A stretch of 64,000 bases of DNA from Acidimicrobiia bacterium (GTDB taxonomy: Bacteria > Actinomycetota > Acidimicrobiia > Spongiisociales > JAHEDJ01): positions 62,001 through 126,000 of the forward strand of contig JARGFH010000001.1 of NCBI GenBank assembly GCA_029210695.1, in the 5' to 3' direction. Made by a program: the position numbers and the translations under genes. Numbering within the stretch: position 1 is the stretch's first letter; every line of letters begins with the position of its first letter. Positions 1 through 64,000 of this stretch are shown piece by piece. The notes beneath the pieces are model-generated. The model saw nothing but the letters and a program-made list of their open reading frames with translations. It ran no database searches and had not been told where the DNA came from.

Positions 1-1
1 A

Positions 2-628
2 GTCCGGCCGACCGGCTGGGATCGACCGGAAGGATTCGACTTTGCCGAGCTCGGCGATGCCATCGTCTGGGGTGACTCACTTCTCGTCGAACCGAAAGCC
101 GTTGCGACGGCCGTTTGCGCCGATCCCCGGTTCGGACATGTGACCGTCGATGCTTCGGTGCTGCTCGGTGTCTCCAGCATCGTCAACGAAGACACCCTCT
201 GGCCCGCAGTCGAGTATCCAGAAATGGTGGCGATCGCCATCTGGGACGACGGCACCTCGGCCAGGTACTCGGACGGGTCGGCTGCGTTCTACGACGACGA
301 CAGCGACGACATGCTCTTTGACCGTTTCGTTCTTCCGTACGGCGAGCACGTTGTGATTCCCCCGCAAACGGACCACGATCGGTTCATGGAGTTCCTGGCA
401 CCGCGGGACTCACGGTTCTCCGATGTGACCGGGAACCCGGTCGCGCTCGTCCTCTACCCACCGGATGGCCCGGCGGTGTGGGTCGACCTCGTCACCGACC
501 CGTCGGGAAGCATCAACGAGTTCGATTGCGCAGTTCCGAGCTTCCACCTGTTCTCGGTGGATAGGCAGGGCACCGCCCCCGAGCCTCCCCCGCCAACACT
601 CGATCCGGACACGATCTTCGACGCATAG
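2..628 (+). CDS. hypothetical protein, 5'-truncated by window edge
   Basis: The frame of ORF 140..628 stays open back to position 2 (VRPTGWDRPEGFDF...). Acidic protein, no recognised motif. Confidence 0.6.
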   Translation, partial: VRPTGWDRPEGFDFAELGDAIVWGDSLLVEPKAVATAVCADPRFGHVTVDASVLLGVSSIVNEDTLWPAVEYPEMVAIAIWDDGTSARYSDGSAAFYDDDSDDMLFDRFVLPYGEHVVIPPQTDHDRFMEFLAPRDSRFSDVTGNPVALVLYPPDGPAVWVDLVTDPSGSINEFDCAVPSFHLFSVDRQGTAPEPPPPTLDPDTIFDA

Positions 629-653
629 CCGGGGCTGGTCCGAGCGGTCGACC

Positions 654-1154
654 TCAGGCCGATACACCCAAGAACTGCAGCCAGTGCGGGTCCACCGAAG
701 GGCCCGCACTTGCGTAGACCCATCCGAACCGCCACGGCGGTTTCGGCGACCGGGAGAGGTTGAGCCCGATCTCGTGAGGCAACCGATCCGCCTTGCGCAG
801 ATTGCAGCGCCGGCAACTTGCCACCACGTTCTCCCATTCATGCGCACCTCCCCGCGAGCGAGGCAACACATGGTCGATGCTCTCAGCAGGGGCGTCGCAG
901 TACTGACACAGGTGCCCGTCGCGAGCGAGTATCGCTCGCCTGGTCGGTGGAACTCGCCGGTGATGCGGAACCTTCACGTACCGGATGAGCCGCACCACGG
1001 ATGGGACCTCTATCGACCTCCGCTCCGAGCGCAGGCAATTCTCGCCGGACGCTACGACGGAGGCCTTGTTGTTCAAGACGAGCACAACGGCCCGCCGTGC
1101 ACTGACAACAGAGACGGGTTCATAGGTACTGTTCAACACGAGTGCACTGGGCAC
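654..1154 (-). CDS. HNH endonuclease (McrA-like, small actinobacterial type)
   Basis: ALVLNSTYEP N-terminus; RDGHLCQYC...SIDHVLPRSRGG...WENVVASCRRCNLRK. GGAGG RBS before GTG at 1154. Confidence 0.92.
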   Translation of the reverse strand: MPSALVLNSTYEPVSVVSARRAVVLVLNNKASVVASGENCLRSERRSIEVPSVVRLIRYVKVPHHRRVPPTRRAILARDGHLCQYCDAPAESIDHVLPRSRGGAHEWENVVASCRRCNLRKADRLPHEIGLNLSRSPKPPWRFGWVYASAGPSVDPHWLQFLGVSA

Positions 1155-1249
1155 CCGGACCTCCTGCAAAAGATGCATCAGAATACCAGCGAGGGAAGGC
1201 TGACCCGGAACCTCTTCTTTGAGTCCTTGACCTCACTGATTGTGAGAGC

Positions 1250-1819
1250 TTGACTACCGGTGAAACCCAGACCGGAGACCGCTTGAACGTTGTCGGATAC
1301 ATACGCGAGCCTTCGAACGCTGAATCGGGAGACACGATGTTTGCCCAGTCTGAGCGCGTTCGGCGATGGGTGGCGCGCAACGGGTACCACCTGGTGGCGC
1401 TCTTTCAGGACACCGCCGGCACCCGAAGGAACCTCGACGGTCTACGGGCGTTGATCGGCATCGCCTCGCGCGGGCAAGCTGATCTCGTGGTTCTTCCCGG
1501 CCTGGCCGCGCTGTCCCCGGACAAGGTCATCCAAGAACTGATGCTCCGGAAGCTTCGCTCCCACGGGCTGGCGGTGGCCTCAACGGAAGAACCGGATCAC
1601 GCCGATCTCTCCGAACCGGCGGTCGATCCCGCCCGAATGCTGATCCGCGATGTATTGCAGCGCGCCGACGAGTTCAACGATCTCCTGACCTCGACCGAAG
1701 CTGCGCCGACCCTGAAGGTGGCCCGGCCCGTGCCCGTCCCCCGACCGGATCGTTCAGAGGCGGACGCCGACGTGCTCATCGAATTCGTAGAGATCATCAA
1801 CGCGGCCAACGCCTCATAG
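1250..1819 (+). CDS. serine recombinase (resolvase) catalytic-domain-like protein with degenerate motifs
   Basis: VVGYIREPS...Q.ERVRRWVARNGYHLVALFQD...GLRALI...ADLVVL pattern. The canonical RVS and DRLSR motifs are altered. Confidence 0.7.
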   Translation: MTTGETQTGDRLNVVGYIREPSNAESGDTMFAQSERVRRWVARNGYHLVALFQDTAGTRRNLDGLRALIGIASRGQADLVVLPGLAALSPDKVIQELMLRKLRSHGLAVASTEEPDHADLSEPAVDPARMLIRDVLQRADEFNDLLTSTEAAPTLKVARPVPVPRPDRSEADADVLIEFVEIINAANAS

Positions 1820-1852
1820 ATCGCAATCGGCAAGCTGCCACGTGCCCGTTGT

Positions 1853-2500
1853 CTAATCGGTGAGCGCAGCCCAGACTGCCCGGCCAAATGCGAACTCCCA
1901 GCCGACCGTCACAAAGGCTGCGCCGACTGCCAGGTCTCCGGCTCCCCTATCGAGCACGACGGTGATGATTTCCCGACTCCCCTCGGAGGCTCGATGGATT
2001 GCCACGACTGATGGCGCTACTCCCTCATCGTCAATGAGTTCGGAAACGGCCCCGACGATGGCATCGCGCAACGAACGCCTCGAAGTTTGCCCCACCGTCG
2101 AAACGGTGCGATCACGATCGTCGCGAGCAGTTACCTTGACACTCCGACGGTCCTCCTCAACGGCGAGCGCGACCAGGTGGCGAACCTGATTGGGCCGGTA
2201 CTCCTGCCCGGCGTCAGGATCGGCCGGTGCGGCGCTGAGCCCATCCGACGGAGGTGCCGGGGCGACGACTGGTTCTGACTCTGTTCGCTCAGGCGCCAGT
2301 CGCGACTTGAGCCCGTGATTCGCCAGGATTTGTTGAACCGATTCCCCCACCCTGCGGCGATCTGCTCCCGGTTCGACCTGCAATCGAACCGATGGTGGGC
2401 CGTCCTCCACGATTTCCACATGTGCATCGGCGATGCCTTCTATCGCCACCAGTTCGTCGTGAAGGATTGTCACATCATCACCCGCCGCCATCGACGCCAT
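1853..2500 (-). CDS. hypothetical protein
   Basis: Long ORF; probable start ATG 2500 or 2491, overlapping the end of the upstream small ORF. Confidence 0.65.
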   Translation of the reverse strand: MASMAAGDDVTILHDELVAIEGIADAHVEIVEDGPPSVRLQVEPGADRRRVGESVQQILANHGLKSRLAPERTESEPVVAPAPPSDGLSAAPADPDAGQEYRPNQVRHLVALAVEEDRRSVKVTARDDRDRTVSTVGQTSRRSLRDAIVGAVSELIDDEGVAPSVVAIHRASEGSREIITVVLDRGAGDLAVGAAFVTVGWEFAFGRAVWAALTD

Positions 2501-2718
2501 CGTAGGTATGCAAGGAGGTCTTCGCCTTTCAGATGAGCATCGGTGTCGCCGTAGGCAGTTCCCATTCTCCATGACAGGTACTGCCGATCTGGAATCGGTA
2601 GAAATGGGAATTGCGCCCACCAGCGTCTCGGAGCGAGCGCGAACACGGAACGCGCCGCTTCCGGCCACAGACCGGGGTGGCGCATCAGCGCACGTATTGA
2701 GGAAAACAGTCGCCCCAT
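2470..2718 (-). CDS. small hypothetical protein (Trp/Arg-rich)
   Basis: MGRLFSSIRALMRHPGLWPEA...WW.QFPFLPIPDRQYLSWRMGTAYG; protein-like composition, overlaps the next gene. Confidence 0.65.
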   Translation of the reverse strand: MGRLFSSIRALMRHPGLWPEAARSVFALAPRRWWAQFPFLPIPDRQYLSWRMGTAYGDTDAHLKGEDLLAYLRWRRWRRVMM

Positions 2719-2814
2719 CCCGCCGACAGTATATGGCATATCACCCGGCGCATCTCCCCTGTTTTCCAGGCTTTGATAACCTGTGTTGCCACAAGCTGGA
2801 GGAGAGGTCAACCC

Positions 2815-3798
2815 GTGACGACGATTGAGACAGTGGAACGGGAGCAGGTCGCCTGGTTCGCGCATCAGTTCGCCGAGATCGGTAGCAACATCGAGCGGGT
2901 CATCCAGGGCAAACGACCGGTGATCGACCTGGTGGTCACCTGTCTGATCGCCGAGGGGCACACCCTGATCGAGGATGTGCCGGGAGTCGGCAAGACCCTG
3001 CTGGCCAAATCCCTAGCCCGATCGATTGAGAGCGAGTTCCAGCGGATTCAATTCACGCCCGATCTCCTCCCCTCCGACATCACCGGGGTATCGGTGTGGA
3101 ACCGCGGCTCGAGCGAGTTCGAGTTCAAGCCCGGCGCAATCTTCGCCAACATCGTCGTCGGTGACGAAATCAACCGGGCCAGCCCGAAGACCCAGGCTGC
3201 ACTCCTCGAGGCGATGGAGGAGCGACAGGTGACGGTCGACGGCACCACCCGGCACCTCCCCCCACCATTCATGGTGGTCGCAACACAGAATCCGCTCGAG
3301 CACGAGGGGACCTACCCGCTTCCTGAAGCTCAACTCGATCGATTCATGATGCGCCTCACGATCGGGTATCCGAGCCGGGAAAAGGGCCTGGAAATGCTCG
3401 ATGCCCACGGCATAATCTCGATGTTCGAGTCCATCACACCGGTGCTCAGCGCCGCCGACATCACCAAGATGATCGGCGTGGCGCGGCAGGTACACGTGGC
3501 GCCCGCCGTCAAGGGGTACATCATCGATGTGGTCGAGGCGACGAGACACCACGACGAAGTGCTCCTCGGAGCCTCCCCCCGCTCCGCGTTATTCCTTCAA
3601 CGCGTCACTCGAGCCAAAGCGGCCAGTGAGGGGCGGGACTTCGTCAGTCCAGACGATGTCAAGGCCGTGGTCGAACCCGTCCTCGCCCACCGGATGGCTC
3701 TGCGGCCGGAGGCCCAAATGCGCGGGACGTCGATCCGAGAAGTGCTGACGACGGTTCTCCAAAAGCTCCCGGTCCCGGGAACCCGGACCAGCAGCTGA
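2815..3798 (+). CDS. MoxR family AAA+ ATPase
   Basis: EDVPGVGKT Walker A, RIQFTPDLLPSD, DEINRASPKTQAALLEAMEE, ATQNP.E.EGTYPLPEAQLDRF. GGAGG upstream of GTG 2815. Confidence 0.97.
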   Translation: MTTIETVEREQVAWFAHQFAEIGSNIERVIQGKRPVIDLVVTCLIAEGHTLIEDVPGVGKTLLAKSLARSIESEFQRIQFTPDLLPSDITGVSVWNRGSSEFEFKPGAIFANIVVGDEINRASPKTQAALLEAMEERQVTVDGTTRHLPPPFMVVATQNPLEHEGTYPLPEAQLDRFMMRLTIGYPSREKGLEMLDAHGIISMFESITPVLSAADITKMIGVARQVHVAPAVKGYIIDVVEATRHHDEVLLGASPRSALFLQRVTRAKAASEGRDFVSPDDVKAVVEPVLAHRMALRPEAQMRGTSIREVLTTVLQKLPVPGTRTSS

Positions 3799-4982
3799 TG
3801 TTGACGGATCGAGGCTGGGCCGCGCTTGGAGCGAGCCTGGCACTCGTCGTCTTGTGGATCGCGCTCGGTGAGATCGAACTCCTCGCCACCGGCCTGTTCC
3901 TGACCAGCGCAGCGGTGGCCGCCTGGCTGTTCACGCGGATGAGTGAACCATCGGTACGGGTCATCCGGCACCTGCGCCCGACGCTGGTCCGTGAGGGTGA
4001 TCAGGCACTCGTGCGCACAGCAGTGACGAATACCGGACGCTGGTCGATCTTCAACCCGACCATCGAAGATGAGGTTCTGGAACTCGGATCTGCCCGCTTT
4101 GCGGCGGCCCGCATCAAACCCGGATCGACCGCCACCGGCACGTACCAGATCCTCTGCCGGCCCAGAGGGATCTATCAGGTCGGGCCTACCCGGATCACCC
4201 TCAGCGATCCCCTCCGATTCGCACAGCGGACGATTGAGACCGGCGAGGCCGACCGGCTCGTCGTCTACCCGACCATAGAGCCGCTCGATGATTTCCCAGT
4301 CGTACGGGGCCGCGACCCATCCATGCACGCGGTCCGACCCGAGTTCTCCCATCGCGGTGGCGAGGATTTCTTCACCCTGCGGGAATACCGCACCGGCGAC
4401 GACCTCCGGCGGGTTCACTGGCCGAGTTCCGCCAAGCGCGACGAGCTCATGATTCGCCAACTCGAGACACCATGGCAGTCGCGGGCGCTGGTTGTGCTCG
4501 ACGCACGAGAGGAGTGCTACGAGAGTCCTGCAGACTTCGAAAAGGCGGTTCGCGGCGCGGCATCGGTGGTTCGACATCTTTTCGCTTCCGGGTTCGACAC
4601 CGATCTGTGGACGGGGACAACCCAGGCCTCGAGCCGGGACCCGGATCCGTTCCCCAGGGCGATGGAAGCGCTGGCCGCCGTCAAGCTTCAGCGCGGTCTT
4701 GATATCCGCACGGTGCTCGGCGCCCTCCGGCAGACAGGTGATGGTGGGGTCTTGATCTTTGTGGGAGGACGGCCGGACGCCGACTTCTACACGGCACAAC
4801 AGATGCTGGCCAGAGATTACCCGGCCACGATTCTGCTATCCGTCAGTTCTGAACCATCCGCCAGCCTGATCGATTTCCAGCGCGCTGGTGTAGTCACCAT
4901 CTCCGTTCCGGCCGACGGATCATGGTCGACTGCCTGGCTCGAGGCTACGAGGAATACATGGTCTACCGTCTCAGCGCGCTAG
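3798..4982 (+). CDS. DUF58 domain protein (MoxR partner)
   Basis: LREYRTGDDLRRVHWPSSAKRDELMIRQ motif; N-terminal TM segments; coupled to MoxR by TGATG. Confidence 0.93.
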   Translation: MLTDRGWAALGASLALVVLWIALGEIELLATGLFLTSAAVAAWLFTRMSEPSVRVIRHLRPTLVREGDQALVRTAVTNTGRWSIFNPTIEDEVLELGSARFAAARIKPGSTATGTYQILCRPRGIYQVGPTRITLSDPLRFAQRTIETGEADRLVVYPTIEPLDDFPVVRGRDPSMHAVRPEFSHRGGEDFFTLREYRTGDDLRRVHWPSSAKRDELMIRQLETPWQSRALVVLDAREECYESPADFEKAVRGAASVVRHLFASGFDTDLWTGTTQASSRDPDPFPRAMEALAAVKLQRGLDIRTVLGALRQTGDGGVLIFVGGRPDADFYTAQQMLARDYPATILLSVSSEPSASLIDFQRAGVVTISVPADGSWSTAWLEATRNTWSTVSAR

Positions 4983-7336
4983 GGATCGCAGGCGCCGTAG
5001 TCCTCTGCTTGCTGAGGCTGCAACGCCTCCTCCGGCCGACCGAATCAGCAGCTTCATGGCAGATCATCCTGATCGCAGCAGTGATCCTCGGTGCCGTGAT
5101 CACCTGGGTGGCCCGTTCATACCGGATTGGACGGCTCGGAACGATCGGCCTGAACGCAGGCGGCATGCTGCTCTCGGTCCTCCGCATCGGAGCCCCCGAC
5201 ACCCTCACCTTCGGCATCATCCCGACGAGCGCAACGATCAGCGAGCTGACTGAGGAGTTCTCGTTCGCGCTCCAGCTCCTGCGCTTCGGCAACGCTCCCG
5301 TGGTCCCCGTTGTGGGCTTGATCGTGATCCTGGCACTCGTGTTCTGGGCATTCGGCATGCTGGCCGTGTGGGGGCTCACGTCCGGGCACCCCTGGATCGG
5401 GGCGATTCCGCCGCTCATGTTCTACCTGCAGCTCTCCACGATCGACCGGGCTCCTTCGAGCCTCCCCTGGACACTCGCCTTCCTGGTGCTCATCGCCCTC
5501 ACGATCGCCGGTGTGGCGGGCGAGGATCGGTTGAAGGGAGCAGGCCGGTTGCGGGGCGCAGACGGCCTGACCGTTCCACAGAGCGCCTGGGCCGTTCCCG
5601 TCGGGTTGCTCGTGGCGCTCGGAGCCGTCACGCTCTTCGGGACCGGCGCCGCGGCCGATCGGGTGCCCGAGAGTGGGGTACTGGAGTGGCGGAGTCGATC
5701 GGGCCTGGGCGATGGCATCTACGGAGGGGTTTCTTACAACCTCTACACGGGAATCGTCCAGGACTCATTGCTCTCCCTTTCGGACGAGCCGGTCTTCGTC
5801 GCCCGGGTCTCCGATTCAGGTGTGGACCGGCGCGATCGGTACTGGCGGCTCGTGACCCTCGACGCCTTCGACGGTGAGAACTGGTATCTGACCAATCGTG
5901 GAAGCCGGTCACCCGATAGCGGCGAAACATGGGAGGGCGATGGCTATGCGTTCCGCGGACCGACCGTCACCGTCGACCAGGTGATCCAGATTCGCTCGCT
6001 GAAGATGAACTACCTGCCCGCCATGTACGCCCCGAGTGGGCTCACGTCCGAAACTGCGATCGTCACACAAAGCCTCCGTGTTCGCAACGACGCCTCGATT
6101 CGCTTCGACGCGTTGACCTTCGAGGGACTCACCTATCGCGTCCGCTCAGAAGTACCGCAACCCGACCTCGACGTGCTGGCGACCACGGACGGACGGCTCT
6201 CCCCCATCTTCGACACGGCACGCTATGCGGGGGCTTTCTCCGGACAAGCTTCGACGCTGTCGGTCCAACCTGAACCCGAAGACCTCGAAGACTTCCTGGA
6301 ACTCCCGACCGACCTCGACGTCCGGTTGCTGGCACTGGCCCGCGACGAGACTCTCGACGCAACGGGGGACTTCGAGAAGGCCCTATTCCTAGAGCAGTTC
6401 CTCCGCAACACCGGTCCGGGTGGCTTCACCTACTCCGTCGACATCGAACCGGGTCATTCTGCTGAGAATCTCGCCGACTGGTTGACCGATCCAGAGAGTC
6501 CCAGCTACCGCACGGGATACTGCGAGCAGTTCGCAACGTCGATGGGAGTGCTGGCCCGCGTCCTCGATATTCCCAGCCGGGTCGTTATTGGTTTCACACC
6601 GGGCGATGTGCAGGAGGACGGCCTGATCGTGGTCCGCCAGCGCAATGCGCACTCGTGGGTTGAGTTGTGGATGGAAGGGCAGGGTTGGGTTCGGTTCGAT
6701 CCAACGCCGCGCGGGGCAGGAGACAATCCGTCGACGGTAGAGAGCCTGGTCCAGTTCGACCCGGCTCTCTACGTACCTGAGCCCGAGGCATTCACGGAGG
6801 ACGTCGTCCTCGATGAGTTCGGCAATCCAATCCCGTTCGGGCCCGGCCGTGATGAACTCCTCGAGAACCCTGATGACATCCTCTCGCAGAACGCTCCGTT
6901 CGTCGGCTCGGGCGACGCTGCCCTTGCGGCAGGTGTCCCCTGGCCGCAGGTCATCCTGGCCGTCGCCGCATTCGTGCTCAGCCTGATTCCCGCTGCCAAA
7001 TGGATCAGGAGGAAGCTGCGGCTTCGCAGACTTCGCACCGGCGACATCTCGGCGGCCTGGGATGAGATCGTCGACCGGTTGACCGATCTCCGGTACGACG
7101 TATCCGAGTGGAAGACCCCCGCCGAGATCGCCGCCACTACGGAGCCATCACTCACAGCTCTGGCGGCGGTCTACGGCGAGACGGTGTACGGACCCCCGCG
7201 CAAGCTGCGGAGACGGCAGATCGAAATTGGCACGGCGTCATTCGAGTCGACTGAGTCGGTGCTGCGCCACCGGCATTCGCGATGGCAGTTGACCCGGTCG
7301 TGGTTCACGCTGCAATCGCTGCGCAACAAACGCTGA
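4958..7336 (+). CDS. transglutaminase-like membrane protein (TgpA/DUF3488 type)
   Basis: Multi-TM N-terminus, YWRLVTLD.FDG, GYCEQFATSM (Cys), AHSWVE (His), WVRFDPTP (Asp). Confidence 0.93.
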   Translation: MVYRLSALGIAGAVVLCLLRLQRLLRPTESAASWQIILIAAVILGAVITWVARSYRIGRLGTIGLNAGGMLLSVLRIGAPDTLTFGIIPTSATISELTEEFSFALQLLRFGNAPVVPVVGLIVILALVFWAFGMLAVWGLTSGHPWIGAIPPLMFYLQLSTIDRAPSSLPWTLAFLVLIALTIAGVAGEDRLKGAGRLRGADGLTVPQSAWAVPVGLLVALGAVTLFGTGAAADRVPESGVLEWRSRSGLGDGIYGGVSYNLYTGIVQDSLLSLSDEPVFVARVSDSGVDRRDRYWRLVTLDAFDGENWYLTNRGSRSPDSGETWEGDGYAFRGPTVTVDQVIQIRSLKMNYLPAMYAPSGLTSETAIVTQSLRVRNDASIRFDALTFEGLTYRVRSEVPQPDLDVLATTDGRLSPIFDTARYAGAFSGQASTLSVQPEPEDLEDFLELPTDLDVRLLALARDETLDATGDFEKALFLEQFLRNTGPGGFTYSVDIEPGHSAENLADWLTDPESPSYRTGYCEQFATSMGVLARVLDIPSRVVIGFTPGDVQEDGLIVVRQRNAHSWVELWMEGQGWVRFDPTPRGAGDNPSTVESLVQFDPALYVPEPEAFTEDVVLDEFGNPIPFGPGRDELLENPDDILSQNAPFVGSGDAALAAGVPWPQVILAVAAFVLSLIPAAKWIRRKLRLRRLRTGDISAAWDEIVDRLTDLRYDVSEWKTPAEIAATTEPSLTALAAVYGETVYGPPRKLRRRQIEIGTASFESTESVLRHRHSRWQLTRSWFTLQSLRNKR

Positions 7337-7387
7337 GCATCCAGGGTCGGAGCTTTCAGGACATCCTGGTGTCTTCGATTGGTCCGG

Positions 7388-7882
7388 CTATTGCCCGGAC
7401 GCCTCTGAGGCTACGTCCTCTTCGACCAGGCGAAGGATCTCGAGGAAGTGGTCCCGGTCGAGTTCGAAACGGCTGACATCCTCTTCGACCTCCCGCGTGA
7501 TCAGGTCGATTGCCACGAAGAAGGCCATCTGTCCATCGCGCAACGCGTCGAGCAGTTCACCGTCATCCGAGGTGATCTTGAAGATCGACGTGCCGTCCGT
7601 GACGAGCTTGACCTCGGCCAGATGGGTTTCCATATCCGCATTGCGCCGCAGGTAGTCCCACGCACGCCGGACCCGTTGCACCGACATCCCGTTGTCGAGC
7701 AGACTCCGCACGACGCGCAACGCGACCAGGTCGCGGAACGAGTAGAGCCGTCGCACACCCGGCCGGCCGCCGGTCGCCTGGATTGAGGGCCGCACCAGAT
7801 TGACGCGGTCCCAGTAGCGCAGTTGATGGGGCGTGCAGCCTGTCAGTTTCGAGGCCTGCTGCGCCGTATATCCCTCGTTCAA
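7388..7882 (-). CDS. MerR family transcriptional regulator
   Basis: QLRYWDRVNLVRPS...RRLYSFRDLVALRVVRSLLDNGMSVQRVRRA. Confidence 0.92.
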   Translation of the reverse strand: MNEGYTAQQASKLTGCTPHQLRYWDRVNLVRPSIQATGGRPGVRRLYSFRDLVALRVVRSLLDNGMSVQRVRRAWDYLRRNADMETHLAEVKLVTDGTSIFKITSDDGELLDALRDGQMAFFVAIDLITREVEEDVSRFELDRDHFLEILRLVEEDVASEASGQ

Positions 7883-8003
7883 TCCTCACTCCCCGAAAGC
7901 CCGTTGGCGGACGATGCCGCCGCGATTCAATCCTCAAACCGACGCAGATGCGCTTCCTCGACGGCCCACGCTCCCGGTGCGCCGGGGGCGTCACTCTAGC
8001 GAC

Positions 8004-8363
8004 TCAGGACCGAGGTCGGAACCGTCCGTTGTTCCGGAATTTCGCAGTCCATGAGTTCCATCGCCCGGGCCCGTCCTCCACGCCGCCGGGATCGAGGTCA
8101 CGGCGCCGATAACCACGCAGCACGGCTGTAGTCGAAATCACGATCAGCAGGAATCCGAACAGAGCAATGAACGTGTTGTAACGAAAGGTGGCCAGCAAGA
8201 CGACAACACCCAGAACAACTCCGGCAATGGCCAGTCGGGACGACCAGCGGTTCAAGCCGCGACCCGAGATGTTCCGGACCGCGTGGGCGAGGTCCGGATC
8301 TTCCTCGTAAAACTGGCGTTCTATCTCCGCCAGTATCTGCTGCTCTCGATCGTCTAATGGCAT
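8004..8363 (-). CDS. DUF3040 family membrane protein
   Basis: MPLDDREQQILAEIERQFYEEDPDLA followed by two TM helices. Confidence 0.88.
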   Translation of the reverse strand: MPLDDREQQILAEIERQFYEEDPDLAHAVRNISGRGLNRWSSRLAIAGVVLGVVVLLATFRYNTFIALFGFLLIVISTTAVLRGYRRRDLDPGGVEDGPGRWNSWTAKFRNNGRFRPRS

Positions 8364-8426
8364 ATGGCTTCCGTTGGGTTCACACCCGTCGTGTGATCAT
8401 TATACGTTGGAGCGTACCTAAGAGTC

Positions 8427-9647
8427 TCACCCTTCGTCGTGATCCGGGCGGGTCAATCTGGCGGGCTTCAGCGCCTCCGCCCCGAATCGATCGCGAACCT
8501 CGGAGACGGCCCCGGCCAGGTCGTCCCATTCCCCCGGCCGGTCTGTGGCGAGCTGATGCGGCGCACCACCCTCCTCGAGCATGGAAAGGCCGATGCCGAT
8601 CAGCCGGACGGGACGCTCTCCAATTTCCGATCGTTCCAGGAGTTGGCCCGCCATCCGGTAGATGTCCCGCCCGACATTCGTCGGCCACGGGAGCGTGCGG
8701 CTGCGGGTGATCGTCGAGAAATCCGAGAAGCGAACCTTCAAGGTCACGGTTCGCCCGGCAAGTCCGGCACGCCGCAACCGCTCTGCAACCCGCTCAGCCT
8801 GTCTCAGTAACTCGGCCCCGATCAAATCCAGACCTTCGATGTCCGTGTCGTAAGTCTCCTCCACCGAAATCGACTTCGCTTCGCCTCCGCCGGCAACCGG
8901 TCGATCATCGATTCCACGGGCGAGTTGGTAAAGGTGCCGGCCGAGGGTTGCACCGATTCTGCGTTCGAGCGTGCCGACCGGGATTCCTGCCAGATCACCG
9001 ATCGTCTTCACACCGAGACGCTCGAGCTGGGCATACGTGGCTTCCCCAACTCCCCACAGGCGCCTCACCGGCAGCGGGTGAAGGAACTCATCAATCGCAT
9101 CGGCGGGCACCAGCCGCACGCCGTCGGGCTTTGCGTCCTGAGACGCCAGCTTGGCGAGCAGTTTGTTCACCGCGATACCGGCCGAAGATGGAAGATCCAG
9201 CTCGTTGCGGATAACCCGGCGAATCTTCCCGGCGACGGACGCGGCGTCGTCGAAGTGGCGTCGCAGTCCGGAAACATCGAGAAAGGCTTCGTCAATCGAG
9301 ATACCTTCGACTTGCGGGGTGAAGCGGTGAATGATCTCGAAGACGAGTTCGCTCTGCTTTCGATACTCGGCATGATCTGGAGGGACGATGATGAGCCCCC
9401 GGCAGATTCGCTTGGCTCTGGCGACGGGCATTGCCGACCGCACGGAGAAGGCGCGCGCCTCGTATGAAGCTGAGGCAACGACGCCTCGCGGGCCGGTTCC
9501 GCCCACGACGACCGGCACACCCCGCAGAGACGGATCACGCAGGCGCTCCACCTCGACGAAAAAGGCGTCTATGTCGAGGTGAATGATCGGCTCTTGGAAA
9601 CCGTCGTCGGAGGCCACACGGTGACGATAGAGAGGACGGTACGCCAT
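8427..9647 (-). CDS. dinB: DNA polymerase IV (Y family)
   Basis: IIHLDIDAFFVEVE, VVASASYEAR, ISIDEAFLDV, KLLAKLAS..AKPDG. Start uncertain (9674, 9647 or 9617). Confidence 0.96.
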   Translation of the reverse strand: MAYRPLYRHRVASDDGFQEPIIHLDIDAFFVEVERLRDPSLRGVPVVVGGTGPRGVVASASYEARAFSVRSAMPVARAKRICRGLIIVPPDHAEYRKQSELVFEIIHRFTPQVEGISIDEAFLDVSGLRRHFDDAASVAGKIRRVIRNELDLPSSAGIAVNKLLAKLASQDAKPDGVRLVPADAIDEFLHPLPVRRLWGVGEATYAQLERLGVKTIGDLAGIPVGTLERRIGATLGRHLYQLARGIDDRPVAGGGEAKSISVEETYDTDIEGLDLIGAELLRQAERVAERLRRAGLAGRTVTLKVRFSDFSTITRSRTLPWPTNVGRDIYRMAGQLLERSEIGERPVRLIGIGLSMLEEGGAPHQLATDRPGEWDDLAGAVSEVRDRFGAEALKPARLTRPDHDEG

Positions 9648-9688
9648 GACGAGCCATCTCCAATCCTCGGGCATTTACACTCGTCGCC

Positions 9689-10321
9689 ATGGCATCATTG
9701 GTCCACCTGGCACGCCACGGCGAAGTCGACAACCCGAAGCATCTGGTCTACGCGGATTTGCCGGGGTTTGGTCTGAGCGACCTCGGCAGACTGCAAGCAA
9801 AGCAGGCAGCCCGCTACCTATCGTCCCGCCCGATCGTGGCCGTATGGTCCTCACCGCTCGAGCGAGCGATCGAAACTGCCCAGTACATCGCGGCCCGCCA
9901 CCAACTCCCGGTTCGTGTCGACGAGCAGTTGACCGAGTGGCACCTGTCCTCACGGTGGTCCGGCATCCGATGGGACGACCTCCCGACCAGGCTGCCGGGC
10001 GAACTCGAGGCATACCTCGATCATCCCTGGGATCTGGACTTCACACCAGAGACTCTGGCGGACCTGGCCGAACGAGTGGCTGAGGCGGCTCGTCGCCTCG
10101 CAGAACGCCACCGAGAGGGCGATGTCGTCGTGGTCGCCCATCAGGACCCGATCCAGGCCGGCCGCCTTCGCCTAACCGGGGCGGATCTTCGCAGGCAGCA
10201 AGACGCCAAGCCCGGCCATGCATCGGTCGTTTCTCTCCGGCCGGGAACTCCGTGGAGCGAACTCAGCGCATGGGAGCCCGAGGCAGCCTCCTCCTGGCCG
10301 CCGACTCCTGATCGAGCGTAG
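9689..10321 (+). CDS. histidine phosphatase family protein
   Basis: LARHGEV, SSPLERAIETA, VVVVAHQDPI. Confidence 0.92.
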   Translation: MASLVHLARHGEVDNPKHLVYADLPGFGLSDLGRLQAKQAARYLSSRPIVAVWSSPLERAIETAQYIAARHQLPVRVDEQLTEWHLSSRWSGIRWDDLPTRLPGELEAYLDHPWDLDFTPETLADLAERVAEAARRLAERHREGDVVVVAHQDPIQAGRLRLTGADLRRQQDAKPGHASVVSLRPGTPWSELSAWEPEAASSWPPTPDRA

Positions 10322-10325
10322 GTCG

Positions 10326-10841
10326 CTAAGTGCGGCCGCCGAGCGCGGAGAGAAGCGCCTGGTCGGTTTCGAACGCCAGCGGCGGAAGATCGTCCATGGC
10401 GAAGTAGCCAACCTCATCGGCATCATCGCCTGCCTGGAGTCGACCGCCGGTGATCGTTCCGGCAAACCAAATGCCGACGGTCAGCTTGGCCGGATCGTGG
10501 AAGTTCGATGCCACGAAGACCGGTTCACCGACGTCGACTACGAGCCCGGTTTCCTCCTCCATCTCGCGGCGCGCCGCCTGGCGGACGTCTTCGCCGTAGT
10601 CGACATATCCCGCAGGGATCGCCCAGAACCCGGACCGCGTTGAGCCGGGTGCTCGCCGGATAAGGAGTACCCGTCCCGCTCCGTCTCGAACCAGGACCGC
10701 GGCGCCGACGCCGGGGTTGCGCCAGTGGACGAATCCGCAATCGGGACAGACGCGGCGGTCGCGCCCCCCGAGGCTGCGAACGGTGAGCCGGGAGGCGCAC
10801 ATCGGGCAGAACGTGAACTCACCGGGCCAGTGGGTCGCCAT
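10326..10841 (-). CDS. NUDIX hydrolase with N-terminal zinc ribbon
   Basis: FCPMC...CPDCG; Nudix box GYVDYGEDVRQAARREMEEETGL. Confidence 0.93.
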   Translation of the reverse strand: MATHWPGEFTFCPMCASRLTVRSLGGRDRRVCPDCGFVHWRNPGVGAAVLVRDGAGRVLLIRRAPGSTRSGFWAIPAGYVDYGEDVRQAARREMEEETGLVVDVGEPVFVASNFHDPAKLTVGIWFAGTITGGRLQAGDDADEVGYFAMDDLPPLAFETDQALLSALGGRT

Positions 10842-10892
10842 GGGCGTCGATGGTAGGCATGGCAATCAACGAGTACGCGTCATAATGGACTG

Positions 10893-11687
10893 GTGGATCG
10901 ACCCCCGACCTTCGCACCTGTCGCATTGCTGGCCGCCGCAGCAGCCTGGACATTGACGCTCGCCTTCGGGGAGCCGACGATCGGGAGTAGCGCGGCGGCG
11001 GTAGCAGCCATCGATCTGTTGTTGGTGACGGTGACGGCCATCGTCGGCATCGTCGTAGCCAGGGCCAGGTGGGCACGCCGGTATGCCCTGGTCATCATCT
11101 GTTTCATGGGAGCCATGGCATTGACCATGCAGATCTCGAACAACTGGATCGTTGCTCTGGCGCTGACCGGTCTGGCGGTCGTTGCCGTTACCGGCCCCTC
11201 ACTCGACGGGTACCTACCGGAGCGCAGCGTCGCCGGTCCGCCGCCCAAGGCCGTTGCGCTCCCCCTCCTGCTCCTTCTGTTCCCCGGAGTGGCTGCGTTT
11301 GCCTCCGGCTCGCCTGTGTCGGTCGCCGCCTGGTTGGTGATCGGCGGGACCCCCGTAGTCGCCTGGGCGTACGGAAAGGCGTATGTTGCCGGACTCTGGG
11401 CGGCGCGAGTCGCAGTTCCCATCGCGGCGATGGCGATGATGTGGTCGCTCGACCCCTGGTCGATGGTGCTTCTGAGCGCCGCCGTAGCAGGCGAGTTCTG
11501 GCTGGCCTGGAGTGGCGAGGCGGCTCTGGCGATCGATGTTTCCGACCAGATCCGTCTGGCGCGCTCGATCCCGATTCCACCAGAACTGACGCCGCCGGAG
11601 GTCCTGGCCGCAGCCGGAGTAGACGAACATGGGATGCGGCTGCCGGATCCGGCATCGGAATCAAGCGAAGAAGAGGGTGGCGAGTAG
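10893..11687 (+). CDS. hypothetical multi-pass membrane protein
   Basis: Many hydrophobic segments; stop directly abuts the next ATG. Confidence 0.75.
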   Translation: MDRPPTFAPVALLAAAAAWTLTLAFGEPTIGSSAAAVAAIDLLLVTVTAIVGIVVARARWARRYALVIICFMGAMALTMQISNNWIVALALTGLAVVAVTGPSLDGYLPERSVAGPPPKAVALPLLLLLFPGVAAFASGSPVSVAAWLVIGGTPVVAWAYGKAYVAGLWAARVAVPIAAMAMMWSLDPWSMVLLSAAVAGEFWLAWSGEAALAIDVSDQIRLARSIPIPPELTPPEVLAAAGVDEHGMRLPDPASESSEEEGGE

Positions 11688-11954
11688 ATGCGTCGGTATC
11701 CCAATCCATGGGTGTTTGGACCCGCAACGGTCGGATTGATCATTGCCGCCTGGCTCGGCTACTTCATCGCCAAGTTGAGCGGCAGCGGCCCCAGCGCCGC
11801 CGTCGCCTTCGCAGCCGTGGCCGGACTGGTCGCAGCCGTCGGTGTGGCCGTTGTTGCGGTACTGGCCATCCGATCGTTCGACGAGTGGAAGACCGCCCAA
11901 GAACAAGGACTGCCGGCACCCGAAGTCGGTTGCGAGGTCCCGCCCACCGAGTGA
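11688..11954 (+). CDS. small membrane protein (2 TM)
   Basis: 88 aa, two hydrophobic helices, starts right after the previous stop. Confidence 0.7.
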   Translation: MRRYPNPWVFGPATVGLIIAAWLGYFIAKLSGSGPSAAVAFAAVAGLVAAVGVAVVAVLAIRSFDEWKTAQEQGLPAPEVGCEVPPTE

Positions 11955-12069
11955 GTTTTCTCCGCAATACTGTGGACCACCACGCACCATTGCATTGCGG
12001 AGAAAATCGTTCAGATGTTCTGCGCAATACTGTGGACCACCACGCACCATTGCATTGCGGAGAAAGTCC
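11955..12069. repeat. tandem pair (60-bp period) of ~50-bp palindromic REP-like units
   Basis: ttttctccgcaatactg-tggaccaccacgcacca-ttgcattgcggagaaaa, repeated 60 bp later, between convergent genes. Confidence 0.9.
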
Positions 12070-12079
12070 GTTTGTGGGG

Positions 12080-13339
12080 TCAGTCTCCGGGAGCCGAGAA
12101 GATGAGCGCCACGTTGTGACCTCCGAAGCCGAATGAGTTGCTCATCGCGTGGCGAATCGTCATTGGTCGTTCAACGTTCGGCACATAGTCCAGATCGCAT
12201 TCGGGGTCCGGGTCATCCTGGTTGATCGTTGGCGGGGCGATACCGTCGCGGATCGCCAGGACGCTCACCATTGCTTCGAGGGCGCCGGCGCCTCCCAACA
12301 GGTGGCCGGTCATGGATTTGGTCGATGAGACGGCGACGCCGGCGGCCGCCTCCTCGCCGAGGGCGATCTTGATGGCGCTCGTTTCGGTGCGATCGTTGGC
12401 GGCCGTCGACGTGCCGTGCGCGTTGATGTAGTCGATATCCGATCCCTGCAGTCCGGCATCTTTGAGCGCCATCTCCATGGCCCTGGCTTGTCCGGCGCCG
12501 CCGGGTCGAGGCAGCGTCACGTGGTAGGCATCCGACGACATCCCGTAACCGGTCACCTCGGCGTAGATCGTGGCTCGGCGGGCGATGGCATGCTCACGTT
12601 CCTCGAGGATGAGGGTTGCCGCTCCCTCTCCCATCACGAAACCATCCCGTCCTGCGTCGAATGGTCGGCTGGCCCGGGCCGGTTCGTCGTTTCGAGTCGA
12701 CAGAGCCTTAGAGGAGTTGAAGGCGGCCACTGCAAACTCGACAATCACAGCCTCAGAACCGCCGGCCACCATCACATCGACGATGCCCCTGCGGATCATC
12801 TCGGCTGCATCTCCGATCGCATTGGCCGAGGCCGCACAGGCGGTGACGGTGCAGTTCGTCGGCCCCTGGAGGTTGAAGGCGATCGAGGCGTACCCCGCCG
12901 CCATGTTGGGGATCAGCTTCGTGATCGTGAGCGGATTGACCCTCGCCGCTCCCCGTTCACGCAACGTATCGAGCCCCTCGATAAACGAGTGCATCCCTCC
13001 GAGTCCGGCACCCACGATGGCCCCAACCCCGGCGGCGGCCCGGTCGTCTCCCCGGTAGTCGAGGCCGGCGTCGTCGAGAGCCTGCGACGTCGCCGCCACG
13101 AAGAATTGCGTGTAACGATCGAGCCGACGCGCTTCCTTGTGCTCGAGGTACTCGAGCGGGTCGAAGTTTCCTACCTCAGCCGCGATCTTGGTGGCCGTGT
13201 CTGAGGCGTCGAAGGCAGTGATCCGATCCACTCCCGAGACTCCGGCGCGGGCGGCTGCCCACGACGAATCCACATCGAGGCCGAGCGGATTGACCGTACC
13301 CAGCCCCGTCACAACGACCCTGCGATCGTGCCGTTTCAC
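12080..13339 (-). CDS. fabF: beta-ketoacyl-ACP synthase II
   Basis: RRVVVTGLG, TACAAS (Cys), YINAHGTST, KSMTGHLLG, SNSFGFGGHN. Confidence 0.97.
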   Translation of the reverse strand: MKRHDRRVVVTGLGTVNPLGLDVDSSWAAARAGVSGVDRITAFDASDTATKIAAEVGNFDPLEYLEHKEARRLDRYTQFFVAATSQALDDAGLDYRGDDRAAAGVGAIVGAGLGGMHSFIEGLDTLRERGAARVNPLTITKLIPNMAAGYASIAFNLQGPTNCTVTACAASANAIGDAAEMIRRGIVDVMVAGGSEAVIVEFAVAAFNSSKALSTRNDEPARASRPFDAGRDGFVMGEGAATLILEEREHAIARRATIYAEVTGYGMSSDAYHVTLPRPGGAGQARAMEMALKDAGLQGSDIDYINAHGTSTAANDRTETSAIKIALGEEAAAGVAVSSTKSMTGHLLGGAGALEAMVSVLAIRDGIAPPTINQDDPDPECDLDYVPNVERPMTIRHAMSNSFGFGGHNVALIFSAPGD

Positions 13340-13348
13340 GATCCCCCC

Positions 13349-13594
13349 TCAGCCGGCCAGCTTGGCCACCACGAGTTCAACAGCCTGGCGCACGGTGGCG
13401 AGGTTCTCTGCCTCTTCATCGGGAATCGTGACGTCGAACTCGTCCTCCAGCGCCATGAGCAGCTCAACGACTCCTAGCGAATCGACCTCGAGGTCTTCTT
13501 CGAATCTGGCGTCCGGGTTGATTTTTGCCTCGTCCAGTCCCAGCTCGCTCACGAGTAGTTGCGTGAACTTCGCCTCGATCTCTGCTCTCTCCAT
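13349..13594 (-). CDS. acpP: acyl carrier protein
   Basis: DLEVDSLGVVELLMALEDEF phosphopantetheine site. Confidence 0.96.
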   Translation of the reverse strand: MERAEIEAKFTQLLVSELGLDEAKINPDARFEEDLEVDSLGVVELLMALEDEFDVTIPDEEAENLATVRQAVELVVAKLAG

Positions 13595-13604
13595 GGTTCC
13601 TCCT

Positions 13605-14339
13605 CTAGATCGTCAGGCCACCGTCGACGACGATGACTTGTCCTGTTATGAACCCCGCTTGTTCTCCGGCCAGGTACCCGACCGCGGCTGCCACGTCTTC
13701 GGGTCGCCCGAGCCTACCGACTGAGGTCGCCGATACGGCGGCTTCAAGAGCGGCCTCTCCGAGTGACGCCGTCATGTCGGACTCGATGAACCCGGGAGCG
13801 ACAACGTTGGCGGTAATGCCACGTCCGCCCACCTCTTTGGCGACGGATTTGGTGAAACCGATGATGGCAGCCTTGCTCGCTGCGTAGTTGGCCTGGCCTG
13901 GGTTTCCCGCCAATCCGGAGACCGACCCGATGGAAATGATCCGGCCCCATCGATTCTTGAGCATCCCACGCATCGCGGCCTTCGTGCACAGGAACACAGA
14001 CCGGAGGTTGACCTCCATGACCCGATCCCAGTCGTCGGATCCCATCCTGGCCAGCAGACCGTCGCGGGTGACCCCGGCGTTGTTGACGAGAACCTCGACG
14101 GGGCCCATCGCTGCACCGATCTTCTCGAAGAGGTCGGCAACGGCTTCTGTGTTCGAGACATCTGCCTGAACCGCGATCGCCTCTCCCCCTCCGGATCGGA
14201 TCTCCTCTGCCACCGCCTCCGCCGATTCTCCGCTGGTCGAGTAATTGACCACCACCCGGCAGCCGTCGGCGGCCAGTCCGAGCGCGATGGCCCGGCCGAT
14301 ACCCCGCGACCCTCCGGTAACGAGCGCGACCCTGTTCAC
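13605..14339 (-). CDS. fabG: 3-oxoacyl-ACP reductase
   Basis: TGGSRGIG, NNAGVTRD, NPGQANYAASK; fab context. Confidence 0.96.
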   Translation of the reverse strand: MNRVALVTGGSRGIGRAIALGLAADGCRVVVNYSTSGESAEAVAEEIRSGGGEAIAVQADVSNTEAVADLFEKIGAAMGPVEVLVNNAGVTRDGLLARMGSDDWDRVMEVNLRSVFLCTKAAMRGMLKNRWGRIISIGSVSGLAGNPGQANYAASKAAIIGFTKSVAKEVGGRGITANVVAPGFIESDMTASLGEAALEAAVSATSVGRLGRPEDVAAAVGYLAGEQAGFITGQVIVVDGGLTI

Positions 14340-15415
14340 TTCGGCTCCAATCCGAAGAAATCGAAGTTCGCCTGCAGTAGCTCCAGTGTGGTCCGATCGG
14401 CCGGCGGGAAGTCAACGTCACTGGTGCCGAGAGGTTCGGTGCGCGCTCCCCACCGCAGCACAGCAGCCGCCCAGCTCAAGCCGCCCCCGAATGCGGCAAA
14501 GACGATATTCGCTCCTGGACGAATCCTGCCCTGCTCGAGTGCTTCGGTCAGCGCAATCGGAATCGTCGCTGCCGAGGTGTTGCCGTAGTCGCCGATGTTC
14601 ATGAAAACCCGCTCCGGTGGGAGCTTGAGTTTGCGAGCAGTGGCATCGATGATCCGCTGGTTTGCCTGATGCGGGATGAGAATGTCGACGGCTTCGAAGG
14701 CGATTCCCGCTTTCTCAACAACCCGAACTGAGGCGCCTCCCATCATCGTGACTGCCCGCCTGAAGACTTCCGGCCCATCCATGCGAACGCCGACCTCGGA
14801 AGGCACGTCGGCCACCCGATCGCCTCTGGTTCCGTAGCCGGGTATGCAGAGGGACTCGGAGGCTTCTCCATCCATACCGAGCTCACTCGACAGCAGCCCT
14901 TCGTCACCATCGGTGGGCTCGAGCACTACCGCACCGGCACCATCACCGAAGAGCACCGAAGTGGTCCTGTCTGTGAAATCCATGTAGTAGTGGAGCTTCT
15001 CGGCCCCAATCACTAGAACCCGCTTATGTGTTCCTCCGCGGATCATGTTGGCTCCGAAGACGAGCGAGTAGATGAAGCCGGAGCAGGCGGCGTTGAGATC
15101 GACGGCTCCTGCGTTCTTTGCGCCGAGCTTCGCCTGCACGTACGCAGCCGCGCTGGGAATGAGCGTATCGGGGCTGCAGGTCGCCACGATGATGAGGTCG
15201 ACATCGTCCGGCTCGAGTCCTGCCGCCGCCAGCGCACGGTGAGCGGCGATGGTCGCCATGTCAGAGGTCTCCACGTGGCTGATTCGACGTTCCTTGATCC
15301 CGGTGCGTGAAGTGATCCACTCATCGGAAGTATCCATGAAGGATTCGAGGTCTTCATTGGAAAGCACTGATGGGGGTAGCGCCTTGCCCCATCCGGTAAT
15401 TGTGGCGTTTGTCAT
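14336..15415 (-). CDS. fabH: beta-ketoacyl-ACP synthase III
   Basis: DLNAACSGF, LFGDGAGA, IPHQANQRI, YGNTSAATIP. Confidence 0.96.
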   Translation of the reverse strand: MTNATITGWGKALPPSVLSNEDLESFMDTSDEWITSRTGIKERRISHVETSDMATIAAHRALAAAGLEPDDVDLIIVATCSPDTLIPSAAAYVQAKLGAKNAGAVDLNAACSGFIYSLVFGANMIRGGTHKRVLVIGAEKLHYYMDFTDRTTSVLFGDGAGAVVLEPTDGDEGLLSSELGMDGEASESLCIPGYGTRGDRVADVPSEVGVRMDGPEVFRRAVTMMGGASVRVVEKAGIAFEAVDILIPHQANQRIIDATARKLKLPPERVFMNIGDYGNTSAATIPIALTEALEQGRIRPGANIVFAAFGGGLSWAAAVLRWGARTEPLGTSDVDFPPADRTTLELLQANFDFFGLEPK

Positions 15416-16359
15416 GGGCCTTCCTCCTCGTCCCCCTCGAGTTTCCCGATCGCTTCTTCGATGCTGATCAGATCGTTCACAACCAGGACGTCGGCGCCGG
15501 GAACCGTGCGCCGGGCCATGCCGGCGGTCACATCACCGGGTCCAACGTGTACGAACGTCCGGATCCCCTGTTCGGCGATCCCGTCGAGCGTATCCGAGAA
15601 CCGTACAGGAGCAACTACTTGACGGGCGAGTAGCTCGGGAATTTCAGCGACCGCCACGGGAGCAGCATCGACGTTCGACCAGACGGGGAACTCCGGCCGT
15701 TCCGGCACCACGGTCGCAAGTCCGGCGGCAAGTTCAGCCTGGGCTGAGGCCATGAACGGCGAGTGAAACGCCCCGGCCACCTTGAGGGGCACCACCCGAC
15801 GCAGTCCGAGTGTCCGGCCTTCATTCTGAAGCCATTCGATATCGGCGGCGCCGCCGGCAACCACCACCTGGCCCGGTGCGTTGAGATTGGCTACCCACAG
15901 CCGCCCCCCTGCTTGCCGCCTCGAGGAAGCCACTTCCCCGGCCAGCTCGGCTGTTGCCCCGATGAGGGCCGCCATGGAGGAAGGTTCAGCATCGGCCGCC
16001 GACGCCATCGCCGTTCCGCGCAAGGCGACGATCCGCAGGGCGGTGGCGAAGTCGAAGGCTCCGGCTGCAGCAAGGGCCGTATATTCGCCCAGTGAATGCC
16101 CGGCGGCGGCGGCGGGCCGGGTTCTGAGCCGGCGGGCCAACTCGTCCCACAGAGCGAAGGCAATCGCAAAAAGGGCAGGCTGGGCGCGCTCGGTCCGGGT
16201 CAGTTCCTCCTCGGGTCCGTCGAGGCACATGTCGCGGAGACTCCAGCCGAGAGTTTCATCGGCCTGGTCGATAAGGAGATCGGGTCGAGCATCGAACAGA
16301 TCGGCACCCATGCCGACGAACTGACTGCCCTGCCCGGGGAAAAGAACCGCGTACGACAT
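15412..16359 (-). CDS. fabD: malonyl-CoA:ACP transacylase
   Basis: FPGQGSQ, GHSLGEY, AGAFHSPFM. Confidence 0.96.
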   Translation of the reverse strand: MSYAVLFPGQGSQFVGMGADLFDARPDLLIDQADETLGWSLRDMCLDGPEEELTRTERAQPALFAIAFALWDELARRLRTRPAAAAGHSLGEYTALAAAGAFDFATALRIVALRGTAMASAADAEPSSMAALIGATAELAGEVASSRRQAGGRLWVANLNAPGQVVVAGGAADIEWLQNEGRTLGLRRVVPLKVAGAFHSPFMASAQAELAAGLATVVPERPEFPVWSNVDAAPVAVAEIPELLARQVVAPVRFSDTLDGIAEQGIRTFVHVGPGDVTAGMARRTVPGADVLVVNDLISIEEAIGKLEGDEEEGP

Positions 16360-16425
16360 TGCGGTTTTCGACTGTAGGCGTGCCGGGAACGTTACGGACG
16401 GCGCCGATGGGTAGTTTCTTCAGCC

Positions 16426-17460
16426 CTAGAGGCTCCCCAACACGTCCAGCACCCGCCCTACGTCTCGCGAATCCACGTCCCGGTGCGTCACGAAGCGGAG
16501 CGAGTTCTTTGAGATCGAACCGACCAACACCCCGGCCTCTGCCAGGCGCGTCTGGAGCTCTCCGGCCCCGACCGGCAGGCCCTCGCCGTGGACCACCACC
16601 ATGTTGGTTTGAACCTGCTCCGGCGAAACCGCTTCCGGGAAACGGGCGCCGACCCCCTCCCCCAGCTGCTGCGCCAGGAGATGATCATCACCAAGCCGGC
16701 CGCGCGATTCGAGAGCCAGGGCTGCCGCGGCCGCGATCACGCCCACCTGTCTCATCCCTCCACCCAGGCGCTTCCGGAGGAAGCGGGCTTCGAGGATCAC
16801 ATCGGCTGGACCGCACAGGATGGAGCCGATCGGCGCCCCAAGCCCCTTGCTGAAACAGAACTGAACGGTGTCGGCCTGGGCCGCATACTCATGAGCACCG
16901 ATCCCGGTCGCCGCCACCGCATTCCAGAGACGCGCCCCATCGAGATGTATCCGCAACCCGGCAGCCCGTGCCACGGCAGAGGTTTCTCTCATCAGGTCGA
17001 ACGGAACCACCGTTCCGCCCGACCAGTTGTGGGTGTTCTCCCAGGCCAGCATCGCGATCCGGGGAAAGTGGTAGCCGCTCTGTTCGATGGCGGCCGCGAC
17101 ATCAGAGGGCTTGATTTCTCCCGAGCCGTTTGCCACCGTTCGGAATTGAAGGCCGCCGATGGCGGCCGCCGCCCCCATTTCGTAGTTGCGTACGTGGGCG
17201 GTCTCGACGCAGAGCACCTCATCGCCGGGACGGGCCTGGGTCACCAGGCCGAGCAGGTTCCCCATCGACCCGGAAGGCACGAATACGGCGGCGTCCTTGC
17301 CGACGAGTGCGGCAGCCTCCTCCTCCAACGCGTTGCCGGTTGGATCCTCGCCGTACACATCATCACCGACGTCGGCCGCCGCCATCGCTTGCCGCATCGC
17401 GGCGGTCGGACGTGTCACGGTGTCCGAACGGAAGTCGGCAATGCCATCGGGAAATGCCAC
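16426..17460 (-). CDS. ltaE: low-specificity L-threonine aldolase
   Basis: DFRSDTVTRPT, GDDVYGEDPT, HLDGARLWNA, CFSKGLGAP. Confidence 0.94.
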   Translation of the reverse strand: MAFPDGIADFRSDTVTRPTAAMRQAMAAADVGDDVYGEDPTGNALEEEAAALVGKDAAVFVPSGSMGNLLGLVTQARPGDEVLCVETAHVRNYEMGAAAAIGGLQFRTVANGSGEIKPSDVAAAIEQSGYHFPRIAMLAWENTHNWSGGTVVPFDLMRETSAVARAAGLRIHLDGARLWNAVAATGIGAHEYAAQADTVQFCFSKGLGAPIGSILCGPADVILEARFLRKRLGGGMRQVGVIAAAAALALESRGRLGDDHLLAQQLGEGVGARFPEAVSPEQVQTNMVVVHGEGLPVGAGELQTRLAEAGVLVGSISKNSLRFVTHRDVDSRDVGRVLDVLGSL

Positions 17461-17535
17461 GTGAACGCTCCTTCATCTGGTTCCCTCACAGCGTAGATCC
17501 TTGGGGTCGGGCCGCGAACGGTCCACAATGGCGGC

Positions 17536-18585
17536 GTGCGGCGTCATCTCCTCATTGCTTTCAGCCTTCTCATTGCTGCCCTCGGCCCGGCCGCCCTCGG
17601 ATCGACCGCGGTCGATCGAGCGCTTGACCTAGCCGAACTGCGTCTCGAGCGCCCGGCGCTCGAAGCTTTGGTAGAGAGCGCCCGCGCCGATTTCGAGGTA
17701 CACAGCGCTGGCTTCGAGTTGAGTCGCGAGGAGCTCGACGCCGTGCTCGCCGAACAGATCGTTGCACTCGACCAGCTCGAGGAGGTGGAAGGCGATCTGC
17801 GCGCCGCTCGCTCCAGGTTCGATGATGGCATCGAGCAGTTGTACATTCGCGGCGGGACGGCGGCATTGACCGTCGTGATGTTCTTCGACGATCCGACTGA
17901 GGCCGGCATCGCCACCCACTACCTCGAAGCTCTCAATGACTCCGAAACCGATTCATTGGGCGACATCGAGGAACTGCTCCCCGTCATGGATGAGCTCAAG
18001 TACACCGCCTTCGACGCGGTCGAGCTGGCCGAAGCCGATTATGCCGAGCGGGAGAGAGCGTTTCTTCTGGCGGCCGGACACCTCGCTGAGCTCGAATCGG
18101 AGCTGGCACGGCTCGACGTGCGTGTTGATCGTCTTACGACGGAGTGGCGCGAATATCGCTTGGGACTAGTTGAGGACGTCCTCCAGGCCACCGGCGCCAC
18201 CGGCGTTCTGGCCGAGGTCACGGCCGAGCAGGGAGCGCTACGCGCGTCGTTGCCACTCGGACCGACAGTCGGCATCCCGCCGGGCCTCGAATCCACCGGC
18301 CGAGTCCTCTCCGGAGTTGCCTCGTGGTACGGGCCGGGTTTCCACGGACGGCGGGCCTCGAGCGGAGCCATCTTCGATGAACGCGACTTCACCGTCGCCC
18401 ACAAGACGCTCGCACACGGGACGTTGCTCCTGGTCACCTTCGGCGACAAGCAGGCCGTCGTCATGGTCAACGATCGGGGGCCGTTCATCGAGGGCCGCTC
18501 GTTCGACCTGTCGAAGGCCGCCGCCCAGTACCTGGGTGTCGGCCTCAACCGGATCAAGGCGGAGGTCCTCGTAGCTGCTCCCTAA
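17536..18585 (+). CDS. RlpA-family lytic transglycosylase with signal peptide and N-terminal coiled coil
   Basis: C-terminal ASWYGPGFHGRRASSG...AHKTL...VNDRGPFIEGRSFDLSKAAA. Confidence 0.9.
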   Translation: MRRHLLIAFSLLIAALGPAALGSTAVDRALDLAELRLERPALEALVESARADFEVHSAGFELSREELDAVLAEQIVALDQLEEVEGDLRAARSRFDDGIEQLYIRGGTAALTVVMFFDDPTEAGIATHYLEALNDSETDSLGDIEELLPVMDELKYTAFDAVELAEADYAERERAFLLAAGHLAELESELARLDVRVDRLTTEWREYRLGLVEDVLQATGATGVLAEVTAEQGALRASLPLGPTVGIPPGLESTGRVLSGVASWYGPGFHGRRASSGAIFDERDFTVAHKTLAHGTLLLVTFGDKQAVVMVNDRGPFIEGRSFDLSKAAAQYLGVGLNRIKAEVLVAAP

Positions 18586-18649
18586 TCCCGGCAGCAGCGG
18601 GGCGACGCTAACCTGCGCACACTTCCTTTTCCCTACCCGTGAGTTTTTC

Positions 18650-20779
18650 ATGATCAAAATCCCTATTCTGACGTCCGACGAACTACGCATCCCCGAGCGC
18701 TATTCACTGCTCTACGAGCTCGCCTTCAACCTCTGGTGGACATGGGATCCGGTTGGTCAGGATCTCTGGCGAACCGTCCATCCGGGTTTGTGGACGGAAT
18801 ACCACAATCCGATCGATTTGCTGCGTGCCCTGGACCCCGATATCTGGGCGGCGCTCGACGAATCTGAGACCTTCCACGACCTGTACACCGAGGCAACGCG
18901 CCGCTTCGAGGAGTACATGAACGACCAGGACACCTGGTGGACCAGGGAGCATGAGAAGGCGCTGCCGTCGGGGCCGATCGCCTATCTGTGCGCCGAATAC
19001 GGTATCCACCAATCGCTTCCGATCTATTCCGGCGGGCTCGGCGTCCTGGCCGGCGATCACACGAAGGCGGCATCAGATCTGGGTCTTCCGTTCGTCGGCA
19101 CGGGTTTGCTCTATCGCCGCGGGTACTTCCGTCAGGAAATCGATGCCACCGGAGATCAGCAGCACATGCATCCTCACCTCGACGTCCGCCAGCTGCCGGT
19201 TCGCCAGGTCGCAGGGCCGACCGGCGGCCAGCTCAAGGTCGCAGTCGATTTCCCCGGCCGCCAAGTCCAGGCGGTCGTCTGGCTGCTCCAGGTCGGGGTG
19301 GTACCGATCCTGCTGCTCGATACCGACATCCCCGAGAACGACCCGGCGGACCGGCCGATCACCCACACCCTCTACGTGCGTGGTCGGGAGATGCGCTTCT
19401 GCCAGGAGATGGTCCTCGGCATCGGGTCGGTCAAGGCGCTGGCCTCGCTCGGGATCGAACCGTCGGCCTGGCACGTCAATGAGGGCCATGCGGCCATGTC
19501 GATTCTCGAGCGGCTAAAGGACACGGTTGCGGAAGGTCACAGCCTCGCGGAAGCCGAGGAACTCGTGCGCTCGAACACGGCTTTCACGCTGCACACTCCG
19601 GTGCCGGCCGGGAACGAAGTCTTCGATTTCTCGCTCGTCGAGCGGTATTTCGGCTACTGGCCGGGCCTGGTCGGTTGCGACCTCGGCTATCTGGCCAGGC
19701 TCGGTGCCTCTCAGGAAGGAGAGGATGGACGTTTCGACCTCGGTGCCATGGCCATCAAGATGGCCTCGACGGTGAACGGCGTCAGCCAGCGCCACGCGGG
19801 CATCGTCAACGACGGCTGGGGCCACCTGTTGCGTACCCCTGCCATCGGCGTTACCAACGGCGTGCATACCCCGGGCTGGATCAGCCGGGACCTCGACCGG
19901 CTCCTCACTCGCCATATCAGCGTCAACTGGCGGCACAAGCTGGTCGACGACCCGGGGGCGTTCGACGCTATTCGCAAGATCGACGACGCAGAACTCTGGG
20001 CAGCCCACCTCAGCCAGAAGCGGCTGTTGACCCGTTTTGCCCGCGGTCGGATTCGCGGGCAGTTCGCCCGGCATGGAGCGTCACCGAACGAACTGCGCTC
20101 GATCGAGACCATGTTTCCCAGCGATCGACTCACGATCGGCTTTGCCCGCCGCTTCGCCGGTTACAAACGGTCCACCCTCATGTTCCACAACAAGCCGTGG
20201 CTCCAGGCCATCCTGACCAATCCGGACCGCCCGGTGCAGATCGTGTTTGCCGGCAAGGCACATCCTGCGGACCAATGGGGAAGCGGACTTCTACAGGAAG
20301 TTCACGAGCTGGCCAACACTCCCGAGTTCAAAGGCCACCTCTATGTCCTCGAGGACTACAGCCTCCGGATGGCCCAGTTCCTCGTTCAGGGTGTCGACGT
20401 GTGGTTGAACAACCCGCGCCCGCCGGAGGAGGCGAGCGGCACGTCCGGCATGAAGGCCGCCCTCAACGGTGCCATCAACGTGTCAACGCCGGACGGCTGG
20501 TGGATCGAAGGCCACAACGGCTCGAACGGCTGGGTCTTCGGAAGCGAGCACGGAAACGGCGACCACGCCGCCCAGGACGGCGAAGACGCCGTGGCGCTCT
20601 ATCACACCCTCCAGGATCAGGTGATACCCACGTTCTTCGACCGTGACGACAAGGGCGTCCCCCACGCCTGGGTGGCGATGATGAAGGAATCGATCATCTC
20701 CGTGATCAACGACTTCTCCACTGCGCGAATGGTGTCCGAGTATGCAGAAAGGGTGTATTTGCCGCTGGTGGGTCACTAG
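18650..20779 (+). CDS. glgP: alpha-glucan phosphorylase
   Basis: YSGGLGVLAGDH, NEGHAA, FARRFAGYKR, EASGTSGMKAALNG (PLP lysine). Confidence 0.96.
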   Translation: MIKIPILTSDELRIPERYSLLYELAFNLWWTWDPVGQDLWRTVHPGLWTEYHNPIDLLRALDPDIWAALDESETFHDLYTEATRRFEEYMNDQDTWWTREHEKALPSGPIAYLCAEYGIHQSLPIYSGGLGVLAGDHTKAASDLGLPFVGTGLLYRRGYFRQEIDATGDQQHMHPHLDVRQLPVRQVAGPTGGQLKVAVDFPGRQVQAVVWLLQVGVVPILLLDTDIPENDPADRPITHTLYVRGREMRFCQEMVLGIGSVKALASLGIEPSAWHVNEGHAAMSILERLKDTVAEGHSLAEAEELVRSNTAFTLHTPVPAGNEVFDFSLVERYFGYWPGLVGCDLGYLARLGASQEGEDGRFDLGAMAIKMASTVNGVSQRHAGIVNDGWGHLLRTPAIGVTNGVHTPGWISRDLDRLLTRHISVNWRHKLVDDPGAFDAIRKIDDAELWAAHLSQKRLLTRFARGRIRGQFARHGASPNELRSIETMFPSDRLTIGFARRFAGYKRSTLMFHNKPWLQAILTNPDRPVQIVFAGKAHPADQWGSGLLQEVHELANTPEFKGHLYVLEDYSLRMAQFLVQGVDVWLNNPRPPEEASGTSGMKAALNGAINVSTPDGWWIEGHNGSNGWVFGSEHGNGDHAAQDGEDAVALYHTLQDQVIPTFFDRDDKGVPHAWVAMMKESIISVINDFSTARMVSEYAERVYLPLVGH

Positions 20780-20803
20780 TCGCAGGTCAATAGTCGCGGG
20801 TTG

Positions 20804-20914
20804 CTAGTGGTCCGTCGCGGATTTGGTGACTTGGTCTCCTGCCGGACGATCCCCGCTGTGGCAGGGTTCGTGGCACTGCCTACCCCGGTCATCAAATAGC
20901 AGACAGACCACTAG
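20804..20914. mobile_element. MITE-like element, copy 1 (107-bp net insertion; 111 bp including both CTAG copies)
   Basis: Identical to 27702..27812; imperfect 23-bp terminal inverted repeats (17/23 match); flanked by CTAG at both ends. Confidence 0.9.
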
Positions 20915-21044
20915 TTGCGAGTCGCTTGTTTCCTGCGCCAGCACGTCGGCAGTGGTGGCACCCGGGAGGGCGAATACGGGGCCGGTCAAATCGCCCGCCT
21001 GATCGCTGATCCAGCGAAAGACGGCCCCCGGTAGATCCACCTGC

Positions 21045-22217
21045 TCAGAGACGGTCGAGCGCTTTCCGGAGCCCGCGAACTGCCTGAGCGATCCGGTGTT
21101 CGTTTTCGACGAGGGCGAACCGGACGTACCCCTCCCCCGATGCTCCGAACCCAACGCCGGGGCTGACCGCCACCTTGGCACGTTGCAGAAGGTCGATTGC
21201 AAAGTCGACCGAGCCCAGCTCACGGTAGGGGTCGGGAATCGGGGCCCAAACGAACATGGTTCCCTTCGGTGCTTCGGCTTTCCATCCGGCGCGATTGAGT
21301 CCATCGATGAGGACGTCGCGCCTGCGCTTGTAGATCGCGTTCACCTCGGAGACAAAACCGTCACCTTCATTGAGGGCAATGATCGAGGCGATCTGGATGG
21401 GCTGGAACGTGCCGTAGTCGAGGTAGGACTTGAGCTTCGCCAGAGCCGCCACCATCTCGGCGTTCCCAACGACGAAACCGACCCGCCACCCTGCCATCGA
21501 ATGACCTTTGGTCATTGTGTAGAGTTCGACGCCGACGTCCTTGCCGCCCGGGACCTGAAGCAGACTCGGTGGCGAATAGCCGTCGAAAGCCACATCGGCG
21601 TATGCGAAATCGTTGACGACGAATACGCCGTATTCCTTGGCAAAGGCGACGAGTCTGACGAAAAAGTCCTCGTCGACGCACATGGTGGTGGGGTTATGAG
21701 GGAACGAGACGAGGATCACCCGCGGCCGCGGCCAGGAGTCGTGAAAGGTCGCCTCCATCCGATCGAAGAAATCCTCATCGGCGGAGACCGGCACTTTACG
21801 GACCTCGGCCCCGGCCAGAAGCGGGGCGTAGATGTGGATCGGGTAGCTCGGCTCCGGTACGAGTGCAACATCACCCGGCTGCACGAGCGCCCACATGAGG
21901 TGCGATAGGCCCTCTTTGGCGCCGATCGTGTTGATGACTTCCGTCTCGGGATCGAGTTCGATGCCGAACCGTCGCTGGTAGCGGTCTGCAACGGCTTTGC
22001 GGAGATTCGGTATGCCCCTCGACTGCGAATAGCGGTGGTTGCGAGGATTCTGGGCGGCTTCGATCAGTTTCTGGACCACCACCGGGTTCGTCGGAATATC
22101 GGGATTGCCGAATCCGAGGTCAATGATGTCCTCACCCGCCCGTCGTGCCTCACGTTTGAGGCCGTCAACCTTGGCGAAGACGTACGGCGGCAGGCTGTGT
22201 ATGCGGCGAAATTCCAC
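21045..22217 (-). CDS. class I/II PLP aminotransferase, AlaC-like
   Basis: [60 protein letters not shown]. Confidence 0.92.
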
Positions 22218-22280
22218 TAGTAGTCCCTCCTGACCGCAGCGTACCAACGGTTCGGTGCGATGTCGGGATTCCCATCCTGG

Positions 22281-25200
22281 TCAGGCATGAGCGAGCCGTT
22301 CGAGCGCTACGTCGATCGGCACGGTCGTCATGCCGATCTCGTCGCTCATGCGGCGTGCCTCTTCGATGAGTGCCCGACGCTCAGGATGATCTGCGGGTAG
22401 GAGCAGGGCACCTGCAACGAGCAGGACAACTGCGTTCGGCGGCGAGCTCCAGTGTTCGGACCAACGGCGCCCTTGTTCTCGCAAAGGCTCTAGTTCACCC
22501 GCTTCCAGGCGATCGAGAGCGTCGAACTCCTCTCGGAATGCTCGCACCCAGGTGTCGGCAGGCAGTTCAGACAACCTATCCCGATACTCGGCGATCAGCT
22601 CCGGGTCACCGGAAGTCAGCGCGCAGTTGCGGGCGTAGTAGATGATGATGCCGTGCGCGTAGGGGAACCCACGCGACAACTCGAGTGCCTCGTCGAGACC
22701 GTCGCGGAACCGGCCTTCTGCCCAGGCGATTGTCATCGATGCCCTCTGGATGGCCTGGAGAAGCTGCGGATCGTCCAGGTCGCCGATCAGTTCCCTCGCC
22801 TTGGCCAACTCTTCTTTCGCGAGAGCAACGTCGCCTTGGTTGGCCGAGGCCGATGACCGATACACGTAGTGGTGTGACCACCAGTCGGCGGGGGCATCCG
22901 CGAAGACGGGGTCTTCGGTGATGGTCGCCGGTGCGTTGAAGTCGCCCATGTAGATCCGGTAGGACGCCCAGTTTCCCGCGAAGAATTGGAGGTGGGACTT
23001 GTCTCCGAGACGCCGCGCTTCCTGGTAGCCGGCCTCAGTGGCTGCGATGCTCTCTTGCGGGTCCGGTGATCCATATCCGATGTTGGCGAGTGCGCGGAGT
23101 TTCGTGCCGACGAGACCGTTTACCTCGGCGATCTTGAGTGCCTCGCGGAGCAGCGCCATGGACTCGCGCGGTCGCCCTTGGTTCGAGAGGGCAGTTCCCC
23201 TCGTGATCATCGATTGTGCGGCAACCTCGTCGAGATCGAGCAGGTCGGCAGCCCGCATGGCCACCAGAGCCGTCGCCGCCGCGTCGCCTTCGCCGGCCAG
23301 CATCTGTCCCCGCGCCAGGGCCATGTAGGCCCTGGTCAGTCCCTCGTCGCCTTCAGGGTCCGGGTGGTCGGCCAGGTAGGGCGCCAGGACTTCAACCGCG
23401 CGTTTGGAACGGTTACTCACGTTGTAGGCCGTACCGAGCAGGCTCATTGCTCGCGCCTCCGTGCTTTGGTCGCCGAGTTCCTGGGCGGCTTCGATGGAGC
23501 GCCGCGCATAGGCCTCGCACTCCTCGTACCGAGCGAGATGCTCGGCTGCAGCTGCGGCTCGCTCGAGGAACGGCAGTAGATCGCCAGGTCCGGTGAAGAA
23601 CTCTTCCGCCTGCTTCGCCAGGCCGAGGCACTGGTCCCAGGCGTTGAGATCATCAGCTCTGTCGATTGCGTCGAGTAGGGCAGCCTTCGCTCGATCACCA
23701 AGTCTCTCAGCATCTTTCGAGTCGGGAGTAGCCCGGAGGGTCTCAACGAGATGGAACGCCACCAGCCCTGCCAGCTCATCATCCTCCAGAGAGGCGAAGA
23801 AGTCGGCGACCTTGAGGTGACGTGCACGACGGACTTCTCGTGAAATGCGGGCGTGGGCAACCTCCCGGATGAGGCCCTGCACGAACCGATACTGACCGCG
23901 CTCAGGTGAACGGGGGTCGCGGACAATTTCCAGCAACTCGTGTCGGACCAGAGGTTCGAGTCCGGACTCGAGGTCCTCTTTGGTCTGATCGGTTAGGAAC
24001 GCCAGGCCTTCCAGACTGAATGAATGACCCATTACGGCTGCGTCCTGCAGCAGGAACCGATGAGCTTCGGCTAGTCGATCGAGGCGAGCTCCGATCACCG
24101 CACTCACAGACTCGGGCACAGCGAGGTCGGTGAGATCGCTGGTGATCTCGAACGTACCGTCGCTTTGCTGGGAGATGACGCCTTGTCCGAGCAGCATGCG
24201 GACGAATTCAACTGCGTACATGGGAACGCCGCCCGACCGTTCGACCACCCCGACGAGTGTCTCCTCTGGGATGCCGGGAACGAGCCCGGAGACGAGCGCC
24301 CCCATATCATCATCGCTGAGTGGGCTGAGATTGAGGGAAATGAAACCCCGCTTGCCGGCGCCCCAGGTCGGCCGTCGATCGAGCAGATCTGCTCGCGCCA
24401 ACGTGATCACGAAGATGGGATGGTCTCGAGACCAATCGGTCATCTCTTCAACGAAGTCCAGCAGAGCCGGGTCGGCCCAGTGGAGATCCTCGAATACGAG
24501 AACCGTCGTTCCCTTGGCGGCAATCCGTTCGAATAGGAGCCGGTAGGCGGCTGCCTGCTCGCTGCCTTCACCGACGTTGCCATCGCGCAGGCCTAGCAAG
24601 GCTTCAATGTGGGGCTCGACCCACCGCTGCTCATCCGGGTCGGGGATGTAGGCGTCGACCATCTCCCGGAGTCGGGTGCGCGATGTGGCGGGATCGTCAG
24701 ATTCTGCGATGCGGGCGCGGTGCCGGACCATCTCACCCACGGCCCAGAAGGCGAGGTTGTCCCCGTAGGCGGGCGAACGACCCTGGTGCCAGTAGATATC
24801 GTGGATGAGACCGTCGATGTACTTCTGGAACTCCCAAACGAGGCGGCTCTTGCCGATCCCCGCCTGGCCGATCACCGAGATGAGGCGGGCCCGCTGCTCG
24901 CGCTCGGCGGCATGGAGCTGGTCTTTGAGCATGCGCAACTCGGGATCGCGGCCTGTAAATGGCGGCTCCAGGCCGTCGTTTCGGAGTGCACCACCGACTT
25001 GGGCGACGATCCGCAAAGCTTTCCAGGCGGGAACCGGCAGCTCTTTGCCCTTCATGTCGAGCGAACCGATGTCTGCGAACTGAATCGAGTCGCCTGCTGC
25101 CCGGTACGTGGTCTCCCCTACGTACACCGTGCCGGGCTCGGCCGATCCTTGCAGCCGGGCGGCTGTGTTGACGAGGTCGCCAATCACCATGCCTTCGGAA

Positions 25201-25748
25201 TTCGTGTCCGACCGCACCGAAGCTTCGCCGGTCAGCACCCCCGCCCTGGCCGCCATTTCGGGAACGCCGGCGTCGGCTCCGAGCTTGGCCACCATGTCGA
25301 CCAGCTCCATGCCGGCACGAACGGCCCGTTCGGCATCATCCTCGTTGGTGGCGACGGCGCCCCAGGCGGCCATGACGGCATCACCGATGAACTTCTCGAC
25401 CACCCCGCCGAAACGTTCGATGATCTCTCTGCTCCGGTCGAAGTAGTCGGAAAGGAATGAACGGACGTCCTCGGCGTCCCGGCCCTCGGAGAACGTTGTG
25501 TAATTGACCAGGTCGACGAAGAGGACCGAGACGATCCGGCGCTCGAGATTGGTATCGGGCCCGGCGGAGGGGGTCGCGGCCGGAGCCGGTGAACCACCTG
25601 CCAGCACCGTGCCGCATTCACCGCAGAACCGATTGCCGGGCGGGTTCTCGGCGCCACAGTTCGAGCAAGCTGCCGCCAGGCTGTTGCCACAATTGCCGCA
25701 GAACTTCTGACGGGCCGGGTTCTCGTGTCCGCAAGTGGGGCAATGCAT
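22281..25748 (-). CDS. double zinc ribbon + class III adenylate/guanylate cyclase + AAA (STAND-type) ATPase + TPR-like protein
   Basis: Four CxxC motifs; VLFVDLVNYT, KFIGDAVMA, GDLVNTAARLQ; GQAGIGKS Walker A; VFEDLHWAD. Confidence 0.92.
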   Translation of the reverse strand: MHCPTCGHENPARQKFCGNCGNSLAAACSNCGAENPPGNRFCGECGTVLAGGSPAPAATPSAGPDTNLERRIVSVLFVDLVNYTTFSEGRDAEDVRSFLSDYFDRSREIIERFGGVVEKFIGDAVMAAWGAVATNEDDAERAVRAGMELVDMVAKLGADAGVPEMAARAGVLTGEASVRSDTNSEGMVIGDLVNTAARLQGSAEPGTVYVGETTYRAAGDSIQFADIGSLDMKGKELPVPAWKALRIVAQVGGALRNDGLEPPFTGRDPELRMLKDQLHAAEREQRARLISVIGQAGIGKSRLVWEFQKYIDGLIHDIYWHQGRSPAYGDNLAFWAVGEMVRHRARIAESDDPATSRTRLREMVDAYIPDPDEQRWVEPHIEALLGLRDGNVGEGSEQAAAYRLLFERIAAKGTTVLVFEDLHWADPALLDFVEEMTDWSRDHPIFVITLARADLLDRRPTWGAGKRGFISLNLSPLSDDDMGALVSGLVPGIPEETLVGVVERSGGVPMYAVEFVRMLLGQGVISQQSDGTFEITSDLTDLAVPESVSAVIGARLDRLAEAHRFLLQDAAVMGHSFSLEGLAFLTDQTKEDLESGLEPLVRHELLEIVRDPRSPERGQYRFVQGLIREVAHARISREVRRARHLKVADFFASLEDDELAGLVAFHLVETLRATPDSKDAERLGDRAKAALLDAIDRADDLNAWDQCLGLAKQAEEFFTGPGDLLPFLERAAAAAEHLARYEECEAYARRSIEAAQELGDQSTEARAMSLLGTAYNVSNRSKRAVEVLAPYLADHPDPEGDEGLTRAYMALARGQMLAGEGDAAATALVAMRAADLLDLDEVAAQSMITRGTALSNQGRPRESMALLREALKIAEVNGLVGTKLRALANIGYGSPDPQESIAATEAGYQEARRLGDKSHLQFFAGNWASYRIYMGDFNAPATITEDPVFADAPADWWSHHYVYRSSASANQGDVALAKEELAKARELIGDLDDPQLLQAIQRASMTIAWAEGRFRDGLDEALELSRGFPYAHGIIIYYARNCALTSGDPELIAEYRDRLSELPADTWVRAFREEFDALDRLEAGELEPLREQGRRWSEHWSSPPNAVVLLVAGALLLPADHPERRALIEEARRMSDEIGMTTVPIDVALERLAHA

Positions 25749-25901
25749 GGTCAGGCCCTCATCATCCCCTCAGTCACGCAATTTCTCCCCTCGAGTGTTC
25801 CACAAGATACGCGACGCGCCGGCGTTATGCACCGACCACGCCCGGAACCCGGCTCGCTGGAGTCGGCCCCGACGATGGATCGCGTGTCCATCGGGCAGGG
25901 T

Positions 25902-26081
25902 TCAGGACTTGATTCTGCGTGGTAGCCCGATGCGCACAGGTACTCCGGATGCGTAGTGCACCGGGGCGCACGACGATTCGGCTGGCTGGTGCAGGAACGT
26001 GGCATCGTCCCACCGCTGCAGCATGACGGCCCGCCGCACGGGACTGGAAGTGGTGAGGGGATAGTCGTTGGCCGTGATCAT
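25902..26081 (-). pseudogene. internally deleted YqjF/DUF2071-like gene remnant (59 aa)
   Basis: MITANDYPLTTSSPVRRAVMLQRWDDATFLH-QPAESSCA-PVHYASGVPVRIGLPRRIKS*: segments resembling the DUF2071 N- and C-termini joined directly. Confidence 0.65.
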
Positions 26082-26116
26082 CTCTCAATATTCGGAATCG
26101 TGACCGCAGCTTCAGT

Positions 26117-27247
26117 TCAGGCGGCCTGAGGCCGCACGTCGCGTAACCTAGCCAGCATCCGGGCGGTTTCGGCCACCGTGGCGAACTGAGCCTGAGTTAT
26201 CGTGCCAACCGGAGTTGACCCTTCCCAGACCACGACAAGCGGCGCAGTCCCTATCTTGTGCAGCAGTCCCGCCGCCGGCTCGTCAGCCTGAACTGCCGGG
26301 TACTCGTCCACCAGTCGGGCAACCGAGCGCACAGACGTCGTCCAACGATCACCGGCCTCCACTGCAGCCAGGGCATCGACCGTCACCACCCCGCCGACCG
26401 ATCCGTCCGGGTCGCCGACCAGATAGAACGGGCGGATCTGCCAGGTCGCATATCTGTCGATGAACGCACCTACGGAGAGCCAATCTCCTTCTACCGGTTC
26501 GGCCGCCGTCATGATGTCACGTGCGGTGACGGCTCCCAGGTCCTTGTTCAGCGACGCGAACTGGATTTCGGCCGTCGCCGCGTTTCTCAGGAACCAGCCG
26601 ATCAACGCTGTCCACAACCCGCCGAATCCGCCGAATACGAGTTGGACCAGGCCCAGTGCGATTAGCGCGGACCCGAAGGTGCGACCCACCTTGCCGGCGG
26701 TTTGCGTTGCCCGTCCCCTATCCCCATGGCGCTTCCACAGCCAGGCGTGCAGGAGACGACCCCCGTCGAGGGGCGCGCCGGGAGTCAAGTTGAAGACCGC
26801 CAATACGATATTGATGAGACCTGCCCATCCAACGATGGCCGCGGGAAGTCCGGTCAGCACGGTGGCGATGCCGTAGAGGCCGGCGCCGAGCAGCACACTG
26901 ATGCCCGGACCAACCCCGGCGATCTCTGCTTCGGCACGGGGGGTTTCAGCCTCGCCCTCGAGCTGGGCGACTCCGCCGAAAGCCCACAGGCTGATGCGTT
27001 CGACTTCGACTCCGTGACGGCGAGCCACGACGGCATGGCCGAGCTCGTGGAGCAATACGCTGCCGAGCAGAGCAGCGGCCGCGATCACCCCTCCCACCAG
27101 ATAGACGGCATCACTCCGGCCGGGAACTGCGGCAGGCAAGAAGCCTCCTGAAGCGGAGAGCGTGATGAGGAAGGCGATCACCAGCACGCTCCAGTTGATT
27201 TCGATTCTGACACCGGCCAGGCGGCCGAGACTGAGATTGTTTCTCAT
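26117..27247 (-). CDS. site-2 protease (M50) with degenerate CBS domains
   Basis: LLHELGHAVVA, IAGVGP, FNLTPGAPLDGGR. Confidence 0.93.
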   Translation of the reverse strand: MRNNLSLGRLAGVRIEINWSVLVIAFLITLSASGGFLPAAVPGRSDAVYLVGGVIAAAALLGSVLLHELGHAVVARRHGVEVERISLWAFGGVAQLEGEAETPRAEAEIAGVGPGISVLLGAGLYGIATVLTGLPAAIVGWAGLINIVLAVFNLTPGAPLDGGRLLHAWLWKRHGDRGRATQTAGKVGRTFGSALIALGLVQLVFGGFGGLWTALIGWFLRNAATAEIQFASLNKDLGAVTARDIMTAAEPVEGDWLSVGAFIDRYATWQIRPFYLVGDPDGSVGGVVTVDALAAVEAGDRWTTSVRSVARLVDEYPAVQADEPAAGLLHKIGTAPLVVVWEGSTPVGTITQAQFATVAETARMLARLRDVRPQAA

Positions 27248-27303
27248 GGGATGACTCCTTTCGGGGTCGGGCGACCGGGCAGTCGCCGGGAGGTGTTGTG
27301 AAA

Positions 27304-27875
27304 TCAGGCGGTAGTAGGACAGGGCTCGAGGAAATCGGACAAAGCCTCTTCCTTGGCCGGGTCGAGAGGTCCACTGGATCGCCAGAGGATGCCGCCCGCT
27401 CGATCGATGAGCAACGTATGAATCGTCGAATCGTCTTCGATACCAAGTGACGCAAGGAACTCGATCTTGTCGATGTAGAGCGTGATCGTGTGTTCACGGA
27501 TGGTCCGGTCGGGAATTCCGGAGCGCATTCCGCTGTCGATGAACCACTGCGAAAGCCGGCCCCTGGATTCGATGACCGGCAACTCGTAGGCAACCAGATT
27601 GGAGTGACGGGCCTGAAGCCGTCTTGCCAAAGGCATCCAGGTATCGACCAACGTCTGATGGTCTCGCCGGAAAGCCAGTATGACGAGGTTCTTCTCGCCT
27701 TCTAGTGGTCCGTCGCGGATTTGGTGACTTGGTCTCCTGCCGGACGATCCCCGCTGTGGCAGGGTTCGTGGCACTGCCTACCCCGGTCATCAAATAGCAG
27801 ACAGACCACTAGGCCCCCCGGAAGGGTGACAGACCTGCGTTCGAGATTCGATCCGGCAACAGTCGGGAAGTGCAT
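27304..27875 (-). pseudogene. conserved hypothetical (ATP10-like / thioredoxin-fold-like) gene disrupted by MITE
   Basis: Removing the 107-bp insert restores one 154-aa ORF, MHFPTVAGSNLERRSVTLPGGLEGEKNLVILAFRRDHQ...; GGAGGAG RBS precedes ATG 27875. The family call is from recalled similarity only. Confidence 0.85.
27702..27812. mobile_element. MITE-like element, copy 2, intragenic
   Basis: Identical to 20804..20914; the CTAG duplication is supported by in-frame restoration of the host gene. Confidence 0.93.
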
Positions 27876-27903
27876 AACTCCTCCATGAGACTCTTCAACT
27901 TGT

Positions 27904-28626
27904 CTACGGAGCCCGCCACCGGTTCGGATGAATGAGTCTCTCGGCCGACTCAGAACCCGACCAAGCGAACGGTCCGGCGAATGGTGTCTGCACTGCCGGG
28001 TCGTCAACGAGCAAATCGAATCTCAGATGTGGGACGGAGGCGGTCATCCCCTGTTTCAGCATTCGGCTCAGCGCCGTTTCGAGGTCCGCATCGGAGAACT
28101 CGAATCCGTCATCCACCAGGCGTTCGGGCAAGACCCTGGTGCTGGAAAGGCCGATGGCCTCGGCCTTCTCGGCGCCAAGCGCGAGCCGCATCGCGAGTTT
28201 CGGTACCGGGAGAACGGCGGGTCGGTGAACTGCACGGACCAGGTGCTCCGCGAACTGCTTCTGACGCACGGGAGAAGTACCAACGAGGTTGACGGGTCCT
28301 TCGAGATCGGATCCGATCAAATGGTCAAAGGCGCGAATGACGTCGGAGAGGGTGATCCAGCTCCACCACTGCCGTTCATCGCCGATAGGTCCGCCGAGTC
28401 CAATTTTGAACAACGGCACGAGCCGCTCCATCAACTGAGCACGCCGCGACAGAACGAGACCGGTGCGTGGATAGACAACGCGGATGCCCGCTTCGGCTGC
28501 CGGTGCCGCGGCCATCTCCCAATCGAAAGTCAACGAAGCGAGATAGTCGTCGGTCGGACCGCGCGAAGAGGACTCCGTGAGGATTTCGTCACCCCGATCG
28601 CCGTATATGCCGATCGCCGACTGGGA
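27904..28626 (-). pseudogene. TIGR01777-family (YfcH-like) NAD-dependent epimerase, N-terminally truncated
   Basis: Begins at SQSAIGIYGDRGDEILTE; has LGGPIGDERQWWSWI, GPVNLV, STRVLPERL...GFEF; no N-terminal Rossmann GxxGxxG segment. Confidence 0.8.
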
Positions 28627-28793
28627 TCGACCTGCGAAGTGGGTGACTTTTATGCACAGCACTTCGGTTGTTCTACGTGGCCGCGGACAACCGGGATGAT
28701 GTTCTTTGAACCTTCTCCGAGAGCGACCGGCTCAGGCGCAAGGCCCAATGAGAACGATGTATTCGGCATAGCCGTGGGTCGAGACCCGGGAGT

Positions 28794-30158
28794 TCAGGGC
28801 GATCGCCCTCTGGTCGTGTACCGGTGACCGAGCGGACTGGTCCACTCGTGGTCGCCGGCTTCGGTGCGCCGGTAGCTCCAGCCCGCACCGTGTCGTACGC
28901 AGTGGTCGTGCCGGCAGAGTGGGGCAAGGTTGCACCAGCACGTCGGTCCGCCGTCAATCCAGGGCGTGATGTGGTCGAGATCGCACCGCGTCGACGAGAC
29001 ACGGCATCCCGGGAACGCACAAGTCGGGTAGGCAGTCTCGATCGTGCGCCGATCTGCTGCTGTGGGGCGGCGGCGAGTGCTCCCGGAACATATCGGTTGG
29101 TGCTCGGCGTCGGTAACAACGAATCGCCACTCGTCCCTGCGCGAGGTTTGGGCCACCTGGCGTGCGATATCCGAAATCACCGGGCCGTAGCCCCCAAGAT
29201 CACCGGGAGACTCCGCAAGCTCTGCAAGCGTGGCCAGGTCAACCGTCATCACAAGTGATCCTCGCCTTACCTTGCGCCCAGGGTGTGAAACGGTGGGATC
29301 GAGCAAGTCGAGGGCGACATCCGCTCGGAGTTGATCCATCGTGCGCGTCTCTCCTGAGGTCCGTAGGTCGCGAGCAGCCGAATCGATGCGATCACGGATC
29401 CGGGCGGCTCGATCGGGCGGCAGGTCCATCAGGTACAGGTGTGTTGTGCCGTCAGAGCTGGGCTCGAGAACGACTCGGCGCTCATCGACAGCGTTCTCAT
29501 AGCGGTGCTTGGCATCTTCGGGATCGGCCTCGACGCTGAGCTTTCGCAGCAGCGCGGTCAGCTGCCCGGTCGTGAGCTCGGAAGCCCGCTCCAACGCGAG
29601 GTGGGCAATTTTCTGCGCCTGAGTGGCCGGCAGATGATCGGTGCGATGAAGGATGAGATTGGCACGGCGCCTGTCGACACGCCCGGCAACAAACTCCTGC
29701 CAGACAGTCGGCAGCCGCGTCTGGAAGTCTCGAGCTATGGAGAGTTCGTTGTCCGCTGCCCTCCGGGTGAGCCGGAGCGCTGCCCGGATCTCGGATGAAC
29801 AGGCTTTCTCCACTAACTCGAAATCGGTCTCGCCATCCCGGTTCAACTCGTCGGTGACTGCATCGGCCACTGAGACCATTGAGGCATACAACCGTGCCTG
29901 GTAGTGCGATGCCATCCGCTGATGGGCCGCCATCACGATGACGCGATCGTGGCCCGACAGATCCTCAACGTCGATATCCGACAGCAGAGCAGACAGCACG
30001 ATCCCGGGTTCCATCCCGGCCAACTCGGGCGGAATAGATGGCGCGGAAGGAGTTGCTGAATTCGCCTCCTCGATCGCCAGAGCCAGCTCCAAATCAGCTT
30101 TGTCGGCTTGGTCAAGCCAGCCCTGGATCTCTGTATCCAATGTCAGCGTATCGAACAT
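28794..30158 (-). CDS. DUF222 + HNH endonuclease (13E12-repeat family)
   Basis: RTMDQLRADVALDLL, LGGYGPV, CAFPGC...CDLDHITPW.DGGPT...NLAPLCRHDH, WTSPLGHRY. Confidence 0.92.
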   Translation of the reverse strand: MFDTLTLDTEIQGWLDQADKADLELALAIEEANSATPSAPSIPPELAGMEPGIVLSALLSDIDVEDLSGHDRVIVMAAHQRMASHYQARLYASMVSVADAVTDELNRDGETDFELVEKACSSEIRAALRLTRRAADNELSIARDFQTRLPTVWQEFVAGRVDRRRANLILHRTDHLPATQAQKIAHLALERASELTTGQLTALLRKLSVEADPEDAKHRYENAVDERRVVLEPSSDGTTHLYLMDLPPDRAARIRDRIDSAARDLRTSGETRTMDQLRADVALDLLDPTVSHPGRKVRRGSLVMTVDLATLAELAESPGDLGGYGPVISDIARQVAQTSRRDEWRFVVTDAEHQPICSGSTRRRPTAADRRTIETAYPTCAFPGCRVSSTRCDLDHITPWIDGGPTCWCNLAPLCRHDHCVRHGAGWSYRRTEAGDHEWTSPLGHRYTTRGRSP

Positions 30159-30166
30159 ATGTTCGA
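30151..30166. promoter_or_regulatory. LexA (SOS) box
   Basis: Perfect TCGAAC-ATAT-GTTCGA, the actinobacterial consensus TCGAAC-N4-GTTCGA, overlapping the DUF222 start codon. Confidence 0.88.
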
Positions 30167-30187
30167 TCATACCCGGCGCGGGAGACA
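30166..30187 (-). promoter_or_regulatory. RecA-NDp/PafBC-like promoter, probably leaderless
   Basis: TGTC-N12-TATGAT; ATG follows 7 nt after the -10 hexamer. Confidence 0.65.
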
Positions 30188-30224
30188 GAAAACAGCGCCT
30201 TGAATTCTTGCCCATCGAGGCATA

Positions 30225-30251
30225 AACCCCTCGCTTCTGAAGCGAGGGGTT
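30225..30251 (-). terminator. probable intrinsic terminator hairpin
   Basis: aacccctcgctt-ctg-aagcgaggggtt 12-bp stem; ends TTTAT on the minus strand, upstream of the DUF222 promoter. Confidence 0.6.
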
Positions 30252-30331
30252 CCAACCATCCCATCACAATGGTCGAAGCAACTAACGAGCGACCAACAAG
30301 ATGAGTCCAAACAGGGCCGGTGCCCACCCGC

Positions 30332-30559
30332 TCAGTCGGTGGACCCGAGGCCGATTCCCGTGATCGCCCAGTTGCCGGTGGCGTCCTTCTCCATCTGTAG
30401 CTGGAGGGCCCGGAACCAATCGGTGAATACGTAGCAGCCCTGTGGTTGGCCACAGTCGTCGATCCCAGCCTCAAAAAGCACGGTCCCGTCCTCCATCATC
30501 GCAGTGAGCATGTCGGTGACGCCGGCATCGGGTTGGGCTTCGGCGAGGAGTTCCTCCAC
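30332..30559 (-). CDS. short hypothetical protein or gene remnant
   Basis: 75-aa protein-like ORF overlapped by another frame (30496..30762); may be a frameshifted fragment. Confidence 0.3.
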   Translation of the reverse strand: MEELLAEAQPDAGVTDMLTAMMEDGTVLFEAGIDDCGQPQGCYVFTDWFRALQLQMEKDATGNWAITGIGLGSTD

Positions 30560-30806
30560 TCCAGGAGCAGGCCCATTGCCGGATCTGAGCCGGTTGATGC
30601 TGCGAGGGCAACCGTGTCGATGAGAACCGTCAACGATTCGAATTCAGCTGCCGCGTCGATGAGACGCCGGGTCCGACCGACGATCCCTGCGTCCGTCCTT
30701 GTTCGTAAGCACCCAAATTCAACCGCCCAGAGCCGAGACGGACGACCTCCGGGTCGGAGCAAGCAGTCGCACCGTCGATGCGAGAGCGCATTGTATCGGT
30801 CGTTGC

Positions 30807-31235
30807 TCAGGCAGCGGACAGGCGGCGCAGCAGGCTCTGGATCGGCTTCGGCAACAAGGTAGCGGCGAAGCCGGTGATCGATTCGACGAGTTCAAGAACG
30901 TCTTGACTGCCATCCCAGTGTTCCAGAACGATGTCCGTTCCGGCTGCTTCGATGATGTGGCGAACCGCATAGGAGAGCAAGAGAACTTCATCTGCCTGGC
31001 CGAACACCGGGATGAAGTCGGGAACGACATCGATTGGCACGACCAGGTATCCGAGGATGGCACCGAGAATTATCTTGCTCTTGCGCGGAATCCGCGGATC
31101 TCTCATCAACCGGTAGACCAGCTTGACGAGGTTGGGAAGAGCCAGCGCCGCTTCCTTCATCCACATCCCGCGTAGCGCGATCGGGTGACCGGTTGGGTCG
31201 TAGACGGCATCGGGCCGCAGCGGATCACCCATCAA
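30807..31235 (-). CDS. YkvA/DUF1232 family protein
   Basis: DPRIPRKSK...GYLVVPIDVVPDFIPVFGQADE. Confidence 0.9.
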   Translation of the reverse strand: MMGDPLRPDAVYDPTGHPIALRGMWMKEAALALPNLVKLVYRLMRDPRIPRKSKIILGAILGYLVVPIDVVPDFIPVFGQADEVLLLSYAVRHIIEAAGTDIVLEHWDGSQDVLELVESITGFAATLLPKPIQSLLRRLSAA

Positions 31236-32157
31236 TCATCTCCAAAGCTCGAAGTCCTGCACCGATCACAACTCCATTCTGACCGAACCGGGAGGCAACC
31301 ATCGGCAACTGCTGCCGGACGTTGCCACCATAGATTGTCAGAGCCAGAGCCGTTCTGGCCGGTCCGAGGAGGAGGTCACCCGCCCGCGACGGCGCTCCTC
31401 CGACCACCACGATGCCGGGGTCGAGGATCGCAGCCAACTGGGCAACCCCGCGCCCGAGCCATGTGCCGGCCGCAGACCATGCTTCCAAGGCGCCGGGATC
31501 GCCGGCCTGCGCAGCCACCATCAGATGTTGTCCGGCCGGCGGTAGACCGGCTGCGGCGGACGCCACCGCTCCTTTCGAATCAGCCGCGGCAAGTTGCACG
31601 GCCGCCGCATCGAGCACCGATCCAGATACGAGTGTTTCCCAGCAACCATCTCGACCGCACGCGCACCGCGGTCCGTCCGGATCAATGGTGAGATGACCTA
31701 TCTCACCTGCGAACCCGCTCCCCCGGTAGATCTCGCCATCGACCACGATCCCACCGCCGATCCCCGTGCCCAGCATCACCATCAGGACATTGTCGAATCC
31801 CTTGGCCGCTCCGAGGCGAACTTCCGCAAACGCGGCTACGTCGGCGTCGTTGTCGAGGATCACCGACAACCCGGTGGCGGCCTCAACCGCCGGACCAATC
31901 GGTGCAGGACCGGCCACATGTGGCCCCCACACGTGAACCCGGTTGGCGGAATCGACCAATCCGGCCGACCCCACTCCAACCCCCACGACGTCACTTGACA
32001 CGAGTTCCGAAGCCATGTTTGCGCAGCGGTCGGCAATTCCTCGCCCCGTCTGAGGCGTCGGGTGCTGTATGAGTCCTTCAACACTCCCCCGGTGATCGAC
32101 CAAGGCTGCCTTGATCGACGACCCTCCGATATCGATGCCGATCGCGGTTCGTGTCAT
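31225..32157 (-). CDS. ROK family sugar kinase (glucokinase-like)
   Basis: GIDIGGS, DNDAD.AAFAE, LGTGIGGG, GEIGH, CACGRDGCWE. Confidence 0.94.
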   Translation of the reverse strand: MTRTAIGIDIGGSSIKAALVDHRGSVEGLIQHPTPQTGRGIADRCANMASELVSSDVVGVGVGSAGLVDSANRVHVWGPHVAGPAPIGPAVEAATGLSVILDNDADVAAFAEVRLGAAKGFDNVLMVMLGTGIGGGIVVDGEIYRGSGFAGEIGHLTIDPDGPRCACGRDGCWETLVSGSVLDAAAVQLAAADSKGAVASAAAGLPPAGQHLMVAAQAGDPGALEAWSAAGTWLGRGVAQLAAILDPGIVVVGGAPSRAGDLLLGPARTALALTIYGGNVRQQLPMVASRFGQNGVVIGAGLRALEMIDG

Positions 32158-33320
32158 CAGCCGACGAACGTCACCCGGAGCACGCCTCCCGACAGTTTGG
32201 CTCCGGCGATACGACGGCGCAGCAAAGAATCGGGAAGCACGAAGGAGCGACGGTAGGGGCCAACCGTGATGTACAACTCGGCTCCCCTGCGCAGAACGTC
32301 GAGTTCCTCCTCATCGGCAAACGGGACGGCCAGCTCGATGATGACTTCTTCGCCATCCTCGGTGAGCGTGAACGGCGAAACGCCTTTGAATCCCGTTATC
32401 GGATCGGTATCTCCGTAGAGCTCGGCCGCCAACTCTCTCAGCCGGTCGACGCCAACCATTTCCTGCCCGAACAGGCGCAACGGCAAGATCGAGACCTCAC
32501 GGAACGATTCCTCGATCTCAGCTAGGTGCCTGGCCTGCACTTCGCGCCACGCATCGAAATAGCTGTCGGAGACGCTGGCCGGCAGCACCCGGTTCACGAC
32601 GACGGCGTCGACGCCGTACCCGAACAACCCCAGGTAGGTGTAGGTACGCCGAGCCTCATTTACAACCATCTTCTCCGGGTTGACCACCAGCCGCGCCGAC
32701 GTAATCTCCGAATCGGAGAGAAGGGCCTTGACCCCTTCGACGGCCAGGAACACGCCTTCGGCGGCATCAAAGACATCCTCGCCCGGCACCGGCAGATTCG
32801 TCATCCGGGTCAATACCGGGCGAGCCGCCTTCATCAGCCGCCGTTCGGTAGGCAGAACCCTGTCGAAATACCAGGAGAGCACCTCCGGCAGGCTGAGCAG
32901 GCGAAGCGTCTCGGCGGTAGGCGCACAATCGACGATGATCGTGTCGTAGCTTCCCGAGTCGACATGATCCTTCACTTGTAGGAGCGAAAACAGCTCATCC
33001 ATGCCGGGAAAGACGAGAAACTCCTCGGCTTCGATGCCCTTTACGCCACCCCAATCGAATACCCGCTTGAGTTGCTGATGGAGTTCCCCCCAGTGTTTGG
33101 CGAGCTGTAGCTGGGCGTCGATCTGCTGGACGTCGAGGTTCTCAAACAGCGTGCTCGGAACGTCGCCCAACGGCACATCGAAGGCATCAGCGAGGCTGTG
33201 GGCCGGATCGGTTGAGGTGACGAGCGTCCGGTGACCCAACTCCGCGGCTCGGAGGCCTGTGGCGGCGGCGACGGTGGTCTTGCCGACTCCCCCCTTGCCG
33301 GTCACCAGAACAACGCGCAT
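32157..33320 (-). CDS. ArsA/Get3-family ATPase with C-terminal HSP20-like domain
   Basis: GKGGVGKTT, STDPAHSL, VDCAPTAETLRLL. Confidence 0.94.
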   Translation of the reverse strand: MRVVLVTGKGGVGKTTVAAATGLRAAELGHRTLVTSTDPAHSLADAFDVPLGDVPSTLFENLDVQQIDAQLQLAKHWGELHQQLKRVFDWGGVKGIEAEEFLVFPGMDELFSLLQVKDHVDSGSYDTIIVDCAPTAETLRLLSLPEVLSWYFDRVLPTERRLMKAARPVLTRMTNLPVPGEDVFDAAEGVFLAVEGVKALLSDSEITSARLVVNPEKMVVNEARRTYTYLGLFGYGVDAVVVNRVLPASVSDSYFDAWREVQARHLAEIEESFREVSILPLRLFGQEMVGVDRLRELAAELYGDTDPITGFKGVSPFTLTEDGEEVIIELAVPFADEEELDVLRRGAELYITVGPYRRSFVLPDSLLRRRIAGAKLSGGVLRVTFVG

Positions 33321-33766
33321 CAGGCGGTTTGGACTTCCTCAACCCGCTTCTTGAGGCCGCGCAGTGCCGTCCCGACCAGTTGCTTCTCGGCCTGGCGGCG
33401 CAGGAATCCCGGAAGCGGGAAGGAGTAGTCGACCTTCAGTGCGTAGACGACCTCAGTGCCGCCGTCTTCGAGTTCCGTCAGGTCGTACGAGCCCTCCATC
33501 TCAGTGATGTCGTTCCCCGGGAGGGCCGTCCACATAATGCGGTGAGGAACCTCGTATTCGTACTCGAGCTCGTATGAGATGACCTTGACCATGGCGTCGA
33601 CCTCGAAAAGGGCACGCTCCGCCAGCCCGTCATCCCGTTCGGCGGTGACGGTGACGGACCGCATGGCGGTGATCCACTCAGGGTAGGTTGGGAGATCGGC
33701 GAGTACCGAAAACACGTCCGCAGGAGCAGCAGATATCTCGATGCTTTGAACGGCGCCTTCAGCCAT
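33320..33766 (-). CDS. SRPBCC (START/cyclase) family protein
   Basis: QSIEISAAPADVFSVLADLPTYPEW...GSYDL...TEVVYAL...ALRGLKKRVE. Confidence 0.88.
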   Translation of the reverse strand: MAEGAVQSIEISAAPADVFSVLADLPTYPEWITAMRSVTVTAERDDGLAERALFEVDAMVKVISYELEYEYEVPHRIMWTALPGNDITEMEGSYDLTELEDGGTEVVYALKVDYSFPLPGFLRRQAEKQLVGTALRGLKKRVEEVQTA

Positions 33767-33809
33767 GAACCTTCTTTCTCGAACTGACAACAGGGTAGTC
33801 GGACGGTGA

Positions 33810-34541
33810 CTAGCCGGGCACCCAGGCCGAGATCGACACGAACTCGAGGCCTGCGACGACCGGCTCCGCTCCATCCGGATGCGCGGACCGGAAGACCTTG
33901 ACCCCCTCCTCGAGTTCATCGTCCTCGATCAGCTGGAGGGTGCTGACGAATCGGGCTCTAAACGCCTCCTCCCATTCAGCCACGGTCCGCTCGACCCGTT
34001 CGACGATCCCTCCGAGCGCCACCCGCTCCATTCCTGAGGAGGCGAAATGGTCCGCCACCACTGCCACATCGGGAAAACGGCGCACATCGTGTTCGCGAAC
34101 AGAGGGAAACCACCTCCCGGTGAAGGAGGTTTCCAGGTAGTTCCTGGTGAACGTCCAGATCCACACCTTTCCGCCGGGCCGGACGACCCGGACGGCTTCG
34201 GTCACTGCATCGAGCCAGTCGCCGTAGTGCAGAGATAGATGGAAGTAGGCCATGTCGAATGAGTGATCGGAAAACGGCAATCGCTGGGAGACGCCCCCGA
34301 CGACCTGCAGGCGGCGCCCGTGCGCCTTCGCCCTTTGCGCTGCCGATGGATCAACGAGCACCGGCACAAAACCCTCGGTCCTCATGACCTCCGAGTGAGC
34401 CCCTGTTCCCCCTCCGATGTCCAGCACCCGGGCTCCATGGGCCAGCCCGGCGAGCGCCGTCCTGACGCGGTCCGCTCCTTCGACTCGCAGGGGGCGGAAC
34501 CGGTACGTCTCGGAGAGGTGGTCGAGATCAACGTCAGGCGT
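33810..34541 (-). CDS. class I SAM-dependent methyltransferase (canonical start at 34427; probable true start ACG at 34541)
   Basis: VLDIGGGTG motif I, LPFSDHSFD, RVVRPGG; frame open and protein-like upstream to 34541. Confidence 0.85.
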   Translation of the reverse strand, partial: TPDVDLDHLSETYRFRPLRVEGADRVRTALAGLAHGARVLDIGGGTGAHSEVMRTEGFVPVLVDPSAAQRAKAHGRRLQVVGGVSQRLPFSDHSFDMAYFHLSLHYGDWLDAVTEAVRVVRPGGKVWIWTFTRNYLETSFTGRWFPSVREHDVRRFPDVAVVADHFASSGMERVALGGIVERVERTVAEWEEAFRARFVSTLQLIEDDELEEGVKVFRSAHPDGAEPVVAGLEFVSISAWVPG

Positions 34542-35292
34542 GACGAACCGCCCGCGCCGTTGCCCTGAAATAGCCGACGTTGACGCACCGGGTGCGCCCG
34601 ACCCGCCACTGTGATGCTTGTGGTTGGTGGATGTCCCCGAAGTAGTGCACGAGGGGTTGGTGCCGATAAAGGTACTCGGCGACCGCTTCCGAACCGCCCT
34701 CGAGCCGGCCCGTGATCACATCGAACCGCAGCGGATCGATCGAAGGGGGCACATGTGTCCCGAGCACGTCAACAGGCCCCATATCTTCGAGCAACCGCGC
34801 CATTTCCTCTTCGCTGATCTCCCCGGCGGCGTTGAGGCCGGTCTTGGAACCACCACCGACAATTCCCATTCGTAGCCCTTCGAACTCAACTACTTCACCG
34901 TTCACGTACTGGAAGCCGTCCGGAAGGTGGGATTGGAGCAGAGCCGGAACGTCGACGTTGCCATGGGTAACGAAGCCGGAACCTCCGGCCAGGGCCGACC
35001 GCATCGCCGCGTACTGAGCCGCGATAGCGCCGCCAACCTGGGCGCGGACCTCCTCCTCCCGGCCGGCCGACCGCTCCCTCCACAGGCGGCGCGAGGCAGC
35101 GAAGTCACCCTGCCTCCGATACCGGGCCGCCGCCTGCGCGAACTCCACGCCGAAGACTTCCGCGGCAATCCCCTCGCCCGTTCGGTAGTCCACGAAATTG
35201 ATGAGATCGCCGAGGACGACCACCCGTTCACCGGTCGCGATGACCCGGGCGAGATCGTCGAACGCCCCATGGACATCTGCCACCAGCAGCAT
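34534..35292 (-). CDS. metallophosphoesterase
   Basis: ADVHG, LGDLIN, HGNVD, THVPP, FGDIHQP. Confidence 0.92.
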   Translation of the reverse strand: MLLVADVHGAFDDLARVIATGERVVVLGDLINFVDYRTGEGIAAEVFGVEFAQAAARYRRQGDFAASRRLWRERSAGREEEVRAQVGGAIAAQYAAMRSALAGGSGFVTHGNVDVPALLQSHLPDGFQYVNGEVVEFEGLRMGIVGGGSKTGLNAAGEISEEEMARLLEDMGPVDVLGTHVPPSIDPLRFDVITGRLEGGSEAVAEYLYRHQPLVHYFGDIHQPQASQWRVGRTRCVNVGYFRATARAVRHA

Positions 35293-35589
35293 TCAGTCAG
35301 CATCCCGTTCGGAGCCCGGATCGTACCGGTAGGCGTAGGCGGCGAATACCAGCGCGGCGACGAGCGCCGCCGCTATCGCGGCTGCCGTCGGCCATCCCCC
35401 GTAGGATGCCGACAGTCCGCCGATTCCGAAGGCGGTCAACCCTCCCACGACGCCTCGCCCGGTTGCTCCAAAGCGTTCATCGGGATGCACAGGCCGGGCA
35501 CTATTCGACTCTGAGAGTCCACCAATGAGAATCCAGGCGACCAGCGCGACCAGGCCGATTACGAGGCTCAGGCCGTACACCCCGTTCAC
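35293..35589 (-). CDS. small membrane protein
   Basis: GTG 35589 overlaps the upstream stop (GTGA); about three hydrophobic segments. Confidence 0.7.
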   Translation of the reverse strand: MNGVYGLSLVIGLVALVAWILIGGLSESNSARPVHPDERFGATGRGVVGGLTAFGIGGLSASYGGWPTAAAIAAALVAALVFAAYAYRYDPGSERDAD

Positions 35590-36326
35590 GGTGCCGTCCC
35601 TTCGCCCGTAATGGAGACGGCCGCCACGATCACGAGCATGAATACCAACCCCATGGCCGAGGTCACCACCCGGGGTCGGAGCAGTGTGGCACCCTCGTTG
35701 CCCGCCGCCAGGCGGGTGGCGTCGTAGATGGAGATCGCCCAGGCGACAACGGTGAAAACCAGCAGGACGATTCCGACGGGGCGTCGATTGCCTCCGATCA
35801 TGAGGATGCCAAATGCCAGGCTGGCAATGAGCAAGCCCGCCACTGCCAGACCGAGAGCAGATTCGCCGACCTTGAAGTGCCCGCCGCCGGGCAGGAGGCC
35901 CCACAGGGCGGCCTTGGAGGCTTCGATTTCGGGTCGATCTTCCTCACCGGCTCCGAAAGCCTCGTAGATGGAGGTCTGGCACGATCGACAGCTGTCAACG
36001 GACACCAGATTGACCGTCCCGCAGACCCTGCAGGTCCAGCCATCGGTGACGATGCCGCCGGCCGTAGCGGGCTGTGGTAGGGACACGCCGGGCGGCCGAT
36101 CATGGCGGGTGGGCGGGGCCGGTGGGCCGCCCGGACCCCTCGGCCCACCGACTGGCGGAGCCGGCCTTGCCCGATCCGGTTGAGGTTGCACCGGTTGGCT
36201 GGGGGGAGGAGATTCGGGCATGGCCGGGGAGGACGCCGCCGCAAAACTCGCATAACACTGTCCGCACCACTCGGCTCCGACTGGATTGGCAGCCCCGCAG
36301 GCGGGACACGTGACGATGTCTGGCAT
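35586..36326 (-). CDS. zinc-ribbon membrane protein
   Basis: CPAC/CGQC and CRVC/CRSC ribbons, Pro-rich linker, C-terminal TM helices. Confidence 0.75.
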   Translation of the reverse strand: MPDIVTCPACGAANPVGAEWCGQCYASFAAASSPAMPESPPPSQPVQPQPDRARPAPPVGGPRGPGGPPAPPTRHDRPPGVSLPQPATAGGIVTDGWTCRVCGTVNLVSVDSCRSCQTSIYEAFGAGEEDRPEIEASKAALWGLLPGGGHFKVGESALGLAVAGLLIASLAFGILMIGGNRRPVGIVLLVFTVVAWAISIYDATRLAAGNEGATLLRPRVVTSAMGLVFMLVIVAAVSITGEGTAP

Positions 36327-36368
36327 GACGCCGTCAGGGTACCGCGCTCAGCACAGACGGCCAGATCA

Positions 36369-38036
36369 TCAAGCTGTGACGGCACCGTCCTCTGCAGAAC
36401 CGACCAGGCGTGCGTACTTGGCCAGAGCGCCCGTCGTGTACCGGGGTTCCGGGGGTTTCCATCCTGCCCGGCGGGTGGCCAGGGTCACCTCATCGACGAG
36501 AAGGTCCAATCGTCGAGCGGGGAGGTCAACGCGGATCCGATCCCCCTCCTCAACGAGGGCCAGGGCGCCGCCGTTTGCTGCTTCCGGGGCCACGTGCCCG
36601 ATGCAGAGACCCGTCGTACCGCCGGAGAATCGTCCGTCGGTGATCAGCAATACATCCTTGCCGAGGCCGGCACCCTTGATGGCCGCCGTGATCTGCAACA
36701 TCTCCCGCATGCCTGGCCCACCCTTCGGACCCTCATAGCGGATGACGACCACGTCGCCCGGGGCCAGATCGTGCCTGAACAGGGCCTCCAGCGCCCCTTG
36801 CTCGTCGTCGAAGACCCGGGCGGAGCCCTCGAAGGTGTTCAGTTCAATGCCTGCGATCTTCACAACGGCGCCTTCGAGCGCCAGCGAACCGCGCAGCACG
36901 GCGATGCCTCCCTCGGGCGCCAGCGGATTGTCACTGGATCTGATCACATCCTGATCGCCGGGAAAGGTGACCCCTGTGAGATTCTCAGCGACCGTCTTGC
37001 CGGTAACGGTTGGGATGTCGCCGTTGATGAGGCCCTCATCGAACAGTGCTCGCATCACGACCGGCACCCCCCCGATGTGATCGAGGTCGACCATGTGATA
37101 GGCGCCGAACGGCTTGAGGTCGCCGATGTGCGGCGTACGGCGGCTGATGATGTCGAAATCCTCCAGGGTCAATTCCACTCCAGCCTCATGGGCGATCGCC
37201 AGAAGATGTAACACCGCGTTCGTCGACCCTCCCAGGGCCATGACCGTCGTGATGGCGTTCTCGAAGGCAGGACGGGTCATGATCTGCCGTGGCCGCAGGT
37301 TGGCATCGAGGAGTCGCATCACGGCTACTCCAGACTGCACCGCATAGTCCTCAAGGCGCGGGTCGGGGGCCGGGACGGTCGCGCTTCCGGGCAACGACAT
37401 TCCGATCGCTTCACCGACCGATGCCATCGTGTTGGCCGTGAACATTCCCGCGCACGAACCCTCCCCGGGACAGGCGGACTGCTCGATCCCGAGTAATTCC
37501 TCCTTGGTGATGGTCCCTTCACTGAAGGCCCCGATCCCTTCGAACACGTCGACGATCGAGATGTCCTTCCCGCGCCAGCGACCGGGCAGACTCGAACCCC
37601 CGTACAGGAACACGCTCGGGAGGTTGGTGCGGGCTGCGGCCATCAGCATGCCGGGGAGGGACTTGTCGCAGCCGGCAATCGTGACCATGGCGTCGAAACG
37701 TTCGGCATGCATCACCAGTTCGACCGAGTCGGCGATCACCTCTCTGCTGACGAGCGACGCCCGCATCCCTTCGTGCCCCATCGCGATCCCGTCGGACACG
37801 GCAATGGTGGCGAAGGTGAGCCCGATGCCGCCTTCCGCCCGGACACCCTCTTTCGCCCGTGCCGCCAGTCGAGGGCCGGAGAGGTTGCAGGGGGTAACCT
37901 CGTTGCCTGCCGAAACAAGGCCGACTTGCGGCTTGGCGAAGTCCTCCTCTTCGAGGCCGACGGCCCGGAGCATTGCTCGCGCTCCTGCCTTGGCCGGTCC
38001 TTCCGTCACATCCTGGGAGTGGATCTTGCGCGTCAT
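36369..38036 (-). CDS. ilvD: dihydroxy-acid dehydratase
   Basis: [45 protein letters not shown]. Confidence 0.97.
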
Positions 38037-38073
38037 GTGAGCATGGTACGCAGCGCGGGTGAGTCAGGAGGCA

Positions 38074-39168
38074 TCAATCGAGATTGCCGAGCGCGGCGTC
38101 GATCTCGCCCAGCACAGCCGGATCGTGCTCCACTGCTCTGCGTGCGGCCAAGGCGGGCCTGGCCTCTTCACCCATCTCTCCGAGGGCCCAGGCCGCATGG
38201 CACCGAAGCGTTGCACGGCGATGGCCGAGGTACCGTGCCAGGATCGGGAGGTGTTCTGGTAGACCCGAGTTACCGAGCGCGATGAGAGCGTTCCGCCGGA
38301 TGTAGTCCGGGTCGCGCTTGGGGATGAACCAGTGTCCGGCGAAATCGAGCAACGCCTCATCATCGGCCGACAGAAGCTCGGTAAGGTCGATCCGCTCACT
38401 CTCCACCGTCTGTTCCAGAGAGTTGTGCCCGGGCGGGCAGGCGTCGAGGCAGTCATCGCAGCCGTAGATGCGATCTCCCCACGGCCTGCGCAACGAAACC
38501 GGGATGACACCGGCAGTCTGAGCCCAGTAGGCAATGCATCGTGTCGCATCGAGGACCCCGGGTGCGATCAAGGCTCCCGTGGGACACGCCGGAATACAAG
38601 CGTCGCATTTGCCGCAGTCGCGTCGCATCGCTTCGCTCACGGGGAGATCGGCGTCGGTGACGATCGAACCCAACAGCAACCACGGTCCGTGCTTCGGTGA
38701 TATCACCATCGTGCTCTTACCCCACCAGGCGACCCCGGCCCTGACCGCGGCGGCACGATCCACCAGCCGGCCGTCATCGACCAGAGCTTCCACCCGGAAC
38801 CCCGACGCCGCCAGCAGCTCTGTCAGCATTCCGAGACCGGCACGGAGCGGGGCGTAGTGATCCCGGGTCGCGAACCGGGCTATTCGCCCACCTGCGCCGT
38901 CGGGCGGACCGGGCGAGCCGGCCATGGGAACATACGTGCTCGCCGCAACGACGAGTGACTTCGCCCACGGGAACGACCGGCGAACATCTGTAGCGAGATC
39001 CGGATCGCGATAGGTGAATCCAAGCCGGCCCGACAAGCCGCCGGCCTTTCGCTCGTGCATAGTCCGCCCCACCGCCTCAAACGGCTCAGCTGAGGCGATC
39101 CCGAAACCATCGAGTCCGGCGTGATCAGCGGCAGCCCGCAAGCGCACAACAAGTTGTTCCACCCGCAC
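38074..39168 (-). CDS. queG: epoxyqueuosine reductase
   Basis: GRIARFA..DHY, CGKCDACIPACPTGA, RCIAY, GCDDCLDACP, C-terminal HEAT-like repeats. Confidence 0.92.
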   Translation of the reverse strand: MRVEQLVVRLRAAADHAGLDGFGIASAEPFEAVGRTMHERKAGGLSGRLGFTYRDPDLATDVRRSFPWAKSLVVAASTYVPMAGSPGPPDGAGGRIARFATRDHYAPLRAGLGMLTELLAASGFRVEALVDDGRLVDRAAAVRAGVAWWGKSTMVISPKHGPWLLLGSIVTDADLPVSEAMRRDCGKCDACIPACPTGALIAPGVLDATRCIAYWAQTAGVIPVSLRRPWGDRIYGCDDCLDACPPGHNSLEQTVESERIDLTELLSADDEALLDFAGHWFIPKRDPDYIRRNALIALGNSGLPEHLPILARYLGHRRATLRCHAAWALGEMGEEARPALAARRAVEHDPAVLGEIDAALGNLD

Positions 39169-39185
39169 AGGCTACGGCGTCTGCG

Positions 39186-39386
39186 TCATCCATTTGCAGC
39201 TGTTGGTTCTTCCCTGCGTGGAATCAGCCGGAGCCGGGGAACAAGCCCCACTTCGGCCAGGTTTCCCAACGCCTCGGTCTCCGTGTCGTTCAGTTCCACC
39301 GGCCCGGCCGCGAGCAGGTACGTAACCACGCAATCCGTGCACGCATCCGTGTTGCGCATCGCGCAGACGTCACAATCGATTCGCAT
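39186..39386 (-). CDS. small Cys-rich hypothetical protein
   Basis: MRIDCDVCAMRNTDACTDCVVT...LAEVGLVPRLR; purine-rich RBS. Confidence 0.8.
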   Translation of the reverse strand: MRIDCDVCAMRNTDACTDCVVTYLLAAGPVELNDTETEALGNLAEVGLVPRLRLIPRREEPTAANG

Positions 39387-39416
39387 GGCTTCCTTCCTGT
39401 TCGTGATTCCTCGCTC

Positions 39417-39438
39417 ACCGTATCGTGAGGGTGGGACA
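39417..39438 (-). promoter_or_regulatory. possible RecA-NDp/PafBC-like promoter
   Basis: TGTC-N12-TACGGT about 30 bp upstream of the Cys-rich gene. Confidence 0.5.
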
Positions 39439-39451
39439 GAAAAGGAGCCGC

Positions 39452-39486
39452 GGGTTCCGGGTCGCGGGTCGCGGGTCGCGGGTCGC
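39452..39486. repeat. heptamer tandem repeat (GGGTCGC)4 plus one degenerate unit
   Basis: Directly visible; abuts the hisN stop. Confidence 0.85.
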
Positions 39487-40253
39487 TACACGGCGCCAAG
39501 CAGACCCAGCACCTCGTCGTGGACCAGGCCGTTGCTCGATATCGCCGTGCCCCCTTCGTATGTCGTCCGACCACGGAAGTCGGTGAACCGTCCGCCGGCT
39601 TCCTCAACGATGATTTGGAGGGCGGCAAGATCCCACGGGTTGACGATCGGCTCTGCGGCGATATCCACTGCGCCCTCCGCTACGAGCATGTGCGACCAGA
39701 AATCCCCGAATCCCCTCGTACGCCAGCAGCGCCTGGAGAGCGACCGACCCTCTTCTCCAAGGCCGTGGTCATCGAAGTCGAGGAGACTACTGATCGACAG
39801 CTGTGCGTCTTCCAAAGCGGCGATACTGGAAACGCTGATCGGTTCACCGTTGAGAAATGCACCGTGGCCGTTTGCCGCCCACCATCGGCGGCCGAGGGCG
39901 GGAGCGGTGACGACACCGACCTCTGCATGCCCGGCTCGTGTCAGGGCGATCAGGGTGGCGAACACAGGGATACCGCGCACGTAGTTCATGGTGGCGTCGA
40001 TTGGATCGATGATCCACGTCCACTCACCCGACCCAGACGTGCCGTACTCCTCCCCCAGGACCGCGTGATTCACCCGCTGCTCGGTAATTCGCTCACGAAG
40101 GAGTTGTTCAACTCGTCGGTCGGCTTCTGAAACGGGTGTCATGTCCGGCTTCGTGTCTACGACCAGATCCAGCGCCTTGAAGCCGGCCAGAGTTACGCGA
40201 TCGGCGAGGTCGGCTAGACCTAGCGCAAACTCGAGTTCGATGGGGAGGTCCAT
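39486..40253 (-). CDS. hisN: histidinol-phosphatase (inositol monophosphatase family)
   Basis: KPDMTPVSEAD, GEEYG, WIIDPIDAT.NYVRGIPVFATLI, RTRGFGDFWSHMLVAEGAVD, WDLAA. Confidence 0.9.
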   Translation of the reverse strand: MDLPIELEFALGLADLADRVTLAGFKALDLVVDTKPDMTPVSEADRRVEQLLRERITEQRVNHAVLGEEYGTSGSGEWTWIIDPIDATMNYVRGIPVFATLIALTRAGHAEVGVVTAPALGRRWWAANGHGAFLNGEPISVSSIAALEDAQLSISSLLDFDDHGLGEEGRSLSRRCWRTRGFGDFWSHMLVAEGAVDIAAEPIVNPWDLAALQIIVEEAGGRFTDFRGRTTYEGGTAISSNGLVHDEVLGLLGAV

Positions 40254-41467
40254 CACCTGCCTCGCATCCATCCAACGAACGATTCGCTCCATAGGGCGAT
40301 GGCGCCGTTGTACTCTGCACGTTCTCGCACTTCTCGATCCGTGGATACCACGATCACGTCGCCGGGGAGGACTGCTGCCAGTCGAACGACCTCGTCGTCT
40401 GCGCTGCGCACGAACCTGGTTTCGATCGGACCGGGGATTGTTGCTTCCTCCTCAGTCGAATCGAACACGAGGACGATCGGCAATGGACCTTTTGCCAAAC
40501 GTCGGAGGCGGATCAGGCCCTCCCTGACCTGTTCACGCAACTCCGGTGTAGAAAACCTGCTCTCGTCGAGTTGGAACGAAACGTTGTAGCCGTCGACGAC
40601 GAGGGTTATGGGTCGCTCCTGCTGCAGCATCCAACGGATTGCGTCGACCTGATCCGGCCGGATACCGTCTGGAACGACGAGCGCGGGAGGCTTCCCGCCC
40701 TTGATGTCTGCATCGGTCGAGCGGGGGCGCATCGCCAACATGAGCTCATCGAGCATCTTCGCCATCTCGAGGGGATCACCGGTCCGCCAGATCCGAGGGC
40801 TTCCGTCGTCTTCGCCGGTGCGCTCGGCCCGCCGTTCTTTGAGCAGCATGTGCTTGAGCGACTCGATCCGGCCATCAGCCTCGACCAGGTCTGTCCGTAA
40901 CCGACCGACCTCGGCCCGCGCCTTTCGCAAATCCTTCTCGAGATCTGCCGAAGGTGCGGCCGCCGCAGTGCGGGCGGCCTCGGCGGCGATTCTCGCTTCC
41001 TTGACCTTCTTATCCGCCGTCCGCCGGGCGTCCGCAAGAGCGGCCCGAGCAGAGCGTTCCTTCTCTTTGGACGCCTCGAGGGCCGACTTCATCCGCTCCA
41101 TCGTCTGTTGGAGTGCCACGACCTCTGTACCCATCTGCGCCTGCTCACGATCAGCACTCAGCGCCAAGAGGCTTTGCTCCCAGTCCTCCGGGCGGTGCAG
41201 AAAGAGACCCGCCGCCGCCAGGTCTGGTTCGCCGGACTCCGGGTCGGCCTCCACCATCGCATCGGTGACCTTGTCGCGCAGCCACGTGTTCTCATCGATT
41301 TCGTAGAGCAGGCTCCGGGCGTAGGGCGGAGTGAGCCGCCGACCGGAATTCTTGGCCACTTTCCGCAGAGAGGCCGGGACCTCTTCGGGTTCCAGGTCCC
41401 GCAAAACGCCGCGAGCGGCTTCAAGGACCGGGTCGAGCAGCTTCAAGAGCGTGTTGGAACACTTCAC
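40253..41467 (-). CDS. coiled-coil + NYN (YacP-like) domain protein
   Basis: LVVDGYNV, LVFDS, SADDEV, VVSTDREV; start uncertain. Confidence 0.85.
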   Translation of the reverse strand: MKCSNTLLKLLDPVLEAARGVLRDLEPEEVPASLRKVAKNSGRRLTPPYARSLLYEIDENTWLRDKVTDAMVEADPESGEPDLAAAGLFLHRPEDWEQSLLALSADREQAQMGTEVVALQQTMERMKSALEASKEKERSARAALADARRTADKKVKEARIAAEAARTAAAAPSADLEKDLRKARAEVGRLRTDLVEADGRIESLKHMLLKERRAERTGEDDGSPRIWRTGDPLEMAKMLDELMLAMRPRSTDADIKGGKPPALVVPDGIRPDQVDAIRWMLQQERPITLVVDGYNVSFQLDESRFSTPELREQVREGLIRLRRLAKGPLPIVLVFDSTEEEATIPGPIETRFVRSADDEVVRLAAVLPGDVIVVSTDREVRERAEYNGAIALWSESFVGWMRGR

Positions 41468-41490
41468 GTCGGCCAGGGTACAAACCTCAT

Positions 41491-41545
41491 GGACTTTTCT
41501 GCGCAATGCAATGGACCGTCACGCGCCAATGTATTGCGGAGAAAC
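41491..41545. repeat. palindromic REP-like unit, same family as 11955..12069
   Basis: ttttctgcgcaatgcaa-tggaccgtcacgcgcca-atgtattgcggagaaa. Confidence 0.85.
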
Positions 41546-41887
41546 TCAGGGTCGGGCGGCGCCGGAGCTGCAAAGGACGCACATGGCCGTGGACGGAATC
41601 GCCTCCATGCGTTCGAGCGGGATCCGTTGGCCGCAGCCGTCGCATATGCCGTATGTTCCCTGTTCGAGCTTGCTGAGAGCTCGATCGATGTCGGCAATAG
41701 AGCGAAAAATCGACCGCGCCGTTGCGGTTGTACTGATCCGCTCGACGGCTTCAGTGGTTCCGTCCCCAACGCGTTTGCCGAAAGACACATTGGCTCCGGA
41801 CTCGGGCGGTGCCGTCAACCGGGCGAGCTCGGCGCTCAAGTCATGCCTTCGCTGTCTCAGGCTGCTGTTCAGTTCTTCGAAGCTCAA
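41546..41887 (-). CDS. TraR/DksA C4 zinc-finger protein
   Basis: IDRALSKLEQGTYGICDGCGQRIPLERMEAIPSTAMCVLC; TTG start after GAGGA. Confidence 0.9.
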   Translation of the reverse strand: MSFEELNSSLRQRRHDLSAELARLTAPPESGANVSFGKRVGDGTTEAVERISTTATARSIFRSIADIDRALSKLEQGTYGICDGCGQRIPLERMEAIPSTAMCVLCSSGAARP

Positions 41888-41974
41888 ATCGACATCCTCA
41901 GGAGAACGCGGGCCGCATCTCGGTGTGCAGAACGTTACTGATCGCCTCATGCCGATCCGCTCAAATCCGGGAGA

Positions 41975-42003
41975 TTGACATCGGCCCGGCTTTGGCCCAT
42001 ACT
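41975..42003 (+). promoter_or_regulatory. sigma70/sigmaA promoter of the ilv-leu operon
   Basis: TTGACA-17 bp-CATACT, 10 bp before the leader ATG. Confidence 0.8.
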
Positions 42004-42013
42004 GCCGCTCCAC

Positions 42014-42046
42014 ATGTTCTCAACAGAGATCCTCGTACTTCAATAG
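42014..42046 (+). CDS. ilvB leader peptide MFSTEILVLQ
   Basis: Consecutive Ile-Leu-Val-Leu codons between the promoter and the terminator. Confidence 0.82.
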   Translation: MFSTEILVLQ

Positions 42047-42085
42047 GCACATACGTCACAACCAGGACGTGTGTGCCCTCCGATG

Positions 42086-42108
42086 CCCTCCGAGCCGGAG
42101 GGTTTTTT
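42086..42108 (+). terminator. attenuator terminator
   Basis: CCCTCCG-agc-CGGAGGG followed by TTTTTT, upstream of ilvB. Confidence 0.88.
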
Positions 42109-42130
42109 GTATCCCGACCGAAGGAACACG

Positions 42131-43834
42131 ATGAACACAATCAGCGGAGCCCAGGCAGTCATCAAGGCACTGGAACGCGAGGGCGTCGACATCGTATTCG
42201 GCGTGCCGGGAGGAGCGATCCTCCCGGCCTACGATCCGCTGTACGACTCCCCCATTCGACACGTGCTGGCGCGCCATGAACAAGGCGCCGGCCATATGGC
42301 AGAGGGGTACGCCTGGGCGACGGGCAAGGTCGGGGTCTGCATCGTCACCTCCGGTCCGGCTGCCACCAACCTGGTAACGCCGCTGGCGAACGCGCTGATG
42401 GATTCCATACCGATCGTCGCCATCACCGGACAGGTCGCAACCACTTCGGTCGGTAACGATGCATTCCAGGAGGCCTACACCACCGGGATCACGATGAATG
42501 CCACGAAGCACAACTACTTCGTGACCAACCCCGATGACATTCCCGACGTCATTCACGAGGCGTTTCACATTGCCGCGACGGGACGACCGGGACCGGTGCT
42601 GGTCGATCTACCCAAGGACATCCTCAACGCGCACCTCAAGTGGCACAAGCCACCGAAGCTGGATCTGCCCGGATACAAACCGACGGTCGAGGGCCACCCG
42701 CGCCGGATACTGGAAGCAATCAAACTGATCGAATCCGCCCACCGACCCGTCATCTACGCGGGTGGCGGAATCATCAAGGCGAACGCGGCGGACCAGCTCC
42801 GCATGTTCGCAGAGCAAACGAACGCTCCCGTCGTCACAACCCTCATGGGTCTCGGTGGGTTCCCCGGTGACCACGACCTCTTCCTCGGAATGCCGGGCAT
42901 GCACGGAACGTACGCAGCCACCACGGCAATCCAGAAGGCCGACCTCCTCATTGCGCTCGGAGTCCGTTTCGACGACCGGGTTACCGGCAACCCGGACTTC
43001 TTCGCCCCGCACGCCAGCGTGATCCACGTCGACGTCGACCCTGCGGAAATCGGCAAAGTCCGCCAGGCAGAAATCCCGATCGTCGGGGATGTCGGCCGGA
43101 TTTTGGAACAGATGCTCGAGGCATGGGCAAAACGGCCGGCACCCGACCACAAAGAATGGTTGGAGAAGGTGAATAGCTGGCGCACCGACAACCCGGTTCG
43201 CTTCGACCAGCAGCCCGACGGGCCGCTGAAACCGCAGTACGTGATCGAGGAGCTCTACCGGCGGACGGGTGGCGACGCCATCGTCGTGTCGGGAGTCGGT
43301 CAGCACCAGATGTGGACGGCACTCCACTGGAAGTTCTCCAGACCACGCGAATGGATCAACTCCGGCGGGCTCGGCACCATGGGCTTCGGCGTTCCCGCCG
43401 CCATCGGCGCCAAAGCCGGAGCGCCCGAGCGAACGGTCTATCTGATCGACGGCGACGGGTCGTTCCAAATGACGCATCAAGAACTGGCCACCGCCTCGGC
43501 GGAGGGTTTCCCGATCAAGATTGCCCTCATCAACAACGGTGTGCACGGCATGGTTCGCCAGTGGCAGACACTCTTCTACGGGAGCCGCTATTCGGGGAGT
43601 GAGCTGGGGCGGGACACGGTCAACTTCCCGATGCTCGCCGAAGCAATGGGTTGCGTCGGTATGCGGGTCGAAACACCAGGAGAGGTCGGCCCGGCAATCG
43701 AGAAATCGCTCTCGATCAACGACCGGCCGGTCCTGATCGAGTTCGTGGTCGATCCGGACGAGATGGTGTTCCCGATGGTGCCGGCAGGTGGTTCGAATGA
43801 TCAAATCATCCTTGGACCGGAGGACTTGGAATGA
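42131..43834 (+). CDS. ilvB: acetolactate synthase large subunit
   Basis: FGVPGGAILP, RHEQGAGH, GRPGPVLVDLPKD, SGGLGTMGFG, IDGDGSFQM. Confidence 0.97.
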   Translation: MNTISGAQAVIKALEREGVDIVFGVPGGAILPAYDPLYDSPIRHVLARHEQGAGHMAEGYAWATGKVGVCIVTSGPAATNLVTPLANALMDSIPIVAITGQVATTSVGNDAFQEAYTTGITMNATKHNYFVTNPDDIPDVIHEAFHIAATGRPGPVLVDLPKDILNAHLKWHKPPKLDLPGYKPTVEGHPRRILEAIKLIESAHRPVIYAGGGIIKANAADQLRMFAEQTNAPVVTTLMGLGGFPGDHDLFLGMPGMHGTYAATTAIQKADLLIALGVRFDDRVTGNPDFFAPHASVIHVDVDPAEIGKVRQAEIPIVGDVGRILEQMLEAWAKRPAPDHKEWLEKVNSWRTDNPVRFDQQPDGPLKPQYVIEELYRRTGGDAIVVSGVGQHQMWTALHWKFSRPREWINSGGLGTMGFGVPAAIGAKAGAPERTVYLIDGDGSFQMTHQELATASAEGFPIKIALINNGVHGMVRQWQTLFYGSRYSGSELGRDTVNFPMLAEAMGCVGMRVETPGEVGPAIEKSLSINDRPVLIEFVVDPDEMVFPMVPAGGSNDQIILGPEDLE

Positions 43835-43889
43835 GCGCCGTGAGCTATCGGCCACCAACTGAGGTCCGCCTACGACCCTGGAGTGCTTC

Positions 43890-44387
43890 ATGAACCAGCA
43901 CACGCTGTCCGTCCTCGTCGAGAACAAAGCCGGCGTTCTGGCCAGGGTTTCATCGCTTCTGGCCCGACGTGGGTTCAACATCCATTCCCTAGCAGTTGGA
44001 CCGACTGCCGACGAGGGGATCTCCCGGATGACGATCGTGGTGGATGCCCCGGAACTCGAGCAGGTGAAAAAGCAACTCCACAAGCTCATCAATGTCGTCA
44101 AGATCACAGAGTTGGATAGGGCGACAGCCGTCGAGCGTGAGATCTCCCTCATACGTGTCTCCACGGACGGCCAGAAACGAAGCGACGTGCTGGAGGTGGC
44201 CACCCTCTTCGACGCCGTCGCCGTTGACGTTGGTGTCTCGACCATCATGTTCCTGGTGACCGGGTCACCAGAAAAAGTCAACGATTTCGTCGAACTGGTA
44301 CGGCCGTATGGTATCGCCGACCTCGTCAAATCGGGGCGAGTCGCTTTGGCACGGGACCAAAAGAGCCGTAAGTTGCGAGCGAGCTAG
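43890..44387 (+). CDS. ilvN: acetolactate synthase small subunit
   Basis: HTLSVLVENKAGVLARV...RRGFNIHSLAVG ACT domain. Confidence 0.96.
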   Translation: MNQHTLSVLVENKAGVLARVSSLLARRGFNIHSLAVGPTADEGISRMTIVVDAPELEQVKKQLHKLINVVKITELDRATAVEREISLIRVSTDGQKRSDVLEVATLFDAVAVDVGVSTIMFLVTGSPEKVNDFVELVRPYGIADLVKSGRVALARDQKSRKLRAS

Positions 44388-44399
44388 AAACGAGGATTC

Positions 44400-45410
44400 A
44401 TGGCAACGATTCACTACGACGAGGACGCCGACCCTTCGATTATCAAAGGCCGCAAAGTCGCGATCATCGGGTACGGCAGCCAGGGACATGCCCACGCCCT
44501 CAACCTCAAGGAGTCAGGCGTCGACGTTGTCGTTGGATTGCGTGAACGTTCTGCCCGCCGTTCCGAGGCGGAAGCGGAGGGACTCCGCGTCGCGACGCCC
44601 GCAGAAGCGGCCGCCGAAGCCGACTTCATCATGATGCTCACACCCGACCAGAACATGGCCGCCCTCTACGAACACGAGATTGAACCTCATCTCGAAGAAG
44701 GCGATGCATTGTTCTTCGCCCATGGATTCAATATCCATTTCGGGGCCATCATCCCCCCGGAGCATGTCGATGTCGCGATGGTTGCACCCAAGGGCCCCGG
44801 CCATCTCGTTCGCCGCACCTACACCGAAGGTTCCGGGGTGCCGTGCTTGCTCGCCGTGCACCAGGACCACACCGGCCTGGCGCACGACCTCGCACTCTCC
44901 TACGCATGGGCCATCGGCGGTGGGAGGGCCGGAGTCCTGGAGACGACCTTCAAGGAAGAGACGGAGACGGACCTCTTCGGCGAGCAGGTCATCCTCTGTG
45001 GTGGCGTCTCCTCGCTTATCAAGGCGTCGTTCGAAACGCTCGTCGAGGCCGGATATCAGCCTGAGTCGGCTTATTTCGAGACACTGCATGAGCTCAAACT
45101 GATCGTGGATCTCCTCTACGAAGGGGGCCTGTCCTATATGCGCTTCTCGGTGTCCGACACCGCCGAGTACGGCGACTACACCCGCGGCCAGCGCATCGTC
45201 ACCGACGACACGAAAGCCGCCATGAAGGACATACTCACCGAAATCCAATCGGGCGCGTTTGCGCACGAGTGGTTGGCGCAGGCCAAGGAAGGCGCACCGT
45301 TCCTACTCGAGCAGCGCGCCAAAGGGCGTGACCACCAGATCGAACAGGTCGGTGCAGACCTGCGACGCTTGATGCCGTTCCTGGACCAGAAGGTGGCGGA
45401 CGACGCATGA
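44400..45410 (+). CDS. ilvC: ketol-acid reductoisomerase
   Basis: [42 protein letters not shown]. Confidence 0.97.
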
Positions 45411-45588
45411 GAGAGCGGATCGACTCGCGCGGATGGTGGCTGGCGCTTCGCCGGCCGGGCGGCCACTAGGTCGGCCCGGCCGCAAGGAGCAATAGGCTAT
45501 AGGCGATAGGCCGTAGGCAGTGCCCTACGGCTCACAGCTCGATGCCAATCGTCCGCATCCACCGTTCACAACAGGAGATCCTCACACT

Positions 45589-47127
45589 ATGTCTGACAAG
45601 CTGATCATTTTCGACACCACCCTGCGCGACGGAGAACAGGCACCCGGTATCGCCCTCAACTCCGACGAGAAACTGGCTATCGCCTTTCAACTGGCCAAGT
45701 TGCGTGTCGATGTAATCGAGGCGGGTTTCGCCGCCTCCTCAGACGGCGATTTTGAAGCGGTTTCGCGTATCGCCAAGGAAGTGAAGGGACCGGTGATCGC
45801 CAGCCTGGCCCGCTGCGTACCGAACGATATCGACCGCGCTTGGGACGCGGTGCGCCACGCCGACCGGAATCGAATTCACGTCTTTCAATCCACTTCACCG
45901 ATCCACATGGAACGAATGCTCCGGATGACCCCAGAAGAGGTGATGCAGTCGGTCAAGGAGGGCGTGGCGCGCGCCCGCAGCTACACCGACAACGTCGAGT
46001 TCTCACCCCAGGACGCCACACGCTCCGACCCCGAATTCATGCTGGCCGTGTGCCGGGCAGCCGTCGAGGCCGGGGCGACCACTCTCAACATCCCGGACAC
46101 TGTGGGCTACGCCACCCCGAGCGAGTACGTCGAGTTACTCACCCGGGTGTATGCGGAAGCTCGCGGCGACAACGAAGACGTCATTATCTCGACCCACTGC
46201 CACAACGACCTCGGCCTGGCCGTGGCTAATTCGCTCGCGGCGATCTCGGCCGGCGCCAGGCAGATCGAAGGCGCCATCAACGGCATTGGTGAACGAGCGG
46301 GCAACACGTCCACCGAAGAGATCATCATGGCCATCAGGACCCGTGAGGATCAGTTCGGGGTCGAGATCGGCGCAGACACCACCGAGATCGTCGAGACCTC
46401 CAGACTCGTGTCCAGGCTCACCGGGTATCCGGTGCAGTTCAACAAGGCAGTCGTCGGACGAAACGCCTTTGCCCACGAGTCCGGCATCCACCAACACGGC
46501 ATGCTGCGCGACCGGGAGACCTACGAAATCATGGATCCGGCTGCAGTCGGACACATAAGCCAGATCATTCTCGGCAAACACTCGGGCAGGGCCGGGTTCG
46601 CCGACGCACTTCGCAAGATGGAGATCGTTCTGGAGGACGAGGACTTTGAACGAGCATTCGAGCGCTTCAAGGAACTCGCCGACCGCAAGGGGGAGATCAG
46701 CGAGGAAGACGTGCGGGCGATCGTCGACTACACCTCGTCCAAGGAAGCCGAGCTGATCCACCTGTTCAGCATGCACGTCGCCGGCGGCAACGAGGTCACC
46801 CCACAGGCCAGTGTGAAGGTCGAGACGCGCGGCCTGACGCTCGAATATGAGGCCGAAGGCGACGGCATGGTGCACGCCACGTTCGCAGCTCTGAAGAAGG
46901 CGTTCGGTATCGATGCCCGACTCGTCGACTACCGGGTCGTTCCCGTGACCCGCGGCGCCGACGCAATGGCTGAGATCAACGTCGTCGTGCAGATGGGCGG
47001 TCGCGCTTATGCCGGTCGATCGGTCGACACGGATGTCGTGGGTGGGTCGGCACGCGCCTTCGTCAACGCACTGAACAAGGCGGCCCAGCAGGTCATCGCC
47101 GAGACCGTCGGCGAGGTTCAGGTATGA
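45589..47127 (+). CDS. leuA: 2-isopropylmalate synthase
   Basis: [44 protein letters not shown]. Confidence 0.96.
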
Positions 47128-48185
47128 GTCGATACCGGCTGGCCGCCATCCCCGGCGACGGCATCGGGGTCGAGGTAACCGCCGAGGCGGTCAAAGCGGT
47201 GAAGGCTGCGGCCGATCGATTCGACTTCTCCGTCGAGATCACGGAATACGACCTCGGCGGCGACCGCTACCTGCGCACCGGTGAGGTGCTGCCGGACACG
47301 GTCGAAACCGAACTGGCCGGCCATGACGCCATCCTCCTGGGCGCCGTTGGGACACCGGACGTGCCGCCCGGCGTGCTCGAGCGAGGATTGTTGCTGCGGC
47401 TTCGATTCTCGTTCGATCAGTACGTGAATGTGAGACCGGTCAAGCTCTACGAGGGTGCTCCCACCCCGATTGCCGGGCTCACTCCCGATCGATGTGACAT
47501 GGTCATCTTTCGAGAGAACACTGAAGGACCCTATGTGGGAGTCGGCGGCTTCGTTCGCCGGGGCACACCGCAGGAGATCGCCACCCAGGAGTCGGTCAAC
47601 ACACGCTACGGAGTCGAGCGAATCATCCGGCGCGCCTTCGATCGAGCCAGACGCTCCCGTCGCCACCTCACGCTCGCCCACAAGACCAATGTGCTCAACT
47701 ACGCCGGCGACCTCTGGCAACGAACGTTCGATGATGTTGCCGACGAGTATCCGGAAGTGGGCACCGATTACGTCCACGTTGACGCCATGTGCCTGTACAT
47801 GGTCACACATCCGGAACGATTCGATGTAGTGGTAACCGACAACCTGTTCGGCGACATCATCACCGACCTCGGAGCTGCGGTCCAGGGCGGCATGGGTCTG
47901 GCTGCCAGCGGCAACGTCAACCCTGAGCGGGACTTCCCGTCGATGTTCGAGCCGGTTCACGGATCCGCACCCGATATCGCAGGTCGCGGGTGGGCCAATC
48001 CGGTGGCAGCCGTCCTTTGTGCGGCCATGTGCCTCGACCACCTCGGGGAACAGGACGCGGCGAGCGCGGTAGAGCGCGCGGCCGCCTCAGTCCTGCCGGG
48101 CCTACGAACGATGGGTGGACCCGACATGGGATCAACCACCGCGGAGATCGGTGATCGCATCGGAACCGCGATCGCCGCGAGCTAA
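47124..48185 (+). CDS. leuB: 3-isopropylmalate dehydrogenase
   Basis: [40 protein letters not shown]. Confidence 0.95.
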
Positions 48186-48196
48186 TCGGCAGGCAA

Positions 48197-50800
48197 CTAC
48201 TCCAGCGGTAGCTCGAGTTGACTGCGGCCGTCCCCCGATTCGGAGGATTCGGCACCGTCCGGGGTGACCCAGTCCGGGAGCTCGATCGGCGCCGGAGAGC
48301 GGCGCCGGGGCTTCTTGACGGCGACGGGTCCGGGCCGTGGCCGCCCACCCGCCCGGAGGCTCATCCAGCGCGCCACCCGCCATCCCCCGGCGGCCACCAG
48401 CGGCTGGCGGATCACTTCTGGTGCATGGGCGAGAAGTTCGGGAGCCTGACGCATCAGATCGGGGGCAGATTGCAGCCACCTGGATCCGACCAGTGCGAGG
48501 TACATGAGGGTGCCCGTCAACGACGCAATCCCGATGGCGGCGAAGACGACAATGGCACGGGGAAGGTCGAGCCCGTAGAACTCCCTGAGAGATCCCCACA
48601 ACAACGTAATGCCGAACAGGCCGGCCATGCTCCAAATCAACCACTTGCGGCTCGTAGTGAGCGGCCTGCACACCACGGTCAGCGCGAAGAGACCGACGGC
48701 AACGAGCACGAGGGTCGCCATGGTCCGGGATTCCACCAGCCCAACATCCTCGATCTGGGCCAGACCGTAGGCGGCAAACGTCGACAGGGCCGCCACCGCA
48801 CCAACCGGAACCGCGAACCGCATCACGCGACCCACGAAACCTCGTTGAGCCCGCCGAGCAGTGGGTTCGAGGGCGAGGAAGAAACCGGGTATGCCAATGG
48901 TGATCGACCCGACCAGGGTCAGGTGCCGCGGTAGGAACGGAAACGGCAACAACGCGATGGCAACGGCCACAGAGAGCAGCACCGCGTAGATCGTCTTCGT
49001 GACGAAGAGGTTGGCGACTCGTTCGATATTGGCTATTACCCGTCTCCCCTCAGCAACGACCTCGGGCAGCGACGAGAACGCGGAATCGAGAAGTACTACC
49101 TGCGCAACGGCCCGTGAGGCACCCGACCCGTTGCCCATCGCCACCCCGATATCCGCCACTTTGAGGGCGAGCACATCATTCACTCCGTCGCCCGTCATGG
49201 CCACCGTATGGCCCCGCCGCTGGAGGGCCTTGATCATGGCTCGTTTCTGATGGGGATGCACCCGTCCAAATACTGTTCCGCGCTCCATGACGTCCGCCAG
49301 CCGATCCGGATCCGCCGGGAGCTCGCGTCCGTCTACGACGTTGCCCGGGCTGGGCACGCCGACCCTGGCTGCAATCGCGGCAACCGTGGCGGGGTGGTCG
49401 CCTGAGATCACCTTGACCGCCACGTTCTGCCTGGCGAAGAAGTCGAGCGTTTCAACAGCATCCGGGCGGATGCGGTCTCCCAGCACCACCAGCGCTACCG
49501 GTCGCATGTTCGCCGGCAGCACATCGCCGGCAAGCGCATCGTCGGTGCCGACCAGCGCCAGGACTCGGTTGCCGTCGGAAGCGTACCGGTCGGCCGCGCG
49601 CAGGATCTCCATATCGGTGGCCGCCACCACCTCCGGCGCCCCGAGGATCCAGGTTCCCCGACCGGTAAAAGCAGCAGCACTCCACTTTCGATCCGAAGAG
49701 AACGGCACCGTCTTGAGCACCGGCCAGTCGGGCCGCTCCGAAAATTGCGTGCCGATAGCCTGGATTGTGGCGTTCGGAGTGCTGTCGGCTGCTGCCGTGG
49801 CGGCCAGCACCAATCCAACGTCGACTGCCTTGTCGTAAACCTTGACGTCGAGCACCCGCAAATGCCCCTCCGTCAGCGTGCCGGTCTTGTCGAGACAGAC
49901 GACATCGACCCGGGCGAGACCTTCGACGGCCGGCAGTTCCTGGACGAGGACGTTCCGGCGGCCGAGTCGCACGACGGCCACCGCGAAGGCCATCGAAGTC
50001 AGCAGAACCAGGCCCTGCGGAACCATCGCCACGAGCCCGGCCACCGTCCCTTGCGCAGCCCTGCGGAAGCCCACATCGATCGACATCTGGCTCCACACCA
50101 GCAACGCTCCGGTGGGAATGAGTGCCCAACTGACCGCCAGCAGGATCCAATCGATTCCGTCGCGCAGCTCGGAGCTGGTGATGGTGAACAGCTTCGCCTC
50201 AGAGGCCAACTTCGCTGCGTAAGACTCGCTCCCCACCCTGGTCGCCTGCATGCGACCGGACCCGGCAACGACGAAGCTGCCCGACCGACAGGAATCGCCC
50301 ATGTGCTTGCTCACCGGATCGGACTCCCCGGTCAGGAGCGATTCGTTGATCTCGAGTCCCCGCGACTCGAGGACCTCGCCGTCGACCACGACCTGGTCAC
50401 CCGGGGCCAACATGAGGACATCATCGAGCACGATGTCCGCAATGCTGATTTCAACCGGACGACCGTCGCGGACTGCGATCGTTCCTGGTGTGCTGAGCAA
50501 CGCCAGCCGGTCGAGAGTTCGTTTGGCTCTCAGCTCCTGGATGATGCCGATGGCGGCGTTGATCACCATGACTGCTCCGAACAGAGCGTCCTGTATGGGA
50601 GCAACGAACAAGATTATGACCAGCAGGACTGACAGAATGAGATTGAAGCGGGTGAAGATGTTGTCCCGGAAGATCGCCTTCGTGGTCCGGCTCGGACCCT
50701 CGGGGATCACGTTGAGCCTGCCTGCCTCGACCCGATCGGCTACTTCGCGGCCGGTGAGACCGCTCAGTGGGTCGCGCAACGACGCCTCAACTTCCATCAC
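48197..50800 (-). CDS. P-type (HAD-IC) cation-transporting ATPase, CtpE-like
   Basis: LLTGES, DKTGTLT, VISGD, MTGDGVND; M4 motif MVPQGL. Confidence 0.93.
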   Translation of the reverse strand: MMEVEASLRDPLSGLTGREVADRVEAGRLNVIPEGPSRTTKAIFRDNIFTRFNLILSVLLVIILFVAPIQDALFGAVMVINAAIGIIQELRAKRTLDRLALLSTPGTIAVRDGRPVEISIADIVLDDVLMLAPGDQVVVDGEVLESRGLEINESLLTGESDPVSKHMGDSCRSGSFVVAGSGRMQATRVGSESYAAKLASEAKLFTITSSELRDGIDWILLAVSWALIPTGALLVWSQMSIDVGFRRAAQGTVAGLVAMVPQGLVLLTSMAFAVAVVRLGRRNVLVQELPAVEGLARVDVVCLDKTGTLTEGHLRVLDVKVYDKAVDVGLVLAATAAADSTPNATIQAIGTQFSERPDWPVLKTVPFSSDRKWSAAAFTGRGTWILGAPEVVAATDMEILRAADRYASDGNRVLALVGTDDALAGDVLPANMRPVALVVLGDRIRPDAVETLDFFARQNVAVKVISGDHPATVAAIAARVGVPSPGNVVDGRELPADPDRLADVMERGTVFGRVHPHQKRAMIKALQRRGHTVAMTGDGVNDVLALKVADIGVAMGNGSGASRAVAQVVLLDSAFSSLPEVVAEGRRVIANIERVANLFVTKTIYAVLLSVAVAIALLPFPFLPRHLTLVGSITIGIPGFFLALEPTARRAQRGFVGRVMRFAVPVGAVAALSTFAAYGLAQIEDVGLVESRTMATLVLVAVGLFALTVVCRPLTTSRKWLIWSMAGLFGITLLWGSLREFYGLDLPRAIVVFAAIGIASLTGTLMYLALVGSRWLQSAPDLMRQAPELLAHAPEVIRQPLVAAGGWRVARWMSLRAGGRPRPGPVAVKKPRRRSPAPIELPDWVTPDGAESSESGDGRSQLELPLE

Positions 50801-50881
50801 CTGAGGCTACCGGCTTCCCGGGACGGAATCGCGCCGGCGTCCGCAGCCCGTCGCTGGTATCCGCGACTCGCTACTCGCGAC

Positions 50882-53800
50882 TCAAGACAACCTCGGTGGC
50901 GTCTTCTTCGGCCGGTCACCGAAGGCGGGCGGCGAAGGAGGGACCTCGTCGATGATGCGGATCAATTCGGCGATGCCGCGCTCGAGCTGAGGATCCCGCC
51001 CGGCGGCATGGTCCTGGGGCGTGATCGTGACGCTGATGTCGGGGTCGGTCCCGTAGTTCTCAACGTCCCACCCAACGTCCGCGAACCAGTTCGAGAACTC
51101 AGGCTGGGTAGTGATCGTGCCGTCCACGAGTGATTGCTGCGGCCAGATGCCGATGACTCCACCCCAGGTGCGGGTTCCGATGAGCGGCCCGAGGCCATGC
51201 ATCTTGAACGCATGTGAAAAAATGTCTCCGTCGGACCCGGCGTACTCATTCGTGAGTGCCACCATCGGACCGGCCGGCGCATCAGCGGGGATAGCGTACG
51301 GCTCGGTCCACCTGGTCACCCGATACCCGATGCGGCGCCGCAGCAACTTCTCCAGAAGGAGGTGCGAGACATTCCCACCGCGGTTGAATCGCACGTCGAT
51401 CACCAAGCCGTCGTGATCGACCTGGGACAACCACGATCGATGGAATTCGGCGAACCCGCTCGGTCCCATATCCGGAAGATGGATGTATCCGGCCCGCCCT
51501 TCCGATGCCTCGGCAACCCGCCGGCGATTGGCCTCAACCCAATCCCGATACCGCAGGGGCGTCTCGGACTCGAGCGCTCGAACCGTGATAGACCTTGGCC
51601 GGCGGCGGCCCCGGCGAACCACGACGCGAACAGCTCTCCCCGCCCGGTCGACCAGCGCCTCCTCCGGTGCTCGATCTGCACCGAGATCCTTCCCGTCAAT
51701 AGAGAGGATCTGGTCTCCTACCACGACGTCTAGTCCGGGCGCCTGCAACGGCGACCAGGCTCGCTCGTCCCAGGAGTCCCCGTGCGGAATCGCCCCGATC
51801 CGCCAGGTGCCCCGGGCGGTTCGTTCGAAATCCGCCCCGAGACTGCCGAGGAGGTACTTCGGCTCCGGCCGGTAGTCCCCGCCTAGTTCGTAGGCGTGCG
51901 AGGTGCCCAATTCCCCCTGCATCTCCCACATGAGATCGGAGAATTCGGCGCGGCTGGCAACCCGTTCGACGAGAGGACGGTACCGGTGGTAGATCTGTTC
52001 CCAATCGACCGCCGACATGTCCTGGGTCCAGAAGTGCTCGCGCTGGAGACGCCATGCTTCTCGAAACATCTGGACCCATTCGCTCCCCGGATCGACCTCG
52101 AGCCGGACCCTGCCCAGATCGAGCCACCCGGAGTCCCTGCCCGGTTTGTCGTTCTTGGACGGGTCATCCTTGAAGGCGGCCGGAACCACCCGGATCCGGT
52201 TCCCGGCGCGGATCGCCATGACCTTGCCGTCCATCGAGACCGAAACGCTCGAGACATCGTCGGCGATCGTTTCGAGCTTGTGCTGCTGAAAGTCGTAGGC
52301 CTCGAGCCGCCCTGCCGGACCGGCCGAAACCATTGGCTGAGGCGCCAGCCGACCCTGGATCGGCACAGAAAGCAGAATGGATCGGCCCCTGGCGCCGAAG
52401 ACCGCCCGGTAGGAACCCTCCGGGACCGGATACGCCACCACCCGATCTTCGATGCCGTCTAGATCGACCTGGACCGGAGCGGGGGCGTCGCCTTCCATAC
52501 CGTTCCCAGCCTGCTGGGGTCCCGGCGGTGTGCCGGGTGGCCGAGGTTGCCGCTGGGCCGGGCTGAACGGCGAAGGGGTGTCCGCAGCCAGCGGGATGAG
52601 ATAGGGCCGGGTCCCCTTCGGGAAGGCGTAGTCGTGGAAAAAGGCGTCAGGAACGGGATCGAAGACCCGGTGACCGATGAAGTGGAGAAACCGGCCCTCA
52701 GCGTCGAATGATGGGCGTACATCGGCGAAGTCGGGTCGCGTGATCCGGTGCGTTCTTTTCGTGGAAGTGTCGTAGAGGTGAAGGGCGACTGTGTTGCGGC
52801 TGACCGCAGCCGAGAATGCAATCCACCGTCCGTCGGGTGACCAGTCGGTGCCTTGAATCCAGGAATGCGGGCTGTGGTGGACCACCGTGGACTCTCCGGA
52901 GTCCAGATCGACCACAACGACCTCGAACCGGTGATTGGTGAGTGCCACACGGTCGGATCCTGCTGGTGCAGGATCCAGCGAGCGGGGCCGTCCGATATCA
53001 CCACCGACCCGTGTCCCTGTCTTCCCGGCGCCGGAATCGAACACAACGAGCTCTTCTTCGCCGGACTCGTCGGTGACGGCGACGAAGCGCCGTCCGTCCG
53101 GGAGCCAGGCTGCCAAGCGGTAGCGGGATGAGGACAAATCGCCGTGACGGAGTGGTGCTCCCTCCCACAGATCCATGGTTACCGCTCCCCCCCGGGCAAC
53201 GATGGCCACTGCCTGGCCTTTCGGATCGAGATCGAGCGACTCCACGAAACGGCCCGGACTCATGAAGCGGCGGTTTCTCTGCGGCCGGGCGCTTGGAACC
53301 CGGACATCGATCTTCGTTCGAGTCACGCCTTCGAGGAGATAGAGATCGGCACCGGCGTGGTAAACGATCCGCTTGCCGTCTGAGGCCGGGAAGCGGGCGT
53401 AGAAGTCCTCGTGGTCTGTGTGACGCTGCAGGCTGCGGCCCGTGGGTGTGCACGAGTAGAGGTTGCCGGTGCCCTCGTGGTCGGAGAGGAAGTAGATCCG
53501 GCGGCCGATCCACGTGGGGTCGGCCGTATTCCCCTGCAGCTCGATGAGTGGAGCGAATTCGCCCGACCCGGCCCGGTCGATCCAGAGAGTTCCGGTGCGA
53601 CCGCCCCGGTACCGTTTCCATCGAGCAGGATCGAAGGAGTTCCGGCCGATGACGACACCGGGACCGCCCGGTTGATACGAGATAGCGCGGGCCGGTCCGA
53701 CCCTGATCGGCCGGGCCGGACTGCCGTCCATTGGCACTTCGTGGAGGGCGAACTGCCCTGCGAACGGTTGCTTCCAGTCCGTCGCCACGATCACGGCACC

Positions 53801-54094
53801 GCCGTCGGGTGTCCAACCCACCACATGGGTAAGCCCTCCGAAGAACGTCAACCTGCGGGCTGGGCCGCCTTCAGACGGCATCACGTGAGCCTCGAGGTGG
53901 CCTTCATCACGGCTCGAGAAGGCGACGTGAACTCCATCCGGGGAGAATCTCGGGTAGGCAACGGTGCCGGGGTTGGCAGTCAACCGGTGGGCCGAGCCAC
54001 CGGAAACATCCACCGACCAGAGGTCGTCCTCGGCCACGAAGACGACCCGGTCACGGTGGATCGTCGGATGCAGGTAGTAGCCGAGTTCACCCAT
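50882..54094 (-). CDS. tricorn protease (S41)
   Basis: Beta-propeller repeats, WKRYRGGRTG, TSHAYE, PDZ region, DVRFNRGG, AGSDGD, GTRTWGG. Confidence 0.94.
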   Translation of the reverse strand: MGELGYYLHPTIHRDRVVFVAEDDLWSVDVSGGSAHRLTANPGTVAYPRFSPDGVHVAFSSRDEGHLEAHVMPSEGGPARRLTFFGGLTHVVGWTPDGGAVIVATDWKQPFAGQFALHEVPMDGSPARPIRVGPARAISYQPGGPGVVIGRNSFDPARWKRYRGGRTGTLWIDRAGSGEFAPLIELQGNTADPTWIGRRIYFLSDHEGTGNLYSCTPTGRSLQRHTDHEDFYARFPASDGKRIVYHAGADLYLLEGVTRTKIDVRVPSARPQRNRRFMSPGRFVESLDLDPKGQAVAIVARGGAVTMDLWEGAPLRHGDLSSSRYRLAAWLPDGRRFVAVTDESGEEELVVFDSGAGKTGTRVGGDIGRPRSLDPAPAGSDRVALTNHRFEVVVVDLDSGESTVVHHSPHSWIQGTDWSPDGRWIAFSAAVSRNTVALHLYDTSTKRTHRITRPDFADVRPSFDAEGRFLHFIGHRVFDPVPDAFFHDYAFPKGTRPYLIPLAADTPSPFSPAQRQPRPPGTPPGPQQAGNGMEGDAPAPVQVDLDGIEDRVVAYPVPEGSYRAVFGARGRSILLSVPIQGRLAPQPMVSAGPAGRLEAYDFQQHKLETIADDVSSVSVSMDGKVMAIRAGNRIRVVPAAFKDDPSKNDKPGRDSGWLDLGRVRLEVDPGSEWVQMFREAWRLQREHFWTQDMSAVDWEQIYHRYRPLVERVASRAEFSDLMWEMQGELGTSHAYELGGDYRPEPKYLLGSLGADFERTARGTWRIGAIPHGDSWDERAWSPLQAPGLDVVVGDQILSIDGKDLGADRAPEEALVDRAGRAVRVVVRRGRRRPRSITVRALESETPLRYRDWVEANRRRVAEASEGRAGYIHLPDMGPSGFAEFHRSWLSQVDHDGLVIDVRFNRGGNVSHLLLEKLLRRRIGYRVTRWTEPYAIPADAPAGPMVALTNEYAGSDGDIFSHAFKMHGLGPLIGTRTWGGVIGIWPQQSLVDGTITTQPEFSNWFADVGWDVENYGTDPDISVTITPQDHAAGRDPQLERGIAELIRIIDEVPPSPPAFGDRPKKTPPRLS

Positions 54095-54156
54095 GAGGAG
54101 GCAATCGTAGCGAAGCGATGGTGCCCGGACCGCAGCCCGGGCACCATCCAAAACTT

Positions 54157-54206
54157 GTTTTCGCGCGGGAATTCCACCCTATGCGGTGGGATCCCCGCGC
54201 GAAAAC
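54157..54206. repeat. 50-bp palindrome (terminator or REP-like)
   Basis: gttttcgcgcggg...cccgcgcgaaaac, 4 bp after the ABC binding-protein stop. A second 12-bp stem lies at 54117..54148. Confidence 0.7.
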
Positions 54207-54210
54207 GGAA

Positions 54211-55143
54211 TTAGGCGTCGACGAAGCCGTTCTCGACCAGGAAGTCGCGAGCGATGTCTTCGGCGTCCAATTGCTCAATGTCGAACTGCCGGTTCATCTC
54301 GGTCAAGTCCGCCGTCGAAATCGCTGCGCTGATCCTGTCGACGAAGTCGCGGAAATCCGACCCGTAGGCATCGACGATCTCATCGCTGGTCACCGGCACG
54401 ACGTTGTCTGCGGCGAGCAGATTCTTGTCATCCTCCAGGAGCACCCAGCCCCGATCCGCGATGATGCCAGAAGTCGAGAACAGCAGGGCGATGTCGATCT
54501 CATCAGCTTCCAGCGCCTGCACCGTTATCGCCCCGGCATCGAGCGGCGTGAAGTTGCCACTCAGGTCGAGGCCGTACACGCTCTGGAGACCCGGAATGCA
54601 AAACGCGTTGGTCTCACAGTCGGGGGGCCCACCCAACTCAAGGTCCGCACCCTTCGAAGCAAGATCGCTGAGCGATGTGATACCAAGAGACTCACTCGTT
54701 GCCTGCGTAACCACGAACGCGTTCGTATCGACGGCGGGCGAAGGATCGAAGGCACTCAGGCCCTTCTTGGTCAGATATCCGCGCAGGGACTCAGTTGTCC
54801 CCTCCGCATCGCCGGTCGCCTCACCGGCGAACCCATTCAAGAACTCGAGCATCGACGCTGCGTACTCGGGGGTGAAATTGATATCACCACTCTCGAACGA
54901 GGCTAGGACTATGTCACGGAAGCCGCCGAGCGGTTGGACGGCAACGTCGTACCCTTCTGCCTCCAGCGCCTGAGCATATAGAGAGGCAAGTATCGCCGAC
55001 TCTCCGAAGTCCTGTGAACCGACTTTGATTTGTGGCCCTTCTTTGGGCTCTCCAGCGCCATCACCCGATCCGCATGCACTGAGAATCAGAATCAGTGTCA
55101 GCGTGATCGCCCCGATGGCACCCTTGCGGCAACTTCCCCGCAT
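54211..55143 (-). CDS. glycine betaine/osmoprotectant ABC substrate-binding lipoprotein
   Basis: LSAC lipobox, VGSQDFGESAIL, PEYAAS, LEDDKNL. Confidence 0.92.
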   Translation of the reverse strand: MRGSCRKGAIGAITLTLILILSACGSGDGAGEPKEGPQIKVGSQDFGESAILASLYAQALEAEGYDVAVQPLGGFRDIVLASFESGDINFTPEYAASMLEFLNGFAGEATGDAEGTTESLRGYLTKKGLSAFDPSPAVDTNAFVVTQATSESLGITSLSDLASKGADLELGGPPDCETNAFCIPGLQSVYGLDLSGNFTPLDAGAITVQALEADEIDIALLFSTSGIIADRGWVLLEDDKNLLAADNVVPVTSDEIVDAYGSDFRDFVDRISAAISTADLTEMNRQFDIEQLDAEDIARDFLVENGFVDA

Positions 55144-55220
55144 GGGTCTCTCCCTTCGTTGTGAACCCGCCTCAGGGGCGGGGCTTTCAACCCTAGGGGA
55201 TGAGGCGAGCTACCAAGACA

Positions 55221-55934
55221 TCAGCCGTGCGCCCCAAGTTCGACCTGAGTCAGGTCTTTGGCAGATATTCCTTGCGGCAACACCCACCTCTCGGCGACTG
55301 CGAACGCCTGATCGGTGACCACGGACATTGTCGCGACAAGGATCGCCCCCACGAACACCAGCACTTCGTTGCCCTGGGCGAATCCATCGATGACATACCG
55401 ACCAAGCCCGCCCCATCCGACAACGGCGCCCAGGGTGGCCGTAGCCACCACTTGTACTGCAGAGACACGGATGGCGGTCCAGATCACCGGCATGGCGAGC
55501 GGGATCTCCGTATGCGTAAGTACCTCCAGGTTGGTCATTCCCATGCCAACCGACGCTTCCACCGCAGCCGGAGATACCTCGCGCACCGCCGTATAGCCAT
55601 TCGTGAATATCGGCGGGATCGCCAGGGCGACGAGTGCGACGAAGGTCGGCCAGGAGCTGAACCCAAGGCCCAGGCGCAGCGCGATTGGGAAGGCAAGTGC
55701 AACAATGCCAAACGAGGGAATGGCCCGGCCGATATTGGCGATGGAGATTGCCAGAAACGCCCCCCGTCGCTGATGCCCCAGCCAGACCGCGATGGGGAGG
55801 CCCAGGAGCACGGCCACCGCAACCGCGAATACGGAAATGCGAACATGATCGAAGGTCCTGATGAGGATCCCGTCTGCACCGTTCCAGGATTCCGCCGAGG
55901 TGAAGAATGCCACCACATCATTGAAGAAGCTCAT
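55221..55934 (-). CDS. osmoprotectant ABC permease
   Basis: GRAIPSF, EASVGMGMT (EAA loop), GGLGRYV. Confidence 0.92.
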   Translation of the reverse strand: MSFFNDVVAFFTSAESWNGADGILIRTFDHVRISVFAVAVAVLLGLPIAVWLGHQRRGAFLAISIANIGRAIPSFGIVALAFPIALRLGLGFSSWPTFVALVALAIPPIFTNGYTAVREVSPAAVEASVGMGMTNLEVLTHTEIPLAMPVIWTAIRVSAVQVVATATLGAVVGWGGLGRYVIDGFAQGNEVLVFVGAILVATMSVVTDQAFAVAERWVLPQGISAKDLTQVELGAHG

Positions 55935-56590
55935 GGAGTGTCCTTCTGCCGCACCCACGGTGTCGCCCTGTTCTCGATCCGCACGAGCAGATAGTCGAAC
56001 AAGGTCGCAAGCAGAATCGACATGACTGTGCCGACCAGGATCTCGGTGGCGAAGTTGCGGCCAAGGCCCCTGCGGATGAAGGCTCCGTAGCCCCCCTGGC
56101 CGATCAGGCTGGTGACCGTCACCAAGCCGACGGTGGTTACGGATGCGACCCGCAGCCCGGCCACTATCACCGGGACTGCCAGTGGCACCTGGATCTCCCA
56201 GAGAATGCGGCGATCGGTATAGCCCATTCCAAGCGCCGCCTCCCGAACCGAGTCGGGCGTGCCGTCGATTCCCGCCACGATGTTGCGAATGAGGATCAGC
56301 AGCGTGTATGAAACGAGACCGATCTCCGCAGTGAGAATAGAGAGGCCGGTGAAGGGCACCAGGAATGCGAAAAGGGCGATAGAGGGAATCGTGTAGAACA
56401 CGCCGCTGATCCATGTGATCGGCGCATAGGAACGCCGGAAGCGGAGGGCCACGATCGACAGGACCAGGGATAGCCCGAACCCGACCACCACCGCGATACC
56501 CGTCAGCGTCAAGTGCTCGACGGTCCGCTGCCAGATCTCGTCGAGATGACTCCAGATCCACGACCAGCGAATGAACGGCTGCTCGGTCAC
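55931..56590 (-). CDS. osmoprotectant ABC permease
   Basis: YTIPSIALF, EAALGMGY, VPLAVPVIVAGLR. Confidence 0.92.
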   Translation of the reverse strand: MTEQPFIRWSWIWSHLDEIWQRTVEHLTLTGIAVVVGFGLSLVLSIVALRFRRSYAPITWISGVFYTIPSIALFAFLVPFTGLSILTAEIGLVSYTLLILIRNIVAGIDGTPDSVREAALGMGYTDRRILWEIQVPLAVPVIVAGLRVASVTTVGLVTVTSLIGQGGYGAFIRRGLGRNFATEILVGTVMSILLATLFDYLLVRIENRATPWVRQKDTP

Positions 56591-57690
56591 CGGCGGATCT
56601 CGCGGTTGATCTGGTCGGCAGTGATCATTCCCAAATAGGAATCTCCGTCAAAGACGGCCGCAACCTGCGTCCGGGTGGTGATGACCGCGTCGAGAGCCTG
56701 CTTGAGGGTTCCACCGGCATCGATCCTCGTTCTGAAGACCCGCAGCTGACCGTCGTCGGTCCTTTCCCGATCATCGAGATCGTCTGCGGCGACCCAACCG
56801 TCGATCCTCTTCCCCTCGCCCACCGCCACCCAATCGGTCGCATAGACCTCCATCACACGCCGGGCCTCGAGGACGGTGCTGCCGGGCGGAACCACCGGGC
56901 CCCGATCGAGTTCGATCGAGCTGATCGGAATCAGAGAAAGTCGTTTGATGCCACGATCGCTGCCGAGGAACTCGGCAACGAATTCGTTGGCCGGCTCCCG
57001 CAACAATTCGTCGGGTGGCCCGTATTGCTCGAGCACGCCTCGGACGTTCAAGAGGGCGACCCGATCCCCGAGTTGGATCGCTTCGTCGATGTCGTGCGTC
57101 ACGAATACGATCGTCTTCTGGACCCGCGCCTGCAATCGGAGCAACTCCTCTTGGAGCCGGGCGCGAACAATGGGATCTACTGCGCCGAACGGCTCATCCA
57201 TCAGCAAGACCGGCGGATCCGCGGCCAAAGCCCGCGCCACCCCAACGCGTTGCTGCTGGCCTCCTGAGAGCTCAGACGGGTAGCGGTCTCCCATTTCCTG
57301 GCCGAGTCCCACCAGGTCAATCAGCTCATCTACTCGCTCGGCGATGCGACCCGCATCCCAGCCGAGCAACCGAGGCACAGTGGCGATGTTCTGTCCTATG
57401 GTTTTGTGTGGGAACAACCCAATCTGCTGAATGACGTAGCCGATCTCGAGCCTCAACTGATGTGGCGCAACGGTGGCGGCGTCCCGACCACCGATCGAAA
57501 TCGTTCCCGAGGTGGGTTCGATGACTCGATTTATCATCTTCAGAGTCGTCGTTTTTCCGCACCCGGATGGTCCGACCAGGACGACTATCTCGCCTTCGCG
57601 GATATCCAGCGATAGGTCATCAACGGCCGCCTCGGCAGTGCCCGGGAAGGTCTTGGACACGTGCTCGAGGCGAATCATCGGTTCAGACAT
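56587..57690 (-). CDS. osmoprotectant ABC ATP-binding protein with CBS domains
   Basis: GPSGCGKTT, LSGGQQQRVGVARALA, LLMDEPFGAVD. Confidence 0.94.
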   Translation of the reverse strand: MSEPMIRLEHVSKTFPGTAEAAVDDLSLDIREGEIVVLVGPSGCGKTTTLKMINRVIEPTSGTISIGGRDAATVAPHQLRLEIGYVIQQIGLFPHKTIGQNIATVPRLLGWDAGRIAERVDELIDLVGLGQEMGDRYPSELSGGQQQRVGVARALAADPPVLLMDEPFGAVDPIVRARLQEELLRLQARVQKTIVFVTHDIDEAIQLGDRVALLNVRGVLEQYGPPDELLREPANEFVAEFLGSDRGIKRLSLIPISSIELDRGPVVPPGSTVLEARRVMEVYATDWVAVGEGKRIDGWVAADDLDDRERTDDGQLRVFRTRIDAGGTLKQALDAVITTRTQVAAVFDGDSYLGMITADQINREIRR

Positions 57691-57763
57691 GGTTGCCGAG
57701 GATAGATCGTTTCCCGTGCTGGCCCGACCCGGATAGGTGCGCCGGCCGGTCATACTGTCAGCC

Positions 57764-57949
57764 GTGGATTTCTTGCTCGATCTCGCCTTGCCGGCAACAG
57801 ACGCAGGTGCGATCGCGCAGGCGGTGATCGCCGGAATGGCGCTGATCGTTGCCTCTTGGCTCGTCCGGAAACGCCCGGAACCGCGCCTCTTCGTGATCGG
57901 CCTGGCCGTACTCAGCTTCTCGCTCATGGCCCTCCGCGCGGTGCACTGA
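57764..57949 (+). CDS. small 2-TM membrane protein
   Basis: Hydrophobic ORF filling the intergenic gap; start 57764 or 57737. Confidence 0.55.
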   Translation: MDFLLDLALPATDAGAIAQAVIAGMALIVASWLVRKRPEPRLFVIGLAVLSFSLMALRAVH

Positions 57950-58032
57950 GGCCGGCGACGTCTGCCGGTTCCGGGCTTCCGAACGCCCGGCCGCGACAGG
58001 ACCGGGGAATCAAGTCGCCGGCCGATCGCACC

Positions 58033-58725
58033 TCATTCCCAGGCGGCAACGACCTCCGGTACCTCGGCCAGCGACACGACCTCCGCCTCGGGGAAGATGT
58101 CCGTGTCATTGGATCGGCCTGAACGATTCAGCCAGATGCCCCGGATCCCGGTGGCCTGCGCCCCGGCGACATCGTCGGACAGCGAGTCTCCAACGTATAT
58201 GGCTTCGGCTGCAGGAGTCTCCGAGCGCTCCAACAAGATCCGAAAGATCCGGGGATCGGGTTTGGCTATGCCCTCATTGGCGGCGAGGACGATCGGGTCC
58301 AGAAACCTTTCTAATCCATATCGAGCGGGGTCGGTGTTCCCGTTGGTGAGCAGCGCCGTTCGGTAGCGTCGGGACAGCAACATCAGCGCGGGCGCGGCAT
58401 CGTCAAAGGGTACCGAGTGCTGCTCCTTCACGGCGAAGAACATCGCGTTCAGGCGGGCGGCCAGACCGGGATCATCGATACCGGCTTCCTCCAGAGTGCG
58501 TTCGAAGGCTGCGTGCCGGACGACGGCCAGGTCGGCAACCCTCCCCTGCAACTCTGTTGCCACACGATCGCGGATCGCGATCATCCGCTCGACCGTGAGA
58601 GCTCCGGTCGATGGCCCGGGTCGAACGGTCCACAACTCCTCGAGGGTGCTCTGCAGTGCGGTTCGCATCGCTGCATCGAAATCCCAGAGGGTGTTGTCAC
58701 CGTCGAACGCGATGAGACGGATCAT
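58033..58725 (-). CDS. HAD-family hydrolase (subfamily IA)
   Basis: FDGDNTLWD, LTNGN, KPDPRIF, YVGDSLSDDV. Confidence 0.93.
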   Translation of the reverse strand: MIRLIAFDGDNTLWDFDAAMRTALQSTLEELWTVRPGPSTGALTVERMIAIRDRVATELQGRVADLAVVRHAAFERTLEEAGIDDPGLAARLNAMFFAVKEQHSVPFDDAAPALMLLSRRYRTALLTNGNTDPARYGLERFLDPIVLAANEGIAKPDPRIFRILLERSETPAAEAIYVGDSLSDDVAGAQATGIRGIWLNRSGRSNDTDIFPEAEVVSLAEVPEVVAAWE

Positions 58726-58754
58726 GGACTTGATTCTGCCCGCAGGTAGACCGG

Positions 58755-60140
58755 TCAGCGAACCGCCGGAGCCGGGGCGAGTTCGCCGAGGCCGACGTTC
58801 CACTGTTCGTCGGCAACACGAAACCCTTCAACCACGAGCGGAGCGATTGATGTGCCGACCGGCGTTGCTCCTGCATTTGGCGTGAACCGCACGAATCCGC
58901 CCTGTTCGCCGGGGCCCAGACTCAGCGAAGCGACGGCGTCGTCGTCATCGGACGAGACTGTGAGGCCGCCTGCCTCAGCCCTGGCGAGCAGCACCATGTT
59001 CGTGCTCTCGATCTCGGTTTCAACGACCGTCCAGCCCCCGCCGCCGCGCTGCCGATCCGCCGCTTCGACTATCAACCGTTCGAAACCGTCCGCCATGTAT
59101 TTCAACTGCTCTCCCTCGATCAAGGCCCGATTGATCGAGCCGATGCCGAGACGGGGCAGGCCCGCCAGCAGAGTCCCGGCTGCGGCACCCGCCCTGGTAT
59201 TCAGCTCGGTGGGCAGGAAACCCATCTCTGTCATCACCCCATCCACGGTGAATGCACCGCGATAGTCCACTCGCTGTCGCAAGTGCTCTCCGACCCGGCC
59301 GGCAACAGACCGCATGACATCTCGATCGCTCTCCGTCGGGTCCCAGAACGAGGCCGCGCCGCAGTACTTGAGTCGGTGTCCGGGCCGACGAAGCGTCATC
59401 AGCTCACACGGCCTCAGCGTTACCACCGTCTCAGGAAACACAAACCCGTGAATCGAGCACGGAATGCCTTCCAGAAAAGGCATGATCCGGACGCGGTCGC
59501 AGTGACGGCCGAAGAATTCGAGAGGCTCCTGCAGATCGCCGGGATGGGCAACCCACCTGACATATTCGGCCCCACCATTGAACCCATCCCTGGCATCTCC
59601 AGTGAGCACGATCCCCGCCCCGCGGTCGAACCCCGGCATTGCTCGCTCGATGGCGCTTCGCTCGACGGGGGTCACCACGGATGGGGCTCTTGCGACGCCG
59701 GCCGCGTCCCAGATCTCATCGACGATGATCTTGTCCTCGAGGGCGAGCCACTCCGGGCGCCGCCAGCCATAAACCAATCTGCCCGCCATCGAATCCTGAT
59801 AGAAGAACGGCCCGGCCAGCATCACAGCCCGACGCTCGGGATCCCATCGATCGAGCCGCTCCACCATCTCCGGGGTTGGATCGCGCAGGAGGCGTTCCAT
59901 GATCCGAAACGACTCAATCATCGAACCGGCCCGTGTATCGAGTACCAACCAGTCTGCCGAGTCGGCTGCCGGAAGTTCGCCGGTGCCTACCCCTGAGGCG
60001 AACAAGAAGAGGTCGGTAGCTCCCAAGTCCCGGGCCGTTTTGACGAAGGATGTGAACCCTGCGAGTGGTGCACCAGACAAAATGACCTTCCGGCCTTCAA
60101 ACTGGTACCGGGTCAGCTCCCGGTAATACTCGACGTCCAT
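58755..60140 (-). CDS. uncharacterised ATP-grasp-like protein
   Basis: ALEDK, GFNGG, MPFLEGIPCSIHG, YRGAFTVDG...PTELNTR resemble ATP-grasp motifs. Confidence 0.65.
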   Translation of the reverse strand: MDVEYYRELTRYQFEGRKVILSGAPLAGFTSFVKTARDLGATDLFLFASGVGTGELPAADSADWLVLDTRAGSMIESFRIMERLLRDPTPEMVERLDRWDPERRAVMLAGPFFYQDSMAGRLVYGWRRPEWLALEDKIIVDEIWDAAGVARAPSVVTPVERSAIERAMPGFDRGAGIVLTGDARDGFNGGAEYVRWVAHPGDLQEPLEFFGRHCDRVRIMPFLEGIPCSIHGFVFPETVVTLRPCELMTLRRPGHRLKYCGAASFWDPTESDRDVMRSVAGRVGEHLRQRVDYRGAFTVDGVMTEMGFLPTELNTRAGAAAGTLLAGLPRLGIGSINRALIEGEQLKYMADGFERLIVEAADRQRGGGGWTVVETEIESTNMVLLARAEAGGLTVSSDDDDAVASLSLGPGEQGGFVRFTPNAGATPVGTSIAPLVVEGFRVADEQWNVGLGELAPAPAVR

Positions 60141-60225
60141 TGCCCAAGGGTATTCGAGAATCGGAGTCCCGGGTCGGCGCAACGCGTTTCGCAAACCGGC
60201 GCCAGCTTCGGCGGGCGACCAATGA

Positions 60226-61134
60226 CTAGGGGCCAACCACTCCCACAAGAAAGCCGTCATCGTCGATCACCGGAACGGGAGCGCCTCCCAGCGCCTCGCC
60301 GACCTGGCCTATCTCATCGATCGGAGAATCGACCATCACGGCGACAGGGTCTTCCATGACTTCCCCAACTTGGGTGCCGGCACCGGCCAGCATCAGGGCC
60401 GATCGGCGGACGATGCCCACGAGCTTCCCATTATCCGCCACCGGCAACACCGGAAACTCAATGAGAGCGAGGGCATCCGCCGTTCCGAGCATGGGACTGA
60501 CGTAAGCCTCGGGTTGCCGGAGAAGCTGAAAGGCGCGCTGCGGCGCCGATCGCACGACGACGGTTCCCGATGGAGCACGATTCTGCAAGCGTCGACCAGT
60601 TCCGAAGAATTGGCGTTGCAGCCAGGATCCGCCGGGGGCTCCAACGACCAGGAGCGAACCTGCGTCGAGTTCTGCCGTCAGGTCGGCCGGCTGATCCGCC
60701 TCGATGAGCCTGTAGGGGATGTCCTCGACGAGCGCGGCGATCATGGCCAGGCTCTCCCGCACCTCCGACCGCCGGTCGTCGGCTCCGTACGACGACACCA
60801 GCTCCGCCGAAACGTCGAGGGACTCCGAGAGCTGCCTGGCAACGACGGCGGCCAGTTCGGAGTGGGGACCTCCCGCAACGGCCGCAGTCACGGATGTGAC
60901 CGCTTCGAGGTCGAGTTCATGCGGAACCGCAACTGAAACCAGATTGAAGTTGGTCAGTCGCCGGGTCACCAGCAGTTCCGCGCGGGCGGCCCTGCAGATC
61001 TCCTCGAGGTCCCCTTCAACCCGAACGGCACCCGGAGAGATCGCGTCGGCGAGTTCACCGCACCCCTCGCCGCGGGTCCACACAACGGACCGCAATGAGA
61101 AGTGAGACGACTCCGGCTGGGGGGCAGCGACCAT
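60226..61134 (-). CDS. universal-stress-like + CBS domain protein
   Basis: AVAGGPHSELA and LLVVGA (USP-like); LPVADNGKLVGIV and VPVIDDDGFLVGVV (CBS pair). Confidence 0.75.
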   Translation of the reverse strand: MVAAPQPESSHFSLRSVVWTRGEGCGELADAISPGAVRVEGDLEEICRAARAELLVTRRLTNFNLVSVAVPHELDLEAVTSVTAAVAGGPHSELAAVVARQLSESLDVSAELVSSYGADDRRSEVRESLAMIAALVEDIPYRLIEADQPADLTAELDAGSLLVVGAPGGSWLQRQFFGTGRRLQNRAPSGTVVVRSAPQRAFQLLRQPEAYVSPMLGTADALALIEFPVLPVADNGKLVGIVRRSALMLAGAGTQVGEVMEDPVAVMVDSPIDEIGQVGEALGGAPVPVIDDDGFLVGVVGP

Positions 61135-61284
61135 ACGTTCCTTCAGTGTGGGACCCTTTGATCTCGAACGCAAGCTGCCGGCACTTGCCTTTCAAGATCG
61201 ACCACCGAAGATCGAGCACCATCAACCGGTAAACGGCCTTCGACTTGGGAATCGCGGCCGGAGTCCGTACATTCTTTTCTCGCA

Positions 61285-62421
61285 ATGATTATTGGCATAC
61301 CCAAGACCACAGAGGCCGGTGAGCATCGGGTGTCCCTGACTCCCGATGTTGTCGCCCGCCTGACGAAAGAAGGCCACGAGGTCGTCGTGCAGTCCGGAGC
61401 CGGAACGGCTGCCGGATTCATCGACGAAGCCTACGAAGGATCCGGCGCATCGATCGGCGATGCCGCCCGGGCCTGGTCGGCGGATGTTGTGTGCTCCGTA
61501 TCGTTCCCGTCCGATGAAGGTGCTTCGCACCTCAAGCCCGGAGCGGTCGTACTCGGCATGCTGCAACCGCTCGATCAGCCCGGCCGGTTCCCGGCGCTCG
61601 CCTCGACCGGTGTGACCTCGATCGCATTCGAGGCCGTTCCCCGCACGACGCGCGCTCAATCCATGGACGTGCTGTCATCACAAGCGACGGTTGCCGGCTA
61701 CCAGGCGGTCCTCATGGCTGCAGACAGACTCGACAAGTTCTTTCCCATGCTGACCACTGCGGCAGGCACAATCGCCCCATCGAAAGTGCTCATCCTTGGT
61801 GCAGGCGTGGCGGGCCTAATGGCTATCGCCACCGCTCGCAGGCTCGGAGCGATCGTCTTTGCCTTCGACGTCCGGGCAGAGGCCGCCGAGCAAGTCCAGT
61901 CTCTCGGCGCCCGATTCGTCAGCGTCGAAATAGAACAGCAGGATTCCTCCGCGACGGGCGGATACGCCAAAGAAGTCGCCGAGGACACCCAGGCGAAGAT
62001 CCTGGCGGGCTTGGCCAAACCGGTCGCCGAGGCGGATGTCGTCATCTCGACGGCGCAGATTCCCGGGCGCCCTGCTCCGCTGTTGATCACACGGCAGATG
62101 GTGGAATCGATGCGTCCGGGAGCGATCATCATCGACCTGGCCGCCCCGACGGGCGGTAACTGCGAGTTGACCCGGGCCGGCGAATCGGTCGTTCATTCCA
62201 ACGTGACGATCGAAGGCCCGACCAACCTACCCAGCATGGCTGCCGGAGATGCGTCGCGCATGTTCGGACGAAACGCGCTGGCCCTCATGAAGCTCTTCCT
62301 CACCGAGGAGGGATTGAATATCGACTTCGAAGACGACATCATCGAAGGCTCGGTCATCACCCACGGAGGCGCGGTCGTGCATCCACGGGTCAAGTCACTA
62401 CTCGACGGAGGAGGTAACTGA
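61285..62421 (+). CDS. pntAA: NAD(P) transhydrogenase subunit alpha, part 1
   Basis: RAQSMDVLSSQ, FPMLTTAAGT, GAGVAGL, GGYAK, TAQIPGRPAP. Confidence 0.95.
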   Translation: MIIGIPKTTEAGEHRVSLTPDVVARLTKEGHEVVVQSGAGTAAGFIDEAYEGSGASIGDAARAWSADVVCSVSFPSDEGASHLKPGAVVLGMLQPLDQPGRFPALASTGVTSIAFEAVPRTTRAQSMDVLSSQATVAGYQAVLMAADRLDKFFPMLTTAAGTIAPSKVLILGAGVAGLMAIATARRLGAIVFAFDVRAEAAEQVQSLGARFVSVEIEQQDSSATGGYAKEVAEDTQAKILAGLAKPVAEADVVISTAQIPGRPAPLLITRQMVESMRPGAIIIDLAAPTGGNCELTRAGESVVHSNVTIEGPTNLPSMAAGDASRMFGRNALALMKLFLTEEGLNIDFEDDIIEGSVITHGGAVVHPRVKSLLDGGGN

Positions 62422-62702
62422 TGGAACTCGTGATCTCCATCACCGTGTTCGTCCTCGCCGCTTTCGTTGGATTCGAGGTAATCACCAAGGTGCCGCCCAC
62501 GCTGCACACCCCATTGATGTCCGGATCGAACGCGATTTCAGGTGTCACGATCATCGGCGCTCTCATCGTCGCCGGAAAAGCAGACAGCACACTTGGTGAG
62601 GTGCTGGCATTTCTGGCGGTGACAATGGCAATGATCAACGTTATCGGAGGATTCCTGGTTACAGATCGCATGCTCGAGATGTTCAAGAAGAAGGAGCGCT
62701 GA
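62421..62702 (+). CDS. pntAB: NAD(P) transhydrogenase subunit alpha, part 2
   Basis: VPPTLHTPLMSGSNAISG...GGFLVTDRMLEMF. Confidence 0.95.
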   Translation: MELVISITVFVLAAFVGFEVITKVPPTLHTPLMSGSNAISGVTIIGALIVAGKADSTLGEVLAFLAVTMAMINVIGGFLVTDRMLEMFKKKER

Positions 62703-64000
62703 TGAGCCAGGAAGTCTCAGCTCTCATCTATCTCGTTGCTGCTGCGCTGTTCATCTTCGGTCTGAAGCGGTTGTCGTCACCGGCCACGGCCCGCTCCGGC
62801 AACCAGATGGCTGCCGCCGGAATGGCGATCGCGATCATCGTGACGTTGACCAACAGTGGCATCAGCGCCTGGACGATCATCGCCGGCATCATCGTCGGCA
62901 GCGGAGTCGGCGCCTACCTGGCCAGGACGGTCGAGATGACCGGAATGCCCGAGCTCGTCGCGGCTTTCAACGGCTTCGGCGGTGGGGCGTCGGTGATGGT
63001 CGCCTCGGCCGAGTTCCTACAGAACCCGGACCCTGCGGTACAGACCGTCGTGACGATTGCCCTCTCCGTGGTGATCGGTGCGATTACCTTCTCCGGCAGC
63101 TTCATGGCCTGGGGCAAGCTGAACGGAAAGCTCCCGGGACAACCGTTCGGCTATCCGGCCCAGAAGCTGATCGACCCACTCATCGTGGCGGTAATCGTCC
63201 TCCTCGGCGTCCTGTTGGTTCTCGACGTCGGCGGATCTCTGGTCCTGTGGATCTTGTTGGTACTCGGCCTGGTGCTGGGAATCACCCGTGTCATCCCTAT
63301 CGGCGGGGCCGATATGCCGGTCGTCATCTCGCTCTTGAATGCGTTCTCGGGTGTGGCGGCGTCGATGGCCGGGTTTGTCATCAATGAGAATGCCCTGATC
63401 ATCTCGGGCGCCCTCGTTGGAGCCTCCGGGCTGATCCTCACCAACATCATGGTGAAGGCGATGAATCGCTCCATCGCCAATGTTCTGTTCGCCGCCTTCG
63501 GCGGTGCGGATTCAACCGGGCAGGGTGGAACGACCAGCGACAAGCCGGTGAAGGCGGCTTCTGCTGAGGATGTTGCGATCACCATGGGATATGCCCGGTC
63601 TGTGATCGTGGTTCCGGGCTACGGCCTGGCGGTGGCGCAAGCGCAGCATGTGCTGCGTGAGTTGGCCGACCTCCTCGAAGAGAAAGGTGTCGACGTCCGG
63701 TACGCGATTCATCCGGTGGCAGGGCGCATGCCGGGCCACATGAATGTGCTGCTGGCCGAAGCTGATGTGTCGTACGACAAGCTATTCGCCCTGGAGGACA
63801 TCAACGGGGACTTCCCCCGGACGGACGTAGCGCTCATCGTGGGAGCCAACGACGTCGTCAATCCGGCCGCCCGAGAGGATGAGACATCTCCGATCTACGG
63901 AATGCCGATCCTCGACGTAGACTTCGCCACCACCACCGTGGTGATCAAGCGGAGCCTATCGCCGGGTTTCGCCGGAATCGACAACCCCCTGTTCTACAAC
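62702..64000 (+). CDS. pntB: NAD(P) transhydrogenase subunit beta, 3'-truncated by window edge
   Basis: Read by hand from ATG 62702: MTGMPELVA, IGGADMPVVIS, VPGYGLAVAQAQH, IHPVAGRMPGHMNVLLAEA, GANDVVNP. Confidence 0.95.
   Translation, partial: MSQEVSALIYLVAAALFIFGLKRLSSPATARSGNQMAAAGMAIAIIVTLTNSGISAWTIIAGIIVGSGVGAYLARTVEMTGMPELVAAFNGFGGGASVMVASAEFLQNPDPAVQTVVTIALSVVIGAITFSGSFMAWGKLNGKLPGQPFGYPAQKLIDPLIVAVIVLLGVLLVLDVGGSLVLWILLVLGLVLGITRVIPIGGADMPVVISLLNAFSGVAASMAGFVINENALIISGALVGASGLILTNIMVKAMNRSIANVLFAAFGGADSTGQGGTTSDKPVKAASAEDVAITMGYARSVIVVPGYGLAVAQAQHVLRELADLLEEKGVDVRYAIHPVAGRMPGHMNVLLAEADVSYDKLFALEDINGDFPRTDVALIVGANDVVNPAAREDETSPIYGMPILDVDFATTTVVIKRSLSPGFAGIDNPLFYN

Follow-up and report, generated by a model that had tools for sequence, protein, structure and literature searches.

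The question raised by this locus is whether two neighbouring reading-frame fragments on the minus strand are the remains of one gene and, if so, what split them and how. They lie in a window of 64,000 nucleotides, the whole stretch of DNA analysed here, from an Acidimicrobiia bacterium. The N-terminal fragment (P0001, 27809..27875, − strand) consists of 22 codons ending in ...TLPGGL. It starts at the ATG at 27875–27873, and a GGAGGAG motif (27878..27884, − strand), which by its sequence would serve as the ribosome-binding site, is located 2 nt upstream of this ATG. The C-terminal fragment (P0002, 27304..27705, − strand) begins with L-EGEKNLV..., repeats Leu22, and carries residues 23–154 up to the stop at 27304. 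Between the fragments, two direct copies of CTAG, read from the plus strand at 27702..27705 (left) and 27809..27812 (right), are spaced at 107 bp and enclose 103 bp, and the Leu22 codon at the end of the N-terminal fragment is the CTA within the right CTAG. The enclosed core (27706..27808) is, like the two CTAG copies, assigned to neither strand. The initial annotation interpreted this arrangement as a MITE insertion with a 4-bp target-site duplication and proposed that deletion of the element together with one CTAG fuses the fragments. Its arithmetic proved right throughout: the restored gene has 465 nt and 22 + 132 = 154 codons with a single terminal stop.

As the insert length of 107 equals 35 × 3 + 2 bases, the reading frame is shifted. 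The frame now read from the gene's own ATG (27702..27875, − strand) comprises 22 native and 35 element-encoded residues with the tail ...KSATDH, and it is terminated, after passing through the whole element, by the TAG at 27704–27702. Thus, the annotated frameshift and the stop at the far end were both found, and such an arrangement goes well past what chance could produce. Since the own start yields only 22 native residues followed by 35 foreign ones up to the TAG of the far CTAG, we conclude that the gene is inactivated, and both fragments should be annotated as one pseudogene. The further statement that the restored gene has no other lesions is correct with respect to stops and frameshifts, of which there are no more, but it has to be qualified by four amino-acid changes of this lineage (F16V, D21G, W34R, and V102I). 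The next gene downstream on the same strand, 56 bp after the broken one, encodes an M50-family peptidase (26117..27247, − strand; PF02163, 81.6 bits), and the arrangement of the two genes makes a polar effect of the insertion on it possible.

The homologues were searched for with the C-terminal fragment as a query, which gave 129 candidates, including 108 at E ≤ 0.001. Twelve of the best 13 non-self homologues were 154 aa long and one was 166 aa long; a 115-aa match (P0004) turned out to be the window's own truncated call and was left out of the non-self set. In 14 homologues aligned with both fragments, the N-terminal fragment corresponded to residues 1–22 and the junction was crossed without a gap, so that the homologous TLP-x-D-L-E-G stands against TLPGGL and LEGE of the two fragments. 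The contiguity of the homologues, suggested by the initial annotation as a check, was thereby observed.

An uninterrupted 465-nt gene was also present in four of the six congeneric genomes, with nucleotide identities of 95% (G001), 89% (G004), 85% (G002), and 83% (G005). The remaining two congeners, with a genome completeness of only 77% and 56%, gave no match to the gene. Among the contigs of relatives in public sediment metagenome runs, one (X5) joins across the site, with 12 letters between, and two others (X1 and X3) lead from 27702 immediately into the flank on the other side. The element was covered by none of the relatives' contigs, which have approximately 85–97% likeness, in four sequencing runs; the organism's own reads were not found among eight sequencing runs, in which the share of words reached 0.10 at most. 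The uninterrupted allele expected in sister genomes or in reads was thus seen in four sisters and in the run contigs of relatives, all of which lack the element, and the contiguity of the homologues and the four sisters across the site confirms that the insertion knocks out a gene. In a draft assembly of 181 contigs, many of which break at repeats, the same picture might be produced by a wrong joining of two loci that each end in a copy of the MITE. However, the flanks rebuild one gene in the order and orientation seen in the four sister genomes, and the M50 peptidase gene follows downstream as in G001, which keeps the same gene order. An assembly artefact is therefore hardly credible, and we regard the split gene as real.

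As for the function lost, the ATP10 profile (PF05176) matched 61 of 104 homologues at E ≤ 0.01, over the profile positions ~96–250 of 256, and five checked homologues scored 24.8–38.3 bits against a cut-off of 22.3. The gene's own C-terminal fragment gave no Pfam match at E ≤ 0.01, and no PF05176 match was obtained for the closest homologue (P0003). The structural model of the closest homologue, built with the family alignment, had a pLDDT of 91.5 and matched thioredoxin folds of the TlpA/ResA/peroxiredoxin type with TM 0.5–0.64 and 10–20% identity. A search of the solved structures with the family profile resulted in no matches at E ≤ 1. The alignment indicates that the CxxC carried by the TlpA/ResA/peroxiredoxin-type enzymes is absent at the equivalent place. 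The broken gene is thus predicted, with its family membership drawn from the homologues and its fold from the model, to encode a cysteine-less thioredoxin-fold protein of the ATP10 family. With this family it has in common the profile matches in its homologues and the thioredoxin-like fold, but the bacterial proteins are only ~154 aa long, correspond to the C-terminal 60% of the profile, and have no CxxC. Yeast Atp10 has a role in the assembly of the F1Fo ATP synthase; a comparable role of the bacterial proteins would be hypothetical.

The predicted fold and the conservation of the family also bear on whether the interrupted gene might still be functional. An open reading frame at 27304..27774, in frame with the C-terminal fragment, starts from a GTG inside the element (27774), and a restart at this codon could provide a 156-aa protein having a foreign N-terminus of 24 residues. 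Nevertheless, the 21 residues lost in this way would form the two strands with which the predicted fold begins (E6–10 and E15–18), and this part holds the invariant P19 as well as F3, P4, L11, and L18, which are conserved in at least 90% of the 104 homologues. In addition, no promoter-like site was found in the region 27200–28000, and inspection by eye revealed no clear, properly spaced ribosome-binding motif before the GTG. An N-terminally replaced product of the GTG-started 156-codon frame might conceivably be made, but we consider a gene that still functions in this manner very improbable and proceed from its inactivation.

The inserted core of 103 bp is non-coding. Its ends, TGGTCCGTC... 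and ...GACAGACCA, form imperfect terminal inverted repeats that agree at ~19 of the first ~25 alignment columns, and the element is predicted to fold as single-stranded DNA into a long hairpin with an MFE of −25.7 kcal/mol (z −3.94). No Rfam match to the element was obtained, and no promoter or terminator consensus sites were found in it. When the 111-bp stretch was compared with the genome by BLAST, 30 matches were recorded: 24 at 100%, one at 110/111, and five partial ones at contig ends. This corresponds to 25 full copies and five partial ones on 27 contigs. In a search that allowed up to four substitutions, the cores of all 25 full copies (2575 bp) contained no substitution. The element was found in none of the six congeners. 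It is thus small and non-coding, has terminal inverted repeats, a target duplication, dispersed copies, and an empty site, and its ends, as described below, are those of an insertion sequence (IS) of the IS630 family; the 25 identical copies complete the picture of a MITE, and the name given in the initial annotation can be retained.

The identity of the copies limits their divergence from the master copy to ~0.0012 per site (95%), which means that ~0.5 changes are expected per 465-nt gene since the burst. Judged by the 25 identical copies and by their absence from the congeners, the burst is very recent. The proposed recency of the insertion at our locus agrees with the absence of differences in 25 × 103 bp, with the zero of six congeners carrying the element, and with the restored protein, which has kept all 11 residues that are invariant in the 104 homologues.

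Beyond the genus, full-length relatives of the MITE with 73–80% identity were detected in four genomes that belong to the same order but to a different family (G200, G151, G221, and G176). Most of the other weak matches covered only the ~25-nt ends of full insertion sequences, and the related loci come from records of Acidimicrobiales or Acidimicrobiia. The literature on IS630 and CTAG, searched by terms other than a taxon name, yielded no Acidimicrobiales element. These results document a MITE family of uncultured Acidimicrobiales that had not been described before.

The sister genomes also disclosed the origin of the target. The site reads TTCGAGG (CTC-GAA in the gene strand) in all four sisters and in the run contigs, and TTCTAGG on each side of the element here. 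The third position of codon 22 is accordingly C in the CTC of all four sisters and A in the CTA of this genome, a synonymous change that is placed on this lineage by three outgroups. By this comparison, it was the synonymous CTC>CTA change at Leu22 that created the CTAG target in this lineage. Because all the relatives read CGAG, the CTAG-containing empty allele is one that we infer. The claim of an exactly reconstructable empty site was upheld with a nuance: the gene is indeed uninterrupted in the four sisters, but the exact CTAG empty allele occurs nowhere among them. CTAG is scarce in the genome, with 2552 occurrences observed versus 4641 expected under a second-order model (0.55 of expectation).

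The same alignment suggested a different order of cause and effect, namely that the gene was already under relaxed selection before the element came and that the insertion is a consequence of its dispensability. This lineage has accumulated four non-synonymous changes (those listed above) and three synonymous ones, against two non-synonymous and eight synonymous changes on the G001 lineage; five further changes could not be polarised between the two. The replaced residues include D21 (D in 90 of the 104 homologues, changed to G) and W34 (W in 72 of the 104, changed to R). As the identical MITE copies limit the change in the gene after the insertion to ~0.5 substitutions, the changes of this lineage probably predate the insertion. 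However, the contrast between the lineages is not significant (Fisher p = 0.16), R34 is found in 11 of the 104 homologues and V16 and G21 in two each, and the restored gene retains all the invariant residues and has no stop or frameshift. There is a hint of an earlier relaxation of selection on the gene, no more, and we consider it unlikely that dispensability came first; the recent insertion into a gene with an otherwise intact frame remains our preferred reading.

The partner of the MITE was recognised by its ends. The terminal letters TGGTCTGTCGC... were also present at two other types of end in the genome, at ten places for end A and at eleven for end B, each preceded by CTAG; the MITE has its terminal 11–12 nt in common with both. 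In total, CTAG flanks 24 of the 25 MITE copies and all 21 IS ends. All but three of the IS ends are situated within ~80 bp of a contig end, from which it follows that a longer repeat broke the assembly there. The partner IS thereby explains many of the contig breaks, and the assembly contains no complete copy of it. End A adjoins, on the opposite strand, the C-terminus of a transposase from a partial copy (PF13358 DDE_3, 53.3 bits; NF033545 'IS630 family transposase', 76.5 bits), and end B precedes the N-terminal helix-turn-helix part of a transposase. A complete relative of 354 aa having the HTH and DDE_3 domains was found in another genome, G154, where it scored 231.8 bits with NF033545 (cut-off 100). 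In both genomes, the reading frame of the transposase stays open up to the element's final base (...SATDH), and its stop codon is the TAG of the flanking CTAG.

By the sequence of its ends, the MITE is a derivative that carries the terminal repeats of an IS630-family IS present in ~10 copies in this genome. Of the first 28 positions in the left end of the MITE, 22 are identical to IS end A, and an IS end from another genome (L056) matches it at 20 of 20. As the latter match is better than that with the resident IS, the MITE may descend from a related IS and not from the resident one. The common ends make it most likely that the transposase of the resident IS moved the MITE in trans by cut-and-paste. 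An origin from the IS5 family, suggested by the 4-bp CTAG duplication, was considered and rejected because the ends of the element sit on an IS630-type transposase; the IS5-type profile PF01609 (DDE_Tnp_1) matched at six other places in the genome and not at the ends of the element.

The assignment to the IS630 family raises the question of how many letters of the target are duplicated. To our knowledge, all characterised transposases of the IS630/Tc1-mariner group duplicate TA, and IS630 itself reportedly transposes 'to TA in the 5'-CTAG-3' sequence', as stated in the title of a study. A canonical event of this type, in which only the TA within CTAG is duplicated and the element is 105 bp long with G...C termini, has to be weighed against a longer duplication. 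With a 105-bp element of this kind, a duplication of the TA within CTAG would be indistinguishable from one of CTAG as a whole; both models therefore give the same sequence for 24 of the 25 copies, and these copies fit either. The reconstruction of the empty site is identical under every model of duplication.

The remaining copies are informative. The 4-mers on the two sides are identical in all 25 full copies, 24 of them being CTAG/CTAG and one GTAG/GTAG (C11:726-828), and a metagenome copy (L104) is flanked by TTAG/TTAG. Both complete non-CTAG copies thus repeat the first letter of the target on the right side and need at least three duplicated letters, which departs from the TA-only duplication of IS630/Tc1-mariner elements. 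If only TA were duplicated, each of them would require a mutation that turned the element's final base into precisely the letter of its flank, whereas the family shows not a single change in 2575 bp. At least NTA must therefore be duplicated, and since a G follows in every case, duplications of 3 bp and 4 bp are inseparable. The 4-bp duplication and the boundaries given in the initial annotation agree with the GTAG/GTAG and TTAG/TTAG copies, with the reservation that a 3-bp NTA duplication followed by an obligatory G looks the same.

Further copies with a non-C first letter were sought by a pattern search of 401 genomes, which gave five new left ends. For four of them, no right end was located within 1.5 kb (136 bp for L112), and the fifth (L111), a 159-bp variant flanked by TTAG/CTCT, fits no duplication model. 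An exact-pattern scan of genome contigs gave only four loci, with CTAG or TTAG as the left flank and a recognised right end in none. The base beside the left end was almost always G in the unbiased sets, which, like the family of the partner transposase and the TA duplication of ISY100 in vitro (PMC2170065), speaks for the canonical geometry. In view of the two non-CTAG copies, we nevertheless regard a TA-only event as decidedly unlikely and retain a duplication longer than TA.

Whether this extends to a general property of the group is a more tentative matter. This Acidimicrobiales lineage of IS630-family elements, with its MITEs, may cut the target so that the ends are staggered by 4 nt (or 3 nt) and NTAG is duplicated, a proposal to which we would give rather less than an even chance. 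If it is true, the element would end one base short of the last codon of its transposase, and the target would supply this base together with the stop codon. A family whose strand-transfer geometry is regarded as uniform would then contain a mechanistic variant.

The comparison with the known elements places the new one between several types. As in the IS630/Tc1-mariner group, including IS630 of Shigella sonnei, the partner transposase matches NF033545 and PF13358, CTAG is strongly preferred, and the element has short terminal inverted repeats and gives rise to non-autonomous miniature derivatives; the canonical duplication of the group is TA, according to PMC2170065, whereas the two informative copies described here have a four-letter NTAG. 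The resident IS and its relative in G154 resemble IS870 of Agrobacterium vitis, in which the stop codon of the transposase is supplied by the target site, as stated in the title of the IS870 paper, which is cited in PMC13630536, in that their transposase frame runs to the end of the element and is closed by the TAG of the flanking CTAG.

With MITEPsy1 of Pseudomonas syringae pv. phaseolicola, compared by its description, the present element shares its size, terminal inverted repeats, insertion at CTAG, and a 4-nt duplication. This description gives ~100 nt, terminal inverted repeats, a CTAG or YTAA target, and a 4-nt duplication for MITEPsy1, which its authors derive from the IS5-family ISPsy2 (PMC3189936); the ends of our element, in contrast, are located on an IS630-family transposase. 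Like the Stowaway-like MITEs of the Tc1-mariner type, the element is a miniature derivative that has kept only Tc1/mariner-type ends and was amplified in a burst. Unlike it, the Stowaway-like MITEs are eukaryotic and duplicate TA, and we know of no sequence relation between them and the present element. A 4-bp duplication of CTAG/YTAR is characteristic of the MITEs derived from the IS5 family.

Taken together, it is very probable that a 103-bp MITE with IS630-family ends hit, in the course of a recent burst, a CTAG made by this lineage in codons 22–23, duplicated its target, and inactivated a 154-codon ATP10-like gene. In the proposed course of events, the synonymous change at Leu22 would first have provided a CTAG that is absent in the relatives. 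An IS630-family transposase supplied in trans would then have moved the MITE by cut-and-paste into codons 22–23, with duplication of the target, and the shifted frame would have left only the product of 22 native and 35 element-encoded residues described above. The same burst also split at least two other genes. The case is a textbook-clean knock-out by a bacterial MITE, in which the fragments, the duplication, the empty site of the relatives, and the family of the partner transposase are all recoverable. To the original observation, the present analysis adds the IS630-family partner, a duplication longer than TA, a target made by a synonymous change, and the scale of the burst. The event is of an ordinary kind, since MITE knock-outs are common, and its wider weight is modest; the mechanistic interest lies in a duplication of more than 2 bp in an IS630-family context.

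For the examination of the other insertions, Pfam was applied to 41 frame fragments flanking the copies at 24 of the 25 loci (L018 being the copy in the interrupted gene; none came from L007), and a knock-out was counted only if consecutive Pfam profile coordinates confirmed the insertion. In this way, the MITE was found to split a short-chain dehydrogenase (SDR) gene between the adh_short_C2 positions 155|157 (C2:3017-3119, L024) and a DAK2/FakA-like gene between the Dak2 positions 114|122 (C104:97479-97581, L010). At least three of the 25 insertions thus break ordinary genes, the ATP10-like gene included. Two other interrupted frames, one of 501 aa at C88:59369 and a GGDEF-containing one of 370 aa on C107, had no Pfam support and were left out of this count; the stop-to-stop frames across the 25 restored sites were not decisive at 63% GC. 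The GTAG-flanked copy on C11 adjoins, or lies within, a DDE_Tnp_1_4 transposase gene. Another copy is situated 14 bp upstream of the ATG of fpg, the formamidopyrimidine-DNA glycosylase gene (C104:89681-89783, L011), which it could cut off from its promoter, and a copy on C115 lies downstream of an ABC permease-type frame, where it occupies the loop of a GC-rich palindrome. The window itself contains a second identical, CTAG-flanked copy (20804..20914, assigned to neither strand), which is intergenic and lies between the convergent genes for a carbohydrate-phosphorylase-family protein (18650-20779, + strand) and a class I/II aminotransferase (21045-22247, − strand).

The MITE copies at C109:33732, C148:4321, and C108:33353 are embedded in short motifs that recur and follow the pattern CTAGGTTCTAGGTTTT or AACCTAAAACCTAG; these may represent a small intergenic repeat family offering CTAG targets. 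The genome as a whole has 3.9 Mb in its 181 contigs, with 97.85% completeness and 0.38% contamination, and is ~1 Mb larger than its six congeners (1.4–2.9 Mb). A different repeat end of ~66–77 bp was observed at C126:118390-118466 and at ~14 other contig ends with 100% identity. It is a second high-copy mobile element breaking the assembly, and its beginning inside an IS630-family copy on C126 indicates a nested insertion.

Upstream of the broken gene, the frame at 27904-28731 (− strand) belongs to the DUF1731/epimerase family and is devoid of the first ~115 positions of the Epimerase profile, so this gene looks 5'-truncated. The likeness to the sister genome G001 stops near 27960, where G001 has a 314-aa ORF resembling a lactate/malate dehydrogenase (a name given by eye). 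Just beyond this break in synteny, a gene encoding DUF222 and an HNH endonuclease (73.2 and 23.8 bits, respectively) is located at 28794-30263 (− strand), which possibly belongs to an inserted segment.
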